Shown here piece by piece: positions 1 through 64,000 of a stretch of DNA of 64,000 nucleotides. The stretch comes from Callorhinchus milii (Eukaryota): the NCBI RefSeq assembly GCF_018977255.1, contig NW_024704743.1:20648001-20712000 (forward strand), in the 5' to 3' direction. Every line of letters starts with the position of its first letter. Position 1 is the stretch's first letter. Position numbers and translations under genes: made by a program. The notes under the pieces are model-generated. The model ran no database searches. It saw only the letters and a list, made by a program, of their open reading frames with translations, and was not told the origin of the DNA.

Positions 1-479
1 CTGTAATCTGGTACACATTTGCAAAGTGTTACCACAGGAATGAGTGATACGGTATTAGTATCCAATTAGTAAGATTTAGCAAGGTGTTCTTGACCAACAG
101 AGAACTCACTGAAAAGTAAAGATGTCCTGATAATATTTTTAGATCATCGAAATGCTCATTAACTTGGTGTCTTGGTACCAATGACCTTTAGAGGACGTCT
201 AGATTAGGGATCAGATCATTTTGGTCTCAGTGAACAAAAAAAGTATGTAAGAAAGGAGAGCTTTTAGCAATCGTTGGGAATCAGAACAGTCAGAGAATGC
301 TGAAGCTTTCCATTACAATTGTACGGCTTGATCAACTATACGTTCTAATAAAACTTTGATTCCAATACTTTATGTTTTGAGTACATCTGTTGTTTAGCAT
401 CGAATGTGTAAGCCCATTGGAGAGAAGGGGATGAGGTTGACACTGACCACTGGAAATAATCCTCCGTGGCATCCTTTTT

Positions 480-770
480 AAGCTTCCCATCATCTTATAA
501 AGCTCTCATATCCCCTTTCAGCGTTCTGAGCTCCAAAGAAAAAAAGGTCCATCAAGCTTTTCCCTATTCCAGGAAATATCTTAGTGGATCTTCTCTGTAA
601 CACTTCCAATGCCTTAACATCTTTACGATAATGAGGAGCCCAAACTGTGCACAATATTCCAACTGCTGCCTGACCAATATTATGTACAAATTTAACATGC
701 ACTCTTTATCCTGATACTCTATTCCCCTAGCTATAAATCCCAAGGCACCTTTGGATTTTACACACAAAAA
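480..770 (-). mobile_element. CR1 LINE fragment (ORF2 C-terminal part), decayed
   Basis: Minus-strand ORFs give 'LYIILVRQQLEYCAQF' and 'WAPHYRKDVKALEVLQRRSTK', the conserved CR1 'LVRPHLEYCVQFWAP..KD...LE.VQRR' motif, frameshifted. Confidence 0.85.
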
Positions 771-1187
771 AAACAAAATTCAAAACATGATTTTCTTTGC
801 ATCCTGCCCAAACCAGGACTACAGTATTTAATTGTGGGTGAAGTGAACACTGAAATTGCCAACAGCGAGGAATATCCTCTTGTTTGCAAGGTGTCCACAC
901 GCTCACCAGGATAGGCCGGATGCAAATATGGAACAAAAGTGCTCCTTTGCTGTGGTTAGCACCCTATTTTTAAGATATCCCACAGTAGATCATCACAATA
1001 CGGTACAGTAATTTGAGATGGTTCCCATGGCAACGAATAGCGACTAGGGTCTTGAGCAACTGTAGGATTGGCCTGCCCCTCTTTCTTATGGACAAGTTTG
1101 ATAGAAGGAAAGTTTGAGTAAGCTGATTTGGTACATCACATGAAGTAATACATAATGTTGATGACCTTTTTTGAACAACACACACAT

Positions 1188-1490
1188 ATGGTTAGAGCAC
1201 TCGCTTTGCAAGTGAGAGACCTGAGTTCAATTCCAGGCAGGGCGAAACCTTGGGCAAGTTTCCTTACTCCACACGCCTAATAATAATCCCCCCAAAACAA
1301 AACAATAATAAATTGGTCATCTTTAATCTACGACTGTTTGTGGGACATTGCTGTGCGCAATTGGCTGCCGCGTTCGCCCACAAATATACAGTCAATTCAC
1401 TTTACAGTGTGTGTTCTGTGAAGCGCTTTGGGACGTCCTCCCGACGTGAAAAGCGCTATATCAAATGCAAGGATTATTATTATTATTATA
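1188..1490 (+). mobile_element. tRNA-derived SINE, short young variant, with L2-type 3' tail
   Basis: tRNA-like head (TGGTTAGAGCACTCGCTTTGCAAG...GAGTTCAATTCC); body near-identical to 6799, 52045 and 63246; ends GGACGTCCTCCCGACGTGAAAAGCGCTATATCAAATGCAAGG(ATT)n. Confidence 0.92.
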
Positions 1491-1737
1491 TTGCAGAACC
1501 GAAAACCGATACAAATGATCTTGTGAACTTGATTGTGATTGAAGAGAAGACCAACCTTCAATCACCACAAACTCTCTTCCAAATCCACTTATCCTCACTC
1601 TCTCTTTTCCTGCTTTTAAAATCTCCTTAAGAGATTTCTTGAACTGTTCCCTCAGTCACCTATAAATTCATCCAACTTCTAGTTTGATGTCCGCCACATC
1701 CAGTCATATTCTTCCTTTTTTCGTAAATGCCAACCAG

Positions 1738-2170
1738 CCTGTCAGCCTGGTTCAGTCAGTAGCATTCGTTTGTCTCTGAGTCAGAAAGTTGTGGGTTCAA
1801 GCCCCATGTCAGGACTTGAGCTCATCGTCTAGAATGACCCTCAAATGTAGTGTTTGGTGAGTGTTGCGTTGGCAGAGATAATGTCTGTTGGGTGAGGTGT
1901 TAAACTGAGATCCTGTCTGCCTGCTCAGGTGGACATTAAAGATCCAATTTGAAAAGAGAAGGGAGTTTTTCTCATTGTCCTGGCCAACAATCCTCCTGAT
2001 AAAATTGATCATTCACCTCATGGCTTTTTGTGTTACACTGCTGTGCGCAAATTGGTTGCCGCATTGACCTACAGATTCAATCACTGCACTACGCTTTGCC
2101 GTAAATTCTGTTAAGCACTTCACAATGCCTCCACAATATGAGGCGATATATTAAAATGTAAGGTTTGTTA
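1738..2170 (+). mobile_element. Deu-domain SINE (SacSINE1/AmnSINE-like), old copy
   Basis: tRNA-like head (CTCTGAGTCAGAAAGTTGTGGGTTCAAGCCCC); Deu-domain-like core GTTAAACTGAG..CCTGTCTGCCTGCTCAGGTGGACATTAAAGATCC...GTCCTGGCCAAC; degenerate L2 tail. Confidence 0.8.
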
Positions 2171-3934
2171 TTAACCATGCAAATCAACTTGAATAAAAAA
2201 CAAATGCTAAAAATAGATGTTAAAAGATTTCAAAAAGGCAATGAGGTAACCATTCAGGGATCATGTTAAGCAGTGTGTTAAAAATATTTTGCTGACAACA
2301 ACTGGTGCCAATAACAAAAGAAAAAAAAGCCTGGGGTGTATTCTGAGAATGAGGCCTATATATGCACACATCAGGGTGGAAAGGAATGCCAAATTGTCCT
2401 GTATGATGGCCAAACTCCTAAAGGAACATTTTTCCAGCAGCTTCTCTTCCATATATTAATTCTAATTATAGGTTAAACAATGATTTCAAACAGTAAAATA
2501 ATAAATAGATACAACCAAAACCAATACAGTTTGTTGAAAGATAAATACAATGTGCTTTCTGTTCTAATTTTAAAAAGATTTGAACTCTTACCACATAATA
2601 GTTGGCGATCTGACCAGGAATACCATTTTTATTGTATTTTAGAGACTCTCAGCAACCTGACTCTTCTCATAGCAATAAGCTATGGGGACAGGCTGGCATT
2701 AGTAAAAGGGCATGCACTAGGGAGCTTGTGGTGTTTGAAAGGTGAGAGAGCGAGCGAAAAAGCAAGTTTGAGAAACAGAGAGAGAAAGAAACAAGTTCAT
2801 ACTGATGTGCTTCTGAAACAGCACAAACTGAGTCCATCCTCTGAGATGAATATGATTGAAGAAGCACTGATTCTGAAAACACAATTCATTCAGTTTGTAG
2901 AGGGAAACAGAAGTTTGGATTTTGAGAACGGATCTGACCATTCAGGAACGTACAGGAATGAACCATGACGGTCAAGCACATCGTCTCAGGAAGCTGTGTT
3001 TTTCCACATCACTTCTACCTCTGGGACTAGGCTCTGGGTAGGAATGGGCAATTTAAGAGCAAGTGTTCTATACGGAAAAACAACAATTTAAATCTCAATT
3101 TCAGGTGAATTTTGATTTTATTAGTCGAGCATAGGAAGAAATAGTTCAACACAAACTGATGCACTTAGCAAATGGCATCAATTCTGTCACAGCAATGACT
3201 TGGTTGGCTAAAGCTATTTCAAACAGGAAACTATATCAGCTCAGCAGCAGAGAGTGAAGCAAGCAGCGATTCGAATCAGATAAAGGCCAATTATGACACA
3301 AGTAGTTTACACACTGCAGGCCTCCCTGCAGACTTGCACTGGGATCAGCTGTATAGTGTATAGTGCAAAGCCACAGCTGAAATTCTGTCTCATTTGCTCT
3401 GTGCCATGTTACAATAAACCTTTTCAGAATTTTATTTTGCAGCGGTGGGGGGGGACAAAGAGCATGTGTAAATGCTTCAAAGTTCCACAGGAACACTTCA
3501 ATAAAAGCTTGCTCAAGAGCTGGGAGAGCTGAAGGAATACAAATAATTTATGATTTCTCCAGGAACTTCAGAAATATTAGCAAATATTTTGTTCAAGCTT
3601 CTCAGGTAACATGCATTTGCTTTTCTCTTTTTTCTCTTCTGCACGCTTTCTGCCTTTCACTCACTCGTGCCTTTATCTAGTACATTGAATTTAAAACAAA
3701 CTAAAGCCAAAATTAGTAGCCCAAAAATGGAAGTCATAACCACAAAAAACAAACTAAACAGAGAACTATTTGTATAAAAAGCATCAGATGTTTGTGGTGC
3801 ATTTCACAAACACATTTTTAGTAAGTGGAAATGAGGCATTAAGGGCAAGACACAGATAAGTATCTGGCTATAGGGAAGGAAGTTAAGGATTGGCATAAGA
3901 GTGAGTGAGCACTCTTTTACTCCACGAAGGTCAA

Positions 3935-4002
3935 TACATTGACTGGCAATCGAATCTGGGTCTTCTGTATGGCAGATGAGAATTCTGAACCAGAACAAAT
4001 GG
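3935..4002 (-). pseudogene. decayed tRNA-Gly(GCC) copy, or head of a tRNA-Gly-derived element
   Basis: Minus strand GAATTCTCATCTGCCATACAGAAGACCCAGATTCGATTGCCAGTCAATGTA aligns with vertebrate tRNA-Gly-GCC (GAATTCTCGCCTGCCACGCGGGAGGCCCGGGTTCGATTCCCGGCCAATGCA), mostly by transitions. Confidence 0.65.
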
Positions 4003-4089
4003 GATCGGGGTGGGGGGGGATAGAAAGAAGAGGTCTCACACACAGCACTAAAAATATAATTTGGATGAAAGGCAAACCTAGAACAGCAA

Positions 4090-4290
4090 GAGAATTTAAA
4101 ATAATGCCAAGGGATCTTCAACACCCATGTGAACAAACAGAGAAGCTAGTCTTTGCTTTAACATCTCATCGGAAAGCCAGCAAAGCACCACTTTGTCAGC
4201 CTCAAATGACCTCAAATCCTGGTGGGAGCTCAAAACCACAATTCTCTGGCGCTGAGGTGAGTGTGCTATCAACTGAGCCAAATTTTTAAT
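4090..4290 (-). mobile_element. Deu-domain SINE fragment
   Basis: Reverse complement resembles the head and core of the 1738 and 5913 copies (GGCTCAGTTGATAGCACAC...; AAGATCCCTTGGCATTATTT). Confidence 0.6.
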
Positions 4291-4369
4291 GGATGACCAA
4301 CCTCGGAACTTTAAGGCAGTAATCTCCCAATTTAACTGTGAGAAGCCCAATAGAGACAGAATTTTTCAG

Positions 4370-4690
4370 CAAGCAATGAGGCGATTTAGCCCATCGCATC
4401 AGTGTCACCATTACCATGTTTAAACTCCATATGAGCCTCCACCCTCCCATTCACATCCTCTATACCCCTCCATTCCTTTCTCCCTCATGCAGTCACCATG
4501 TTTACCATTAAATATATTGCTGTTTTTGTTTCACATTCTCACCATCCTCTGTGTAAAGAAGTTCCTGCTAAACTCCCTTTTACATTTGCCATCTAATATT
4601 TATGCCCCCTTGTTTTGGATTTACCAACAAGTGGAAACAGCCTACTTATGTCCACCTTATCAAATCCTTTCATAAACTTAAACTCACCTT
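4370..4690 (-). mobile_element. CR1 LINE 3' end fragment, heavily decayed
   Basis: Resembles the CR1 3' region seen at 14560-14950 (CACCATCCTCTGTGTAAAGAAG..., CCTTATCAAATCCTTTCATAA). Confidence 0.55.
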
Positions 4691-4844
4691 CAGAGGAGAA
4701 AAACTCCAACACCACCAAGGTAAGGAGCAGGTAGTGGTGGTGGTGGGGGGTTGGGGGCTGCAAACTGTGGAGGGAACAGCCGAGATCTCACAAAGCGATC
4801 CCAGGATGTTCAGATGGACTGATCACTGGGAAACATACATAGTG

Positions 4845-4955
4845 TAAAGTGAATTGACTGTATATTTTGTGGGTGAAACTCGGCAGCCAATTGCAAACAG
4901 CAATGTCCCACAAAACAGTTGTGGATTGAGTGACCAAATTATTTTTTATTTAGTT
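4845..4955 (-). mobile_element. tRNA-SINE 3' fragment
   Basis: GTAAAGTGAATTGACTGTATATTTTGTGGG...CAATGTCCCACAAAACAG is the reverse complement of the SINE body. Confidence 0.8.
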
Positions 4956-5214
4956 TTAAGGAATTATCAGGATGAAGGTTCAGTGTAGGGAGTGATTATT
5001 TATGCAGAGCAGTTACCGGAAACAAAATGGTAAGGACAAGTCTCTGGACTCATTTAAGTATAAAAGGATGATGATGGAGTTGATGTTCTCGAAGACTGAG
5101 GTGACTTGTATTTATTTATCCAGAAGGTAACTGATGACTGGAATGATTTACGAGAAAGGGTGATTGAGGCCAAGGCACTGTAATTGTTCCAAAAATAGCT
5201 AGAAGCTTTAATGC

Positions 5215-5648
5215 AAAGATGGGGACAATGCTCTCACAAATTTCATGTTGAACAAGGAATTGAACTGGCTCCAAGGTGACATACTTGAAAACGGAATATC
5301 GGAATAGAGCCAGCCCTCTGGCGGTCTCAGTAGTCCAGTGCCTGAGCCAGGCGGGTCCACAGTACTCCAAGGCACTGATGATGACAGCACAGCCAGGCTC
5401 ATCAGCAGAACTTGGAAGGACAGACCAGTCACTGGGGGCAGGGAATCTTCCCCCTCAGTTCCCATTAACCTGCAAGCCAAAGCCCTGATGGGGAGGGTGT
5501 TCCTAGCTGGACAAACAACGGGAAAGCTTTCCAGGTAATGTTCTAAATGACAAGCTAAGCCGTTTTAGCCAGTTAGACTCCAGTAGAATCTCAATTCATA
5601 CACTGGGGTCCCCATGTCTTGGTTCTCGCCAACCTGCACCTAATACTA
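5215..5648 (+). repeat. unclassified interspersed repeat (family X), internally deleted copy
   Basis: Colinear with 60030-60600 (GAACTGG.TCCAAGGTGACAT, CAGGCGGGTCCACAGTA, GACCAGTCACTGGGGGCAGGGAAT, CTGGGGTCCCC..GTCTTGG). Confidence 0.8.
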
Positions 5649-5912
5649 GTAAATGGAAAAACGGTAGGGTCTGCATTCGGGAATGATGAAATCATATGGG
5701 CCTTCTTTATTTGAACCTCTTGCGACTATGTGACATGGACCGAGAGTCTTCCTCATTAGAGCTTCACTTGTGATCATTCAGGATGGAAATAGAACAGAAA
5801 ACTATCTCATGGGGCCATTGCCACACAAGTTTTTTTAATTTGTTTGGTGAGGAATCCTACCAGTTAATTTCCCAACTATTTGACTTATGAAACTCAGCAG
5901 GAATGTTTAGTT

Positions 5913-6255
5913 GTCAGCTCGGCTCAGTTGGTAGCATTCTAATCTCAGAGTCAAACAATCCCTTGTTTGAGATTTTGAGCTCACTGTACTCCAGTACTGT
6001 GCTGGAGGAGTTCTGCATTGCTATAGGTGCTATCCTTCGAATGAGTGGTTAAACCAAGCTCCCGCCGGGTGGATATTAAAGATCCCATGACACTATTTAA
6101 TCCTCCAGAAAAAATTGGTAATTGAATTCACAGCTGTTTATGGGACATTGCTGTGAATAAATTGGCGGCCACATTCGCCTAAAAAAACACACAGTACTAT
6201 ATCCTGTGAAGCTTGTTGAGATGTTTTGACAACCTGATAATGCGCTATACACCAA
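5913..6255 (+). mobile_element. Deu-domain SINE
   Basis: GTCAGCTCGGCTCAGTTGGTAGCA head; GGTGGATATTAAAGATCCCATG core; GGGACATTGCTGTG...TGTGAAGC tail. Confidence 0.75.
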
Positions 6256-6798
6256 ATGAAAAAAAACCCCAAACCTTCTCACCAACTTACCCAACCAGCT
6301 GAAAGTGGGCAGTATGCCAAGAAATGAAATAATAAAAATGACTAAAAGTTGCAATAAATTGTCAGCATTAATCAGTATGCCTACACAATTCACAGTACAG
6401 TGTTCCTGCAATTCACCAAATTGAGGGCTAATTATTTAAAGACTGAAAATAACATTCAACTACCGGAACAATCTTTGCTGACAAAAAGTTCAAAAATAAG
6501 TTCATTGTCACCTTCAGACCCATGTTAAACAAAAGCTTTCTTCAACCAACTTACTGAGGAGGTCTCTGGCATACATTACTCCCTATTAATGCAGTCAGGA
6601 AAGCCTCTGTGACCCACATTAAACATGCAGCACTCCCACGCTTCTTGGCATCACATCAAGAGAGCATTTCAGCACCACCAGCAAAAATGCTTCTTGTTTG
6701 TTTCTCACTCTAAACCCTTTGGCTGCCAAAAGATTTTGCACCTGCGCAGCTCACAGTGCTAAAGAAAAAGAAATGAAGTTGCACGTGGAAACTACAGC

Positions 6799-7092
6799 GG
6801 AGTCCTGTAGCTCAGTGGTTAGAGCACTCGCTTTGCAAGTGAGAGACCTGAGTTCAATTCCAGGCAGGGCGAAACCTTGGGCAAGTTTCCTTACTCCACA
6901 CGCCTAATAATAATCCTCAAAAAAAAACAATAATTAAATTGGTCATTTTCAATCTACGACTGTTTGTGGGACATTGCTGTGCGCAATTGGCTGCCGCGTT
7001 CGCCCACAAATATAAAGTCAATTCACTTTACAGTGTGTTCTGTGAAGCGCTTTGGGACGTCCTCCCGACGTGAAAAGCGCTATATCAAATGC

Positions 7093-7127
<35 letters not shown>
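6799..7127 (+). mobile_element. full-length tRNA-derived SINE, short young variant
   Basis: Starts GGAGTCCTGTAGCTCAGTGGTTAGAGC (A box); B-box-like GAGTTCAATTCC; (TAT)n tail; TACAGC on both flanks (possible TSD). Confidence 0.95.
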
Positions 7128-7128
<1 letters not shown>

Positions 7129-7264
7129 AGCAGGAACAATTTTGACTAACGCACGCCAGAGCTGTGGTAAAATTCTTTTATACATTTTGCCCCAAATGAC
7201 TTCCAATTTCTTGACATACAGCCTCACAAGACAACTGAAACGTATCAACCCCCAACTATGTTAA

Positions 7265-7450
7265 AGGGAGCGTCCCAAAAAAAAACGTGTGTGCAACCTA
7301 TGTGTGGGGAAGGAATGTACCGTAAACAGCGGAATGTTTTTTGTATCGGGAGAAAAGGAAAAAATTGTAACAGAAGATGTTGTGTTTGTTTGGGATTCCT
7401 GTTGTACAAAATGTTACATTTATAAATAAATATATATTTTCAAAAAAAAA
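7265..7450 (+). mobile_element. possible poly(A)-ended retroposed 3' end (L1/Tx1-like 3' UTR or retrocopy remnant)
   Basis: AATAAA near 7425 followed about 12 nt later by an A9 run; no TSD identified. Confidence 0.35.
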
Positions 7451-7727
7451 TTAATCATGACATGAAAGCCATTTTGTTTCATTTAATCGTAAAAACAATG
7501 AACAACAAATTGCATTTATATAGCCTTTCATGTCGGGAGGGCGTCCCAAGGCGCTGGAAAGGAGCAAAGAGGATTGTAAATCACCTATTGAGCACCACCG
7601 ACCCTGTTCATTGGATCTCTGAACTCAGTGAACCGCTCTCTAAATTTGTGTTATTTTCTCCTCCTCCTTCATTCCCACCACACCCCAAATTATAACTGAA
7701 TTTTATTTTAATCAACTGTAAACTTGT

Positions 7728-8053
7728 GTGGCCTGTAGCTATGTGGTTAGAGTATTCGCTTTGCAAGCGAGAGATCTGGGTTCGATTCCTGGCAGGGTGA
7801 AACCTTCTGCAAGTTTCCTTACTCCACACGCCTGATAATAATTCCTCAAGAAAATAAAACAATAATAAATTGTTCATTTCAAAACCACGACTGTTTGTGG
7901 GACACTGCTGTGTGCAATTGGCTGCCGCATTTCGCCCACAAATATACAGTCAATTCACTTTACAGTCTATTCTGTGAAGAGCTGTGAGACATCTAGACGT
8001 TCTGTGAGACGTAAAAAGCGCTATATCAAATGCAAGGATTATTATTATTATTA
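7728..8053 (+). mobile_element. tRNA-derived SINE
   Basis: CCTGTAGCTATGTGGTTAGAGTATTCGC...GGTTCGATTCC head; family body; (ATT)n tail. Confidence 0.92.
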
Positions 8054-8607
8054 AACTCGGACTGAAATGGCAACAATAAGATGGAAAAAAGTGTCCTCAG
8101 GTAAATAACAGAGGTCCCAAATGACACCTTATCTTAGCCTATGAAAAATTACAGTACCTTTTAAGAACCAAAATTGGCCTCCCAATCGGGTGCAAAACCC
8201 TCATGGTCCAGCATCTTGGGACGTCCTCCTGACGTGAAAGGCGCTACATAAATGCAATTTGTTGCTGTTCCAACTAAGACCGAATTTAAGAATTTTTTTT
8301 ACAAATCTACGAAATCTTCATTTTTTTTAATGATAGAAGGGTTTTACAGGCTAAAGCATTTGGAAATTTCAGGTCTCAGAAGCCAGTACAACCACACGGG
8401 GCGAGAAGACCAATCAAATTTTTGTAATATTTCCCGACCACACAAATATTTAAAGGGGGGTGGCCTATTTTAAAGATCATGCAAATATAAATACTCCCTC
8501 TTTAAACAGGAAATTTACTTGATACTTGGATTTAATTCAGAAAAAATGTGGGCAGGATACTGTATGGATACCCTTCAATACATAGAGGAAACTTCACATA
8601 GGGTTGT

Positions 8608-8917
8608 GGAGTCCTGTAGCGCAGTGGTTAGAGCACTCGCTTTGCAAGCGAGAGACCTGAGTTCAATTCCAGGCAGGGCGAAACCTTGGGCAAGTTTCCT
8701 TACTCCACACGTCTAATAATAATCCCTCCAAAAAACAAAACAATAATAAATTGGTCATTTTCAATCCATGACTGTTTGTGGGACATTGCTGTGTGCAATT
8801 GGCTGCCGCGTTTCGCCCACAAATATACAGTCAATTCACTTTACAGTATATTCTGTGAAGCGCTTTAGAAGACGTGAAAAGCGCTATATCAAATGCAAGG
8901 ATTATTATTATTATTAT
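8608..8917 (+). mobile_element. tRNA-derived SINE, short variant
   Basis: GGAGTCCTGTAGCGCAGTGGTTAGAGC head; family body; (ATT)n tail. Confidence 0.93.
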
Positions 8918-9179
8918 GAATTTTCCTGCAAATTCTACTCTGAGTTTAGTAATAATACCTGCACTTGATACAGCATCTTATCACCTCTTCGAGACGTCTC
9001 AAAGCACTTCAGAGAATACACTGAAAAGTGATTTGACTGTATATTTTGTGAGCTTACTCCATTTTGGGAGCGTAATAAGCTCTAGTATTTTACAAGTACA
9101 ATATTCTGCTATAACAAATGTGAAATGTTATTGAACTAATTTAAATTTGGGAAGTGCTAACATTAATGGTTCTCATGGG

Positions 9180-9870
9180 GATCAAAGAATCATACAGCAC
9201 AGAAAGAGGCCATTCGGCCAATCTCGTCTGCGCCGGCTCCTAAAAGAGCAATCCAACTTAATCTCACTGGCCCGCCTTCTCTCCATAGCCCTGCAATCCT
9301 GTCCTCCCCAAATACCCATGTACTTCACTCTTAAAAGTTGTTATTGAATCGGCGTTTCAGGTAATGCATTCCAGATCTGAACAACTTGCTGGGTGAAATT
9401 TTTTTTCCTAACCTCCACTCTGTTTCTTTTAACAACTATCTTAAATCGGATGAGCCTTCATATTGCATCTGTTATTGCCGAACCCTTTTATTAAAGAAAT
9501 ATCTACATTTCCCATTTGCTCCTTTTATTCTCATGTCCCATGCATTCTAAAGACCTCCTCCCTCCCCATTCTTGGAATATCTACACAGCATAAAAACTTA
9601 TGTGCAACTCAACCTTTCGAAACTCTTCATAACTTTAAACAATACTATCCAAAAACTTCTTTCAGTCTTCTCTTTTCAAGAGATAAAAGTCCAACAGTGA
9701 CCCATAATTTCTAGATTAATCAAGTAGACCTCAGCTGAACTCCTTCCGACAACTCAACCCTTTTTTTAAAATTAGAGACAAAACTGCACCCAGATGGTCC
9801 CACCAAATAAAGCTACAAATGGTTACAAAACCCTTTCCCGCAACTTTTCTATTTGTGTTCTTAGCTATCG
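9180..9870 (-). mobile_element. CR1 LINE 3' portion, decayed
   Basis: AGAATCATACAGCACAGAAAGAGGCCATTCGGCC is a typical CR1 3' terminus in reverse; upstream sequence is colinear with the 14560-15100 copy. Confidence 0.65.
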
Positions 9871-10611
9871 ATTATTATTATTAGCTACATCTCAATCACC
9901 TGGGTGAGAATCAATAAATCGTCTGGAATTAATACATACAGGAGTATGGCAGGATTTTTATTTTTAAAAATTTAGTTAGGATGTGCATGTTTATCAAAAT
10001 AAAAAAAATGTAATACACAAATGGTGCAGGAAATCAGTTGGACTGGAGGATTGTTTTGAAGGCTTGGAATCCACTCAAAGATGTATGCTGTTCTTTGCAA
10101 TACACTGACAACACGAAAAGCACCAGCGAGCACATTGTGTTGTTCCACTATCACAGGGGACTTCAAGAATATTTTTCATAATACTGACATGGCAGCTTTC
10201 CAGCTTAGATGTTTTTTCTTCTTTATTTATCGAAAGCAATTTCAAGATGTGCGAATGACCACTGGGACCATTTTGTTTTGTGTGCACTCAAAAGTGAGAG
10301 CCATATGTGCGTGTTAAAAGGACTCAAGCCCAGTTGAAGTGGAGTTGACAACTGCTCAAATTAAATCTTGCTTAGAAACACTTGCATAAATATTTGAAGG
10401 AAAACAATACAGTGTTACACTGTAACACACTGATTTGGGTCCATCAAATCAGATCCTCACATAAAAACTCCTGCCAGTCCGTGCTTCTGTGATGTCCTCC
10501 CGATGTGAAAGGTGCTATATAAATGTAAATTTTTATTGTGTTGTATGTCAGCTTGCTAATGGGTCATCAAGCCCATGCTGCGTATGCACGCAGGAAGCGG
10601 TAAGAGCAGTT

Positions 10612-11700
10612 GCAACAACAAGATTACATTTGTATAGCGCCTTTCACGTCGGGAGTACAGCATTTCAGACCTGAGCTGGGGTTGGGGGGGGAACGGAGGG
10701 GAGGGGAAGGGGCCGATGGCATGGTCGAAGAGGAGGGTTTTGAGGTGGGACTTGAAGGCGGCTAAAGAGGGGGTGAAGTGGAGTGATGGGAAGTTGGAAT
10801 TCCAGAGGTTGGGAGCAGAGTGGCTGAAGGTTCTCCCGCCAATGGTGGGGCGGGTGGGTCGGGGGACGTGGAGCAGACCGGAGCCGGCTGAGCGGAGGGA
10901 ACAGGCAGTTTGGTAGGGGGTTAGGAGGTCGAAGAGGTAGGGTGGGGCGAGGCCATGGAGGGCTTCATATGTGAGGACCAGGATCTTGAACTGGATCCTC
11001 TGAAGGATATGGAGCCAGTGGAGTCGGGCGAGAGTGGGGGAGATGGGGTCACGGAGTTTGTTGCAGGAGAGGACACGGGCTGCAGAGTTCTGGATTATCT
11101 GCAGCCTGTGGACGGAGGAGTTGGGAAAGCCGACAAACAGGGCATTTGCGTAGTCGAGCCTGGAGGTAATGAAGGCATGAACAAGAGCTTCAGCGGCCTG
11201 AGAGGTGAGGTAGTGGCGGAGTCGGGCGATGTTACGGAGGTGAGGGAAGGCAGAGCGGGTCATGGCTTGAATGTGGGGAAGAAAAGACAGTTGAGGGTTG
11301 AACAAGACACCGAGGTTCCTGACTGGCGGTGAGTTGAAGTGTGCAACCATGGAGGTTGATGCTGCCAGAGCCTGAGCTGCAGAGGCACTGGCGTGAGCCA
11401 ATCAGGAGGGCCTCAGCCTTGTTCACAGTCAGCTGTAGGAAATTTGCCCTCATCCAGGACTTGATGTCAAGACAGCAGTGGTTCTGGAGTTGAGGGTGGA
11501 GGCAGAAAGATAGAGTTGGGTGTCATCTGCATACATATGGAAGTTGACCCCATGTCTGCGGATGATGTCACCAAGGGGGAGCATGTAGATATTAAAGAGG
11601 GCCAAGGACAGAGCCCTGGGGACGCCAGATGTGACAGTGCGGGGGCTGGAGGAGAAACCGTTAGAGGCAACGAAGTGGAGATGGTGAGATAGGAATCGAA
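10612..11700 (-). mobile_element. L2-clade LINE, 5'-truncated (RT C-terminal region plus 3' UTR), frameshifted
   Basis: ORFs 11450-11716 (GVP...FNIYMLPLG...[10 protein letters not shown]) and 10556-11401 (VRNLGVLF, SRLDYAN, QNSAARVL, LHWL, FKILVL); (GTT)n tail at 10612. Confidence 0.95.
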
Positions 11701-12112
11701 CAGGCAACAACAACAAAATTACATTTTTATATGGCGCCTTTCACGTCCAAAGAAAATCCCAGGCTCGATGGGTCCTCGATCTACATCAGTACGGTAAGTG
11801 GCGTTAGGTAAGTGGTGTTAGCCACTCATCGTGAAGGTAAGATAGACAGTGGCAATAACCAGATTTCCAGGAGGTGAAACAGTGGAGTGGAAATATCCAA
11901 GATCCTTAAGCAAGTTGCCTGTAAGACGTCCATGTAAAACCAATAAGGTGATTACAAAAAAGAAAGGAGGAAGTAATCATCTCTGAGAAAACCATTGTGA
12001 CTAGCAGCTGCTCAAGTACTTACTCAACACATAAAAATTAATATTGAACACGCAGCCTTCTGCAAGAAACAGGATGGTGAAATGAGACCAGTGCACTAAC
12101 TGTAGAAAATAT

Positions 12113-12301
12113 AGAAGTCGCTGATAGCACTCAGTTGGTCAGGCAGCATCTACGGAGCGAGGAAAGTGTGTTAATGTTTCAGGTCGATGACCTCACGAAA
12201 GATCATTGACCTGAAACATTAACTCATTTTCCTGACCTGCTGAGTGTTTCCAGCGACTTGCTTCTTATTTAAGATTTCCAGCATCTGCAGTATTTTGCCT
12301 T
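12113..12301. mobile_element. palindromic non-autonomous element, probably Penelope-like (PLE)-derived, with 13-bp TSD
   Basis: Inverted arms GTTAATGTTTCAGGTC/GACCTGAAACATTAAC and AAGTCGCTG..CACTCAG..GGTCAGG/CCTGACCTGCTGAGTG..CAGCGACTT; CTGTAGAAAATAT on both sides (12100-12112 and 12302-12314). Confidence 0.75.
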
Positions 12302-13752
12302 CTGTAGAAAATATGCATGTTTGTGTGTCTGAGTGCGTGTGGTGTGTGTGTGTACATATAAATAAAATACATGCAACACCAAATGAAAACACGCAGTGGG
12401 GGTAATTTGAGTTTGTTGTTGGTGGTTTCTTTCAAAGAAAAAGCAGAAGAAGAAGCCCGCTACCGGAAACAACAGGGCAGCTATGGATACACACTGGAGA
12501 AGGAGACTGAACCGTTCCACAGTGAAAGAACACATTGGAAGCACTATACAGAGGTCACTCTGCAGCCTCCAGTCTGAATGGAATTGAACACTAACATTGC
12601 TCACATATCCTGCAGCTTTGAATTGAAAACCAGCAGCACGCTTTAAAAGGGTAACAAATTCAAATACTGCACACACCACATTAAAAAGGAAACAAAACCA
12701 GATACACTCTGAGCAGCACGATGGGCGAATTCTCTTGCCCGGACACAAATTCTTTTTTTGGCAAGGCCAAATGTGCTAAGTTTGTAACAGTGACAGCGAG
12801 CGCCCTGCTATTTTTATTCAGTGTTCACACTTTATGCTTTCAATGCAGGCCCCAATTTCAAAACAGACAGCGGTACCTGGGCAGCAGAGGGTGTGTGAAA
12901 ATGAAGACCGCAGTTGCTCTACATGATTTTCATTGATTCGCCATGTGAATTGCACTGCATCAGCATCAAACATGTAACACAACCCTCTCATCAGATCTGG
13001 GTCTGAAATGCTGCCCAACGTGATGTGTCAATCATCAATGACCAGACTCCACGTGCCATCTGGAAAAATCGCCATCATTATCCCTCCTCAACCACTCGGG
13101 CTCCAATCTGACGTGCTTATTTTCTTGGGGGGGGGGAAATATAAGTTAGGAATAAGGTGCAGAATAAGTGAGTAAAAGTTGAGTTGCATTTATTATTGAC
13201 ATTCGGTAGTGAATCGTTAGCAACAATACAATACAAATTTGCATTTCTATAGCGTCTTTCACAACAGGAGGATGCCCCCAGGAGCTGGACAGTCTTCAAT
13301 CCTAAAGCCATTATTACCACAAGAACAAAGCCTAAAATTCTCTCCTCCAAAGTCTCTGAAAAAAAGATATCACCAAAGGGCTGTAATATCCCAAAGCATC
13401 ATCAAGCGGCCATAAAAGCATTGACACTGTTTTATTTACTCATCAAAATTCTCACAAAATTACGTTCCTCTGCGCAAGTGTAGACGGATAAAAGCTACAT
13501 TTCCGTGATTCACTGCATCCGGCCAGTAAGCCCGCATGCATCGACCGTTCAAGACCTGATTTCCCACGATTCAACGGAGCTGATAAGTGCAAGAGTAAAG
13601 GAGTACAAGGGAGTGGAGTTAGGAGATGATTAATACGATTAGTGCAAAGAAGTCTAAGTGTTTTTGGTAGGAAACTGAATGGGTCTCGGGTGTAGGTCCA
13701 ACTTAGGCAATTATATGATTTATATAAAGATAAGACTCTTGCTATATACACC

Positions 13753-13792
13753 CACACACACACACACACACACGTAGTTGTTGTTGTTGTTG
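13753..13792. repeat. (CA)n plus (GTT)n microsatellite
   Basis: Read directly from the sequence. Confidence 0.9.
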
Positions 13793-14554
13793 TCGTCTAC
13801 TACTGGGGTGTTATTAGTTATTTGGCAGTCCAAATTATGAGTGGCCTCAGCATTTTTGAAGGACTGGATTGTCACCTTTTCTCCAAATCCAGTTCCTTTT
13901 CTAGTTTTAGTCACAGAAACCACTCCACATGTCTCTGAACACTTTGTAACACATTTTGTTTTTTTGTTATTCAAATGGTTTTGGATTCTTAACATTAACT
14001 GAGCTGTTTGAATGTAAACGAGCAGGCTGGCTCCAGTAAACTGACTTTTGAAATCTAAGCTGGTCTGACGACAAGGGAAAGATGCATTACATTTAGTGGA
14101 ATTAAAAGTGAGCAGCGATGACAGGTCAACAGTGGCAGACACACACTCCAGCACAAACAGGCTGAAGATCAAAAGCCATTTACCAATTTGATAAAAATAG
14201 CATTTGAAGTTATTGAGTTCACAATCAAATATCTGTGGATATGCACTGCTGTATCATGGTTTAGAGTTCATCTAGTTTAAGCAGAAGATCTGCCATGACC
14301 TTCTAAAGATGGTGAGTACATATTTGGTGAACACTGTAGCTGGTGTGAGACCTACAGGCACATTTCTTTGGAGTATGCTCCAAAGTTAGCAATTGTGTTT
14401 TTTTTACATAAAACTGATAAGAGGTATACTTAAAATAACCTAAAGTTCAAATGGCATACTCCATGACCAGAAATCGCAATGCCCAATATTGAAGTCGACA
14501 TTGCTTTAAGTTGAAAAGAACATTTTAACAACAGCAAAGAGCACAGATTAAGTT

Positions 14555-15630
14555 TTAGAAACATAGAAATCTGCAGGACAGAGGGGCACCATTTGGCCTC
14601 GCAAGGCTGCAGCGGGTATCAGAGCAAGGATATTGTTTCAATTCCGCCCCCCCACAACACACACTTATCTCCAAACCCCTCTCTTTCATTGTCTGCGTAC
14701 TTCTTTCTTGAAAGCTACAGTACTCTCAGCCTCCACCCTACTTGGTAAGGAGTCTTGCATCCCATCTACTCTCTGGGTGAAAAAAAATCCTCCTGAATGC
14801 TCCTTTTGCTATTCTTTTAATCTTATAACTATGTCCCCCAGTTATTGACTCCCCTATCAATTGAAATAACTTCTCTTTATTTACCTTAACAAAACCCCTC
14901 ATGATTTTGTAAACTTCAATCAGGTCCTCGCTCAACCTTCTCTGCTCCAATGAAAACATGCCCAGCCTCTCCAATCTCTCTTCATAACAGTAGCCCTTCA
15001 ATCCTGGAAACATTCTTGTAAACCTCCTCTGCATCTCCTCCACTACTCTAAAATCTTCCCTGAAATGAGGTGCCCAGAACTGGACACAATACTCCAGGTG
15101 CAGCCTAACTAATGATTTATACGAACTTAGCACAATTGCTTTACTTTTATTACTCTATGCCTCTGTGTATGAAACCCAGCATATTATTACAAAAACAGAA
15201 GTCGCTGGGAACACTCAGCAGGTCAGGCAGCAAAAAAAAAAGTGAGTCAACGTTTCAGGTCCAGGATCCTTCGTCAGAATGGACCCGAAACATTGACTCA
15301 CTTTCCTCTCTCCATAGATGCTGCCTGACCTGCTCAGTGATTTCTGTTTTTGTTTCAGATTTACAGCATCTGCAGTATATACAGCCTTTGCCACTTGCAA
15401 TGTTACTTTCAATGACCTATGTACCTGCATTCCCAAATCCCTTTGCTCCTCAGCCGCTGCCATTCAATACATACTGTATTCCCTTCGCTCGTTTTTTCTA
15501 CCAAACTGAATCAATTCACATTTCCTTTCATTGAAACTCATTGCCACTGATCAACCCATTCACTAATCTGTTTAAATCCTCTTGCAGTCTCTTGCCATTC
15601 TCACCACTGTACACAATATATCCTAGCTTG
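14555..15630 (-). mobile_element. CR1 LINE 3' portion, interrupted by a palindromic element
   Basis: ORF 14738-15133 'YKSLVRLHLEYCVQFWAPHFREDF..VEEMQRRFTRM..LERLGMFSLEQRRL.EDLIEVYKIM'; upstream 'EQRDLGMQVHRSLKV'. Confidence 0.92.
15190..15380. mobile_element. palindromic PLE-like element with a minimal hammerhead-ribozyme-like core on the minus strand (15246-15277)
   Basis: Arms CACTCAGCAGGTCAGGCAGC/GCTGCCTGACCTGCTCAGTG and GTGAGTCAACGTTTC/GAAACATTGACTCAC; minus strand reads CTGACGA-AGGATCCTGGACCT-GAAA-CGTTGAC. Confidence 0.75.
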
Positions 15631-16480
15631 TAATTGTAATGTCCAGTGTGTTATAAGGTTACAGTGGTTGAATCTCAGCTGTTACTTGGTTTTCCAATAC
15701 CTCATGGATGATAACGGTGGAACAAAAGAACAGCTGTGATCGAAACATCAGAGGTTTAGAGAAGAATCTAAAGGACAAAACATTGCAGCCAAAAAGTAGA
15801 AAGTGAGTGGAGTATTACATGTAAAACCTGGCCCAATTTCTCATCTTGTCTATCTTTTTAATGAATATTTTTGCAACATTAAAATACATTGAAGGGATTA
15901 GCCAAGCCATTTTAACATAGTTCAATTCTTTTTGTTAATGTTGAATCAAGATCAATTGTTTACACAGTGATCAAATTACGGAGTTGAGTACATAAGAGTT
16001 TCAATAAAACACTAATCCATGACCTTCACACGATATAGTTTGCTTCCAGATTTCCCAGACAGAGAGAAAGGAAATACACACACAACTAGTCATTAGATTC
16101 ACTACCCATTTATGATGAATTTTTTTTTGGTCAGCTGGGTGTCTGAAACATACTGAAACCCATCACCATGCTTAAGAGTATTGAAACCAAACTGAGTATT
16201 CCATGTATCTCACCTGCACATGGAAATACCAAAAATATATTGTTGGAATGGAATGCACTCTCTCCCTGGAGGGACTCATCTCACTCTGCTGAAAAGTAGT
16301 TGGATTTTAAGATAGAGTTTGGTACAGATTGTCTTGCAAAGTCAAACACACAGTCCACAATCAATGTCCCAGCTACTACATGACAAATGGCCATTTGAAC
16401 AAGACACCTGCATAAGTCGATGCTTTCACAAGACAAAAAGTTAACAGTGAAAGTTTCAAATACAGAATATAATAAATCCT

Positions 16481-16790
16481 GGAGTCCTGTAGCTCAGTGG
16501 TTAGAGCACTCTCCTCGCAAGCGAGATACCTGGGTTCGATTCCCGGCAGGGTGAAACCTTGGGCAAGTTTCCTTACTCCACAGGCCTGATAATAATCCCT
16601 GAAGAAGAAAACGCATTAATAAATTGGTCACTTCAACCCACGACTGTTTGTGGGCCACTGCTGTGCGCAATTGGCTGCCGCGTTTCACCCACAAAATATA
16701 CAATCAATTCACTTTACAGTATATTCTGTGAAGCCCTTTGAGACGTCTAGAAGACGTGAAAAGGGCTATATCAAATTCAAGGATTATTAT
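16481..16790 (+). mobile_element. full-length tRNA-derived SINE
   Basis: GGAGTCCTGTAGCTCAGTGG...GGTTCGATTCCC head; older-type tail GAGACGTCTAGAAGACGTG. Confidence 0.93.
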
Positions 16791-18337
16791 AACAAAGTAC
16801 CTTGAACAAAATTTCCAACTATCTGTACAACCACCAAACATGGATATGGATTTCGAACATGAAAATTTCTCTGGAATTATCATCTATTTCCACTATTAAA
16901 AAAAACACACACACATCAGTGCTTAGAGATATGGATGATCCCAGATTGTTCATGACTGTTGAGATAGATTAGGCTTTAAAGACAGACGAGAATGGATGGG
17001 CAACACAACAAAAGAGCAACAGCTGTTTACTGATCCACAGAACCCGATTTCCAGCATGCTGGTATTTCAGCACCAATGCAAGTGTTAAGTCACATGCATA
17101 TTTCATCTTCTCTTTCATCCCAGTATTAAGCCACAAAACATCAATGTACAGAATTATCATTTAGGTTTCAAGCAATGTTTACATGATACACTGAGAGCTA
17201 GCATTACCACTGCAATGAATGGGGTTGGTTTCACTTGTATGATCAAAATTAAGTGTGGCTTTGCTGACTTAACAGCTTGCCTACTCATTGGTTACAGCAA
17301 AGTGTAAATGTAGTTTTGTGCCCACATCCGCTGAAGAAAACGTCCAATGATCTTTCACTTCCTCACCTAACCTTCCTAATATAGGAAGATATTTTTAGGG
17401 TAGGGCTTAGAGAGATTTTTAAGCAACATGATCGTAAGCAGAAGGTTTGGTCAGGCAGGAGTCTGACACAAACAGGATGCTCATCATCATGCTTAACAAT
17501 ATTCAAACCAGCATGAGAGTTCCACACGTATGCCAGCACCGCATCAACATTTCCCTGTGTCGGACTCTATTTTATGGGTGAATGCGGCAGCGAATTAGTG
17601 CGCACCAATGCCACATACCAACAACAAATTACATTTGTATAACACCTTTCACGTCAGGAGGACATCCCAAGGCGCTGAAGCTTTGGAATGACAGCTTTGG
17701 AATAATTGCTGTTGGTCTGGGAAAGAAAAATTGTAAGCAATTGCAACAAAGAGACTAAACCCAAATCGAAAAACTAAAGATTGTTCAGACAAAAAAAAAG
17801 TGGGAGGAAGGTGGGGGCGAAACACTGAACAAAGGAAAAAGCAGTACAAGTTGAAAATCAAGAATTGCATGGAAAATTGGCAGGGCTGTTAGATCAAGTG
17901 ACCTCCTGCAAGTGCGACTACATAAAGAAAAAGGCTGACCGGTTGTACATTTTAGAGAAATATTGAGATTTAACTTAAAACACAAGCATGTTGTGTTAAT
18001 GTAACATTTGTAAGCATACAAACAAAAAGAGAGGTTGTTTCCTACCTAAGGAACTCAACAAAACTTGAGCTTTCAGAACATTATCAAATCTAGTTAAACA
18101 TTTGATAAGCAAGTTCAATTAGTTCTTAAAATGCTGCAGGAACAAGAGGCAAATGGACAGTTAGTCTTAAAATAATCTAATGTCATTTCTATCCTTGTAA
18201 GACATCATAATGCAACATGCCAGCAATGGAACCAAGTTATTTCCCTTGTTCATGTGACTGTTCATACTGGCTCCAGTATCAGGGGTTTTCTGAGGCAATT
18301 AGATTTTAGTGGACACTAGAATTGGGTTTTGCATTGA

Positions 18338-18733
18338 GTGTCACCCTGGCTCAGTTGCGAGCACTCTTGCCTCTGAGTTGGAAGGTTGTGGTTCAAGACC
18401 CATATCGGGATTTGGAATCACACAATCTCAGCTGTCACTCCAATACAGTGTGGGGGGGTTCAGTTGTCAGAAATACCATCCTTTGGATGAGGCGTTAAAC
18501 TGAAGCCCAGTCTGCCTTTTCAGGTGGACATTAAAGATCCCATGGCATGGTTTGAAAGAGAAAGGAGTTCTCTCGGTGTCCTGGCCAACAATCCTCCGAA
18601 CAAAATTGGTCATTCAGTTCATGTCTGTTTGCAGGACGTTGTTGTGAGCAACTGGCTACTGCATTTCGCCCATAAAATACAGTACAATCCACTTTAAAGT
18701 ATATCCTGCTTTGAGATGTTTCAACAACGTGAT
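18338..18733 (+). mobile_element. Deu-domain SINE
   Basis: GTCACCCTGGCTCAGTTG...GAAGGTTGTGGTTCAAG head; GGATGAGGCGTTAAACTGAAG...CAGGTGGACATTAAAGATCCCATGGCA core. Confidence 0.85.
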
Positions 18734-19410
18734 AACAACAACAAAATTACATTTGTATAGGTCACGTCTGGAGGACGTCCCAAGGCACTGGACAGCCAGA
18801 GTTATGGACCTGAGCTGGGGGTCGGGGTGGGGGAGGGTGGAGGGCAGGGGGGGAAGGAGGGAGATCAAAAGCACGGTTGAAGAGGAGGGTCTTGAGGTGG
18901 ATCTTGAAGGTGGCAAGGGACGGGGCAAGATGGAGGGACTGTGGGATGGAGTTCCAGAGGGTGGGGGCAGAGTGACAGAAGGCCCACCCTCCAATAGTGG
19001 GCCGAGCAAGGCGGGGGACGGGAGCAAACAGGATGGAAGGGGGTTAGGAGGTTGCAGAGGTAGGGGGGAGCAAGACTGTGGAGGGCTTTGAAGATAAGGA
19101 CCAGGATCTTGAACTGTATCCTCTGTGTGATGGGAAGCCAGTGGAGTTGGGCAAGGATGGGGATGATAGGATCCCAGAGCCTAGTGTGGGAGAGGACACA
19201 GGCTGCAGAGTTCTGGATGATCTGCAGCCTGTGGAGGGAGGAGTAGGGGAGGCCGACAAGGAATGAGTTTGCATAGTCGAGCCTTGATGTAATGAAGGGT
19301 GTATGAGGGCTTCGGCCGCCTGCAGTGTGAGACAATGTCGAAGCCAGGCGACGTTGCGGAGCTGGGGGAAGGCAGAACAGGTGATGGCGCAGATGTGGGG
19401 TAGAAAGGAT
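18734..19410 (-). mobile_element. L2 LINE, 5'-truncated
   Basis: ORF 18865-19482 contains 'FITSRLDYANSFLVGLP..SLHRLQIIQNSAACVL..LHWLPITQRIQFKILVL'; (GTT)n tail. Confidence 0.93.
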
Positions 19411-21734
19411 AGTTGATAAGGTGTTATATCGACTGCCAGGATTATTATTATATTTTAAAGATTTCCTCCCAACATGAAACACTTCTCTTCTAGTTATCTA
19501 AATGCTATACACTAAAACTTTGAGTACATTATTCACCCCTCAATTATTTGTCATAATTTTTGCAGGAATCTGCAGTGTTTTCAATGAGCTTTACCTTAAA
19601 ATCCCCCAAATTAGAGGGTTTTTTAAAATTTAAAAACAAGTTTGAACTTTAAATAGCCACCAAACTGAGGGTTAAACTAAGAAGTTTATTTGAAGGGTTA
19701 AACTCAGCATTTCAATTAAAAGGGTTAAACTGAGCCTGGCTGCATCTGCTAATTCTGTGGCTTGTTTCCTATTGATCGATCTCAGTGAATGGATAGGTGT
19801 TCAGAATGACAGTAATTTGGCTACATTAAGATGAACAATTAGCTCGACATCTTCTTAAATTTGCTAATCTCTGGAATGCCTGTCATTCATTCCATCTACA
19901 TTTCAATTTTACTAAATGAATAAGAACTACTATTAAAGATGCATTTACAACCACAATCGTAACCTACTGATATATTCATTCAATGGAACATTTTGCGGCC
20001 TTTGGACATATTATACACGGATATATAAAAAAAGATATTGCTCATGAGCTAACACCACAACTGATTATAAATACTTTATATATTAAACAGGAACCATCAC
20101 TATGATTTTACAGATGGCTTCGCATTCAGATATCTGTAACATTAGAGTGGAATCCCAATTATCTGAGGGCCTCTCCATGTACTGAATCATCAAGATTTTA
20201 ACCTACTGATGTATTCATTCATAGTCAAAAGTATGCCAACAGGATCACTACTCAAACATTTATGACACTGGTTTTAAACCCATTAGATTGCCACTAGGTC
20301 AATTCAGAATCAAAGCAATTGCACTATGAGCCACTTTGCAAATGCACATTTTAACATCTTGTTTAAAAAGAGATGGTGCTTTGATTGCTGGTCTTGCACT
20401 TATAGCACCTTTCACTCCGGGTAGTCTTGAAGAGCTTTACAGAGATGATGTGGATCACCAAGGAATAGTGTGCACACCATTCCAGACACAGGATTATTTC
20501 CATTGAAGATAGCATGCATATGTGGAACTAAGTCTGTTTTGGATACTCTTATAATAATAATACTCTTAAGCAAGGTTTCCATTTTTGTCAAGCAAAAAGC
20601 CAGAGCTGGAAGAGCAGAGAGTGAGGGCAGGATGTAAGATGAAGGCGGCTAGAGCCAAACAGGAAGACTTCTTTTGGTTGATATTATAATATTAAAAATC
20701 CTTTAATCCTTACAGTTGATATTTCACCTTTCACATTGGGAAGATGTCTAAAAGCGCTTGATAGGATTTACTGTAAAGTGTAATGACCGTACTTTGCCAA
20801 TTGGCACATAGCAATGTCCCACAGAACCATGAAGTGAATGACCAACGTTCAGCTGGAAGGAAGAGAAATCTCACCCATGTTTTGAGTGTCTAACAGACAT
20901 CCAGTTAGAGCAGCAGTAGTTCTGGAATCAAGAGTAGAAGTGGCGAGGTGGTGGGAGGGCGGGGTCATTGGCATACATGTGGAATGTTAACCTCATGCCT
21001 GTGGATGATTTAATTGAGGGGGAAACATATTGCTGGTGCTAGAATATCGTCAAATTCTTGCGGGGGTGGGGGATGGGACAGATGAACATCCTGGATTTTC
21101 TGCACATGCAAAACTATGTACTGTATTGCAAAATACCAGTAATTTCAAGTGCAATTCACAGTTCTTTTTAAGAACTGTTATCTAAACTACAACAGTACAC
21201 ATCCTGTTTGAAATAGGGAAGTTCTTCATGTGTGTCACTTTGGCAGGCAATCGTTGATTTCACAAACCAAACTTGAGTTGTCAGGGGCTTTGGAGTGGAA
21301 AATGGCTATTTATTTGAATCATGCCAATTTGTTAATATGGCACAGGTACAATATACTTTGAGATGCCAAACAACATACAGAAAACAAGCAAGCCTAAGGT
21401 CATTAGAGACCAACAAAAATGTTACTCAGAGAGCAAAATTAAGTCATTATAACAGTCCTACAACAACAACAAGATTCCATTTATAGAGCGCCTTTCACGT
21501 CGGGAGGACGTCCCAAGGCGCTGGACAGTTGGGTCAGAGAATACAAGCTTTTATTCTCAGTGGCCTGCACCAAAGCTAGCATGCTGTGAACAACAGTCAG
21601 ATAGCCAACTTAAGCACAAATAAACTGGCGCAATTCTTAAAAGCAAATCTCAAATAAATCAAACGAAAGCAAGCAAAGAAAAGTGTCCACACACAGTGGG
21701 AAACAGTTATTATTCCAAGACAGCCACATAACAT

Positions 21735-21940
21735 TCAAATAATAATCCTTGCATGTGTTTTATCACATCGACAAAATGTCTCAAAGCATTTCAAAGGATT
21801 TACTATAAAATGTAGTGACTGTCTATTTCTGGGCGAACACGGCAACCAATTTGCACAGAGCAATGCCCACAAACAGCCATGACCAATTAATATCTGAAGG
21901 ATTGTTGGCTCAGGACAGACACCAGGAGAAACTCTCCTCT
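21735..21940 (-). mobile_element. Deu-SINE 3' half
   Basis: AATAATCCTTGCA tail, CAATGCCCACAAACAGC and GGATTGTTGGC..AGG in reverse orientation. Confidence 0.7.
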
Positions 21941-21954
21941 CTTCATGTGTTTCA

Positions 21955-22330
21955 GTCATCTTGTAGTTCAGTGGTTAGAGCATTTGCCTCACAAGCAAGA
22001 GATCTGAGTTCAATTTCTGGGCAGCACAAAATGTTGGGCAAGTTTCCTTACCCCACACATCTCTGTTTACCTAGCAGTAGGTAGGAACCCGGTTGTTAGT
22101 TGGTTGGCGGATTGCTTTTCTGGGGTTAATAATTCCTTCAAAATTTTTTTAAAAAAATTGGTCACATCAATCCACGACTGTTTGTGGGACACTGCTGTGC
22201 ACAATTGGCTGCTGTGTTTTACCCACAAAATATACAGTTAATTCCCTTTATGGTATATTCTGTGAAGTGCCTTGAGACGTTTTGAAGATGTGATAAGGCC
22301 CTATATCAAACACAAGGATTATTATTATTA
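21955..22330 (+). mobile_element. tRNA-derived SINE, long variant
   Basis: Same head and tail as the short form, plus an internal CTCTGTTTACCTAGCAGTAGGTAGGAACCCGG...GCTTTTCTGGGG segment. Confidence 0.9.
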
Positions 22331-22424
22331 TCTTTCCACTCCGCACCCCACTCGGCTACCAACCCCCAGCTCGAGTGCCCAGCCAGTACTGTTAAAACTC
22401 TTTGGGATATCCTCCTGATATGAA

Positions 22425-22863
22425 TGACAACAACTTGCATTAATATAAGCGCCCCTCATGTCCCTCAGCCCTTGACAGAGGTGGAGCATGACTCCGAGCC
22501 ACGGGGTGGGGGAAGTGCTCATAGGCACAGTCGAATAGCAAGGTCTTCAGGTGCGATATGAAAATGGGGAAGGAACAGGCAAGGTAGAGGGATAGAGGAA
22601 GAGTGTTCCAGAGTTTTGAGGTGTAGTAACTGAAAGTGCGGCCACCAATAGTGGAACAGAGGGCACGGGGGACATGCAGAAAGCCTAGGCCAGTGGAATG
22701 GAGTCAGCAGGTTGTGGGGTAAGCATGTCAGAGAGGTAGGGAGGTGCCAGGGCACTAAGGGATTTGAAAACGAGGGTGAGGATCTTGAAATCGACCCGTT
22801 CAGTCATGGGGAGCCAGTGGAGCTTGGCTAGAATCGGTATGATGGGAGTACAGAAGTTAGTAC
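22425..22863 (-). mobile_element. older L2 fragment, split by a younger L2 (continues at 23564-23586)
   Basis: Encodes 'LHWLPMTERVDFKILTLVFKSL'; the 'ARILARTNF' junction is completed on the far side of the insert. Confidence 0.8.
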
Positions 22864-23563
22864 CTCACCCCTCACGCTGCTGAAACCCTGGTTTACGCCT
22901 TTGTCACCTCAAGGCTGGACTATGGGAACTCTCTCCTCGCCGGCCTTCCCGCCACCTCCCTCCACAAGCTGCAGGTCATCCAGAACTCTGCAGCTCGTGT
23001 ACTGTCCCGCACCAGGCTTCGGGACCACATCACTCCCACCCTCGCTCGCCTCCACTGGCTCCCCATCCCCCAGAGGATTGATTTCAAGATCCTCATCCTC
23101 ACCTACAAGGCCATTCATGGCCTTGCTCCCTCCTACCTCTCCAACCTACTATCCCCCTACCTACCAGCCCGTACCCTCCGCTCCTCCGGCTCCGGTCTGC
23201 TCCACGTCCCCCGCCCCAATCGCCCTACCATTGGTGGTCGGGCCTTCAGCCTCTCAGCCCCGAGGCTCTGGAACTCTATCCCCAGTGCCTTCGCCGCCTC
23301 CTCCCTTTCCTCCTTCAAGGCCGGTCTCAAAACCTTTCTCTTTGACCGTGCCTTCAGCTCCCCTCTCGACTCTCTTCCCCCTTCTCGCTCCCTCCTATCC
23401 CTCCCCTCACCCTGACCATTTCCCCCCTCCTTGCTCCCTCCCTTCCCTCCCCTCACCCTGACCATTTCCCCCCTGCTCGGGTCATGACCCAACTGTGCAG
23501 CTCCTTGGGACGTCCTCCTGACGTGAAAGGCGCTTTATAAATGGAATCTTGTTGTTGTTGTTG
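22864..23563 (+). mobile_element. young 5'-truncated L2 LINE
   Basis: Reads 'LTPHAAETLVYAFVTSRLDYGNSLLAGLP...LHWLPIPQRIDFKILIL'; 3' end GGACGTCCTCCTGACGTGAAAGGCGC...(GTT)n; TAGTAC on both flanks. Confidence 0.93.
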
Positions 23564-23614
23564 TAGTACGGGCAAGTATGCGTGCACTATTTAAATGTAA
23601 ATTTGTAATGTATT

Positions 23615-23875
23615 GTAGCATTATGGATCTTTAATATCCACCTGAACAGTCAGCTTAATGTCTCATCCAAAGGACGACACCTTTGGTGTCAGTGCTCTTC
23701 CGCCACTGCACTGGAACTTCCACAGCAACAAGCTGTAATTTTATAGGGTCCTTCACTCGGGAGAACACCTCGTAACGCTGTGTGCGAGCCTGGATTATGA
23801 GCTCAAACTCGAAACAGGGGACTTCAACCCACAACTTCCTGACTCTAAGATGAGAGTGAGTTAGGCCGACGGCTA
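23615..23875 (-). mobile_element. Deu-domain SINE fragments
   Basis: ATGGATCTTTAATATCCACCTGA core and CAACCCACAACTTCCTGACTC head, both in reverse. Confidence 0.65.
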
Positions 23876-23901
23876 ACAAAATGTGTTTGTTTTTCAATAA
23901 C

Positions 23902-24051
23902 GGGGAAAAGAAGTACTTCTATTAATTACTATTTTTGGCAGTTCAAAAATTAGAATTTTTTCCCCTAGTTTTCTACTTTCTCCCCTCCCATCCCTCTCCA
24001 AAAAATGATTCCTTTAACCCTCTCATCTCTTTTAAAGTCGGGACTCCTTAA
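23902..24051 (+). repeat. local direct duplication, copy 1 (copy 2 at 24718-24869)
   Basis: Shared AAGTACTTCTATTAATTAC, TTTTTGGCAGTT, TTTTCTACTTTCTCCCC, AAAATGATT, CTCTCATCTCTTTTAAAGT, GGACTCCTTAA. Confidence 0.85.
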
Positions 24052-24454
24052 AGGCAATGACACCCTTGGGGCTCACTTGAAGGTAGTGACCCCATAGCCT
24101 ATTCCAGCCACGAAGGAAGTAATCCTTAGACCTTAGCTCTCTCCATTCCTAAGGGAATCGACCCACTCCCTCCTCCCACACTAGGAAACTGTTCCATAGG
24201 ATGCAAGCTCCCCGTCACCCCCATCTTCCAGTCCACTGTACCGCAGGCCTGAAATTCCACCTAGTCAACGTTAATGACAAAGTAGTCCTATAGACTTAAC
24301 ACTGTGCAGAATCGTCTTCAATTCAGTTTTAATTTGGAAGCGGTTTCCTGCAGTTCTTAAAAAGAACTGGCTTCCAAACTACACTTAAGAAGTTTCCACA
24401 ATTCTGCTCCATCTTAAAAACAGTATTAAGACAAAACAGTCTGACTGCGTGGAA

Positions 24455-24700
24455 TCTTGGTCGGGCCATAAGTGTCCATTCGTGAGTCTGGAAAGCAGGT
24501 CTCAGCTATTCAACCACGAAAGACATAATAGCAATCAGAAGCTGTAACCCTGGCCAAGAATTCCCCTTCTGCAACCCAGAGATGCCAAGAGGTCACCTTC
24601 ACCAACCTCGCTGAGATCAGCAAACGCAGCACAGAATACTAATCAAACTTGGAACTTTCCCAGCGTGTACAATTCAGTGCTACTCTGCATTTTTCCTATG
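24455..24700 (-). mobile_element. LF-SINE-like relic
   Basis: GCTGAGATCAGCAAACGCAGCACAGA resembles the LF-SINE hallmark GCTGAGATCAGCTAACTCAGCACAGA (recalled consensus); same motif at 31070 and 41605. Confidence 0.55.
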
Positions 24701-24717
24701 GAGACTCAGGAAATGAA

Positions 24718-24869
24718 GGGGAAAAAAAAGTACTTCTATTAATTACATTTTTGGCAGTTAAAAGATTAGAATTTCCCCCCCCCCATTTTCTACTTTCTCC
24801 CCACCCCTCCCCCTTCCACAAAATGATTACTTTAGCTCTCTCATCTCTTTTAAAGTATGGACTCCTTAA
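24718..24869 (+). repeat. local direct duplication, copy 2
   Basis: See 23902-24051. Confidence 0.85.
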
Positions 24870-25157
24870 CTTTAAAGAAGCTGAAAGCATCTGACTGGGC
24901 ATTAACAGGACACCTCTAAGAGTCTGAATCTCTCTGAAATCAGATAAATGACAGCAAAAGCGATGTAGTGGACAGGTATTACTTTGAAGACTAAATTCAA
25001 GCAGGCAGCCATTGCAGAAATTACCCCGGGAGAATTTGCTTAAATGTATACAATGGTGAAGTCTCCAATAATTTATTTGAGAGTTTTGCTTTAGTCAACA
25101 TTTTATGGAACACTATTTTGAATTATGCAGGATCATGTATAATAATAAATAATTATA

Positions 25158-25810
25158 GGAAGGTTGTGGGTTCAAGCCATACATCAGGACTTGGAACTTG
25201 TATACTGTAGTCTAAACTGACACTCCAATGCAGTGCTGGGGGTGTGCTGCATTGTTCGAGGTAATGTCCTTTGAATGAAACGTTAAATATTTTCTCCACA
25301 TGCCTGATAATAATCGCTCAAGAAAAAAACCAATAATAATTTGGTCACTCAATCCACAACTGCTTGTGGGACACTGCTGTGTGCAATTGGCTGCCGCGTT
25401 TCGCTCACAAAATACACAGTTAATTCACTTTACAGTATATTCTGTTAAGCGCTTTGAGATGCCTAGAAGACAAGAAAAGCGCTATATCAAATGCAAGGAT
25501 TATTATTATTATTACTATAATAAACTGCCTATTTAAGGGGACATGAGTGACTATTTGAAAAGTGAAGGCGGTTTCTCCCAGTGTCCTGGCCAACAACCCC
25601 CCCAAATAAAATTGGTCATTCACAAAACACACAGTCACTCTACTTTACAGTACATCTTGTGAAGTGCTTTGGGACATCCAATTGGCTGTCGTATTTTGCC
25701 CACAAAATATAGTCAATTCGCTTTACACGTGAATTGACTGTGAAGCGCTTTGAGAAGTCTTAACAATGTGATAATGCGCAATATCAAATGCAAGGATTAT
25801 TATTATTATA
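25158..25810 (+). mobile_element. SINE cluster: Deu-SINE pieces with a 5'-truncated tRNA-SINE (about 25293-25520) nested inside
   Basis: Deu-SINE head at 25160-25290 and body resuming near 25560 (GTGTCCTGGCCAAC); the intervening SINE ends in (ATT)n. Confidence 0.75.
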
Positions 25811-27755
25811 TTATCCTCCAGACGTGAAAGGAGGATAATATAATAATCTATTTTATACAAAATGTAGGATAATTATGTATTATTATTGTTAAACACTCAG
25901 TGTGTACTCACATTCATAATTACACAGAGTCCAAAGAACAGTGAGCTTTGTAACCAATAAGCTACCAGCACCTTTAAACAGAAGTTCACATCACAGCCTA
26001 CATATTAAAAAAAACCTTCACTTGGAAGCAATTAAAATTAGCATTAAAACCCCATCTTCTATCTGCACATGTCAAGGGATTTAGAATATTAAATGAAAGG
26101 GACAGAGATTAAGCAAAGTTATTACCACCGAAAAAGAGGGTTTGTTTAGAGGAAGTACTGTAAGAAGAATATAAAACTACTACTAGATACTTTTATTCTG
26201 TAAAGCAAGTGTCCAAAACAGAATTAAATTGATCGACTTGCAATTTTGTCTGGAAAAGATATTTTTCAGGTGTTGTTATTTTCACAATGGAGTTGAACTT
26301 AATAACTTAATACGGATACAGCTACTTGGCAACGCTAACACTCGAAAAAAAGAGCAGTCTCCAATCATTATGGAACGATTCCATCATTTAAACAAACCAT
26401 TTGCCTTCGGATCACTGTCCAAAGGGCCATTTAAAAACAGATCACGGAGGAGTCCCATTAATTTATTACTGGAAAGGTCAAGCAGCCAGCACAACACTGA
26501 TGGCCAAACAGAATTAAAATGTTTACGTGTTACTCATCAGTCTGGCGCGGATTATTGGTGCAAACACTGCAACACTCCACTAAAACCAAAGGGGAGTGGT
26601 GGGGGGGAAGAAGGTCTGGAGAGGGGACAAAAAGCATGTAGACACCACAGTTACATTATTTCTAGAAAACAGGCCCTCTCCCTTTTTTGCTCTCTCTTCC
26701 TCCCTCACCATACAGGCATGTTCTGTCATTGAACAAATGTTAAAGCAAAAACAATTGTGCATTTTTGTTGCCTGTTAAAGCCCAGTATATCCAGTTTCTA
26801 GATATACTGCAGCAATATAATGGCCTGCACAATTCAAGTTCTCCAACCAAACTTTCCCAAATTGAGCATGATGCATCTGCAAGTCGCAAGTGAACAACAA
26901 TTCAAATTACAATTTATATTTATATAGAGCCTTTCACATCAAAGCGCTTGATAATTCCAGCTAGGCACCAGAGCAGATTGGGCGTGGGAGGGGTGAGAAG
27001 GGGAAAGGTGACTGAAAGCACAGTCAAAGCAATACGTTTTGAGACATGTCTTGAAAGAAGGAAGGGAGCAAGTAAGAGTGGCCTGGAATGGAGATTGAGA
27101 GGGCGGGCGCTAAGTGGTTAAGAAGACTGGTTAAAATCTCTTATGATTTACAAGTGCATATTAACCTTCAAATTGGAGAAATAACCAAAATACAGCCTCT
27201 GAGTTTGCCTCGTGGAAACAATAAATGAACAGGGAAGATAAAGGAAATCTGTGCTGGCAGTAACTTGAAGCATATTCCCATTCCCAAAATATTTTTGGCA
27301 TCAACCAACCTCAGAAGGCCTGGAAAATTAATCACAAAAATATTCACAATAATCTATCACTGAGTCATCAGCCACTGCGGTAGCCATCATTCTGTTTTTT
27401 GTCAGGATTGTTTACTGGGAAATGCTTTATTAGGAATTACAATCTGTGCAAAGAACAATGTTCGTGTATTTTATCACTGATCAGTTTAATTACTATACGT
27501 TGTAATCTGCACAGTATATGTATCTGAATCTCAAGTGCACTGGAAATTGTACTTTGCTGACTATTGTTGCCCCTCTACAACAAAACGTTCATCAGCAAAG
27601 TTACTGTCCTGTTCACCGCGATTACGACTAGTTAAATTGGTGTACATCTGTCCCAGGGTCTGTTGGGCTTTTAAACATACTTTGTTTGTAAAGATAATTT
27701 AATGTAGTTAAGGCTAAATTAAGATCCTATTAATCAATTGATCTTAATATATTGT

Positions 27756-28007
27756 GGAGTCCTGCAGCTCAGTGGTGAGAGCACTCGCCTCGCAAGCGAG
27801 AGACTTGGGTTCGATTCCTGGCAGGGCAAAACCTTGGGCAAGTTTCCTTACTCCACACGCCTGATAATAATCCTTCAAAAGAAAACAATAATAATTTGGT
27901 CGCTTCGCCCACAAATCCACAGTCATTTCACTTAATAGTTTATTCTGTGAAGCGTTTTGAGACGTCTAGAAGATACTATATCAAATGCAAGGATTATTAT
28001 TATTATA
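27756..28007 (+). mobile_element. tRNA-derived SINE with internal deletion
   Basis: GGAGTCCTGCAGCTCAGTGG head; the TTTGTGGGACA..GCAATTGG block is missing; (ATT)n tail. Confidence 0.9.
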
Positions 28008-28512
28008 CAGATCTGGATCTGATTTTTTTTAAAAAAGAGCAGCGGGCATCACCATAAGGTTGATGGACCAAATGATCTTGTGCTTTGCTGTAATTTCCAT
28101 TATATTTATATCTATGATTATTAAATCACTTCAGTAAACTTCTGTTTCCATCTCTTTGTTCTTTGCTCCTCTACAACAAAACCGTTTCATCAGCAAAGTT
28201 ATTGTCCTGTTCAACAATCAGCATAAATTGAAACTTAATTTTCCTGTTATGACTTTGATAGTCAGAACCTCCACAATTTTCTTCATTTGTTTATAAACAA
28301 AAACGGGATCAAATTCTGCTAACTTCACTGGGTTTGAGGTGCCAATGGTCACCGAACTCAGTCTGATATTTTTTCCTTTCTCTCCTCTCCCCACTTAGTC
28401 ACCAACTGAACTGAAGCCTAGCCAGCAAATTTGTCATACACTATTTACATTAGCAGAAATTTATTTGGAGATTACAAGGGCAATTTGCTGTTGACCCTAC
28501 GGTCAACTATAA

Positions 28513-28852
28513 CAGCATGGTCCAACAGGCAGCCCGCGGGCGGCATCCAGACTAAGTTGCTAAGGACACGGTTGGTAAGAGATGCGCTTGCCTTCCTGAC
28601 AGACCTGCAGTAAAGGCCGGTATTATTTCCACTCTCCCAACTGCCGACTCCTGCTGCTGCTCTGGGAGGACGTTCACCAGAGAGGGAGAGCGCGGAAGTT
28701 GGAATGTTGGAAATGGTTGCGGGACAGATAAAATCACTGTCGGGCCGGATGTGGCCCTCGGGCCGCCAGCTAGGCCCACGCTGGATGTGGCCCTTGGACC
28801 TTTGTCAAATAGGGAATCTGACCCCTGGCAGCCAAAGGATTGGACCATCCTG
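28513..28852. mobile_element. non-autonomous hAT (Charlie/MER58-like) DNA transposon, 340 bp
   Basis: TIRs CAGCATGGTCCAA / TTGGACCATCCTG (12/13 match); perfect 8-bp TSD AACTATAA (28505-28512 and 28853-28860); subterminal GCCCGCGGGC and GTGGCCCTCGGGCC motifs. Confidence 0.88.
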
Positions 28853-30054
28853 AACTATAATAAGTTAATACTGCAGAATGACCAATTATTCTTTCGTTCT
28901 GTTAACTTTGTAAACTAAATCTCCAAAAAAGGTCAATTTCCGAGAATGTTCATTCTGCTTGCTGTTATGTGGCACCCAACTACAGTATTAAAATGTGATA
29001 GTGTCCACCAAGTCTACACGTCAGCAACAAACTTACTGACAGAACAGAATCAATATCGTAATAATGAGATTACAATGTTACTGCAAAACCTTACTCTATT
29101 TTCGCAACATTTCAGAGCGTGCTGCAACATTTGGCAAATTGTTGAATTCAGTCTTAACTTTTAATTCAGTTTGCAGAACTGTAGTAAGAAACTTTGCAGA
29201 AAACCTCGATCGAGGAGAGGGGAGAGCGGAAACATGGACAAGCCTCAGTTAAACCTCAATCAGCACATTAAACTTCACACGTGGCAAATTGTTAAATCAA
29301 TACCATAATATTAGAAGGCACTGTACTTTCAAACTCCAAAGTGTCATAGTTGCAGAAAATTCAACAAGCAATCAATTACAAGGATATCCCAAATAGTGTC
29401 CATTACAGACAAACACAAATACTTATTGAAAAGCAGGGCAATAAAGTAGCGAGTCTTTACTGGCCTCACTTAAAAAGTAAATTTCTCACAAACACAGTGA
29501 AGCAATCAATGGACTACTCAGCCTCATATAACAAAACATGACACTGCATCAATGCATAACCTTTTCAGTTGCAATATGCCAAAAGGGGAATCTGCAGCTC
29601 AATGGGAACTTTAATGCAGAATGGTGGCATTGGCAAGGGCAGGACAATGAAAAAGCTATGTCCCTGAGCTAAATATAGTGTACATTTCCTGTGTACTGCC
29701 AACGCTATCACACTCCAGCTGTCTGCTAACTTTATTGCTTGAATGTTCTACCCCCCACCCCCCCCAATCCCTTGCTTTTAAGAAAAAGGAAAACTATAAA
29801 AATGCAGGTTGACAAGGTCACACAATGCAAATGCTTCAAATTAAACAGGAAATCCACTTAATAGGCTCACATTTGCCAGAACTAGAGTAAACAAACCGAT
29901 GTGTCCAATGCTGAAAAGTGTAGTGGAAGAGCTGTAACATTTCTTTAAAAAGTTATCCTCAAAATAACCTGTTTTTTTCTTTTCTCTAGTTGCATTTTTG
30001 AACAAAACTCTCTGAATCCCTCGGCTGATTCTTTTTTTGGTCTACCAGGTTTCT

Positions 30055-30370
30055 GACACATGCGGAAATTCATTAATATGCTTAAAAGTATCCAAACCAG
30101 CTAGCCCCCCCCTTACCAGTTAGGACTTTAGCTTGCTGGGTTACCAGGAGCTAAGTAAGAGGATCCCCTACAGCCAGTGACTTGTCTGCTTTTCCAAGTC
30201 CTGCTGATGAGCCAGGCTGGTTGGGTTGTTATCATCAGTGCCGTAGAATACCGTGGATTTATCTGGCTCAAGAACTGGGCTACCGAGTCTGCCAGAGGGT
30301 TGGCTCCCGAGTCTGCCAGAGGGTTGGCTCAATTCTGACAGTCCACTGCCAAACATGTCACCTTGTCAGT
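30055..30370 (-). repeat. family X copy, internally deleted, with a 24-bp tandem duplication
   Basis: Matches 54930-54972 (ATGCGGAAAT..ATGCTTAAAAGTATCCAAACC) and then 55235-55460; CCGAGTCTGCCAGAGGGTTGGCTC occurs twice. Confidence 0.8.
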
Positions 30371-31064
30371 TGCTTATCATAAATTTTACACCATTTGGTA
30401 AACAGGGTAATTGTTGTCATATGTGGAGCGATACAGTTGCTTTATTCTGTTGAGGTGAGGGTAAAGAGAAATCACACAGAAAAGGGAAATAAGAAAATGT
30501 GCACGAGAGAGAAACTCTGCAATCCTGCAATATTGTACAACTAATAAATTCATGGCAATTTATTCATTTTAAATTTCCAAAAGCATATAGACAATATTAT
30601 AAGTTGTACATATATCCCCAACTCTGATAAAGTGGAAAAATATTATTTACTACACGTCCTCTCTAGCTTAATATCTTTATTGCAATCTCATCTACATTAC
30701 ATCACCTGTACTAATTGTACAATATATTAACTTTTTTAAAAAAAAGTATGATAAAGAACAAACAGCTGAGAGCATGGCTTGTGCAGGGTTAGGCTTGGGA
30801 AGGCAGGAACATTCTGCATTCCCCTCCCGCTCAATCCCACCACTCATACTGGCTACATTACGTCAGCTTCAAGGAGCAATATTTCAAGAGCCACACAAAA
30901 AAACTTGCGTCTATATAGTGCCCCTCACGCAGGGCAGTGTCCCAGAGCTCTTAAGGGCACATTGCTCTGCCATCTTTCTTTAGAATAATACTACAAAAGA
31001 ATGTTAAGGTTTACCTTTGCTCTGAGCCAAGAATAATACGTTAACAGTGGTGATCTCAGCACAT

Positions 31065-31175
31065 CTCCAGCTGAGATCAACTAACTCAGCACAGACTGGC
31101 GCTCATGAGCTCCCTGGTCTAGGCCGCTAAGAACCACATTTCTCAGTGCACCAACCCACTGAAACATCAAGGGAG
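31065..31175 (-). mobile_element. LF-SINE-like head fragment
   Basis: CAGCTGAGATCAACTAACTCAGCACAGACTGG...CCCTGGTCT. Confidence 0.6.
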
Positions 31176-34100
31176 TTCTGGGATACCTCAGCTTTATTAT
31201 GATAAAATGTTTCTGTACAGTAAACTAATTATATTGCCCTGCGATAAAGTTAAAATGCTGACAAAGTTCCAACCACAGGGAGTATGCGGTGTAGGAACAA
31301 TTAGGTCATTGGCACAGTCATGTTTACATAGAAGGAAGGTATTGAAAGAAATAGTACTCTCCAAGCTCCATTCCCCACTACACACCGGACAATCCATTAT
31401 CAGATTCTCCCCTACAGGTCGAGCACCAGTTTCATAACAATAGATATCGAGCTGCTCGGCCTGAGTAAAATCGCTCTATAACTGGGAATAATTTGAGTGA
31501 GTTCATAGAGTATGGGTACACCATCTTAATTAGCATGAAAATTACTCAACGCACAAAGGCAGTGGAGAGAGGGATGCCCCAAGGGGTGTGTGTAGTACTC
31601 TCCCTTGTGCAGTATTCCATTAGCATAAATAATTTGTACTTTGTTAAGGGGATAAGAATATCAAACCTAGCATTTACCACAAAATTAGGAATAATGGGAA
31701 ACTAATAATAATGCTTACATTTGATATAGTGCTTTTCACGTCAGAAAGGCACCTCAAAGCACTTCACTGAATTCTATTGTGAAGTTTACTTACTGTGTAT
31801 TTTGTAGGCGAACATGAAATTGGATATACGTGTAGAATAAAGCTCCAAAATATGTGGGAAGAACATCAATGGCATGGGACTGTAATGGATATCTTCATTA
31901 GGGAAAACATTTATGATTATTTAACTGGTCTCTATATCTCTATTGAATGACCTCAGCTGTCCCTTTCGTGGTCACAAAATATACAGTCAATTCACTTTAC
32001 AGTATATTCTGTGATGCACTTTGAGACGTCTCAAAGATGTAATAAGACGCAGTATTAAATGCAAGATTATTCTTATTACAAATTTCAGATGCACCCAGCT
32101 TCACTCCTTCTGAGCCTATCTGCAGCATGCACCATTTACTTAGGTGCAAACAAATAAGCTCACACCACCTTGGGTTGATAATAGAAGACCGGGAAATCAT
32201 TTTTAAGTCTCCCCGAAATAAGGACAGAAATGTAACAATCACACCAGCTTCTTTTACAAAATCTAAGCAAATCTTATAAACTGAGGTATATTTTAAGCAG
32301 ATATACTGTTTATATACACATGCACAAGCACCAAAGTCAAACTAAAAGAATTAAACACAATAGAAAAAAGGAAGATTACGGGTAATCTGTTTTGCCTTAT
32401 AATCGGTCCTTTTCTTCACAGTAAAGAAAGAAACAAACTCTGCTGCAGTTCTGATGTTTCCTCCTCAGTCTCGCCAGATAAACTATTTTTAGGGATCTCT
32501 CACACTCGGCCAAAGCCTTTGAATTTAAAAAATCATTGATCGAGTTTCAGGGAAGCCTCATTCAATTCAAGATATGAAAGAACTTGACCTTTGAGAACAT
32601 CTTCATCCAAACACATTCACACCCAAGCACTAGTACTTTGGAATATAAGTTTCCAAGCTTCTCCCAGACATACTAGAACCACTACTGTTGAGAGCTGGAG
32701 ATTTGTTTTGGTCACACAACAGCTTCACATCTGTTAATTTAAAATTTTGTCACAGTAGTAATAATTACATAGGACTGTACAACACTGAAACAGGCCATTC
32801 GGCCCAACTAGTCCGTGCCAGTGTTAACACTCCATTTGAGCATTCCCCTACCACCCTTCTTAATCTCCTCTACAATAAACCCACTATTCTTCATGAACAA
32901 TGAAGAAATCCGAATTTTAAGGCAAAAAATGGCAAATAGGAAACAAAGAACAAGTAATCCACAGAAATAAGTAAAAGAGAATCAAATTATCAAATTAAGA
33001 TAGAAACTTGTGAAAGAAATGTAGGGAGACTCTAACTTCACAAACCCAACTTTATTTAGCAATAGCAGAATTTCAGTTACTCTTGATATTGGACTCCCAA
33101 CGTGAAATGTAAATGTGTTGTTGTTGAAGGACTGCAAATATAATCTGAGAACCTGTGACAACTAAACAGATTGGCAGGTGGTGTAAAATTCCCACTGGGA
33201 GTACCCACTGGGAGACCACAATTCTGTACCTGCTGATTAAGATTCACATGCATTGAAGAATGAATTGAGTACTTATTTGTTCTTAAAAGGTACGCAAATG
33301 TCATATACAGCTATATTCCAGAAATAAGAAAACACAGGATAGATCTAACAAAAGTCGCCCACTCCAGACAAACAATCCTGAAATTTCACCACCCCCTCAC
33401 TCTGGAGTCAAAATTGATTTGGTATCTGATTTCTCAGTGGGATTTTGCCAATTAAAGTACAACATGCATTATAGGCACACCATTCAGTTGGAATCACTAA
33501 AGTGAAACAAATGCAGTGCAGGTTATATTTTAGCACTTTCAGGTCAGAATTCCATTGGAAATCTTTCAGATTCATGAAGGACAACAAATAGGATCTAACA
33601 GTTCATCTACTGTAGCCATTTGGCGAGAATCCAACTTTTTTTATGGATCATTTCCTCACAGCACTAATTAAAACAGCAGTTCACCGATATTTTCCCACAT
33701 CCAGCACATAGCTAAATCAGGAGTCCACTTTAAAAAGGTTTGAATTGCTTGATCCGACAAAACTAAGTGTTCTTAATATGCAATCAGAAACATTAAAAAT
33801 CAGGTTTCTAAATTAAATATCTTTTGTCTGTCTACAATCCAATAAGGAATAGTCTCACATTCATGGTTTTAGAATGAGGCTTATTGCTTATACCACTGAA
33901 AGATTTCCAAACCCAGCCGATTTCAACAAATTGAAGTTGAATCATTTCTGAAGAGAAGCAACAACTGCAAACTGTTTTTCATTTTGAACAATTGATGGTT
34001 AACATTTCCATTTATGCTTGTGCACAATGCTTTTACTTTTTGTCCCACGCAGAATAACATTTCACTGGGGGACTAAATAACCACATCTCACCTCGCAATT

Positions 34101-34383
34101 TTCATCACATGGTGTTGTAACACTGTGAGTATTTACTTTGCAATAGCTGCAGGAGATCTGAACCCAAATAGCAAAACAGGGGATCGTTGCACAAGAAATG
34201 AGCCATGAACAGCAAAATGCAACAACTCTGCATTTATTATGAACTAATAATTTTATCATATATTGATTTTTCAATGCTACAAAAAAAATCAGGACCCAGA
34301 AATACAGTGCTTTATAAAACCAGTCTAACATTATTTGCTTACTTAATCAACTAATCCTCCTCAATTGCATTAGCTCTTCAACA

Positions 34384-34710
34384 TAATAATCCTTGCATTT
34401 GATATAGCGCCTTATCACGTTTTCGAGATATCTCAAAGTGCATCACAGAATATACTGTAAAGTGAATTGACTGCATATTTTGTGGGCGAAACACGGCAAC
34501 CAACTGCGTACAGCAGTGTCCTACAAACAGTCGTGGATTGAGTGATCACTTTATTTTTTTTAAGGTATTATTACCCCCGGAAAAGTGATCCACCAATCGA
34601 CTAACTGTGTTTCTACTTATTGCTAGGTAAACAGAGGCGTGTGGAATAAGGAAACTTGCCCAATGTTTCGCCCTGCCGGGAATCAAACCCAAGTCCCTCG
34701 TTTGCGACAC
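34384..34710 (-). mobile_element. tRNA-derived SINE, long variant
   Basis: Reverse-complement tail TAATAATCCTTGCATTTGATATAGCGCC; long-variant insert TGCTAGGTAAACAGAGGCGTGTGG; B-box region GAATCAAACCC. Confidence 0.9.
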
Positions 34711-35987
34711 AAAAGGTGCTATACAAATGTAATTTTGCCGTTTGTTGTAATTGTATAAATTGCACATATTTCAGAGTGTGTCAACTGAAGCCCATCATTG
34801 TATTGTTGCCTTGTAATTCTCTGCTGTGCACTTCTTAGGTTATGGTAGTCATACTGGAGCAGTCTGTGGGTCTGCCTTCCTTTCCGTAACCCAACTGGCT
34901 GCTGACTGCTAGTTATTGGTGATTGAAGCCAGAGGTCTTCAGTCTGCCAACAAAGTTCAAATAGTTTCCTCCATCTCATCAATTAAAAGGTCACACTATT
35001 CCATACAGGTGCTCTATTAATGGGGAATTATGGTAAGCTTATACTTTGTGCGTACAAAGCCATACATTTTAACTAACAATGGGCAAGCCTAAATGTAGCA
35101 ATGAACATGATATAATGGTCTGGGTGTGAGAGAGGAAGCAGTATTTACACCCTTCAGGCCTGCAACAATTCTGTAATAGAGTAATTAAATCAGGAAGTAG
35201 ACAGATGTTGTGCAAAATTGCAGTTGATAATTATTTGATTACAGAACTGTACAAGACCCACAACATAAATCTTGAGGAAAAACCCAAGTGTACCTTAAGT
35301 CTACCAATTTACTGATACAAAACAATCAATATCTTATTTGAAAGGAGCTCTTCGAAGATGTCCAAAAAAAACTACATGACCAGGTGATTTCTAAGAAGCA
35401 GAAACATTTCCCATGTAAATTTTAAAGAGTTAATTTGGTTTTATTTTGATTAGTTATCTCTTAGACAATAAGTCTTTGCATTTGATATAGTGCCTTTCAC
35501 TTTGGGGGGGAATGTCGCACCGTGCTTCACAGGAGTTTAGTGACTGTATATTTTGTAGCCAAAAGCTGCAGCCAATTTGTGCACAGCAATGTTACGCACA
35601 GCAAGATAGCATCGACTCAGAACCAATGAGCAATCTCATTGGGTACTGGGACCTGTTTTGGACATACAGGTACATACTTGATACATACATAAACATTTTA
35701 CAGTAAAAACATTCACATTCTTTAATAATATTAATGAAAGATTAGCAACTGGAGAAATTTATCAGCTGGAGAACATTTTCCATTCATGTTGAGAAAAGGG
35801 AACATTGACTTAACACTGAACAGTCTCCACACTTCAGAAGCACCTAATATTTCAAGTAATTAGCAAATGTTAATTTCAAAGGTCATTTCTTCCTCTCCAC
35901 TTAAAAACTATGCTGGATAAGAAATAATGTCCTTTGAAAATTGGACCAAACAGACCAAGTTCCGAAGAATGTGACAGAAAGTATACA

Positions 35988-36215
35988 TAATAATAATGGT
36001 TGCATTTGATATAGCGCTTTATCACGTCTTCGAGATAATAATAATAATCCTTGCATTTTGATATAGCACTTTTCACGTCGGGAGGACGTCCCAAAGCGCT
36101 TCACAGAACACACTGTAAAGTGAATTGACTGTATATTTGTGGGCGAAATGCAGCAGCCAATTGTGCACAGCAGTGTCCCACAAACAGTCGTGGATTGAAG
36201 TGACCAATTTATTAA
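35988..36215 (-). mobile_element. 5'-truncated tRNA-SINE plus a second tail remnant
   Basis: Two tandem TGCATTTGATATAGC tails, followed by the SINE body in reverse. Confidence 0.85.
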
Positions 36216-36559
36216 TATTATTTACATGCAAACATTATGCAAACAAACAAACCTGATATTTTACAAATTTATACAAATCTGGTATTTTAAAACAACTCAA
36301 ATATAAATAGCATAATTATTATATGCTCGCAAAATACTCATTTGAAATGAAAATAGTAACCACAACTAAACCAAAATCAAATATAATCTCATAAAGTGAA
36401 TATCTAAACAAATAACGATTGGAGTGGTTGCAAAAAAAAACTGCAGCGTTTACAAGGTCAGATCAAAAAACCTTAAGAGGACATACAGCATGCTGATCAG
36501 AAAAGATATCCAAGGTCTTTCTGGATCATTCTATAAAACCGCCAGCCCAGGGCTGGAGT

Positions 36560-37130
36560 TTGGGGGCAAACAAACTACTGGAATGCATTGGGAACTAATT
36601 ACAGTACATACCAAAGAGAGGCCTTATTCTTACTGTATAAGGCCATAGCCAGACTCTGTCTGGAGTAGCATATGCAATTCTGGTCTGGAAGATAATTATT
36701 CCCTTTGGTGGTAGAGAGGAGCACAACAAGGGTGATTCCAGATACTCGACCGGTTATTTAAGTTATGAGGCAAGGTGAAAACAACTGGTTTGGTTTTAGA
36801 AAAGAGGCAACTTTACGGCTATGGAGGGAGATTGACAATGCTCACTGCAGGCAAATTGTTCATGATAGCAAATCGTTCAAGTACTAGGAATACAGGTTAA
36901 AAATTAGGAGGAAGGAGGGAAGCCTGACAAAACAGACATAGAATAAATCAGCAGGAAAGACAACTGAGGCAGGCAGTACTAGGTAAATGGATTCAAGAAG
37001 CAACCTAAACGTATATATGCAGAGAGAGAGAAAAAAAGGGAGATTGAGGAACATGTTAAGTAGCTAAATGGAGCTGAGAATTAAAAATTGGCTCATTTGG
37101 CCTAATGGCATCTTCCTGCAAAGGTTCTTA
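36560..37130 (+). mobile_element. ancient CR1 3' fragment
   Basis: CTGTATAAGGCC..AGCCAGAC..TCTGGAGTA..ATGCAATTCTGGTC is a decayed 'LYKALVRPHLEY.VQFW' motif. Confidence 0.6.
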
Positions 37131-37305
37131 TGGTATTAATTGCTCACTTCATACTGACTCGTTACAGAACATTGGCAGAGGAGAGGAAAGCGATTTCTAG
37201 CTCTCACAGTCTGCTTCCTGGAGCACACGTATTCAAAAATGACTAATTCAGCTGAGTTTCATTGCCAATTAATAGCAAAGTATGTATTCCACAGATTGCT
37301 GTGTG

Positions 37306-37725
37306 TCAGCCTGGCTCAGTTGGTAGCACTCTCACCTCAGAGTCAGAAGGTTGTGGATTCAGGATCCACATTAGAACTTTGATCTCACATAGTTTAATTT
37401 GACACTCCAGTGCAGTGCTGGGTGTACGCTTCACAACTATATCCTTCAGTCAATCTGAGGTCCCATTTACCCATTCAGGTGGACATTAAAGATCTCATGG
37501 CATTATTCCAAATGGGAAGGCAGTTTCTCCTGGTGACTGGCCAACAATCCCCCAAATAAAATTGGTCGCTCATTCCAAGGTTCTTTGTGGGACATTGCTG
37601 TGCTCAAATTAGTTGCCGCATTCACCTACAATATCGACAGTTAATAAACTTTACAGTAAATCCATGATGTACTTTGAGCCATCTTCCCAACATGAAAGAC
37701 TCAATATTAAATGCAAAGAGTATTA
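37306..37725 (+). mobile_element. Deu-domain SINE, near full length
   Basis: GTCAGCCTGGCTCAGTTGGTAGCACTCTCACCTCAGAGTCAGAAGGTTGTGG head; CAGGTGGACATTAAAGATC core; L2-type tail. Confidence 0.85.
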
Positions 37726-38929
37726 AATGCTAATAACTTTCAAATGTTGTTTTCATATTTTAATACAGATGCAGTAATATTTTAATTACATTTAACATAG
37801 TAAGAGAAATGCCATTTGACGGATCAATACAACTCCTTCCCATGTATAATGCAAAAACCATTGCCAAAGAATAGGTAGTATAAATGCTATTTAACAAACA
37901 CATCAATAGCAATTTGGGTAAGATACAGTTCCAGAAAAAATTAAAAATTTTGAATAATAAAAATATAAAATGACAGAACTTCCACTTTGCTTTCTAGGTT
38001 TCATTGTTCTATGTAATTGAGATAGCTTCTGATTCATGGTCAGCTTAATAAGCAGTTAAGATGGTCAGGGGTGCACAGATGGACATGTAAGCTCTCTGCT
38101 CCTGCCTTCTGTCACTGTCTCATTTGTTCCTTGTGCCTTCACTTTCCAGTGAGAATTGGGAGATGGAATTCACCCAGCCTTCCTACGCAAGCAATAAAGT
38201 AGTTAGTCTGATGCTTAGGAGATCAGGGCAATTCCATCGCTCATGGAATCAATCTAACTCTCTTGATTGACGTGCAAGCAGGGGTCTGGAGAGCAGGTGG
38301 TAAAGATCAGGGAATCTTGGAGAATGTCCACTTATCTCTATTTATAGAGAACATTCAATAACAAGCAGAAGAAATAAACATGGTTATAACCCATCTATAG
38401 CAAACAAAAGAAATGAGGGGGAGTGAAACACTAAATGCATTTTAATAACCCACTTATTGAAACAGAATAAGTAGAAGGGTTGGGAGAAAAACACTACACA
38501 TCTAGGACTTAGAAAGAATATGCATCTGTGTGATACCATTAATCAAAACAAATATTAATTTTAGAATTAAGACTACATTGTGTCACCCACAAAATATACA
38601 GTCAATTCAACTTTCAGCATCTGTGAAGCACTTTGAGACATCACCTCACAAGCGACAGAACCTAGGTTTGATTCCCAGGCAGGGCGAAACATTGGGGAAG
38701 TTTCCTTACTTCACACGCCTCTGTTTACCGAGCAGTAAGTAGGAACCTGGTTGTTAAGACAATTGGTGGATCTTTCTGGTCTGCATGGTTTAGTGTTGCA
38801 TTGAGCAGTACCCTCAGCCGTTAGTCTGTTGGTGGAGCTAAATTCATCTAATTGTATTTAGCATCACAAAGAATTCAGATTATACAGTGTAATCTTGAAC
38901 TTGATTTCACCCACTCAAAATCTACAATC

Positions 38930-39610
38930 TACAAAAAACACAAATTAAATTTGTATATTGCCTTTCACGTGGGGGAGGACGTCCCAACATGCAGGGAGTC
39001 AAGGATTTGCACCTGATCTGGAGTTTGGGATCAGGAGGGGTGCAGAGTAGGGAGGAACACCCCCTTATTCCCCCATATCCGTGCTGGGTGATGACACGAA
39101 TATGGGGGAGAAAGGACAGTTGAGGGTCGAACAAGACGCCCAGGTTCCTGACTGGCTTGGTGAGGTGGAGTGTGCGACCGTGGATGTTGATGCTGCCAGT
39201 GCCTGAGGTGTTGAGGTGCTGGCGCGAGCCAATCAGGAGAGCCATAATATTGCTGACATTCAGCTGTAGAAAGTTTGCTCTCATCCAGGACTTGATGTCA
39301 GACAGACTGTCAGGACATCAGTTGTCCTGGAATCGAGGGTGGAGGCAAAGGGATAGAGTTGGGTGTCATCCGCGTACACGTGGAAGTTGACCTCATGTCT
39401 GCAGATGATGTCAACAAGTGGACACATGTAGAGGTTGAAGAGGAGGTGACCCAGGACAGAGCCCTGAGGAACACCACACTGTGCAGAGACAAATTGGAGA
39501 CAGTGTGAGAGATAAGACCTGAACCATTCAAGGACAGAACATTGAAGGTTGAAGTGAGAGGAGAGGCGCTGGAGGAAGATGGAGTGGTTTACAGTATTGA
39601 AGGATGTGGG
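38930..39610 (-). mobile_element. L2 LINE with internal deletion
   Basis: ORF 38922-39284 '[37 protein letters not shown]' is joined directly to 3' UTR; '[10 protein letters not shown]' lies upstream. Confidence 0.88.
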
Positions 39611-39649
39611 GGTGGGGAGTGGGGGGTGGAGAAGAGAGAGAACTAACTT

Positions 39650-40060
39650 GGTCTGTATTCCATTTAGTTTGGAAGGTTAAGGGGTGATCTGATTGAGGTG
39701 TTTAAAATAATAAACAAATTTGAAGGGGTAGCTACAGAGAAACTCGTTCCTCTGATGGGAGGAATCCAGAAGAAGGGGGCATAATCTTGAAATTAGAACT
39801 AGGCCATTTGGGAGTGAAATTATTAAGCATTTTTTCACCCAAAGGATAGTGTAAATATGGAACTCTCTCTCCCAAAAGGCTGTGGATGCTGGATCCATTC
39901 AAATTTTCAATACTGGGGTGGATAGATTTTTGTTAGGTAAGGCGATGAAGGGATATAGGGCAAAGGCAAGTAATGGGAGTTGACGTACACATCAGCAACA
40001 ATCTAATAGAATGGCAGAACAGGCTCCAGGGGCTGAATGTCTTACTCCTGTTCCTATGAC
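39650..40060 (+). mobile_element. CR1 LINE 3' end
   Basis: GGAAGGTTAAGGGGTGATCTGATTGAGGTGTTTAAAAT ([11 protein letters not shown]); terminus GGGGCTGAATG.CTTACTCCTGTTCCTATG. Confidence 0.88.
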
Positions 40061-41019
40061 CCTAGAACAGAAATAACACAAAAAGTGAATCGAAGAGTGG
40101 CTTTTGGACTCTTCATAGGAGCCTTTCTTAAAAAAACAAGAACATCAGCATCATCACCAATATTTGTATCTGCAAATTTCAAAGTTCAGTATAGATGACA
40201 GAATACTTACCATAATCACTAACTGTATCACTTTTCCAATCATTTAAAAAAGGCAAATACGAAGTCAAAACCAGTAACAATCTAAATAACATTCATAAAA
40301 ACATATTCAAAACTCTAAAGAGATATTGTCATCTGTTAAAGTGTTTCGCAAGTATTTGTTACCCTCAACAGGGCCATAAATTTGGAGTAATAAAACATTC
40401 AAACATTTTCCATTCTATTTCAGTGAATTAATGCTCCAATAAACTTCTACGGGTACTCCAGCAACTCAATTAAGAGATTCAAGTACAAATTACAGACTTA
40501 GGTGGCCAGAATGATGCAAATGTGTAAACATAGGGATAGGAGCAGGCACATTTGGCCTGCTGCAGCATTTCATTCCATCATGGCAGATTCTTTAATCCAT
40601 ATCCTTCAAAATTCTTACTTCCCAAATATTTATTTATCTCCCTTTTACACATCCTCAATCAATTCTGAGGCTAAATCCTGCTGAAGCAATGTCAACCACA
40701 TTCTCACAATCCCTCATGTAAAGAAATAATTTGACTTCACAAAGGCGAAGCCGAAGATGCTTCGATCCATCTGATCTAAAAGAAAGAGTCCAGTGTCGGG
40801 CCTCAACCACCCTTCCTGTTTCAATTGCTAAAATAAAGAATACCCTAAAGGAAAAGTACTACGCCCAGTCTTGCATTTCTCTTCGCAGCAGGCTACAAAG
40901 TAGCATTAGCTGAGGAATGTGCATGGTAGACAGATTACAAGTGGGAAAAGGTAGTTTAAAATAAAATCCCCATATGTATTTTTTATGAGATGTAGCGAAT
41001 TTTTCCCGACTCTTTCCCC

Positions 41020-41412
41020 CACAATCTGCAGATCATTCAGAACTCTACAGCTCATGTCCTCTACCTCACCAAGCTCCGTGGCCCTAGCACCGCTACCCTC
41101 ACCCGCTCCACTGGTTCCCCTTACCCCAGAGGATAGAGTTCAAAATCCTTGTCCTTGCCTTCAAAGCCCTCCACCGCCTTGCTCCTCCCTACCTCTGTGA
41201 CCTGCTGACTCCATACAGCGCCTGCTCCATGTCCCCTGCTAGGTTCAGCCCACCATCAGCGGTCAGGCCTTCAGGTTTTCTACCCCCACCCTTTGGAACG
41301 CCATTCCCTTCACTTCGCCCACTCCCATGCCTCCTTCAAGGCTCGTCTCAAGACCCTCATCTTCAACTGCACCTTCAGTCACCCTCCTATTCCGACACTC
41401 CCTACCTTCACA
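41020..41412 (+). mobile_element. L2 fragment abutting an assembly gap
   Basis: CAGATCATTCAGAACTCT..., CTCCACTGGTTCCCC...TTCAAAATCCTTGTCC. Confidence 0.8.
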
Positions 41413-41437
41413 NNNNNNNNNNNNNNNNNNNNNNNNN
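41413..41437. other. assembly gap (25 N)
   Basis: Run of N. Confidence 1.
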
Positions 41438-41640
41438 TGATCATATCCTCACTTCATATGCACATTTCCTTATGAGACTTTCTATAAAGATCAAGAGTGG
41501 GAACCCTAGCAGATTTGTTCACCCTTCATAAACCGAGCACCGAGCCTAATTGTAATACACCCTCTCCCACCCCAACATACACACACACACACACACCCTC
41601 TCCAGCTGAGATCAACTAACTCAACACAGACCTGGCATGT

Positions 41641-42332
41641 AACAACAACAACAACAAGATTCCATTTAGGGAGCGCCTTTCACGTCGGGAGGACGTCCCA
41701 AGGCGCTGTACAGTTGGGTCAGGACTCGATCCTCTGGGGGATGGGGAGCCAGTGGAGGCGAGCGAGGGTGGGAGTGATGTGGTCGCGGTGCGGGACAGTA
41801 CACGAGCTGCAGAGTTCTGAATGACCTGCAGCTTGTGGAGGGAGGTGGCGGGAAGGCCGGCGAGGAGAGAGTTCCCATAGTCCAGCCTTGAGGTGATAAA
41901 GGCGTGGACCAGGGTTTCAGCAGCGTGAGGGGTGAGGTAGTGCCGTAGTCTGGCGATGTTCCGGAGGTGATGGAAGGCGGTACCAGTTGTGGTGCGGATA
42001 TGAGGGAGAAAGGACAGCTCAGGGTCAAACAGAACCCCGAGGTTCCTGACCGGCTTTGAGAGGTGGAGAGTGCAGCCTTGGATGCTGATGCTGTCAGCGC
42101 CAGAGGTGCGGAGGCGCTGACGTGAGCCAATCAGGAGGGCCTCAGTTTTACGCACGTTGAGCTGAAGAAAGTTGTCTCTCGTCCAGGACTCAATGTCGGA
42201 CAGGCAGCTGTCAGGACATCGGTGGTCGTGGAGTTGAGGGTAGAGAAGGAAAGGTAGAGTTGGGTGTCATCCGCATACATGTGGAAGTTAACCCCATGTC
42301 TGCGGATGATAATAATCACCAAGGGTGAGCAT
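41641..42332 (-). mobile_element. young L2 LINE with internal deletion
   Basis: ORFs 41616-42155 and 42131-42457 ([25 protein letters not shown]); (GTT)n tail. Confidence 0.92.
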
Positions 42333-45300
42333 ATACCTGGGGCTCCTGGGCAATATATCACAACACAATATATCTTGGTGCATTCATCATCAGGGAACCA
42401 TAGAACATATTTTTTGTAAAACTGGCACCAATTTAGATTGCTGAATGCTGGCTTCAACTCTTCACTGTTCCTTGTGAGATGGGAGCAGACAGTATGAAAT
42501 AGCCAGAATAAGTTAACTGAAATAAATTATAAATGCATTTGTTGTGAGTAAAATAAAAGAACAGTAAAGATACTGAATGAGGCCTGCCAGTCAATCCTTT
42601 TATGGAGAAACACCAGAGGGTATACCTCTTACAATACAGCTTGCAATTTTTAAACCGAAGTGAAATTATTTCACTCCCATATTTTGGAATTTGAACCGGG
42701 GTTGCATTGATTATATACAGTTGTTGTATATAGAGTTACTGTATATAATAGCATTTCAAGGTATCAAAATACATTTAAAAACCAGCCAAGGCTGAAGCTT
42801 TATTTTGCACTCATTAACTTCATAATGAATTCTGCTAATACACATCACAAAAGAGGTGTTACATATTGTGTTTGCCAAGGAAAGAAAGAACAATCTTGCA
42901 CTTTTATAGTGCCTTCCTACATTAAAGTGTCTCCAACACTTTACAGTAAATATTGTCAAATTCAGCAACCATTTTGTAGTCAGCAAATTAGTCCTTCTCA
43001 GTAGCATTCTATTGGTGTGTCAGCTTCAACTGTGAACTCAAATCCCAACTTGGGGTTTCACATCCACAATCCTCTGATATATGAGGGTCCAACTGACTGA
43101 ACCAAGCTAAGAAATAATTATTACAGTTTTAAGAAATCTATATATAAGGTTAGATACATGACGTTTCATTACATGGTTCAGCAATGAATACCTAAGATCT
43201 ATGACCATTTTTAATTATATCAACATCTTAATATTTTATCTAGTTTAGTCCAATTGCATTTACAATGTTTTCAAATCATATTAAATGTATTTTTGTATTA
43301 AGTAGAATATAGTGGATTGGAAGATAATGGACAAAGGCTTATATTTGATAACTTGGACCAGCTGAAACTGTTTTAAAATCTGTAAATTTACTACATGAAT
43401 TATTTAAATAAAATACATTCTCTATTATTTAAATCACTGTGACCATTTCCTAGACTGGTCTTTTATTGAAGCAGTATCCGAGTGGCACATTGTAGATTTG
43501 AAATCAGATATTATAATTTTGCTTTTTTCCCTGTTTATATAATCTTTTAATGTTTTTATAGTATAACACTTCCTTCTCCCACTAAAATGATGTTCAGTTC
43601 AAATTAAGATGAACCAAATTGATTGTGATGTTCCAAGGTTTATATCAAAGAGTGGACAGATTTAGTTAATACACCAGACAGTATTACATTTCCAATCTGA
43701 CTTGGTGTCTTGAATTTTTTGTAGTAATTGCAAAAGGCACAAGATTCACATTAGTCATTTATATCAGTCTAATGGAAATCTGCTGCTGCACAACAGGATA
43801 ATGTCCAAGGTCAAAAGGTGGCAATTTTTACTCCCAATGTATATTCAGAGTAAATAAATCTACTGTTTATATTTGAACAATTAGTTCTATTCAGTTACAA
43901 GTTAATTAGAATTTGCACATGAGCTACAGATAAAATGTTAGAATTGTGTCACTTTTATTATATCCCTATCAAAAATTATTTAATTTATTTATTCAGTACC
44001 CAATATAATAGTAATCCTTTTACTTGATATAATGTCTTCTCACGATGTTGAAACAACTTAAAGTGTTTCACGGAATTTATTGTAAAGTGCAGTTACTGTG
44101 TATTTGTAGACAAACTCAGCAACAAATTTGTGCAGAGCAATGTCCCACAAATAGCCTGAAAGTGAAAAACATTTATCTTGGGGGATTGTTGGCCAGGACA
44201 CTGGACAAAATTCTGGGAAGGGTCATCAGGTATGAACTTCTCGCTTCAAGAGAAGCTGACACCTGGCTCAGTTGTTCAAAACCATGTCAGGTTAATTCAT
44301 GTTTTTTCAAACCATATGTTGAGGTCCATTTTGCTTGTTTTGTAATGATGGCACGGAAAGGGCCAACAATGTAATGGCAACACAAGCGTTAACAATAGTG
44401 GATTAGTATCCTAACAAAGGTTTTTGCTGGTAAGCAGGTGTGGTGAACATGCACGATAGCTCTCATTAATTGGGAAATTTGATCATGTGTTCAAGGTCTC
44501 ATAAAATGCTGGTCAGTATAGTGTTAGCACAATTGTTCATCCTGGCCTTGATATAATAATCCTTGCATTTGATATAGCGCCTTATCACGTCTTTGAGACA
44601 CAATGTTTGGAATGGTCATCAGATGTGAATGGTTAAATAGAAGTGCAGGTTGTGTTTCTTTAATAAGTAAAATTCATATAGCTTTTGTTGTAACAGAGGT
44701 ACAGTACTCCACTAACCCCTTGTTGCCACAGTGTATGTTTTGAGGACTTATATTTCTCCCCAATCTATCTGAATTTACTGTTAATTTCAAAACATTACAC
44801 TACAGTTTACAAATGGATTATCCCCTTCTAATTTAAAAGATGCAGTTTCGCCTCATTTGCCTCTTTAGTTTTCATTTACATTATCCACTGGGGATAATGC
44901 AAATATCCCACATGGCATGTGTAACATTTATTATTCATCTAATTCATTATTGAAAATGCATTTACATCCTTAAAAGCTCCTCTTATAAAATATAGCTGTT
45001 CTAAGCTAATTCTTTACTGTAACAGGAATTATAATTTTCAAACACTGCTCCTTATCGATGGTTCAGCATTTTCAAACTGAAATTATGGCATCCATTACAA
45101 GAAATCGTCTCAATATATTTAACATGCCCAGGACATCTGTAGCTCACTCTTTCCTGATGAAATCCTACTTATAGTGGGTCCTGTTAATAAAAATAATCCT
45201 CACCCTTCATGTCAGGAGAAACGTCTCCAAGCACTTACAGTGATTTAGTGACTGTATCTTGTAAACAAATGCCATAATAATAATAATCCTTACATTTGGT

Positions 45301-45354
45301 AAAGCACCTTTCATGTCAGGAGGATATCTCAAAGCACTTTACAGAATACAATGA

Positions 45355-45640
45355 AATAAATTTACATTTATATAACAGCTTTCAAGCACATTCCAAGGCA
45401 CTGGACAAGTCTAAGGTTTGCACTAAGCTGAGGATGGGAGTCGAGGGGGTTAGTGGGGGTGGGATGGAGTTTCAGTGGATGGGGACAGATATACTGAAAG
45501 CTTGACTGCAAATGGTGAGGAGAGGTACGTGAATGGGCTAAGTATTTGCAGCATTTGAAAAGGTTGCAGAGGTAGGTTGGGACAATACCATGGAGGGATT
45601 TAAAGGTTAGAATAATCATGTTGAATTCCGGGTATCTGGT
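45355..45640 (-). mobile_element. decayed L2 3' fragment
   Basis: 'ILTFKSLHGIVPTYL' in ORF 45368-45778; CCAAGGCACTGGACA tail. Confidence 0.7.
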
Positions 45641-45989
45641 ATTTGAACCTAGCCAGCCTGGGCCTGAACTCCTCCACCCTAAATGTGGAGCTGCACGCAT
45701 GTGGACTCCTGACTCACAACCCTTCTGGCCCCCACCAACACCGCACTGAGCAGCCTCACAGTCTTTGCTGGCCTTCACAGTGGCCTGGGATATTGACTTT
45801 GACTCAGATTGATTGAATGAGATTCAAATGATTACAATGCCGGCATTTTTGGGAAAAAATGAGCACAGCAATGTCCTACAAGAGTCATAGGAGTATCCAA
45901 ACTAATGGAACTTCTACAAATACAAAAAAGACCACATTTGTGGGTCACCACTTTATAGTGTATATAGGAGAATCACGAGGATGATATTA

Positions 45990-46385
45990 GGGATAAAAGG
46001 TTTCACTTATGATGGGAAATCATAGAATAGAACAGAAAAGGTTGAGACGAGACAGAATAGAGGTGATCAAAATTATGAGGGGTTCTGACAAGCTAAATAT
46101 GGGGAAAATAGTTCCTCCTGATCAATCATTAACTTGAGGGCATAAATTTAAGATTATTACCAAAAACAATGGAGGGTTCGGAGATTGTTTAAACAGAGGG
46201 TTAGTTTTGTGTCTTGCTCACAAAATATCCAGTCAATTCATTTTAGAGTATATTCTGTGAAGCTCTGTGAAGAGATGTCTCAAAGATGTGATCAGGCGCT
46301 ATATCAAATGCAAGGATTATTATAGGATTATTATTAGTTATGACTTGTAATGCCTGAACCTACGAGAAATGGTGGTTGACGCAGA
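45990..46385 (+). mobile_element. decayed CR1 fragment interrupted by a SINE 3' fragment (about 46205-46335)
   Basis: ATAGAGGTGATCAAAATTATGAGGGGTTCTGA...GGGCATAAATTTAAG; SINE tail GCGCTATATCAAATGCAAGG. Confidence 0.6.
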
Positions 46386-46389
46386 ATCC

Positions 46390-46600
46390 ATAACAACAAC
46401 AACTTGCATTTATATAGCGCCCTTCACACCGGACAGTGTCTCGGAGCACTTAACAGTTGGGAAGCCCGATGCCGAGCCAGTGGGAGGGGTAGGTGACTGT
46501 AGACACGGTCGAATAGGAAGATCTTCAAGCGCAACCTGAAAATCAGGAGAGAGGGATAAGGCAAAGGGACTGAGGGAGAGAGTTTCACAGCTTCAGGGTA
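46390..46600 (-). mobile_element. L2 3' end (second subfamily)
   Basis: (CAA)nCTTGCATTTATATAGCGCCC tail; 'LKIFLFDRVY'. Confidence 0.75.
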
Positions 46601-47934
46601 TTTTGAATGGGAATTTTTGAATGTTTTTCGTAAAGCATTCTTTGTGAGAAACATGTTTATATAAAAATATAGAAATTAACATGGATACTTTGGTTAAAAA
46701 AAACTTTTAAAAAGCATGGATTTATTTTTCTCCTCCTTCACATAGCTTTTCCCTCTTCAATAGCTTTGCATAACATTTGCATCTGGGTGACACATAGATC
46801 ACAAACTTCCTTTACCCATGGTGTCCAAATGAAGTTTCACAGGGTCAGTTGCAACTTATCTGGGATTCGCTAGTTACAGATCAACGTAAATCCCATTATA
46901 CTTCAAGGCAAATGGAACGAACATAATGTATGTTGGGTGTTATGTTCCATGCATCAATATGCTTTACTATGAGGCATTTCCTTTGAGACATGTTTGAATT
47001 CTCCAATTTCATGTATCTTATTATTACATTGCATGGACTGCAAATTAGCCTTTGTGAAAGGATAAGCAATTAGCCTTTTTGTTTGGAGTGAGGGAGATTT
47101 GGACTTCAAAAGAAAAAGACGTGCTAACTTCAATGAGAGATATCAGGAAGGTTTGTGGTTGAGGTGATATTGCACAAGGAAAAACTGCTTAATATAAAGC
47201 ACCCAGAAAGGAAGTGCCCTTGAAGATCTTGGCAAAAATTGACTAGTGTATAAAATAAATAGGACGAACAAGAAGATAAGAATACAGTGAAATAATCTGA
47301 AATAGAGTGGAAAAGAACAGCAAACCAACAGAGACGAGTGAGAAGCTCATTATCCAGGTTGTAATTTACACCTGCTGAGGAGCAGACCATTTTCCTGTTC
47401 ATTTGAATGAATACTGTTGGATTGTTATGTGCCTTGACATAGTATGTCTTCTAACCTAGGACCACTACCATCATCCCATGATAAAGAGCTTTAATTCACT
47501 TGATTTTTTAACTGTCTATTGGTGTCTACTGACCAATCAAAGGCAATGTCACCTAATGCTTTCATTTTGTGCAGAAAACCATTCACAAACTTCCCCGGGG
47601 CTTTGCTATGATCTTTGCCTCGTCAGATCAGGAGATATAAATATCATTCTTGAGGTGTTAAAGAAATCCCTAGTAGGTGCGTGAAATTCCACCTGGTAAG
47701 ATCATTTTGTCTTAAAATTTAAATTGGCACAGAAATTCAGGAAAATTCACTCATTTTAAAATATGTTGATCGGTAGTTTTTAAAATGAATTGGTACAAGG
47801 AGAGATATGTAAGCAAATTACTGTGTGAGAGGTGGAATAGGAAGATTGGTGACATTTAAGATCTACTTTTGTTAACCTTAAATTTCAACAATTGGAGCTA
47901 GGGTCATTCATTCTTGAAAAAAGATGTCTCAGAA

Positions 47935-48205
47935 GGAACATTATACACAGACAGCAGAAAAAGAAGACATAGATTTAGGATTGCAAAGGACAATTTCAGG
48001 ACAGATGCCAAGAAATATTTGTTACCCAGAGGTTTAATTACCAATTGTAACTGAATGCCAGGAAGGGTGGTTGAGGCCAGAATCCTGAACTTTAAAAAAA
48101 AGTTCATTGCTGTGATGGGAGGACAATAAGGTGAGTATTCTGGAAGGATGAAATCAAATGGGCTAAAGAACCTTCTTCATCTGAACCAATATTGTGATCT
48201 TATAT
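47935..48205 (+). mobile_element. ancient CR1 3' fragment
   Basis: GACATAGATTTAGG...TTACCCAGAG...GGTGGTTGAGGC..GATGAAATCAAATGGGC. Confidence 0.55.
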
Positions 48206-48344
48206 TTACAAGCTGCATCAATACCAGCTTGTGAGAATACTATCATTTTAAGAATTTCAGCATATACCATTGATAATTTTATTTAAAAATAAGGGAAGTT
48301 TTATCATGCATATTAAACAATTCATTTTATTTGACTGTCATCAC

Positions 48345-49519
48345 CCCCTCCTGGACCTTTCCACGGCGTTCAACACAGTGGGACCGCACTTGCCTGGTTC
48401 AAGTCCCACCTCACAAACCGCCAGCAGTACATCTGCACAAACGGCTTCTCCTCTTGCTCTCACCTGTGGGGTACCCCAAGGATCCATCCTTGGGCCCCTC
48501 CTCTTTCTGATCTACATGCTCCCTCTTGAGGATGTCATCATCCGCAGACATGGGGTACATTTCCACATCTCCGCGGATGACACCCAACTCTATTTTTCCA
48601 CCACTCTTTGCGACCCCCAGTCCCCTGATGTTCTGTCAGCCTGCCTGTTAGATCTCAGGGGTTGGATGAGCACAAATTTCCTTCAGCTGAACGTTGACAA
48701 GACGGAAGCCATATTCTTTGGCTCTCGTCAACGTCTAAAATCTCACGGCTCTCACCTCCTCCACCTACCTGACCTCCCTCTAAAACTCTCCGAAACCTTA
48801 CGCAACCTAGGCGTCAGGTTTGACCCCCAATTATCCTTCCTCCCCCACATCCGGTCCCTCACCAGCACCTCCTTCTTCCACCTCCGATGCATCGCCCGTC
48901 TCTGTCAATACCTCTCTCCGAAAGCCGCTGAATCCCTAGTCCATGCCTTTGTCACCTCTCGGCTGGACTATTCTAACACCTTCCTCGCCGGTCTCCCCTC
49001 CACTACCATCAATAAAATCCAGATCATTCAAAACTCTGCTGCCCGCATTCTCACCCGCACCGAATTCCGCTTTCCGATCACCCCAGTCCTCACCAGACTA
49101 CACTGGCTGCCTGTCCCAGAGAGGATCGACTTTAAGATCCTCACCCTTGTATTCAAATCCCTCCACTCCTCTGCACTCCCTTATTTCTCTGACCTCCTCT
49201 CCCCTCAAAACAGTACCCGTTGCCTTCGTTCCTCCGGGTCTGGCCTCCTCCTCGTCCCCTGAGTCCTCCACTCCACCCTCAGCGGCCATGCCTTCAGCCA
49301 CTATGGCCTGAGGCTCTGGAATTCCCTTCCTCACTCCTTCACCTCGCTCCCTCTCTTCCTATTTTCAGGTCCCTGCTTAAGACCTTTCTCTTTGACCGCG
49401 CCTTTGGTCACCTTCCTCCCCCTCCCCCCCTGGCTTGGCCCCGGGATCTGTTACAGTAAAGCGCTCTGAGATGCTATCCGGCGTGGAGGGCGCTGTATAA
49501 ATCCAAGTTGTTGTTGTTG
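48345..49519 (+). mobile_element. L2 LINE (second subfamily), 5'-truncated RT fragment
   Basis: ORF 48270-49262: LLDLSTAFNTV, GVPQGSILGPLLFLIYM, SADDTQLY (YADD mutated), SRLDYSN, LHWLPVPERIDFKIL; (GTT)n tail. Confidence 0.95.
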
Positions 49520-49684
49520 CTCATAAATAAGTCTTTTTTTTATTATTTAATACAGAGGATTTTAATTCAAGTACAAGATTATCCATTGGAAACAAATTTC
49601 TTCAGCCTGATATTCTCAAGCATGATGTACTTGTTACCATTTCTCATGGAGTCAACAGAAACCAGAGAAAACTTAAGCAGGGAA

Positions 49685-49810
49685 AACACTCTGGGGTCCC
49701 CATGCCGTGGTTCTCGCCAACCTACACCTAATATTGTTTGGATTAAGCAGGGTGCGTCTCTCCAGGGAAGAATGCTCATTCTGTTCCAGACAAAGGAAAA
49801 TTTCCATCTA
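49685..49810 (+). repeat. family X fragment
   Basis: ACACTCTGGGGTCCCCATGCCGTGGTTCTCGCCAACCTACACCTAATA matches 5600-5646 and 60555-60602. Confidence 0.7.
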
Positions 49811-50085
49811 GCTATATTTCCATGTGGCATACATAAATGAACTCTCAATCTGGTTTGAATCCTCTGAAGAATAATGATGGGTTTCTTTATGTATCAGACA
49901 CCCAGCTGACGTTAAAAAAAAACTGCCTGGAATTTAAATGATTTCTGCCACTAAATAGCATTACTTTTTTTTCCAAAACAAAGTAGTACAGTAATTGATA
50001 GTTTCAGCCCCCTTTTATGCCTCTATTTTTCTGGAAAGTTATTCTGAAAGTTCTGGAAAGTTCTCCCTGGTTCCTTTTCTACTCC

Positions 50086-51521
50086 CTAACTACCGTCCCC
50101 AGTCCAATCTCCCTTTCCTCTCCAAGGTCCTGGAACGAGTTGTTGCTTCTCAGCTTCGCTCCTTCCTCTCCCGCCACTCCCTTCTCGAACCCCTCCAATC
50201 GGATATCCGTGCCACCCATAGTACAGAAACAGCCCTAGTCAAAGTGACAAATGACATTCTGTCCATCTGCGTCCAGGGTTCCCTCTGCCTCCTCATCCTC
50301 CTTGACCTCTCTGCTGCCTTTGACACTGTTGACCATTCTAACCTTATCCACCAACTCTCCTCTTACCTCAACCTCCACAGCTCTGACCTCTCACACCACC
50401 TACACTTCAGCTCCACAAACGGCTTCTTCTCTAGACCCCAGAAAGTCTTGTGCGGAGTTCCTCTGATTTGGGCCCCTACTCTTCAATATCTATATGCTCC
50501 CTCTTGGTGACATCATCCTCAGAACATGGGGTCAACTTCCACATGTATGCGGATGACACACAACTGTACCTCTCTGCCTCCACCCTTGACTCCAGGACCA
50601 CTGCTGTCCTGACAGAATGTCTGTCAGACATCAAGTCGTGGATGAGAGCTAACTTTCTCCAGTTGAATGTCAACAAGACCGAGGCTCTCCTGATTGGCTC
50701 CTGTCAGCGCCTCTTCACCTCAGGCGCTGATAGCATCACCATCCATGTTTGCACACTCCACCTTGCTAAGCCAGTCTGGAACCTTGGAGTCTTGTTTGAC
50801 CCTCAATTATCCTTTCTACTCCACATCTGTGCCATGACCCGCTCTGCCTTCCCCCACCTCTGCAACATCGCCTGGCTCCTCCACTGCCTCACACTGCAGG
50901 CGGCCGAAACCCTCATACACCCTTTCATTACATCAAGGCTCGACTATGCAAACTCATTGCTTGTCGGCCTCCCCAACTCCTCCCTCCAAAGGCTGCAGAT
51001 CATCCAGAACTCTGCAGCATGCGTCCACTCCCGCACCAGGCTCCGCGACCCTATCACCCCCATCCTTGCCCAATTCCACTGGCTTCCCATCACACAGAGG
51101 ATACAGTTCAAGATCCTGGTCCTCACCTTCAAAGCCCTCCACGGTCTTGCTCCCCCCTACCTCTCCGACCTCCTAACCCCCTACCATCCTGTTCGCTCCC
51201 TCCGCTCAGCGGGCTCCAGCCTGCTTCACATCCCCGCCTCGCTCGCCCCACCATTGGTGAACGGGCCTTCCACCACTCTGCCCCCACCCTCTGGATCTCC
51301 ATCCCGCAGTCCCCCCATTCACCCTCTCCCTCACCACCTTGAAGACCCATCTCAAGACCCTCCTCTTCGACCGTGCTATCGATCTCCCTGCTTCCCCCCT
51401 GCCCTCCACCCTCTCCTACCCCGACCCCCAGCTCGGGTCCATAATTCTGTCTGTCCAGCGCCTTGAGACGTCCTCCCGATGTGAAAGGCGCTTTACAAAT
51501 GTAATTTTATTGTTGTTGTTG
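50086..51521 (+). mobile_element. L2 LINE, 5'-truncated, most complete RT remnant in the window, frameshifted
   Basis: [59 protein letters not shown]; (GTT)n tail. Confidence 0.96.
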
Positions 51522-51570
51522 AAAGATTTCCTGGGTATTTCAAATCACTACTTCAGAAAACCTTTAATAC

Positions 51571-51938
51571 TGGAGTCCTGTAGCTCAGTAGTTAGAGCAC
51601 TCACCTCGCAAGCGAGAAACCTGGGTTCGATTCCCAGCAGGGTGAAATGTTAGGCCAGTTTCCTTACTCCACACGCCTCTGTTTACATAGCAGTGAGTAA
51701 GAACTCGGCTGTGAGTCAATTGGTGGATTGCTTTTCCAGGGGTAAAAATTCCTTCAAAAAAAATAATAATAAATTGATCACTCAATCCACGACTGTTTGT
51801 GGGGCACTGCTGTGTGCAATTGGCTGCCACGTTTTGCCCACAAAATATACAGTCAATTCACTTTATAGTATATTCTATGAAGTGCTTTGAGACGTCTTGA
51901 AGACGCGAATAAGCTACAAGGATAATTATTATTATTAA
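51571..51938 (+). mobile_element. full-length tRNA-derived SINE, long variant
   Basis: GGAGTCCTGTAGCTCAG head; long insert; (ATT)n tail. Confidence 0.92.
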
Positions 51939-51981
51939 TACCATTTCTGACAGCGTGTGGATTCTCTTCAGCCACTTATTT

Positions 51982-51985
51982 ACCT

Positions 51986-52022
<37 letters not shown>

Positions 52023-52040
52023 CCCTCCTCCCTCTACCCT
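51982..52040. repeat. (CT)n polypyrimidine microsatellite
   Basis: Read directly from the sequence. Confidence 0.9.
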
Positions 52041-52044
52041 TTGT

Positions 52045-52379
52045 GGAGTCCTGTAGCTCAGTGGTTAGAGCACTCGCTTTGCAAGTGAGAGACCTGAGTT
52101 CAATTCCAGGCAGAGGGCGAAACCTCGGGCAAGTTTCCTTACTCCACACAGAGCCTAATAATAATCCTCCAAAACCAAAAACAATAATACATTGGTCATT
52201 TTCAATCCACGACTGTTTGTGGGACATTGCTGTGCGCAATTGGCTGCCGCGTTCTCCCACAAATATACAGTCAATTCACTTTACAGTGTGTTCTGTGAAG
52301 CGCTTTGGGACGTCCTCCTGACGTGAAAAGCGCTATATCAAATGCAAGGATTATTATTATTATTATTATTATTATTATT
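52045..52379 (+). mobile_element. full-length tRNA-derived SINE, short young variant (outer end of the left inverted arm)
   Basis: Family head, body and tail. Confidence 0.93.
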
Positions 52380-52811
52380 TGGCTCCATCCAACAGTTGCC
52401 TCATATTCAATATTTTACATGGCCCCTGGGGATATCTAGAAATAGTTGGCAGAGTAAACAAATTACATCTGAAAGCCACATGCACCAATTGTTCTTATGA
52501 GTTACATTTTACTTTCTTCAGTTCAACCTGATTGTTGTTAATGTACTTTCTTCTCCATGGGGAAATCTTTCTTGAACCAAACAATCACTTGCATTAAAAC
52601 GTACAGTAAGGATAGGATTTTTTGCCAAAAGTCTTACAGATGACGTTGTAAATCTGTAGGTTATTTCTTGGTTTCACCAAACCATGATCACTAATATTAA
52701 CTCTCTTTTAAGTTCTGTAAAGGCCTTATTTTTTCCGAGTCACATGCTTAAATGCAGTCTTCGGCTCATTTTAGGTTAGATGACGTCAGATGAACTCATG
52801 TTTGCCATTGA

Positions 52812-53168
52812 TTAATAATAATAATAATCTTGCATTTGATATAGCGCCTTATTCCGACTTTGAGACATCTCAAAGAGCTTCACAGAATATATCGTAAAGT
52901 GAATTGATTGTATATTTTTGTGGGCGAAATGTGGCAGTGAATTAATCGTGGATTGAAGTGACCAATTTATTATTATTATATTTTTGAAGGAATTATTACC
53001 CCTGGAAAAGCAATCTGCCAATCGACTAAGAACCAGGTTCCTACTTACTGCTAGGTAAACAGAGGCGTGTGGAGTGAGGAAACTTGCCCAAAGTTTCAAC
53101 CTGCCGGAAAGTGAACCCAGCTCTTCACGCTTGCGAGGAGAGTGCTATGACCACTAAGCTACAGGATT
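52812..53168 (-). mobile_element. tRNA-SINE, long variant (mirror at about 62457-62815, + strand)
   Basis: Family head, long insert and tail in reverse. Confidence 0.9.
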
Positions 53169-53316
53169 CAATATCAGGACAACAACAACAATAAATTACA
53201 TTTGTCTAGTGCCTTTCACGTCCGGAGGACGTCCCAGAGGGTGTCCCAAGGTGCTTATCAATATTGGCTGAGCACCCGATCTGTATAATATGGATAGTCT
53301 CCTGAGTGGTAAGATA

Positions 53317-53526
53317 TTACTCCACACGCCTAATAATAATCCCTCCAAAACCAAAAACAATAATAAATTGGTCATTTTCAATCTACAACTGTTTGTGGGA
53401 CATTGCTGTGCGCAATTGGCTGCCGCGTTCGCCCACAAATATACAGTCAATTCACTTTACAGTGGTGTTCTGTGAAGCGCTTTGGGACGTCCTCCCGACG
53501 TGAAAAGCGCTATATCAAATGCAAGG

Positions 53527-53568
<42 letters not shown>
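53317..53568 (+). mobile_element. 5'-truncated young tRNA-SINE (mirror at about 62119-62351, - strand)
   Basis: TTACTCCACACGCCTAATAATAATCC...(ATT)n. Confidence 0.9.
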
Positions 53569-53569
<1 letters not shown>

Positions 53570-54067
53570 GCAGAGCTGAAGCATAAAACTAAAGCTCTAT
53601 TCGATGAAGTTTGAATGCACACATGACACATTTTCAGTTTAAAATTGCCAACTGTTGAGTCATTAGGATCACTGTCAGTATCACTTCCTGCTTTATGCAC
53701 GTGTAGCAAAGTGAAAGTAATGTTTGTGGCCAAAGACCTAAATGTTAGCAATTTTTTTCTTTCAGTACAGAACTGGGTCGTGCCAGCCGGTTGCAGGCAG
53801 GCACAGTTAATTCCTACCATTGCGCCTCACTGTAACGTTGGTTTGGATTTTATGGATCCCAGAGACCCCATTAATCCATGTCTCCACAGTGCTATATTTT
53901 CCATTCTTTATCCCCTTGGAATATTTAAATTTAAACCAGTGCCTTTGATTTCTGCTTTTCAGTCTTAGTCTTACATTGATATTATCCCATTATTTTAAAG
54001 ATATGGTCCATATTTTTTTAATGAGAAGAAGTTAAACTGTGTATTCTATACAAGCTTTCCTTATAAA

Positions 54068-54378
54068 GCAGGTGAAACACTGGACAAGTTTCCTTATTCC
54101 ACACGACTTTGTTTACCTAGAAGTAAGAAGGAGCCCGGTTGCTAGTCGATTGGCAAATCGCTTTTCTGGGGATAATAATCTCTTCAAAAAAAATAAAAAA
54201 ATAATAATTTGGTCACTCAATCCACGACTGTTTGTGAGATATGGCTGTGCGCTGCTGTGTTCCGCCCACAAAATATACAGTCAATTCACTTTACAGTATA
54301 TTCTGTGAAGCGCTTTGAGACATCTAGAAGACGTGATAAGGCACTATATCAAATGCAAGGATAATTATTATTATTATT
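54068..54378 (+). mobile_element. tRNA-SINE, long variant, 5'-truncated (mirror at about 61308-61618, - strand)
   Basis: GCAGGTGAAACACTGGACAAGTTTCC..TTTACCTAG..(ATT)n. Confidence 0.88.
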
Positions 54379-54929
54379 GTAAGAGGATCCAAACATGTTT
54401 ATCTGTATGAATGGACAGAAGTACCTTTCATGCTTGAAAGTACAGTAGGTTGGCTATCTGTATTTTTTTATGTTGATCATAAAGGCTCCTTTGTTTTTAA
54501 ATTTTGCAGCTGCATGTGAAGGAATCGTCCTAACTTGTAACATATAATTGACAAATTAACAAATGTGTTACATTGATTTCCAACTACTTGGCATATCTTT
54601 CATCAGTAATTTTACTGTTTAACCCATGCAACACATATCTGCAGATTGCCCTCAGTAACTTTGAACAGTCAGCAGTTATAATTGCTGTTTACCTAAAAGC
54701 GTAAAGAATCTTTAAGCGCTTTGGGATTTAACAAAAGTGCCTTAAGTACTTTCTCCTGATGTGAAAGGGACAATATAAATGTAATTTATAAATGTGTTGT
54801 ATTAAGCATCTTCAAAGAACATATTGCAATACACTCCAACATATTAATATGCTTTGTGGATAACCTTCTCCACTTGATTTTAATACTACCGCTACACAAC
54901 AACATGTTGGGGGGTTAGCCGGGTGTTTA

Positions 54930-55860
54930 ACATATGCGGAAATCCATCATCCTGCTTAAAAGTATCCAAACCAAAATGAGAATTGCACGCATCTCACCTA
55001 TTCATGGAAATTCGAGAAATGTTTATTGGAATGCGCATTTCTCTCACTGGAGGGAAACATCCTGCTTACATAATTCAGAAAAGTATCAGATGCAGGTTGG
55101 CAAGAGCCAAGACTCGGGGACCCCAGAGTGTGCGTTGTGGTACTGCTGGAGTCCAACCAGCTAAAACTGAATATGTTGGCATTGATATCACTATCTGGCA
55201 AGCTTTCCAGCTTGTCCAGCTAGGACCACCCTACCCTTTAGGGCTTTGGCTTGCAGGGTTAACAGGAGCTGAGTGGGAGAATTCCCTGCCCCCAGTGACT
55301 GGTCTGACCTTCCAGGTCCTGTCGATGAGCCAGGCTGGCTGGACTGTCATCAGTGGTCCTGTGGAATACTGTGGACCCGCCTGACTCAGGAACTGGACTA
55401 ATGAAACTGTAACAGAGGATTGGCTCAATTCTGACATTCCGTTGCCAGACATGTCACCTTGGAACCAGTTCAATTACAAGGTGACCCCACTTACCTGCCC
55501 CCCAAGGAGGATAGTCACTAGTTGGTCATTTCACAACCGAGAAGCGCATCTTTGAGCCCTCACGAGGTGGATGGTAGGTACCAGGAACTTCCCGCGAGCT
55601 TCCTAGTGCGCAACAGATCTCAGCATGAAATGTGCGAGAGCATTGCCACCATCACGTTCATTTCCATTGAGCGATGGTTCCACTAGGTGGAGTTGGGGAG
55701 CTTGAACAGCAGCTGCTTGCCTCTCGCAGACTAATCAAGGTGGATTCCAAGCGCTGGATGTTCACGAACTTGGACTCCAGGTAACGGCTTCCAGCAGTTG
55801 TCACCCCAAGCCTCAGCATTTCCTCATCAGCTAACTGACGGACATTTGCCTTCAGCATGG
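54930..55860 (-). repeat. family X, longest copy (mirror at about 59824-60755, + strand)
   Basis: Contains all blocks seen at 5215, 30055 and 49685. Confidence 0.75.
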
Positions 55861-55861
55861 T

Positions 55862-56152
55862 CCGCCCCTCTTCAATATCTGTATGCTCTCTCTTGGTGAC
55901 ATCATCCGCAGACATGGGATCAACTTCCACATATATGCAGATGGCACCCAACAGTACCTCTCTGCCTCCACCCTTAACTCCAGGACCACTGCTGCCCTGA
56001 CAGAATGTCTGTCAGACATCAAGTCCTGGGTGAGAGCTAATTTTCTTTAGTTGAATGTCTACAAGACCGAGGGCCTCCTGATTGGTTCCCATCAGCACCT
56101 CCACACCTCAGGCGCTTACAGCATCACCATCCATGGATTACACCCTCCACCT
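55862..56152 (+). mobile_element. L2 RT internal fragment (mirror at about 59535-59823, - strand)
   Basis: TTCAATATCTGTATGCTC..GACATCATCCGCAGACATGGG..TATGCAGATG (decayed YADD region). Confidence 0.88.
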
Positions 56153-56220
56153 ACACTTTCCTTTCTCCATAGATGCTGCCTGACCTGCTGAGTATTCCCA
56201 GCAACTTCTGTTTTTGTCGC
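56153..56220. mobile_element. single arm of the palindromic PLE-like element (mirror at about 59467-59533)
   Basis: CTCCATAGATGCTGCCTGACCTGCTGAGTATTCCCAGC matches 15310-15340. Confidence 0.75.
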
Positions 56221-56834
56221 CGCTTTGGAATTTGCCTGACATTGGCAAAGCTCAGGTGAGACTAGATACTGATTCTGATAATGTAATAACAAATATGATA
56301 ATTTGATTGGGCACTGTGCTGAATTGCCCGTGGTGCTTTAGATGAGTCATTAAACCAAAGGATTTACCTGGTTAAAAGTATCAGGCTGCGACTGTTACGG
56401 GGGATGTGATGCCTCTGCTTTAATCTGCGTCAATTTGTCATTGATGATGTATACCGGTCCACCAATTGCCCATTTGGGTACCTGTTAAAGATCCATAAAA
56501 CTATTCGAAAAGAGAAGGGAATTTCTGCTCGTGACCTGGCCATTCAACTCTGTTCGTGGTATCATTTGTGGTGCGCACACCGCATTCACCATGAAATATC
56601 AGTCACCAGTACTGACAGGCAATCACCTGTGAAGCACTTCAAGACATTTCAATAATAATAATAATCCTTGCATTTGATATTACGCCTTATCACATCGTTG
56701 AGATGTCTCAAAGCGCTTCACAGGATATATTATAAAGTGATTGACTGTGTATTTCGTGGGCACCCAGCTACATCCCACAAACGGCCATGGAGTGAGTGAC
56801 TAATTTCCAAGCTTGTCTAATCATGTTAATAATA

Positions 56835-57160
56835 GTAACAATAATCATTGCATTTGATACAGCACCTTTTACATCAGGAGGACATACCAAAGCACTTTGC
56901 AAGAGTTACTGTATTCGTAGGCAAATGCAGCAGCTCAATTGCAACCAGCAATGTCCCACAAACAGCTGTGAATGATTAATTTGATTTGAGGGATAAAATT
57001 TGGCCAGGACACCAGTGCCATGGAATTTTTAAAGTCCACGTGAACAGGCAGACAGGACCTAGGTTTAACGACTCATCTGAAGGACAGTACCTCTGGCAAA
57101 GCAACACTCCCCCAGTACTACATTGAACTGTCAGCCTAGACTAAGTGAGCTCAAGTCTAA
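56835..57160 (-). mobile_element. Deu-domain SINE in the spacer
   Basis: GTGCCATGG..TTTAAAGTCCAC.TGAACAGGCAGACAGGACC..GGTTTAACG.CTCATC is the Deu core in reverse. Confidence 0.8.
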
Positions 57161-57174
57161 CTATTGCTCATAGC

Positions 57175-58043
57175 CTGGGCCAATAGAAAAGTGCGGAAAC
57201 ATTTGCCAAAAATTCTGGGGAAATTTTGCAATGCCATGGGAAATTGCAGGGAAATTTGACAAATTTTGTGGAAAATTGTGGGGAGTTGATTGGTGATATT
57301 GAGCTACATTTTACTGCTGATCTACGTTTTTTACTTTATTGATAAAAGCTAAACATGAGGAAATAACACATATTAGATTGTTGCAATTTTTAAAACTTAA
57401 TTTCTTTAACAAAAACTGGATGGTCCATTTGGGGGTGGGGGAGTGGGGGTCACCAGCGCAGACCCAAAGGGCCTGGAGATCTGCTAACTGCAGGGTTACA
57501 GGAGCTCATCACCCTGCCTCTCATAGCCGGGCATCGCACACAGAGACAGAGACCCAGAGAGACACACAGACACAGAGAGAGACACACGCACTCACAGATT
57601 CAGAGAGACACACGGCCTCAGAAAGAGACACACACACTCATAGACACAAAGAGACATACACACACAGACAGAGAAGAGAGACACAAATACACATTCACAC
57701 AGAGACACTCATAAACACACACACATATAGAAGAGACACACACAGAAACACACATATATACACAGAGGAGGGAGACATACTCACACAATCACTCACAAAC
57801 ACATAGAGAGAGAGACAGACAATCTCAACAGTGGGGCCTCCGAGTGAAGTGAAGCCTATTTCCCACTTACGCCATATCGCACATGCATGTCTAGAGCTGC
57901 CCCGTCCACAGTGACATCAAATAAACAGCGTGAGAGACTCGGGCACCAGAAACTTCTTTTTTTTTTTAGCTGTTTATAGTGGAGGACGCTGTTTATCGCG
58001 GATTCTGCGGGAAAATTGTGGCAGCACTTTTCTATTGGCCCAG
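57175..58043. mobile_element. non-autonomous DNA transposon, probably hAT, 869 bp
   Basis: Perfect 20-bp TIRs CTGGGCCAATAGAAAAGTGC (57175-57194) / GCACTTTTCTATTGGCCCAG (58024-58043); perfect 8-bp TSD CTCATAGC (57167-57174 and 58044-58051). Confidence 0.9.
57536..57820. repeat. compound (CA)/(GA) low-complexity tract inside the DNA transposon
   Basis: Read directly; explains the T/H/R-rich ORF 57339-57806. Confidence 0.9.
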
Positions 58044-58089
58044 CTCATAGCTCATTCCTCAAACATGGCGGATCATCCTGGTTGCTCTC

Positions 58090-58880
58090 CTCTGCACTAG
58101 TTTAGGGGCTGCGCAGCCCCCTTATGTTGTGACCGGAACTGATTGTAGGACTCGAGATATGGCCTGGCCAGAGCACTGATTGAGCATGACTTGTGATTGA
58201 TTCAGTAATATAGCACAACATCCTGTTTGCCATGCTTATTGCTGCATCACACTGTTTTGACATGGTGAGTGATACGTCAACTAATAACCTTCCTTTGCAA
58301 GTTCTATCCCATCCATGGAGGATGTGCATTGCCCTACTTCCTAGAATCAAAGCAATTTGTTGTGTAGGCCATTCAGCCTATTGAGTCTGCACCGGCTTTC
58401 AGAACAACCTGTACTTTCATTTTTACTGACCTGCTCTATCCCCATAGTCCTTCAAACCTCTAACTTACTGCCTTCTCTGATTCCTCAGTTCCCTTGGTGC
58501 CATCTGCAAATTTAACTATCTTACACTAGGGTTTGGACTGCAGGTCACTAATGCGTAGAGAACTGGAGAGTGGTCACATTACTCAATACACCTGAGACAA
58601 CTTTCTTAATACTCTCTATTTTGACCTAGCTCCTTAAAACTACACTGTGAGTCCTTCCCTTCAGCCAATTTTAAATCCAAGTCCATGACCTTGATACCTA
58701 GTGACATCAGTTTGTGAAGGAGTCTTTCATGCAGTACTCTGTCAAATGCCTTTTGGAAGTCTGTGCATAGCACATTTATATGGCCTCCCACAGTCAATTT
58801 GGAATATCACCTCCTCCAAAAAAATTCAATGAGATTGGTCAGACGAGATCTACCAGATTTGTGCTGGCCATCATTTATTT
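58090..58880 (-). mobile_element. decayed CR1 RT fragments
   Basis: 'DFQKAFDRVLHERLLHKL' (ORF 58606-58797), 'KFADGT' near 58500, 'SLTMSKQCDAAISMANRML', and 'LTNLIEFF' near 58830. Confidence 0.85.
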
Positions 58881-61800
58881 AAATTAGTCACTCACTCCAT
58901 GGCCGTTTGTGGGATGTAGCTGGGTGCCCACGAAATACACAGTCAATCACTTTATATTATATCCTGTGAAGCGCTTTGAGACATCTCAACGATGTGATAA
59001 GGCGTAAAATCAAATGCAAGGATTATTATTATTATTGAAATGTCTTGAAGTGCTTCACAGGTGATTGCCTGTCAGTACTGGTGACTGATATTTCATGGTG
59101 AATGCGGTGTGCGCACCACAAATGATACCACGAACAGAGTTGAATGGCCAGGTCACGAGCAGAAATTCCCTTCTCTTTTCGAATAGTTTTATGGATCTTT
59201 AACAGGTACCCAAATGGGCAATTGGTGGACCGGTATACATCATCAATGACAAATTGACGCAGATTAAAGCAGAGGCATCACATCCCCCGTAACAGTCGCA
59301 GCCTGATACTTTTAACCAGGTAAATCCTTTGGTTTAATGACTCATCTAAAGCACCACGGGCAATTCAGCACAGTGCCCAATCAAATTATCATATTTGTTA
59401 TTACATTATCAGAATCAGTATCTAGTCTCACCTGAGCTTTGCCAATGTCAGGCAAATTCCAAAGCGGCGACAAAAACAGAAGTTGCTGGGAATACTCAGC
59501 AGGTCAGGCAGCATCTATGGAGAAAGGAAAGTGTAGGTGGAGGTGTAATCCATGGATGGTGATGCTGTAAGCGCCTGAGGTGTGGAGGTGCTGATGGGAA
59601 CCAATCAGGAGGCCCTCGGTCTTGTAGACATTCAACTAAAGAAAATTAGCTCTCACCCAGGACTTGATGTCTGACAGACATTCTGTCAGGGCAGCAGTGG
59701 TCCTGGAGATAAGGGTGGAGGCAGAGAGGTACTGTTGGGTGCCATCTGCATATATGTGGAAGTTGATCCCATGTCTGCGGATGATGTCACCAAGAGAGAG
59801 CATATAGATATTGAAGAGGGGCGGACCATGCTGAAGGCAAATGTCCGTCAGTTAGCTGATGAGGAAATGCTGAGGCTTGGGGTGACAACTGCTGGAAGCC
59901 GTTACCTGGAGTCCAAGTTCGTGAACATCCAGCGCTTGGAATCCACCTTGATTAGTCTGCGGAGAGCCAAGCAGCTGCTGTTCAAGCTCCCCAACTCCAC
60001 CTAGTGGAACCATCGCTCAATGGAAATGAACGTGATGGTGGCAATGCTCTCGCACATTTCATGCTGAGATCTGTTGCGCACTAGGAAGCTCGCGGGAAGT
60101 TCCTGGTACCTACCATCCACCTCGTGAGGGCTCAAAGATGCGCTTCTCGGTTGTGAAATGACCAACTAGTGACTATCCTCCTTGGGGGGCAGGTAAGTGG
60201 GGTCACCTTGTAATTGAACTGGTTCCAAGGTGACATGTTGGCAACGGAATGTCAGAATTGAGCCAATCCTCTGTTACAGTTTCATTAGTCCAGTTCCTGA
60301 GTCAGGCGGGTCCACAGTATTCCACAGGACCACTGATGACAGTCCAGCCAGCCTGGCTCATCGACAGGACCTGGAAGGTCAGACCAGTCACTGGGGGCAG
60401 GGAATTCTCCCACTCAGCTCCTGTTAACCCTGCAAGCCAAAGCCCTAAAGGGTAGGGTGGTCCTAGCTGGACAAGCAGGAAAGCTTGCCAGATAGTGATA
60501 TCAATGCCAACATATTCAGTTTTAGCTGGTTGGACTCCAGCAGTACCCCAACGCACACTCTGGGGTCCCCGAGTCTTGGCTCTTGCCAACCTGCATCTGA
60601 TACTTTTCTGAATTATGTAAGCAGGATGTTTCCCTCCAGTGAGAGAAATGCGCATTCCAATAAACATTTCTCGAATTTCCATGAATAGGTGAGATGCGTG
60701 CAATTCTCATTTTGGTTTGGATACTTTTAAGCAGGATGATGGATTTCCGCATATGTTAAACACCCGGCTAACCCCCCAACATGTTGTTGTGTAGCGGTAG
60801 TATTAAAATCAAGTGGAGAAGGTTATCCACAAAGCATATTAATATGTTGGAGTGTATTGCAATATGTTCTTTGAAGATGCTTAATACAACACATTTATAA
60901 ATTACATTTATATTGTCCCTTTCACATCAGGAGAAAGTACTTAAGGCACTTTTGTTAAATCCCAAAGCGCTTAAAGATTCTTTACGCTTTTAGGTAAACA
61001 GCAATTATAACTGCTGACTGTTCAAAGTTACTGAGGGCAATCTGCAGATATGTGTTGCATGGGTTAAACAGTAAAATTACTGATGAAAGATATGCCAAGT
61101 AGTTGGAAATCAATGTAACACATTTGTTAATTTGTCAATTATATGTTACAAGTTAGGACGATTCCTTCACATGCAGCTGCAAAATTTAAAAACAAAGGAG
61201 CCTTTATGATCAACATAAAAAAATACAGATAGCCAACCTACTGTACTTTCAAGCATGAAAGGTACTTCTGTCCATTCATACAGATAAACATGTTTGGATC
61301 CTCTTACAATAATAATAATAATTATCCTTGCATTTGATATAGTGCCTTATCACGTCTTCTAGATGTCTCAAAGCGCTTCACAGAATATACTGTAAAGTGA
61401 ATTGACTGTATATTTTGTGGGCGGAACACAGCAGCGCACAGCCATATCTCACAAACAGTCGTGGATTGAGTGACCAAATTATTATTTTTTTATTTTTTTT
61501 GAAGAGATTATTATCCCCAGAAAAGCGATTTGCCAATCGACTAGCAACCGGGCTCCTTCTTACTTCTAGGTAAACAAAGTCGTGTGGAATAAGGAAACTT
61601 GTCCAGTGTTTCACCTGCTTTATAAGGAAAGCTTGTATAGAATACACAGTTTAACTTCTTCTCATTAAAAAAATATGGACCATATCTTTAAAATAATGGG
61701 ATAATATCAATGTAAGACTAAGACTGAAAAGCAGAAATCAAAGGCACTGGTTTAAATTTAAATATTCCAAGGGGATAAAGAATGGAAAATATAGCACTGT

Positions 61801-63521
61801 GGAGACATGGATTAATGGGGTCTCTGGGATCCATAAAATCCAAACCAACGTTACAGTGAGGCGCAATGGTAGGAATTAACTGTGCCTGCCTGCAACCGGC
61901 TGGCACGACCCAGTTCTGTACTGAAGAAAAAAATTGCTAACATTTAGGTCTTTGGCCACAAACATTACTTTCACTTTGCTACACGTGCATAAAGCAGGAA
62001 GTGATACTGACAGTGATCCTAATGACTCAACAGTTGGCAATTTTAAACTGAAAATGTGTCATGTGTGCATTCAAACTTCATCGAATAGAGCTTTAGTTTT
62101 ATGCTTCAGCTCTGCATATTAATAATAATAATAATAATAATCCTTGCATTTGATATAGCGCTTTTCACGTCGGGAGGACGTCCCAAAGCGCTTCACAGAA
62201 CACACTGTAAAGTGAATTGACTGTATATTTGTGGGCGAACGCGGCAGCCAATTGCGCACAGCAATGTCCCACAAACAGTCGTAGATTGAAAATGACCAAT
62301 TTAATTATTGTTTTTTTTTTTGGAGGGATTATTATTAGGCGTGTGGAGTAAGCTCAGCCAATATTGATAAGCACCTTGGGACACCCTCTGGGACGTCCTC
62401 CGGACGTGAAAGGCACTAGACAAATGTAATTTATTGTTGTTGTTGTCCTGATATTGAATCCTGTAGCTTAGTGGTCATAGCACTCTCCTCGCAAGCGTGA
62501 AGAGCTGGGTTCACTTTCCGGCAGGTTGAAACTTTGGGCAAGTTTCCTCACTCCACACGCCTCTGTTTACCTAGCAGTAAGTAGGAACCTGGTTCTTAGT
62601 CGATTGGCAGATTGCTTTTCCAGGGGTAATAATTCCTTCAAAAATATAATAATAATAAATTGGTCACTTCAATCCACGATTAATTCACTGCCACATTTCG
62701 CCCACAAAAATATACAATCAATTCACTTTACGATATATTCTGTGAAGCTCTTTGAGATGTCTCAAAGTCGGAATAAGGCGCTATATCAAATGCAAGATTA
62801 TTATTATTATTAATCAATGGCAAACATGAGTTCATCTGACGTCATCTAACCTAAAATGAGCCGAAGACTGCATTTAAGCATGTGACTCGGAAAAAATAAG
62901 GCCTTTACAGAACTTAAAAGAGAGTTAATATTAGTGATCATGGTTTGGTGAAACCAAGAAATAACCTACAGATTTACAACGTCATCTGTAAGACTTTTGG
63001 CAAAAAATCCTATCCTTACTGTACGTTTTAATGCAAGTGATTGTTTGGTTCAAGAAAGATTTCCCCATGGAGAAGAAAGTACATTAACAACAATCAGGTT
63101 GAACTGAAGAAAGTAAAATGTAACTCATAAGAACAATTGGTGCATGTGGCTTTCAGATGTAATTTGTTTACTCTGCCAACTATTTCTAGATATCCCCAGG
63201 GGCCATGTAAAATATTGAATATGAGGCAACTGTTGGATGGAGCCAAATAATAATAATAATAATAATAATAATAATCCTTGCATTTGATATAGCGCTTTTC
63301 ACGTCAGGAGGACGTCCCAAAGCGCTTCACAGAACACACTGTAAAGTGAATTGACTGTATATTTGTGGGCGAACGCGGCAGCCAATTGCGCACAGCAATG
63401 TCCCACAAACAGTCGTAGATTGAAAATGACCAATTTAATTATTGTTTTTTTTTTGGAGGGATTATTATTAGGCGTGTGGAGTAAGGAAACTTGCCCAAGG
63501 TTTCGCCCTGCCTGGAATTGA
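58881..63521 (-). repeat. large inverted duplication, right arm (about 4.64 kb), cut off by an N gap
   Basis: Begins AAATTAGTCACTCACTCCATGGCCG, the reverse complement of 56782-56806; ends inside a SINE at the gap. Confidence 0.97.
63246..63521 (-). mobile_element. young tRNA-SINE (mirror of 52045-52379)
   Basis: Family body and tail; same tail-to-flank junction TTATTTGGCTCCATCC. Confidence 0.92.
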
Positions 63522-63546
63522 NNNNNNNNNNNNNNNNNNNNNNNNN
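63522..63546. other. assembly gap (25 N)
   Basis: Run of N. Confidence 1.
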
Positions 63547-63915
63547 CTTCAAAGCCCTCCACGGTCTTGCTCCCCCCTACCTCTGCAACCTCCTAACTCC
63601 CTACTATCCTGTTCACTCCCTCCGCTCAGTGGGCTCCGGCCTGCTTCACATCCCCTGCCTCGCTTGCCCCACTCTGCCCCCCACCCTCTGGAGCTCCATC
63701 TCGCAGCTTCTCCAACTCACCCCTCCTTTGCCACCTTCAAGACCCATCTCAAGACCTTCCTCTTCGACCGTGCTTTTGATCTCCCTGCTTCCCCCCTGCC
63801 CTCCACCCTCCCCACCCCGACCTCCAGCTCGGATCCGTAACTTTGTCTGTCCAGCACCTTGGGACGTCCTCCCGACTTGAAAGGCACTTTACAAATGTAA
63901 TTTTGTTGTTGTTGT
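63547..63915 (+). mobile_element. L2 3' end
   Basis: 'FKALHGLAPPYLCNLLTPY'; GGACGTCCTCCCGACTTGAAAGGC..(GTT)n. Confidence 0.92.
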
Positions 63916-64000
63916 TAGCCTCAAGACCACTGTCTTAACATTTAAGATGATACCAAATTTTGGAAAACTCTTAAATTTAGTCTTAATTAGAAAACCCGTT

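Follow-up and report, generated by a model that had tools for sequence, protein, structure and literature searches.

A kilobase-scale spaced palindrome in the Callorhinchus milii assembly is likely a false inverted duplication

Introduction

Several processes are known to leave an inverted copy of a sequence beside the original in a genome assembly. A report on false duplications describes as their marks a halved depth, gaps, and chimeric reads of palindromic form with lengths of 7–17 kb (10.1101/2021.04.09.438957). Foldback reads, defined as those that turn within 200 bp, were seldom seen in the PacBio data of one study (PMC12338684), and artefact reads of this type have been described as entering assemblies as inverted duplications (PMC12338684; 10.1101/173872). 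Furthermore, gap-filling programs are described as lengthening contig ends while the gap itself stays open, and as inflating assemblies with duplicates, and the minimum gap size of one of them, PBJelly, is 25 N (PMC3504050, PMC9635638, PMC7757076).

Spaced inverted duplications also originate in living cells. The accessible passages on human germ-line fold-back duplications describe an arm, a disomic spacer of 766–70,466 bp and the inverted arm, and, among 21 sequenced junctions, 2–8 bp of microhomology (13 junctions), repeats of about 300 bp (3) or insertions (5) (PMC3907307).

A palindrome of about 11.4 kb was analyzed here in a stretch of 64 kb of the elephant-shark assembly (the window). 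It shares parts of its layout with the described artefacts and also with the human duplications, and the evidence obtained indicates that its second arm is very probably a false copy of the first, generated during sequencing or assembly, and not a biological structure.

Results

Layout and Boundaries of the Palindrome

A self-BLAST of the window aligned positions 52100–56806 (arm A, 4707 bp, forward strand) with positions 63521–58881 (arm B, 4641 bp, reverse strand) in one minus-strand match of 4711 columns, with 98.1% identity and an E value of 0.0. This was the sole pair of at least 400 nt and at least 90% identity in the whole 64 kb, and it was far above chance. The spacer between the arms (56807–58880, forward strand) measured 2074 bp and had no palindromy of its own, except for one 20-bp inverted pair. 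This is the layout that the first-pass annotation had proposed, with the same arms and spacer, and the letters that it had given for the inner junctions (TAATTT/CC at 56806 and TT/AAATTA at 58881) were both read as described. It had also located the outer end in a young SINE against a 25-N gap, and this was equally confirmed, since arm B stopped at the gap 63522–63546, at the point mirroring position 52100 inside the young SINE. Neither Ns at the palindrome center nor a gap between the two copies was found, the gap being situated at the outer end of arm B.

On the right of this gap, the 3′ end of a LINE (63547–63916, forward strand) was found in the same direction as the copy located to the left of arm A (51127–51520), to which it was only 84% alike. 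Hence, the mirror ends at the gap and does not continue beyond it. In the 3 kb to the left and to the right of the second 25-N gap of the window (41413–41437), no duplicate that was both long and near-identical was present, which indicates that 25-N gaps are not always paired with one.

Sequence Content of the Arms and the Spacer

The window has a G+C content of 41.5% and is rich in retroelements, with seven tRNA-Ala-like heads and remnants of LINE reverse transcriptases, and about half of each arm matched other repeats of the window. A search against Rfam gave 10 matches, all of them tRNA-like SINE heads. The tail of the SINEs resembled that of the LINEs by direct inspection. The SINEs of the window agree with what is described for the CmiSINEs of the elephant shark, which have tRNA-Ala heads and whose tail is L2-like, the agreement being one of description and not of alignment to the published consensus (PMC5499810).

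The outer end of arm A lies in a young tRNA-Ala-headed SINE (52044–52379, forward strand), partly mirrored at 63246–63521. A second segment (53274–53568, forward strand) consists of a 43-bp stretch missing from arm B followed by a 5′-truncated young SINE, and is mirrored at 62116–62352. The inner arm end is formed by an older truncated SINE remnant (56650–56806, reverse strand), which matched repeats of the window and showed a peak of contig depth. In the spacer, sequence inspection revealed an element (57175–58043) bounded by a perfect terminal inverted repeat of 20 bp, with an 8-bp direct repeat flanking it on each side; this element is likely a non-autonomous transposon of the hAT type. The spacer also contains a broken fragment of a LINE reverse transcriptase (58636–58878, reverse strand; RVT_1, E = 0.01, below the curated cut-off), presumably CR1-like by its motifs, that ends at the second junction. 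LINE copies are commonly 5′-truncated; therefore, the possible readings of the palindrome are equally compatible with a reverse-transcriptase fragment that stops at 58880. Neither the arms nor the spacer yielded a gene; the two frames of at least 120 aa tested there had no Pfam match, and only retroelement pieces were detected.

Depth and Junctions in Other Samples

The region 52400–58950 was compared with four public runs (X10–X13), which belong to four samples of one study, consist of contigs only and are not the reads of the assembled animal. These runs were chosen from 19, each having more than half of the words; the shares in X1–X9 were 0.05–0.09. The comparison was based on 32 listed records out of 318,567 pieces, of which 18 lay on the arm and the other 14 on the spacer. 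Two real arms would collapse in the contigs, and an arm depth twice that of the spacer would then be expected. The length-weighted arm/spacer depth of the listed single-locus contigs was 0.96, 0.96, 1.23, and 1.22 in X10–X13, respectively. The depths used were those of individual listed contigs and varied noisily (4.5–14.5), and a summed contig depth is no copy number. The mean was 1.09 (95% CI 0.86–1.36; p = 0.003 against 2). Thus, the comparison of arm and flank depth suggested in the first-pass annotation gave a single-copy depth for the arm in all four runs, as seen in contigs of other samples and not in the animal's own reads. Arm A, with its repeat-rich, non-coding sequence covered at the level of the spacer, is likely the true single copy.

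The first-pass annotation had also recommended a search for molecules crossing both inner junctions. At the second one (58880/58881), a contig of X13 (record 32; 244 letters, depth 7.2) fitted positions 58702–58880 with no differences and no gaps, and its last 65 letters (180–244) did not fit 58881–58950, even though that stretch was present in the reference. The match stopped on the exact base before arm B. Hence, this likely false junction is absent in X13, with a microhomology of 0 bp, a value that leaves room for diverged repeat homology in the 65 unlike letters. Judging from how such contigs are built, the unbroken state of this record implies that X13 has no competing branch into the arm, and at this depth a heterozygous junction would go unseen about 9–13% of the time. 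Among the listed records only 1 of 32 reaches position 58880, so that the result for this junction is that of X13. At the first junction (56806/56807), the expectation of crossing molecules had no counterpart, as none of the 32 listed records bridges it, and the order of arm A followed by the spacer is therefore assumed. One contig row at position 56762, whose end is 41 letters away, is compatible with the first junction being either bridged or broken. The joints and loose ends of the contigs, of which 15 of 3463 and 24 of 6774 were listed, were dominated by SINE contigs and carry no weight for the two junctions or for the 43-bp indel.

Additionally, the spacer lacked a C at 58490 and another at 58631 that were carried by all four runs, and a further C at 57973 was listed for two of the four.

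Differences Between the Two Arms

The global alignment of arm A and arm B contained 15 substitutions and 13 indel events (28 in total), and arm B was devoid of the 43-bp stretch (53274–53316) and of 17 bp of a tail repeat. These differences, previously regarded as scattered, were instead clustered: 17 of the 28 events were located within the 575 bp that the two young-SINE segments span (with the 43-bp indel included), 10 in the inner 1669 bp (55138–56806), and a single one in the remaining 2463 bp (52380–53273 and 53569–55137).

In the young SINEs, the letter of arm B was present in another copy of the window at all 20 differing columns, and the letter of arm A was found in none of the seven other copies at 13 of these columns. 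The similarity between the two SINEs of one arm was 99.0% in arm B and 93.6% in arm A. Since independent mutation would give private changes in both arms, this one-sided pattern suggests that letters of the high-copy family were written over those of the arm when reads were corrected or the assembly was polished; gene conversion could also produce it.

Outside the young SINEs, one transition and six transversions were counted. The differences between the runs and the window (17 of 18 rows, as the one at 58080 was dropped for being multi-contig) amounted to 15 transitions and two transversions, a distribution that departed from that of the arm substitutions (Fisher p = 0.0013). The arm differences outside the young SINEs are thus transversion-rich, unlike natural alleles.

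In the part of arm A compared with the runs (52400–56806), single-locus contigs covered 2450 of 4407 bp and only 3 of the 18 events (p = 0.0008). When the young SINE was left out of the same test, 3 of 11 events were in the covered part (p = 0.03). These three differences under the listed contigs were dissimilar in nature. At 55720, X13 carried the letter of arm B and X12 that of arm A; accordingly, this difference between the arms is a segregating allele, the one clear case. At 53760, the mirrored 1-bp deletion of arm B was unsupported, being present in none of the four covering contigs. The third was at 55724, where both covering records carried one gap, the position of which was unlisted.

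Discussion

The palindrome combines traits of several described artefacts, as far as the available parts of the respective reports describe them. As in false duplications, the copy is placed on the same scaffold, the total depth is that of one copy (in all four runs), the join is one that the X13 contig does not support, and a gap is nearby. The center is seamless and free of Ns, and the size falls within 7–17 kb, as in the palindromes from chimeric reads of the same study. In contrast with these cases, a 2-kb non-palindromic spacer is present here, and the gap is at the outer side, no gap being found between the copies, which is its usual place (10.1101/2021.04.09.438957). In the heterotype form of false duplication, the copies would differ by alleles; of the three arm differences under the listed contigs, the one at 55720 is clearly an allele. 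A sequence followed by its own reverse complement from the same locus is also what foldback artefact reads contain; nevertheless, the turn here skips 2074 bp, beyond the 200-bp limit of a strict foldback read (PMC12338684). The view of the first-pass annotation that a 2-kb spacer does not suit a plain missed-adapter read holds against this definition.

The locus also resembles gaps overfilled or extended by PBJelly, in that extra sequence runs into a gap that is still open, and each of the two gaps in the window measures exactly 25 N. PBJelly may also write overfilled gaps as 25 N, a convention for which the literature search found no printed statement, the texts giving 25 N solely as the minimum gap size of the program. 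The passages at hand on gap filling do not describe an inverted copy, the likeness being one of gap size and layout alone.

Taken together, the single-copy depth of the arm in four other samples, the X13 contig leaving the window at 58880, and the stop of arm B at a gap support the reading of arm B as a false inverted copy of arm A, as does the error-like and one-sided pattern of the differences between the arms. The chromosome likely holds arm A once, then the spacer, and then a sequence that is missing from the window. Regarding how the copy arose, a chimeric long read pasted into the gap as a contig extension has, in our estimate, slightly better than an even chance of being the cause. The contig would originally have ended near the spacer, and a long read running through arm A and the spacer, and then doubling back onto the opposite strand at 56806, would have extended it into the gap, which stayed open. 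The 11.4-kb span would correspond to the length of one read, and the 2-kb skip at the turn may have been caused, as a guess, by a long single-stranded overhang that was ligated onto the opposite strand when the library was prepared. Correction or polishing would afterward have equalized the unique parts of the arms, put family-type letters into the SINEs of arm B, and left errors in the high-copy repeats. A chimeric read would explain the blunt join, the read-like span, the absence of Cs in the final kilobase of the spacer, the SINEs with family-type letters, and the allele of the other haplotype. Where long reads give only weak support close to the end of a contig, missing Cs such as those at 58490 and 58631 are to be expected, and deletion in C-runs is shown to be a long-read error type in PMC8848313. 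A mis-oriented contig of the second haplotype, joined without Ns, is a clearly less probable origin of the false copy.

Alternatively, the assembled animal might carry a real inverted duplication of very recent date, absent or rare in the species and formed by fold-back or template switching at a break at 58880, a reading that appears improbable to us. In that case, the arms would differ by errors of polishing, since reads could not tell the two copies of the repeat apart. Such an event would agree with the layout of the real fold-back duplications, for which spacers of a few kilobases are typical, and with the near identity of the unique arm parts (one event in 2463 bp), and the depth and junction tests were carried out on other samples only. 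On the other hand, the duplication is absent from X13 and the arm has single depth in all four runs, and the segregating allele by which the arms differ at 55720 cannot be the result of one intrastrand event. Compared with the germ-line fold-backs in the available parts of the human study (PMC3907307), the present locus does have the arm, the single-copy spacer of a few kilobases and the inverted arm; nevertheless, no microhomology, repeat pair, or insertion was seen at the junction (record 32 of X13), the arms measure kilobases and not megabases, and the palindrome was unseen in four other samples. The human fold-backs bring terminal deletions or translocations, in contrast with the scaffold, which continues past a small gap with no terminal deletion. 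A private or rare 11-kb palindrome at this site would have to stem from a blunt fold-back that lacked microhomology and was rescued within the chromosome with no loss of its end; such a newborn interstitial palindrome, not yet spread or collapsed, is in our view a rather unlikely outcome.

A species-wide palindrome, whose arms would be kept alike by gene conversion in the style of sex chromosomes, with flipping of the spacer or formation of double-stranded RNA, is scarcely credible. The high identity and the spaced-palindrome layout would fit it, but the arm had single depth in all four runs, the second junction was missing in X13, and no frame with a family match other than retroelement pieces was found in the arm or the spacer. 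Of the two readings that the first-pass annotation had offered, the artefact, toward which it leaned, was thus strengthened by the depth and the junction, and no support was obtained for a recent real duplication with double-stranded RNA or a flipping spacer.

If arm B is an artefact, the finding is a matter of curation only: about 4.6 kb of the scaffold would have to be dropped, and the true sequence following position 58880 is missing from it. If the structure were real, it would be one of the rare occasions on which a kilobase palindrome is seen soon after its formation, with no gene found inside. For the SINE family, the copies located beside gaps of this assembly may carry family-type letters, and age estimates obtained from them may consequently be biased.

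Differences between the arms and other samples

A segment of 43 bp located directly before a truncated SINE (53274–53316) was present in arm A (52100–56806) of the probably false inverted duplication and missing from arm B (58881–63521), a difference that may correspond to an allele or to a correction error. A distinct haplotype, matching neither arm, was observed at 52586–52772 in run X13, one of the four other samples compared, with 4 substitutions and gaps in 442 bp. The window also lacked a single C at 57973, 58490 and 58631 relative to contigs of other samples; the Cs at 58490 and 58631 were present in all four runs (X10–X13). These three missing bases are likely residual assembly errors. 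Another gap of exactly 25 N, with LINE-rich flanks, was located at 41413–41437, and no long near-identical duplicate adjoining it was found.

Repeated elements

The spacer between the arms carried an element (57175–58043) with a perfect 20-bp terminal inverted repeat, flanked on both sides by the same 8-bp sequence (57167–57174 and 58044–58051). Because of these two features, we take it to be a likely non-autonomous hAT-type DNA transposon. It contained a 290-bp AG/AC low-complexity tract.

Furthermore, two copies of an unnamed interspersed repeat (54913–55475 and 5258–5647) were 79% alike over about 390 bp; this repeat held an open frame of 134 codons, for which no Pfam match was obtained.

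Additionally, a very young SINE subfamily with a tRNA-Ala head and an (ATT)n tail was represented by copies at 1189–1489, 6799–7126, 8604–8917, 52044–52379 and 53317–53556, and the copies in the window were 91–98% alike. The contig depth over one copy exceeded two million and, therefore, this family is very large.
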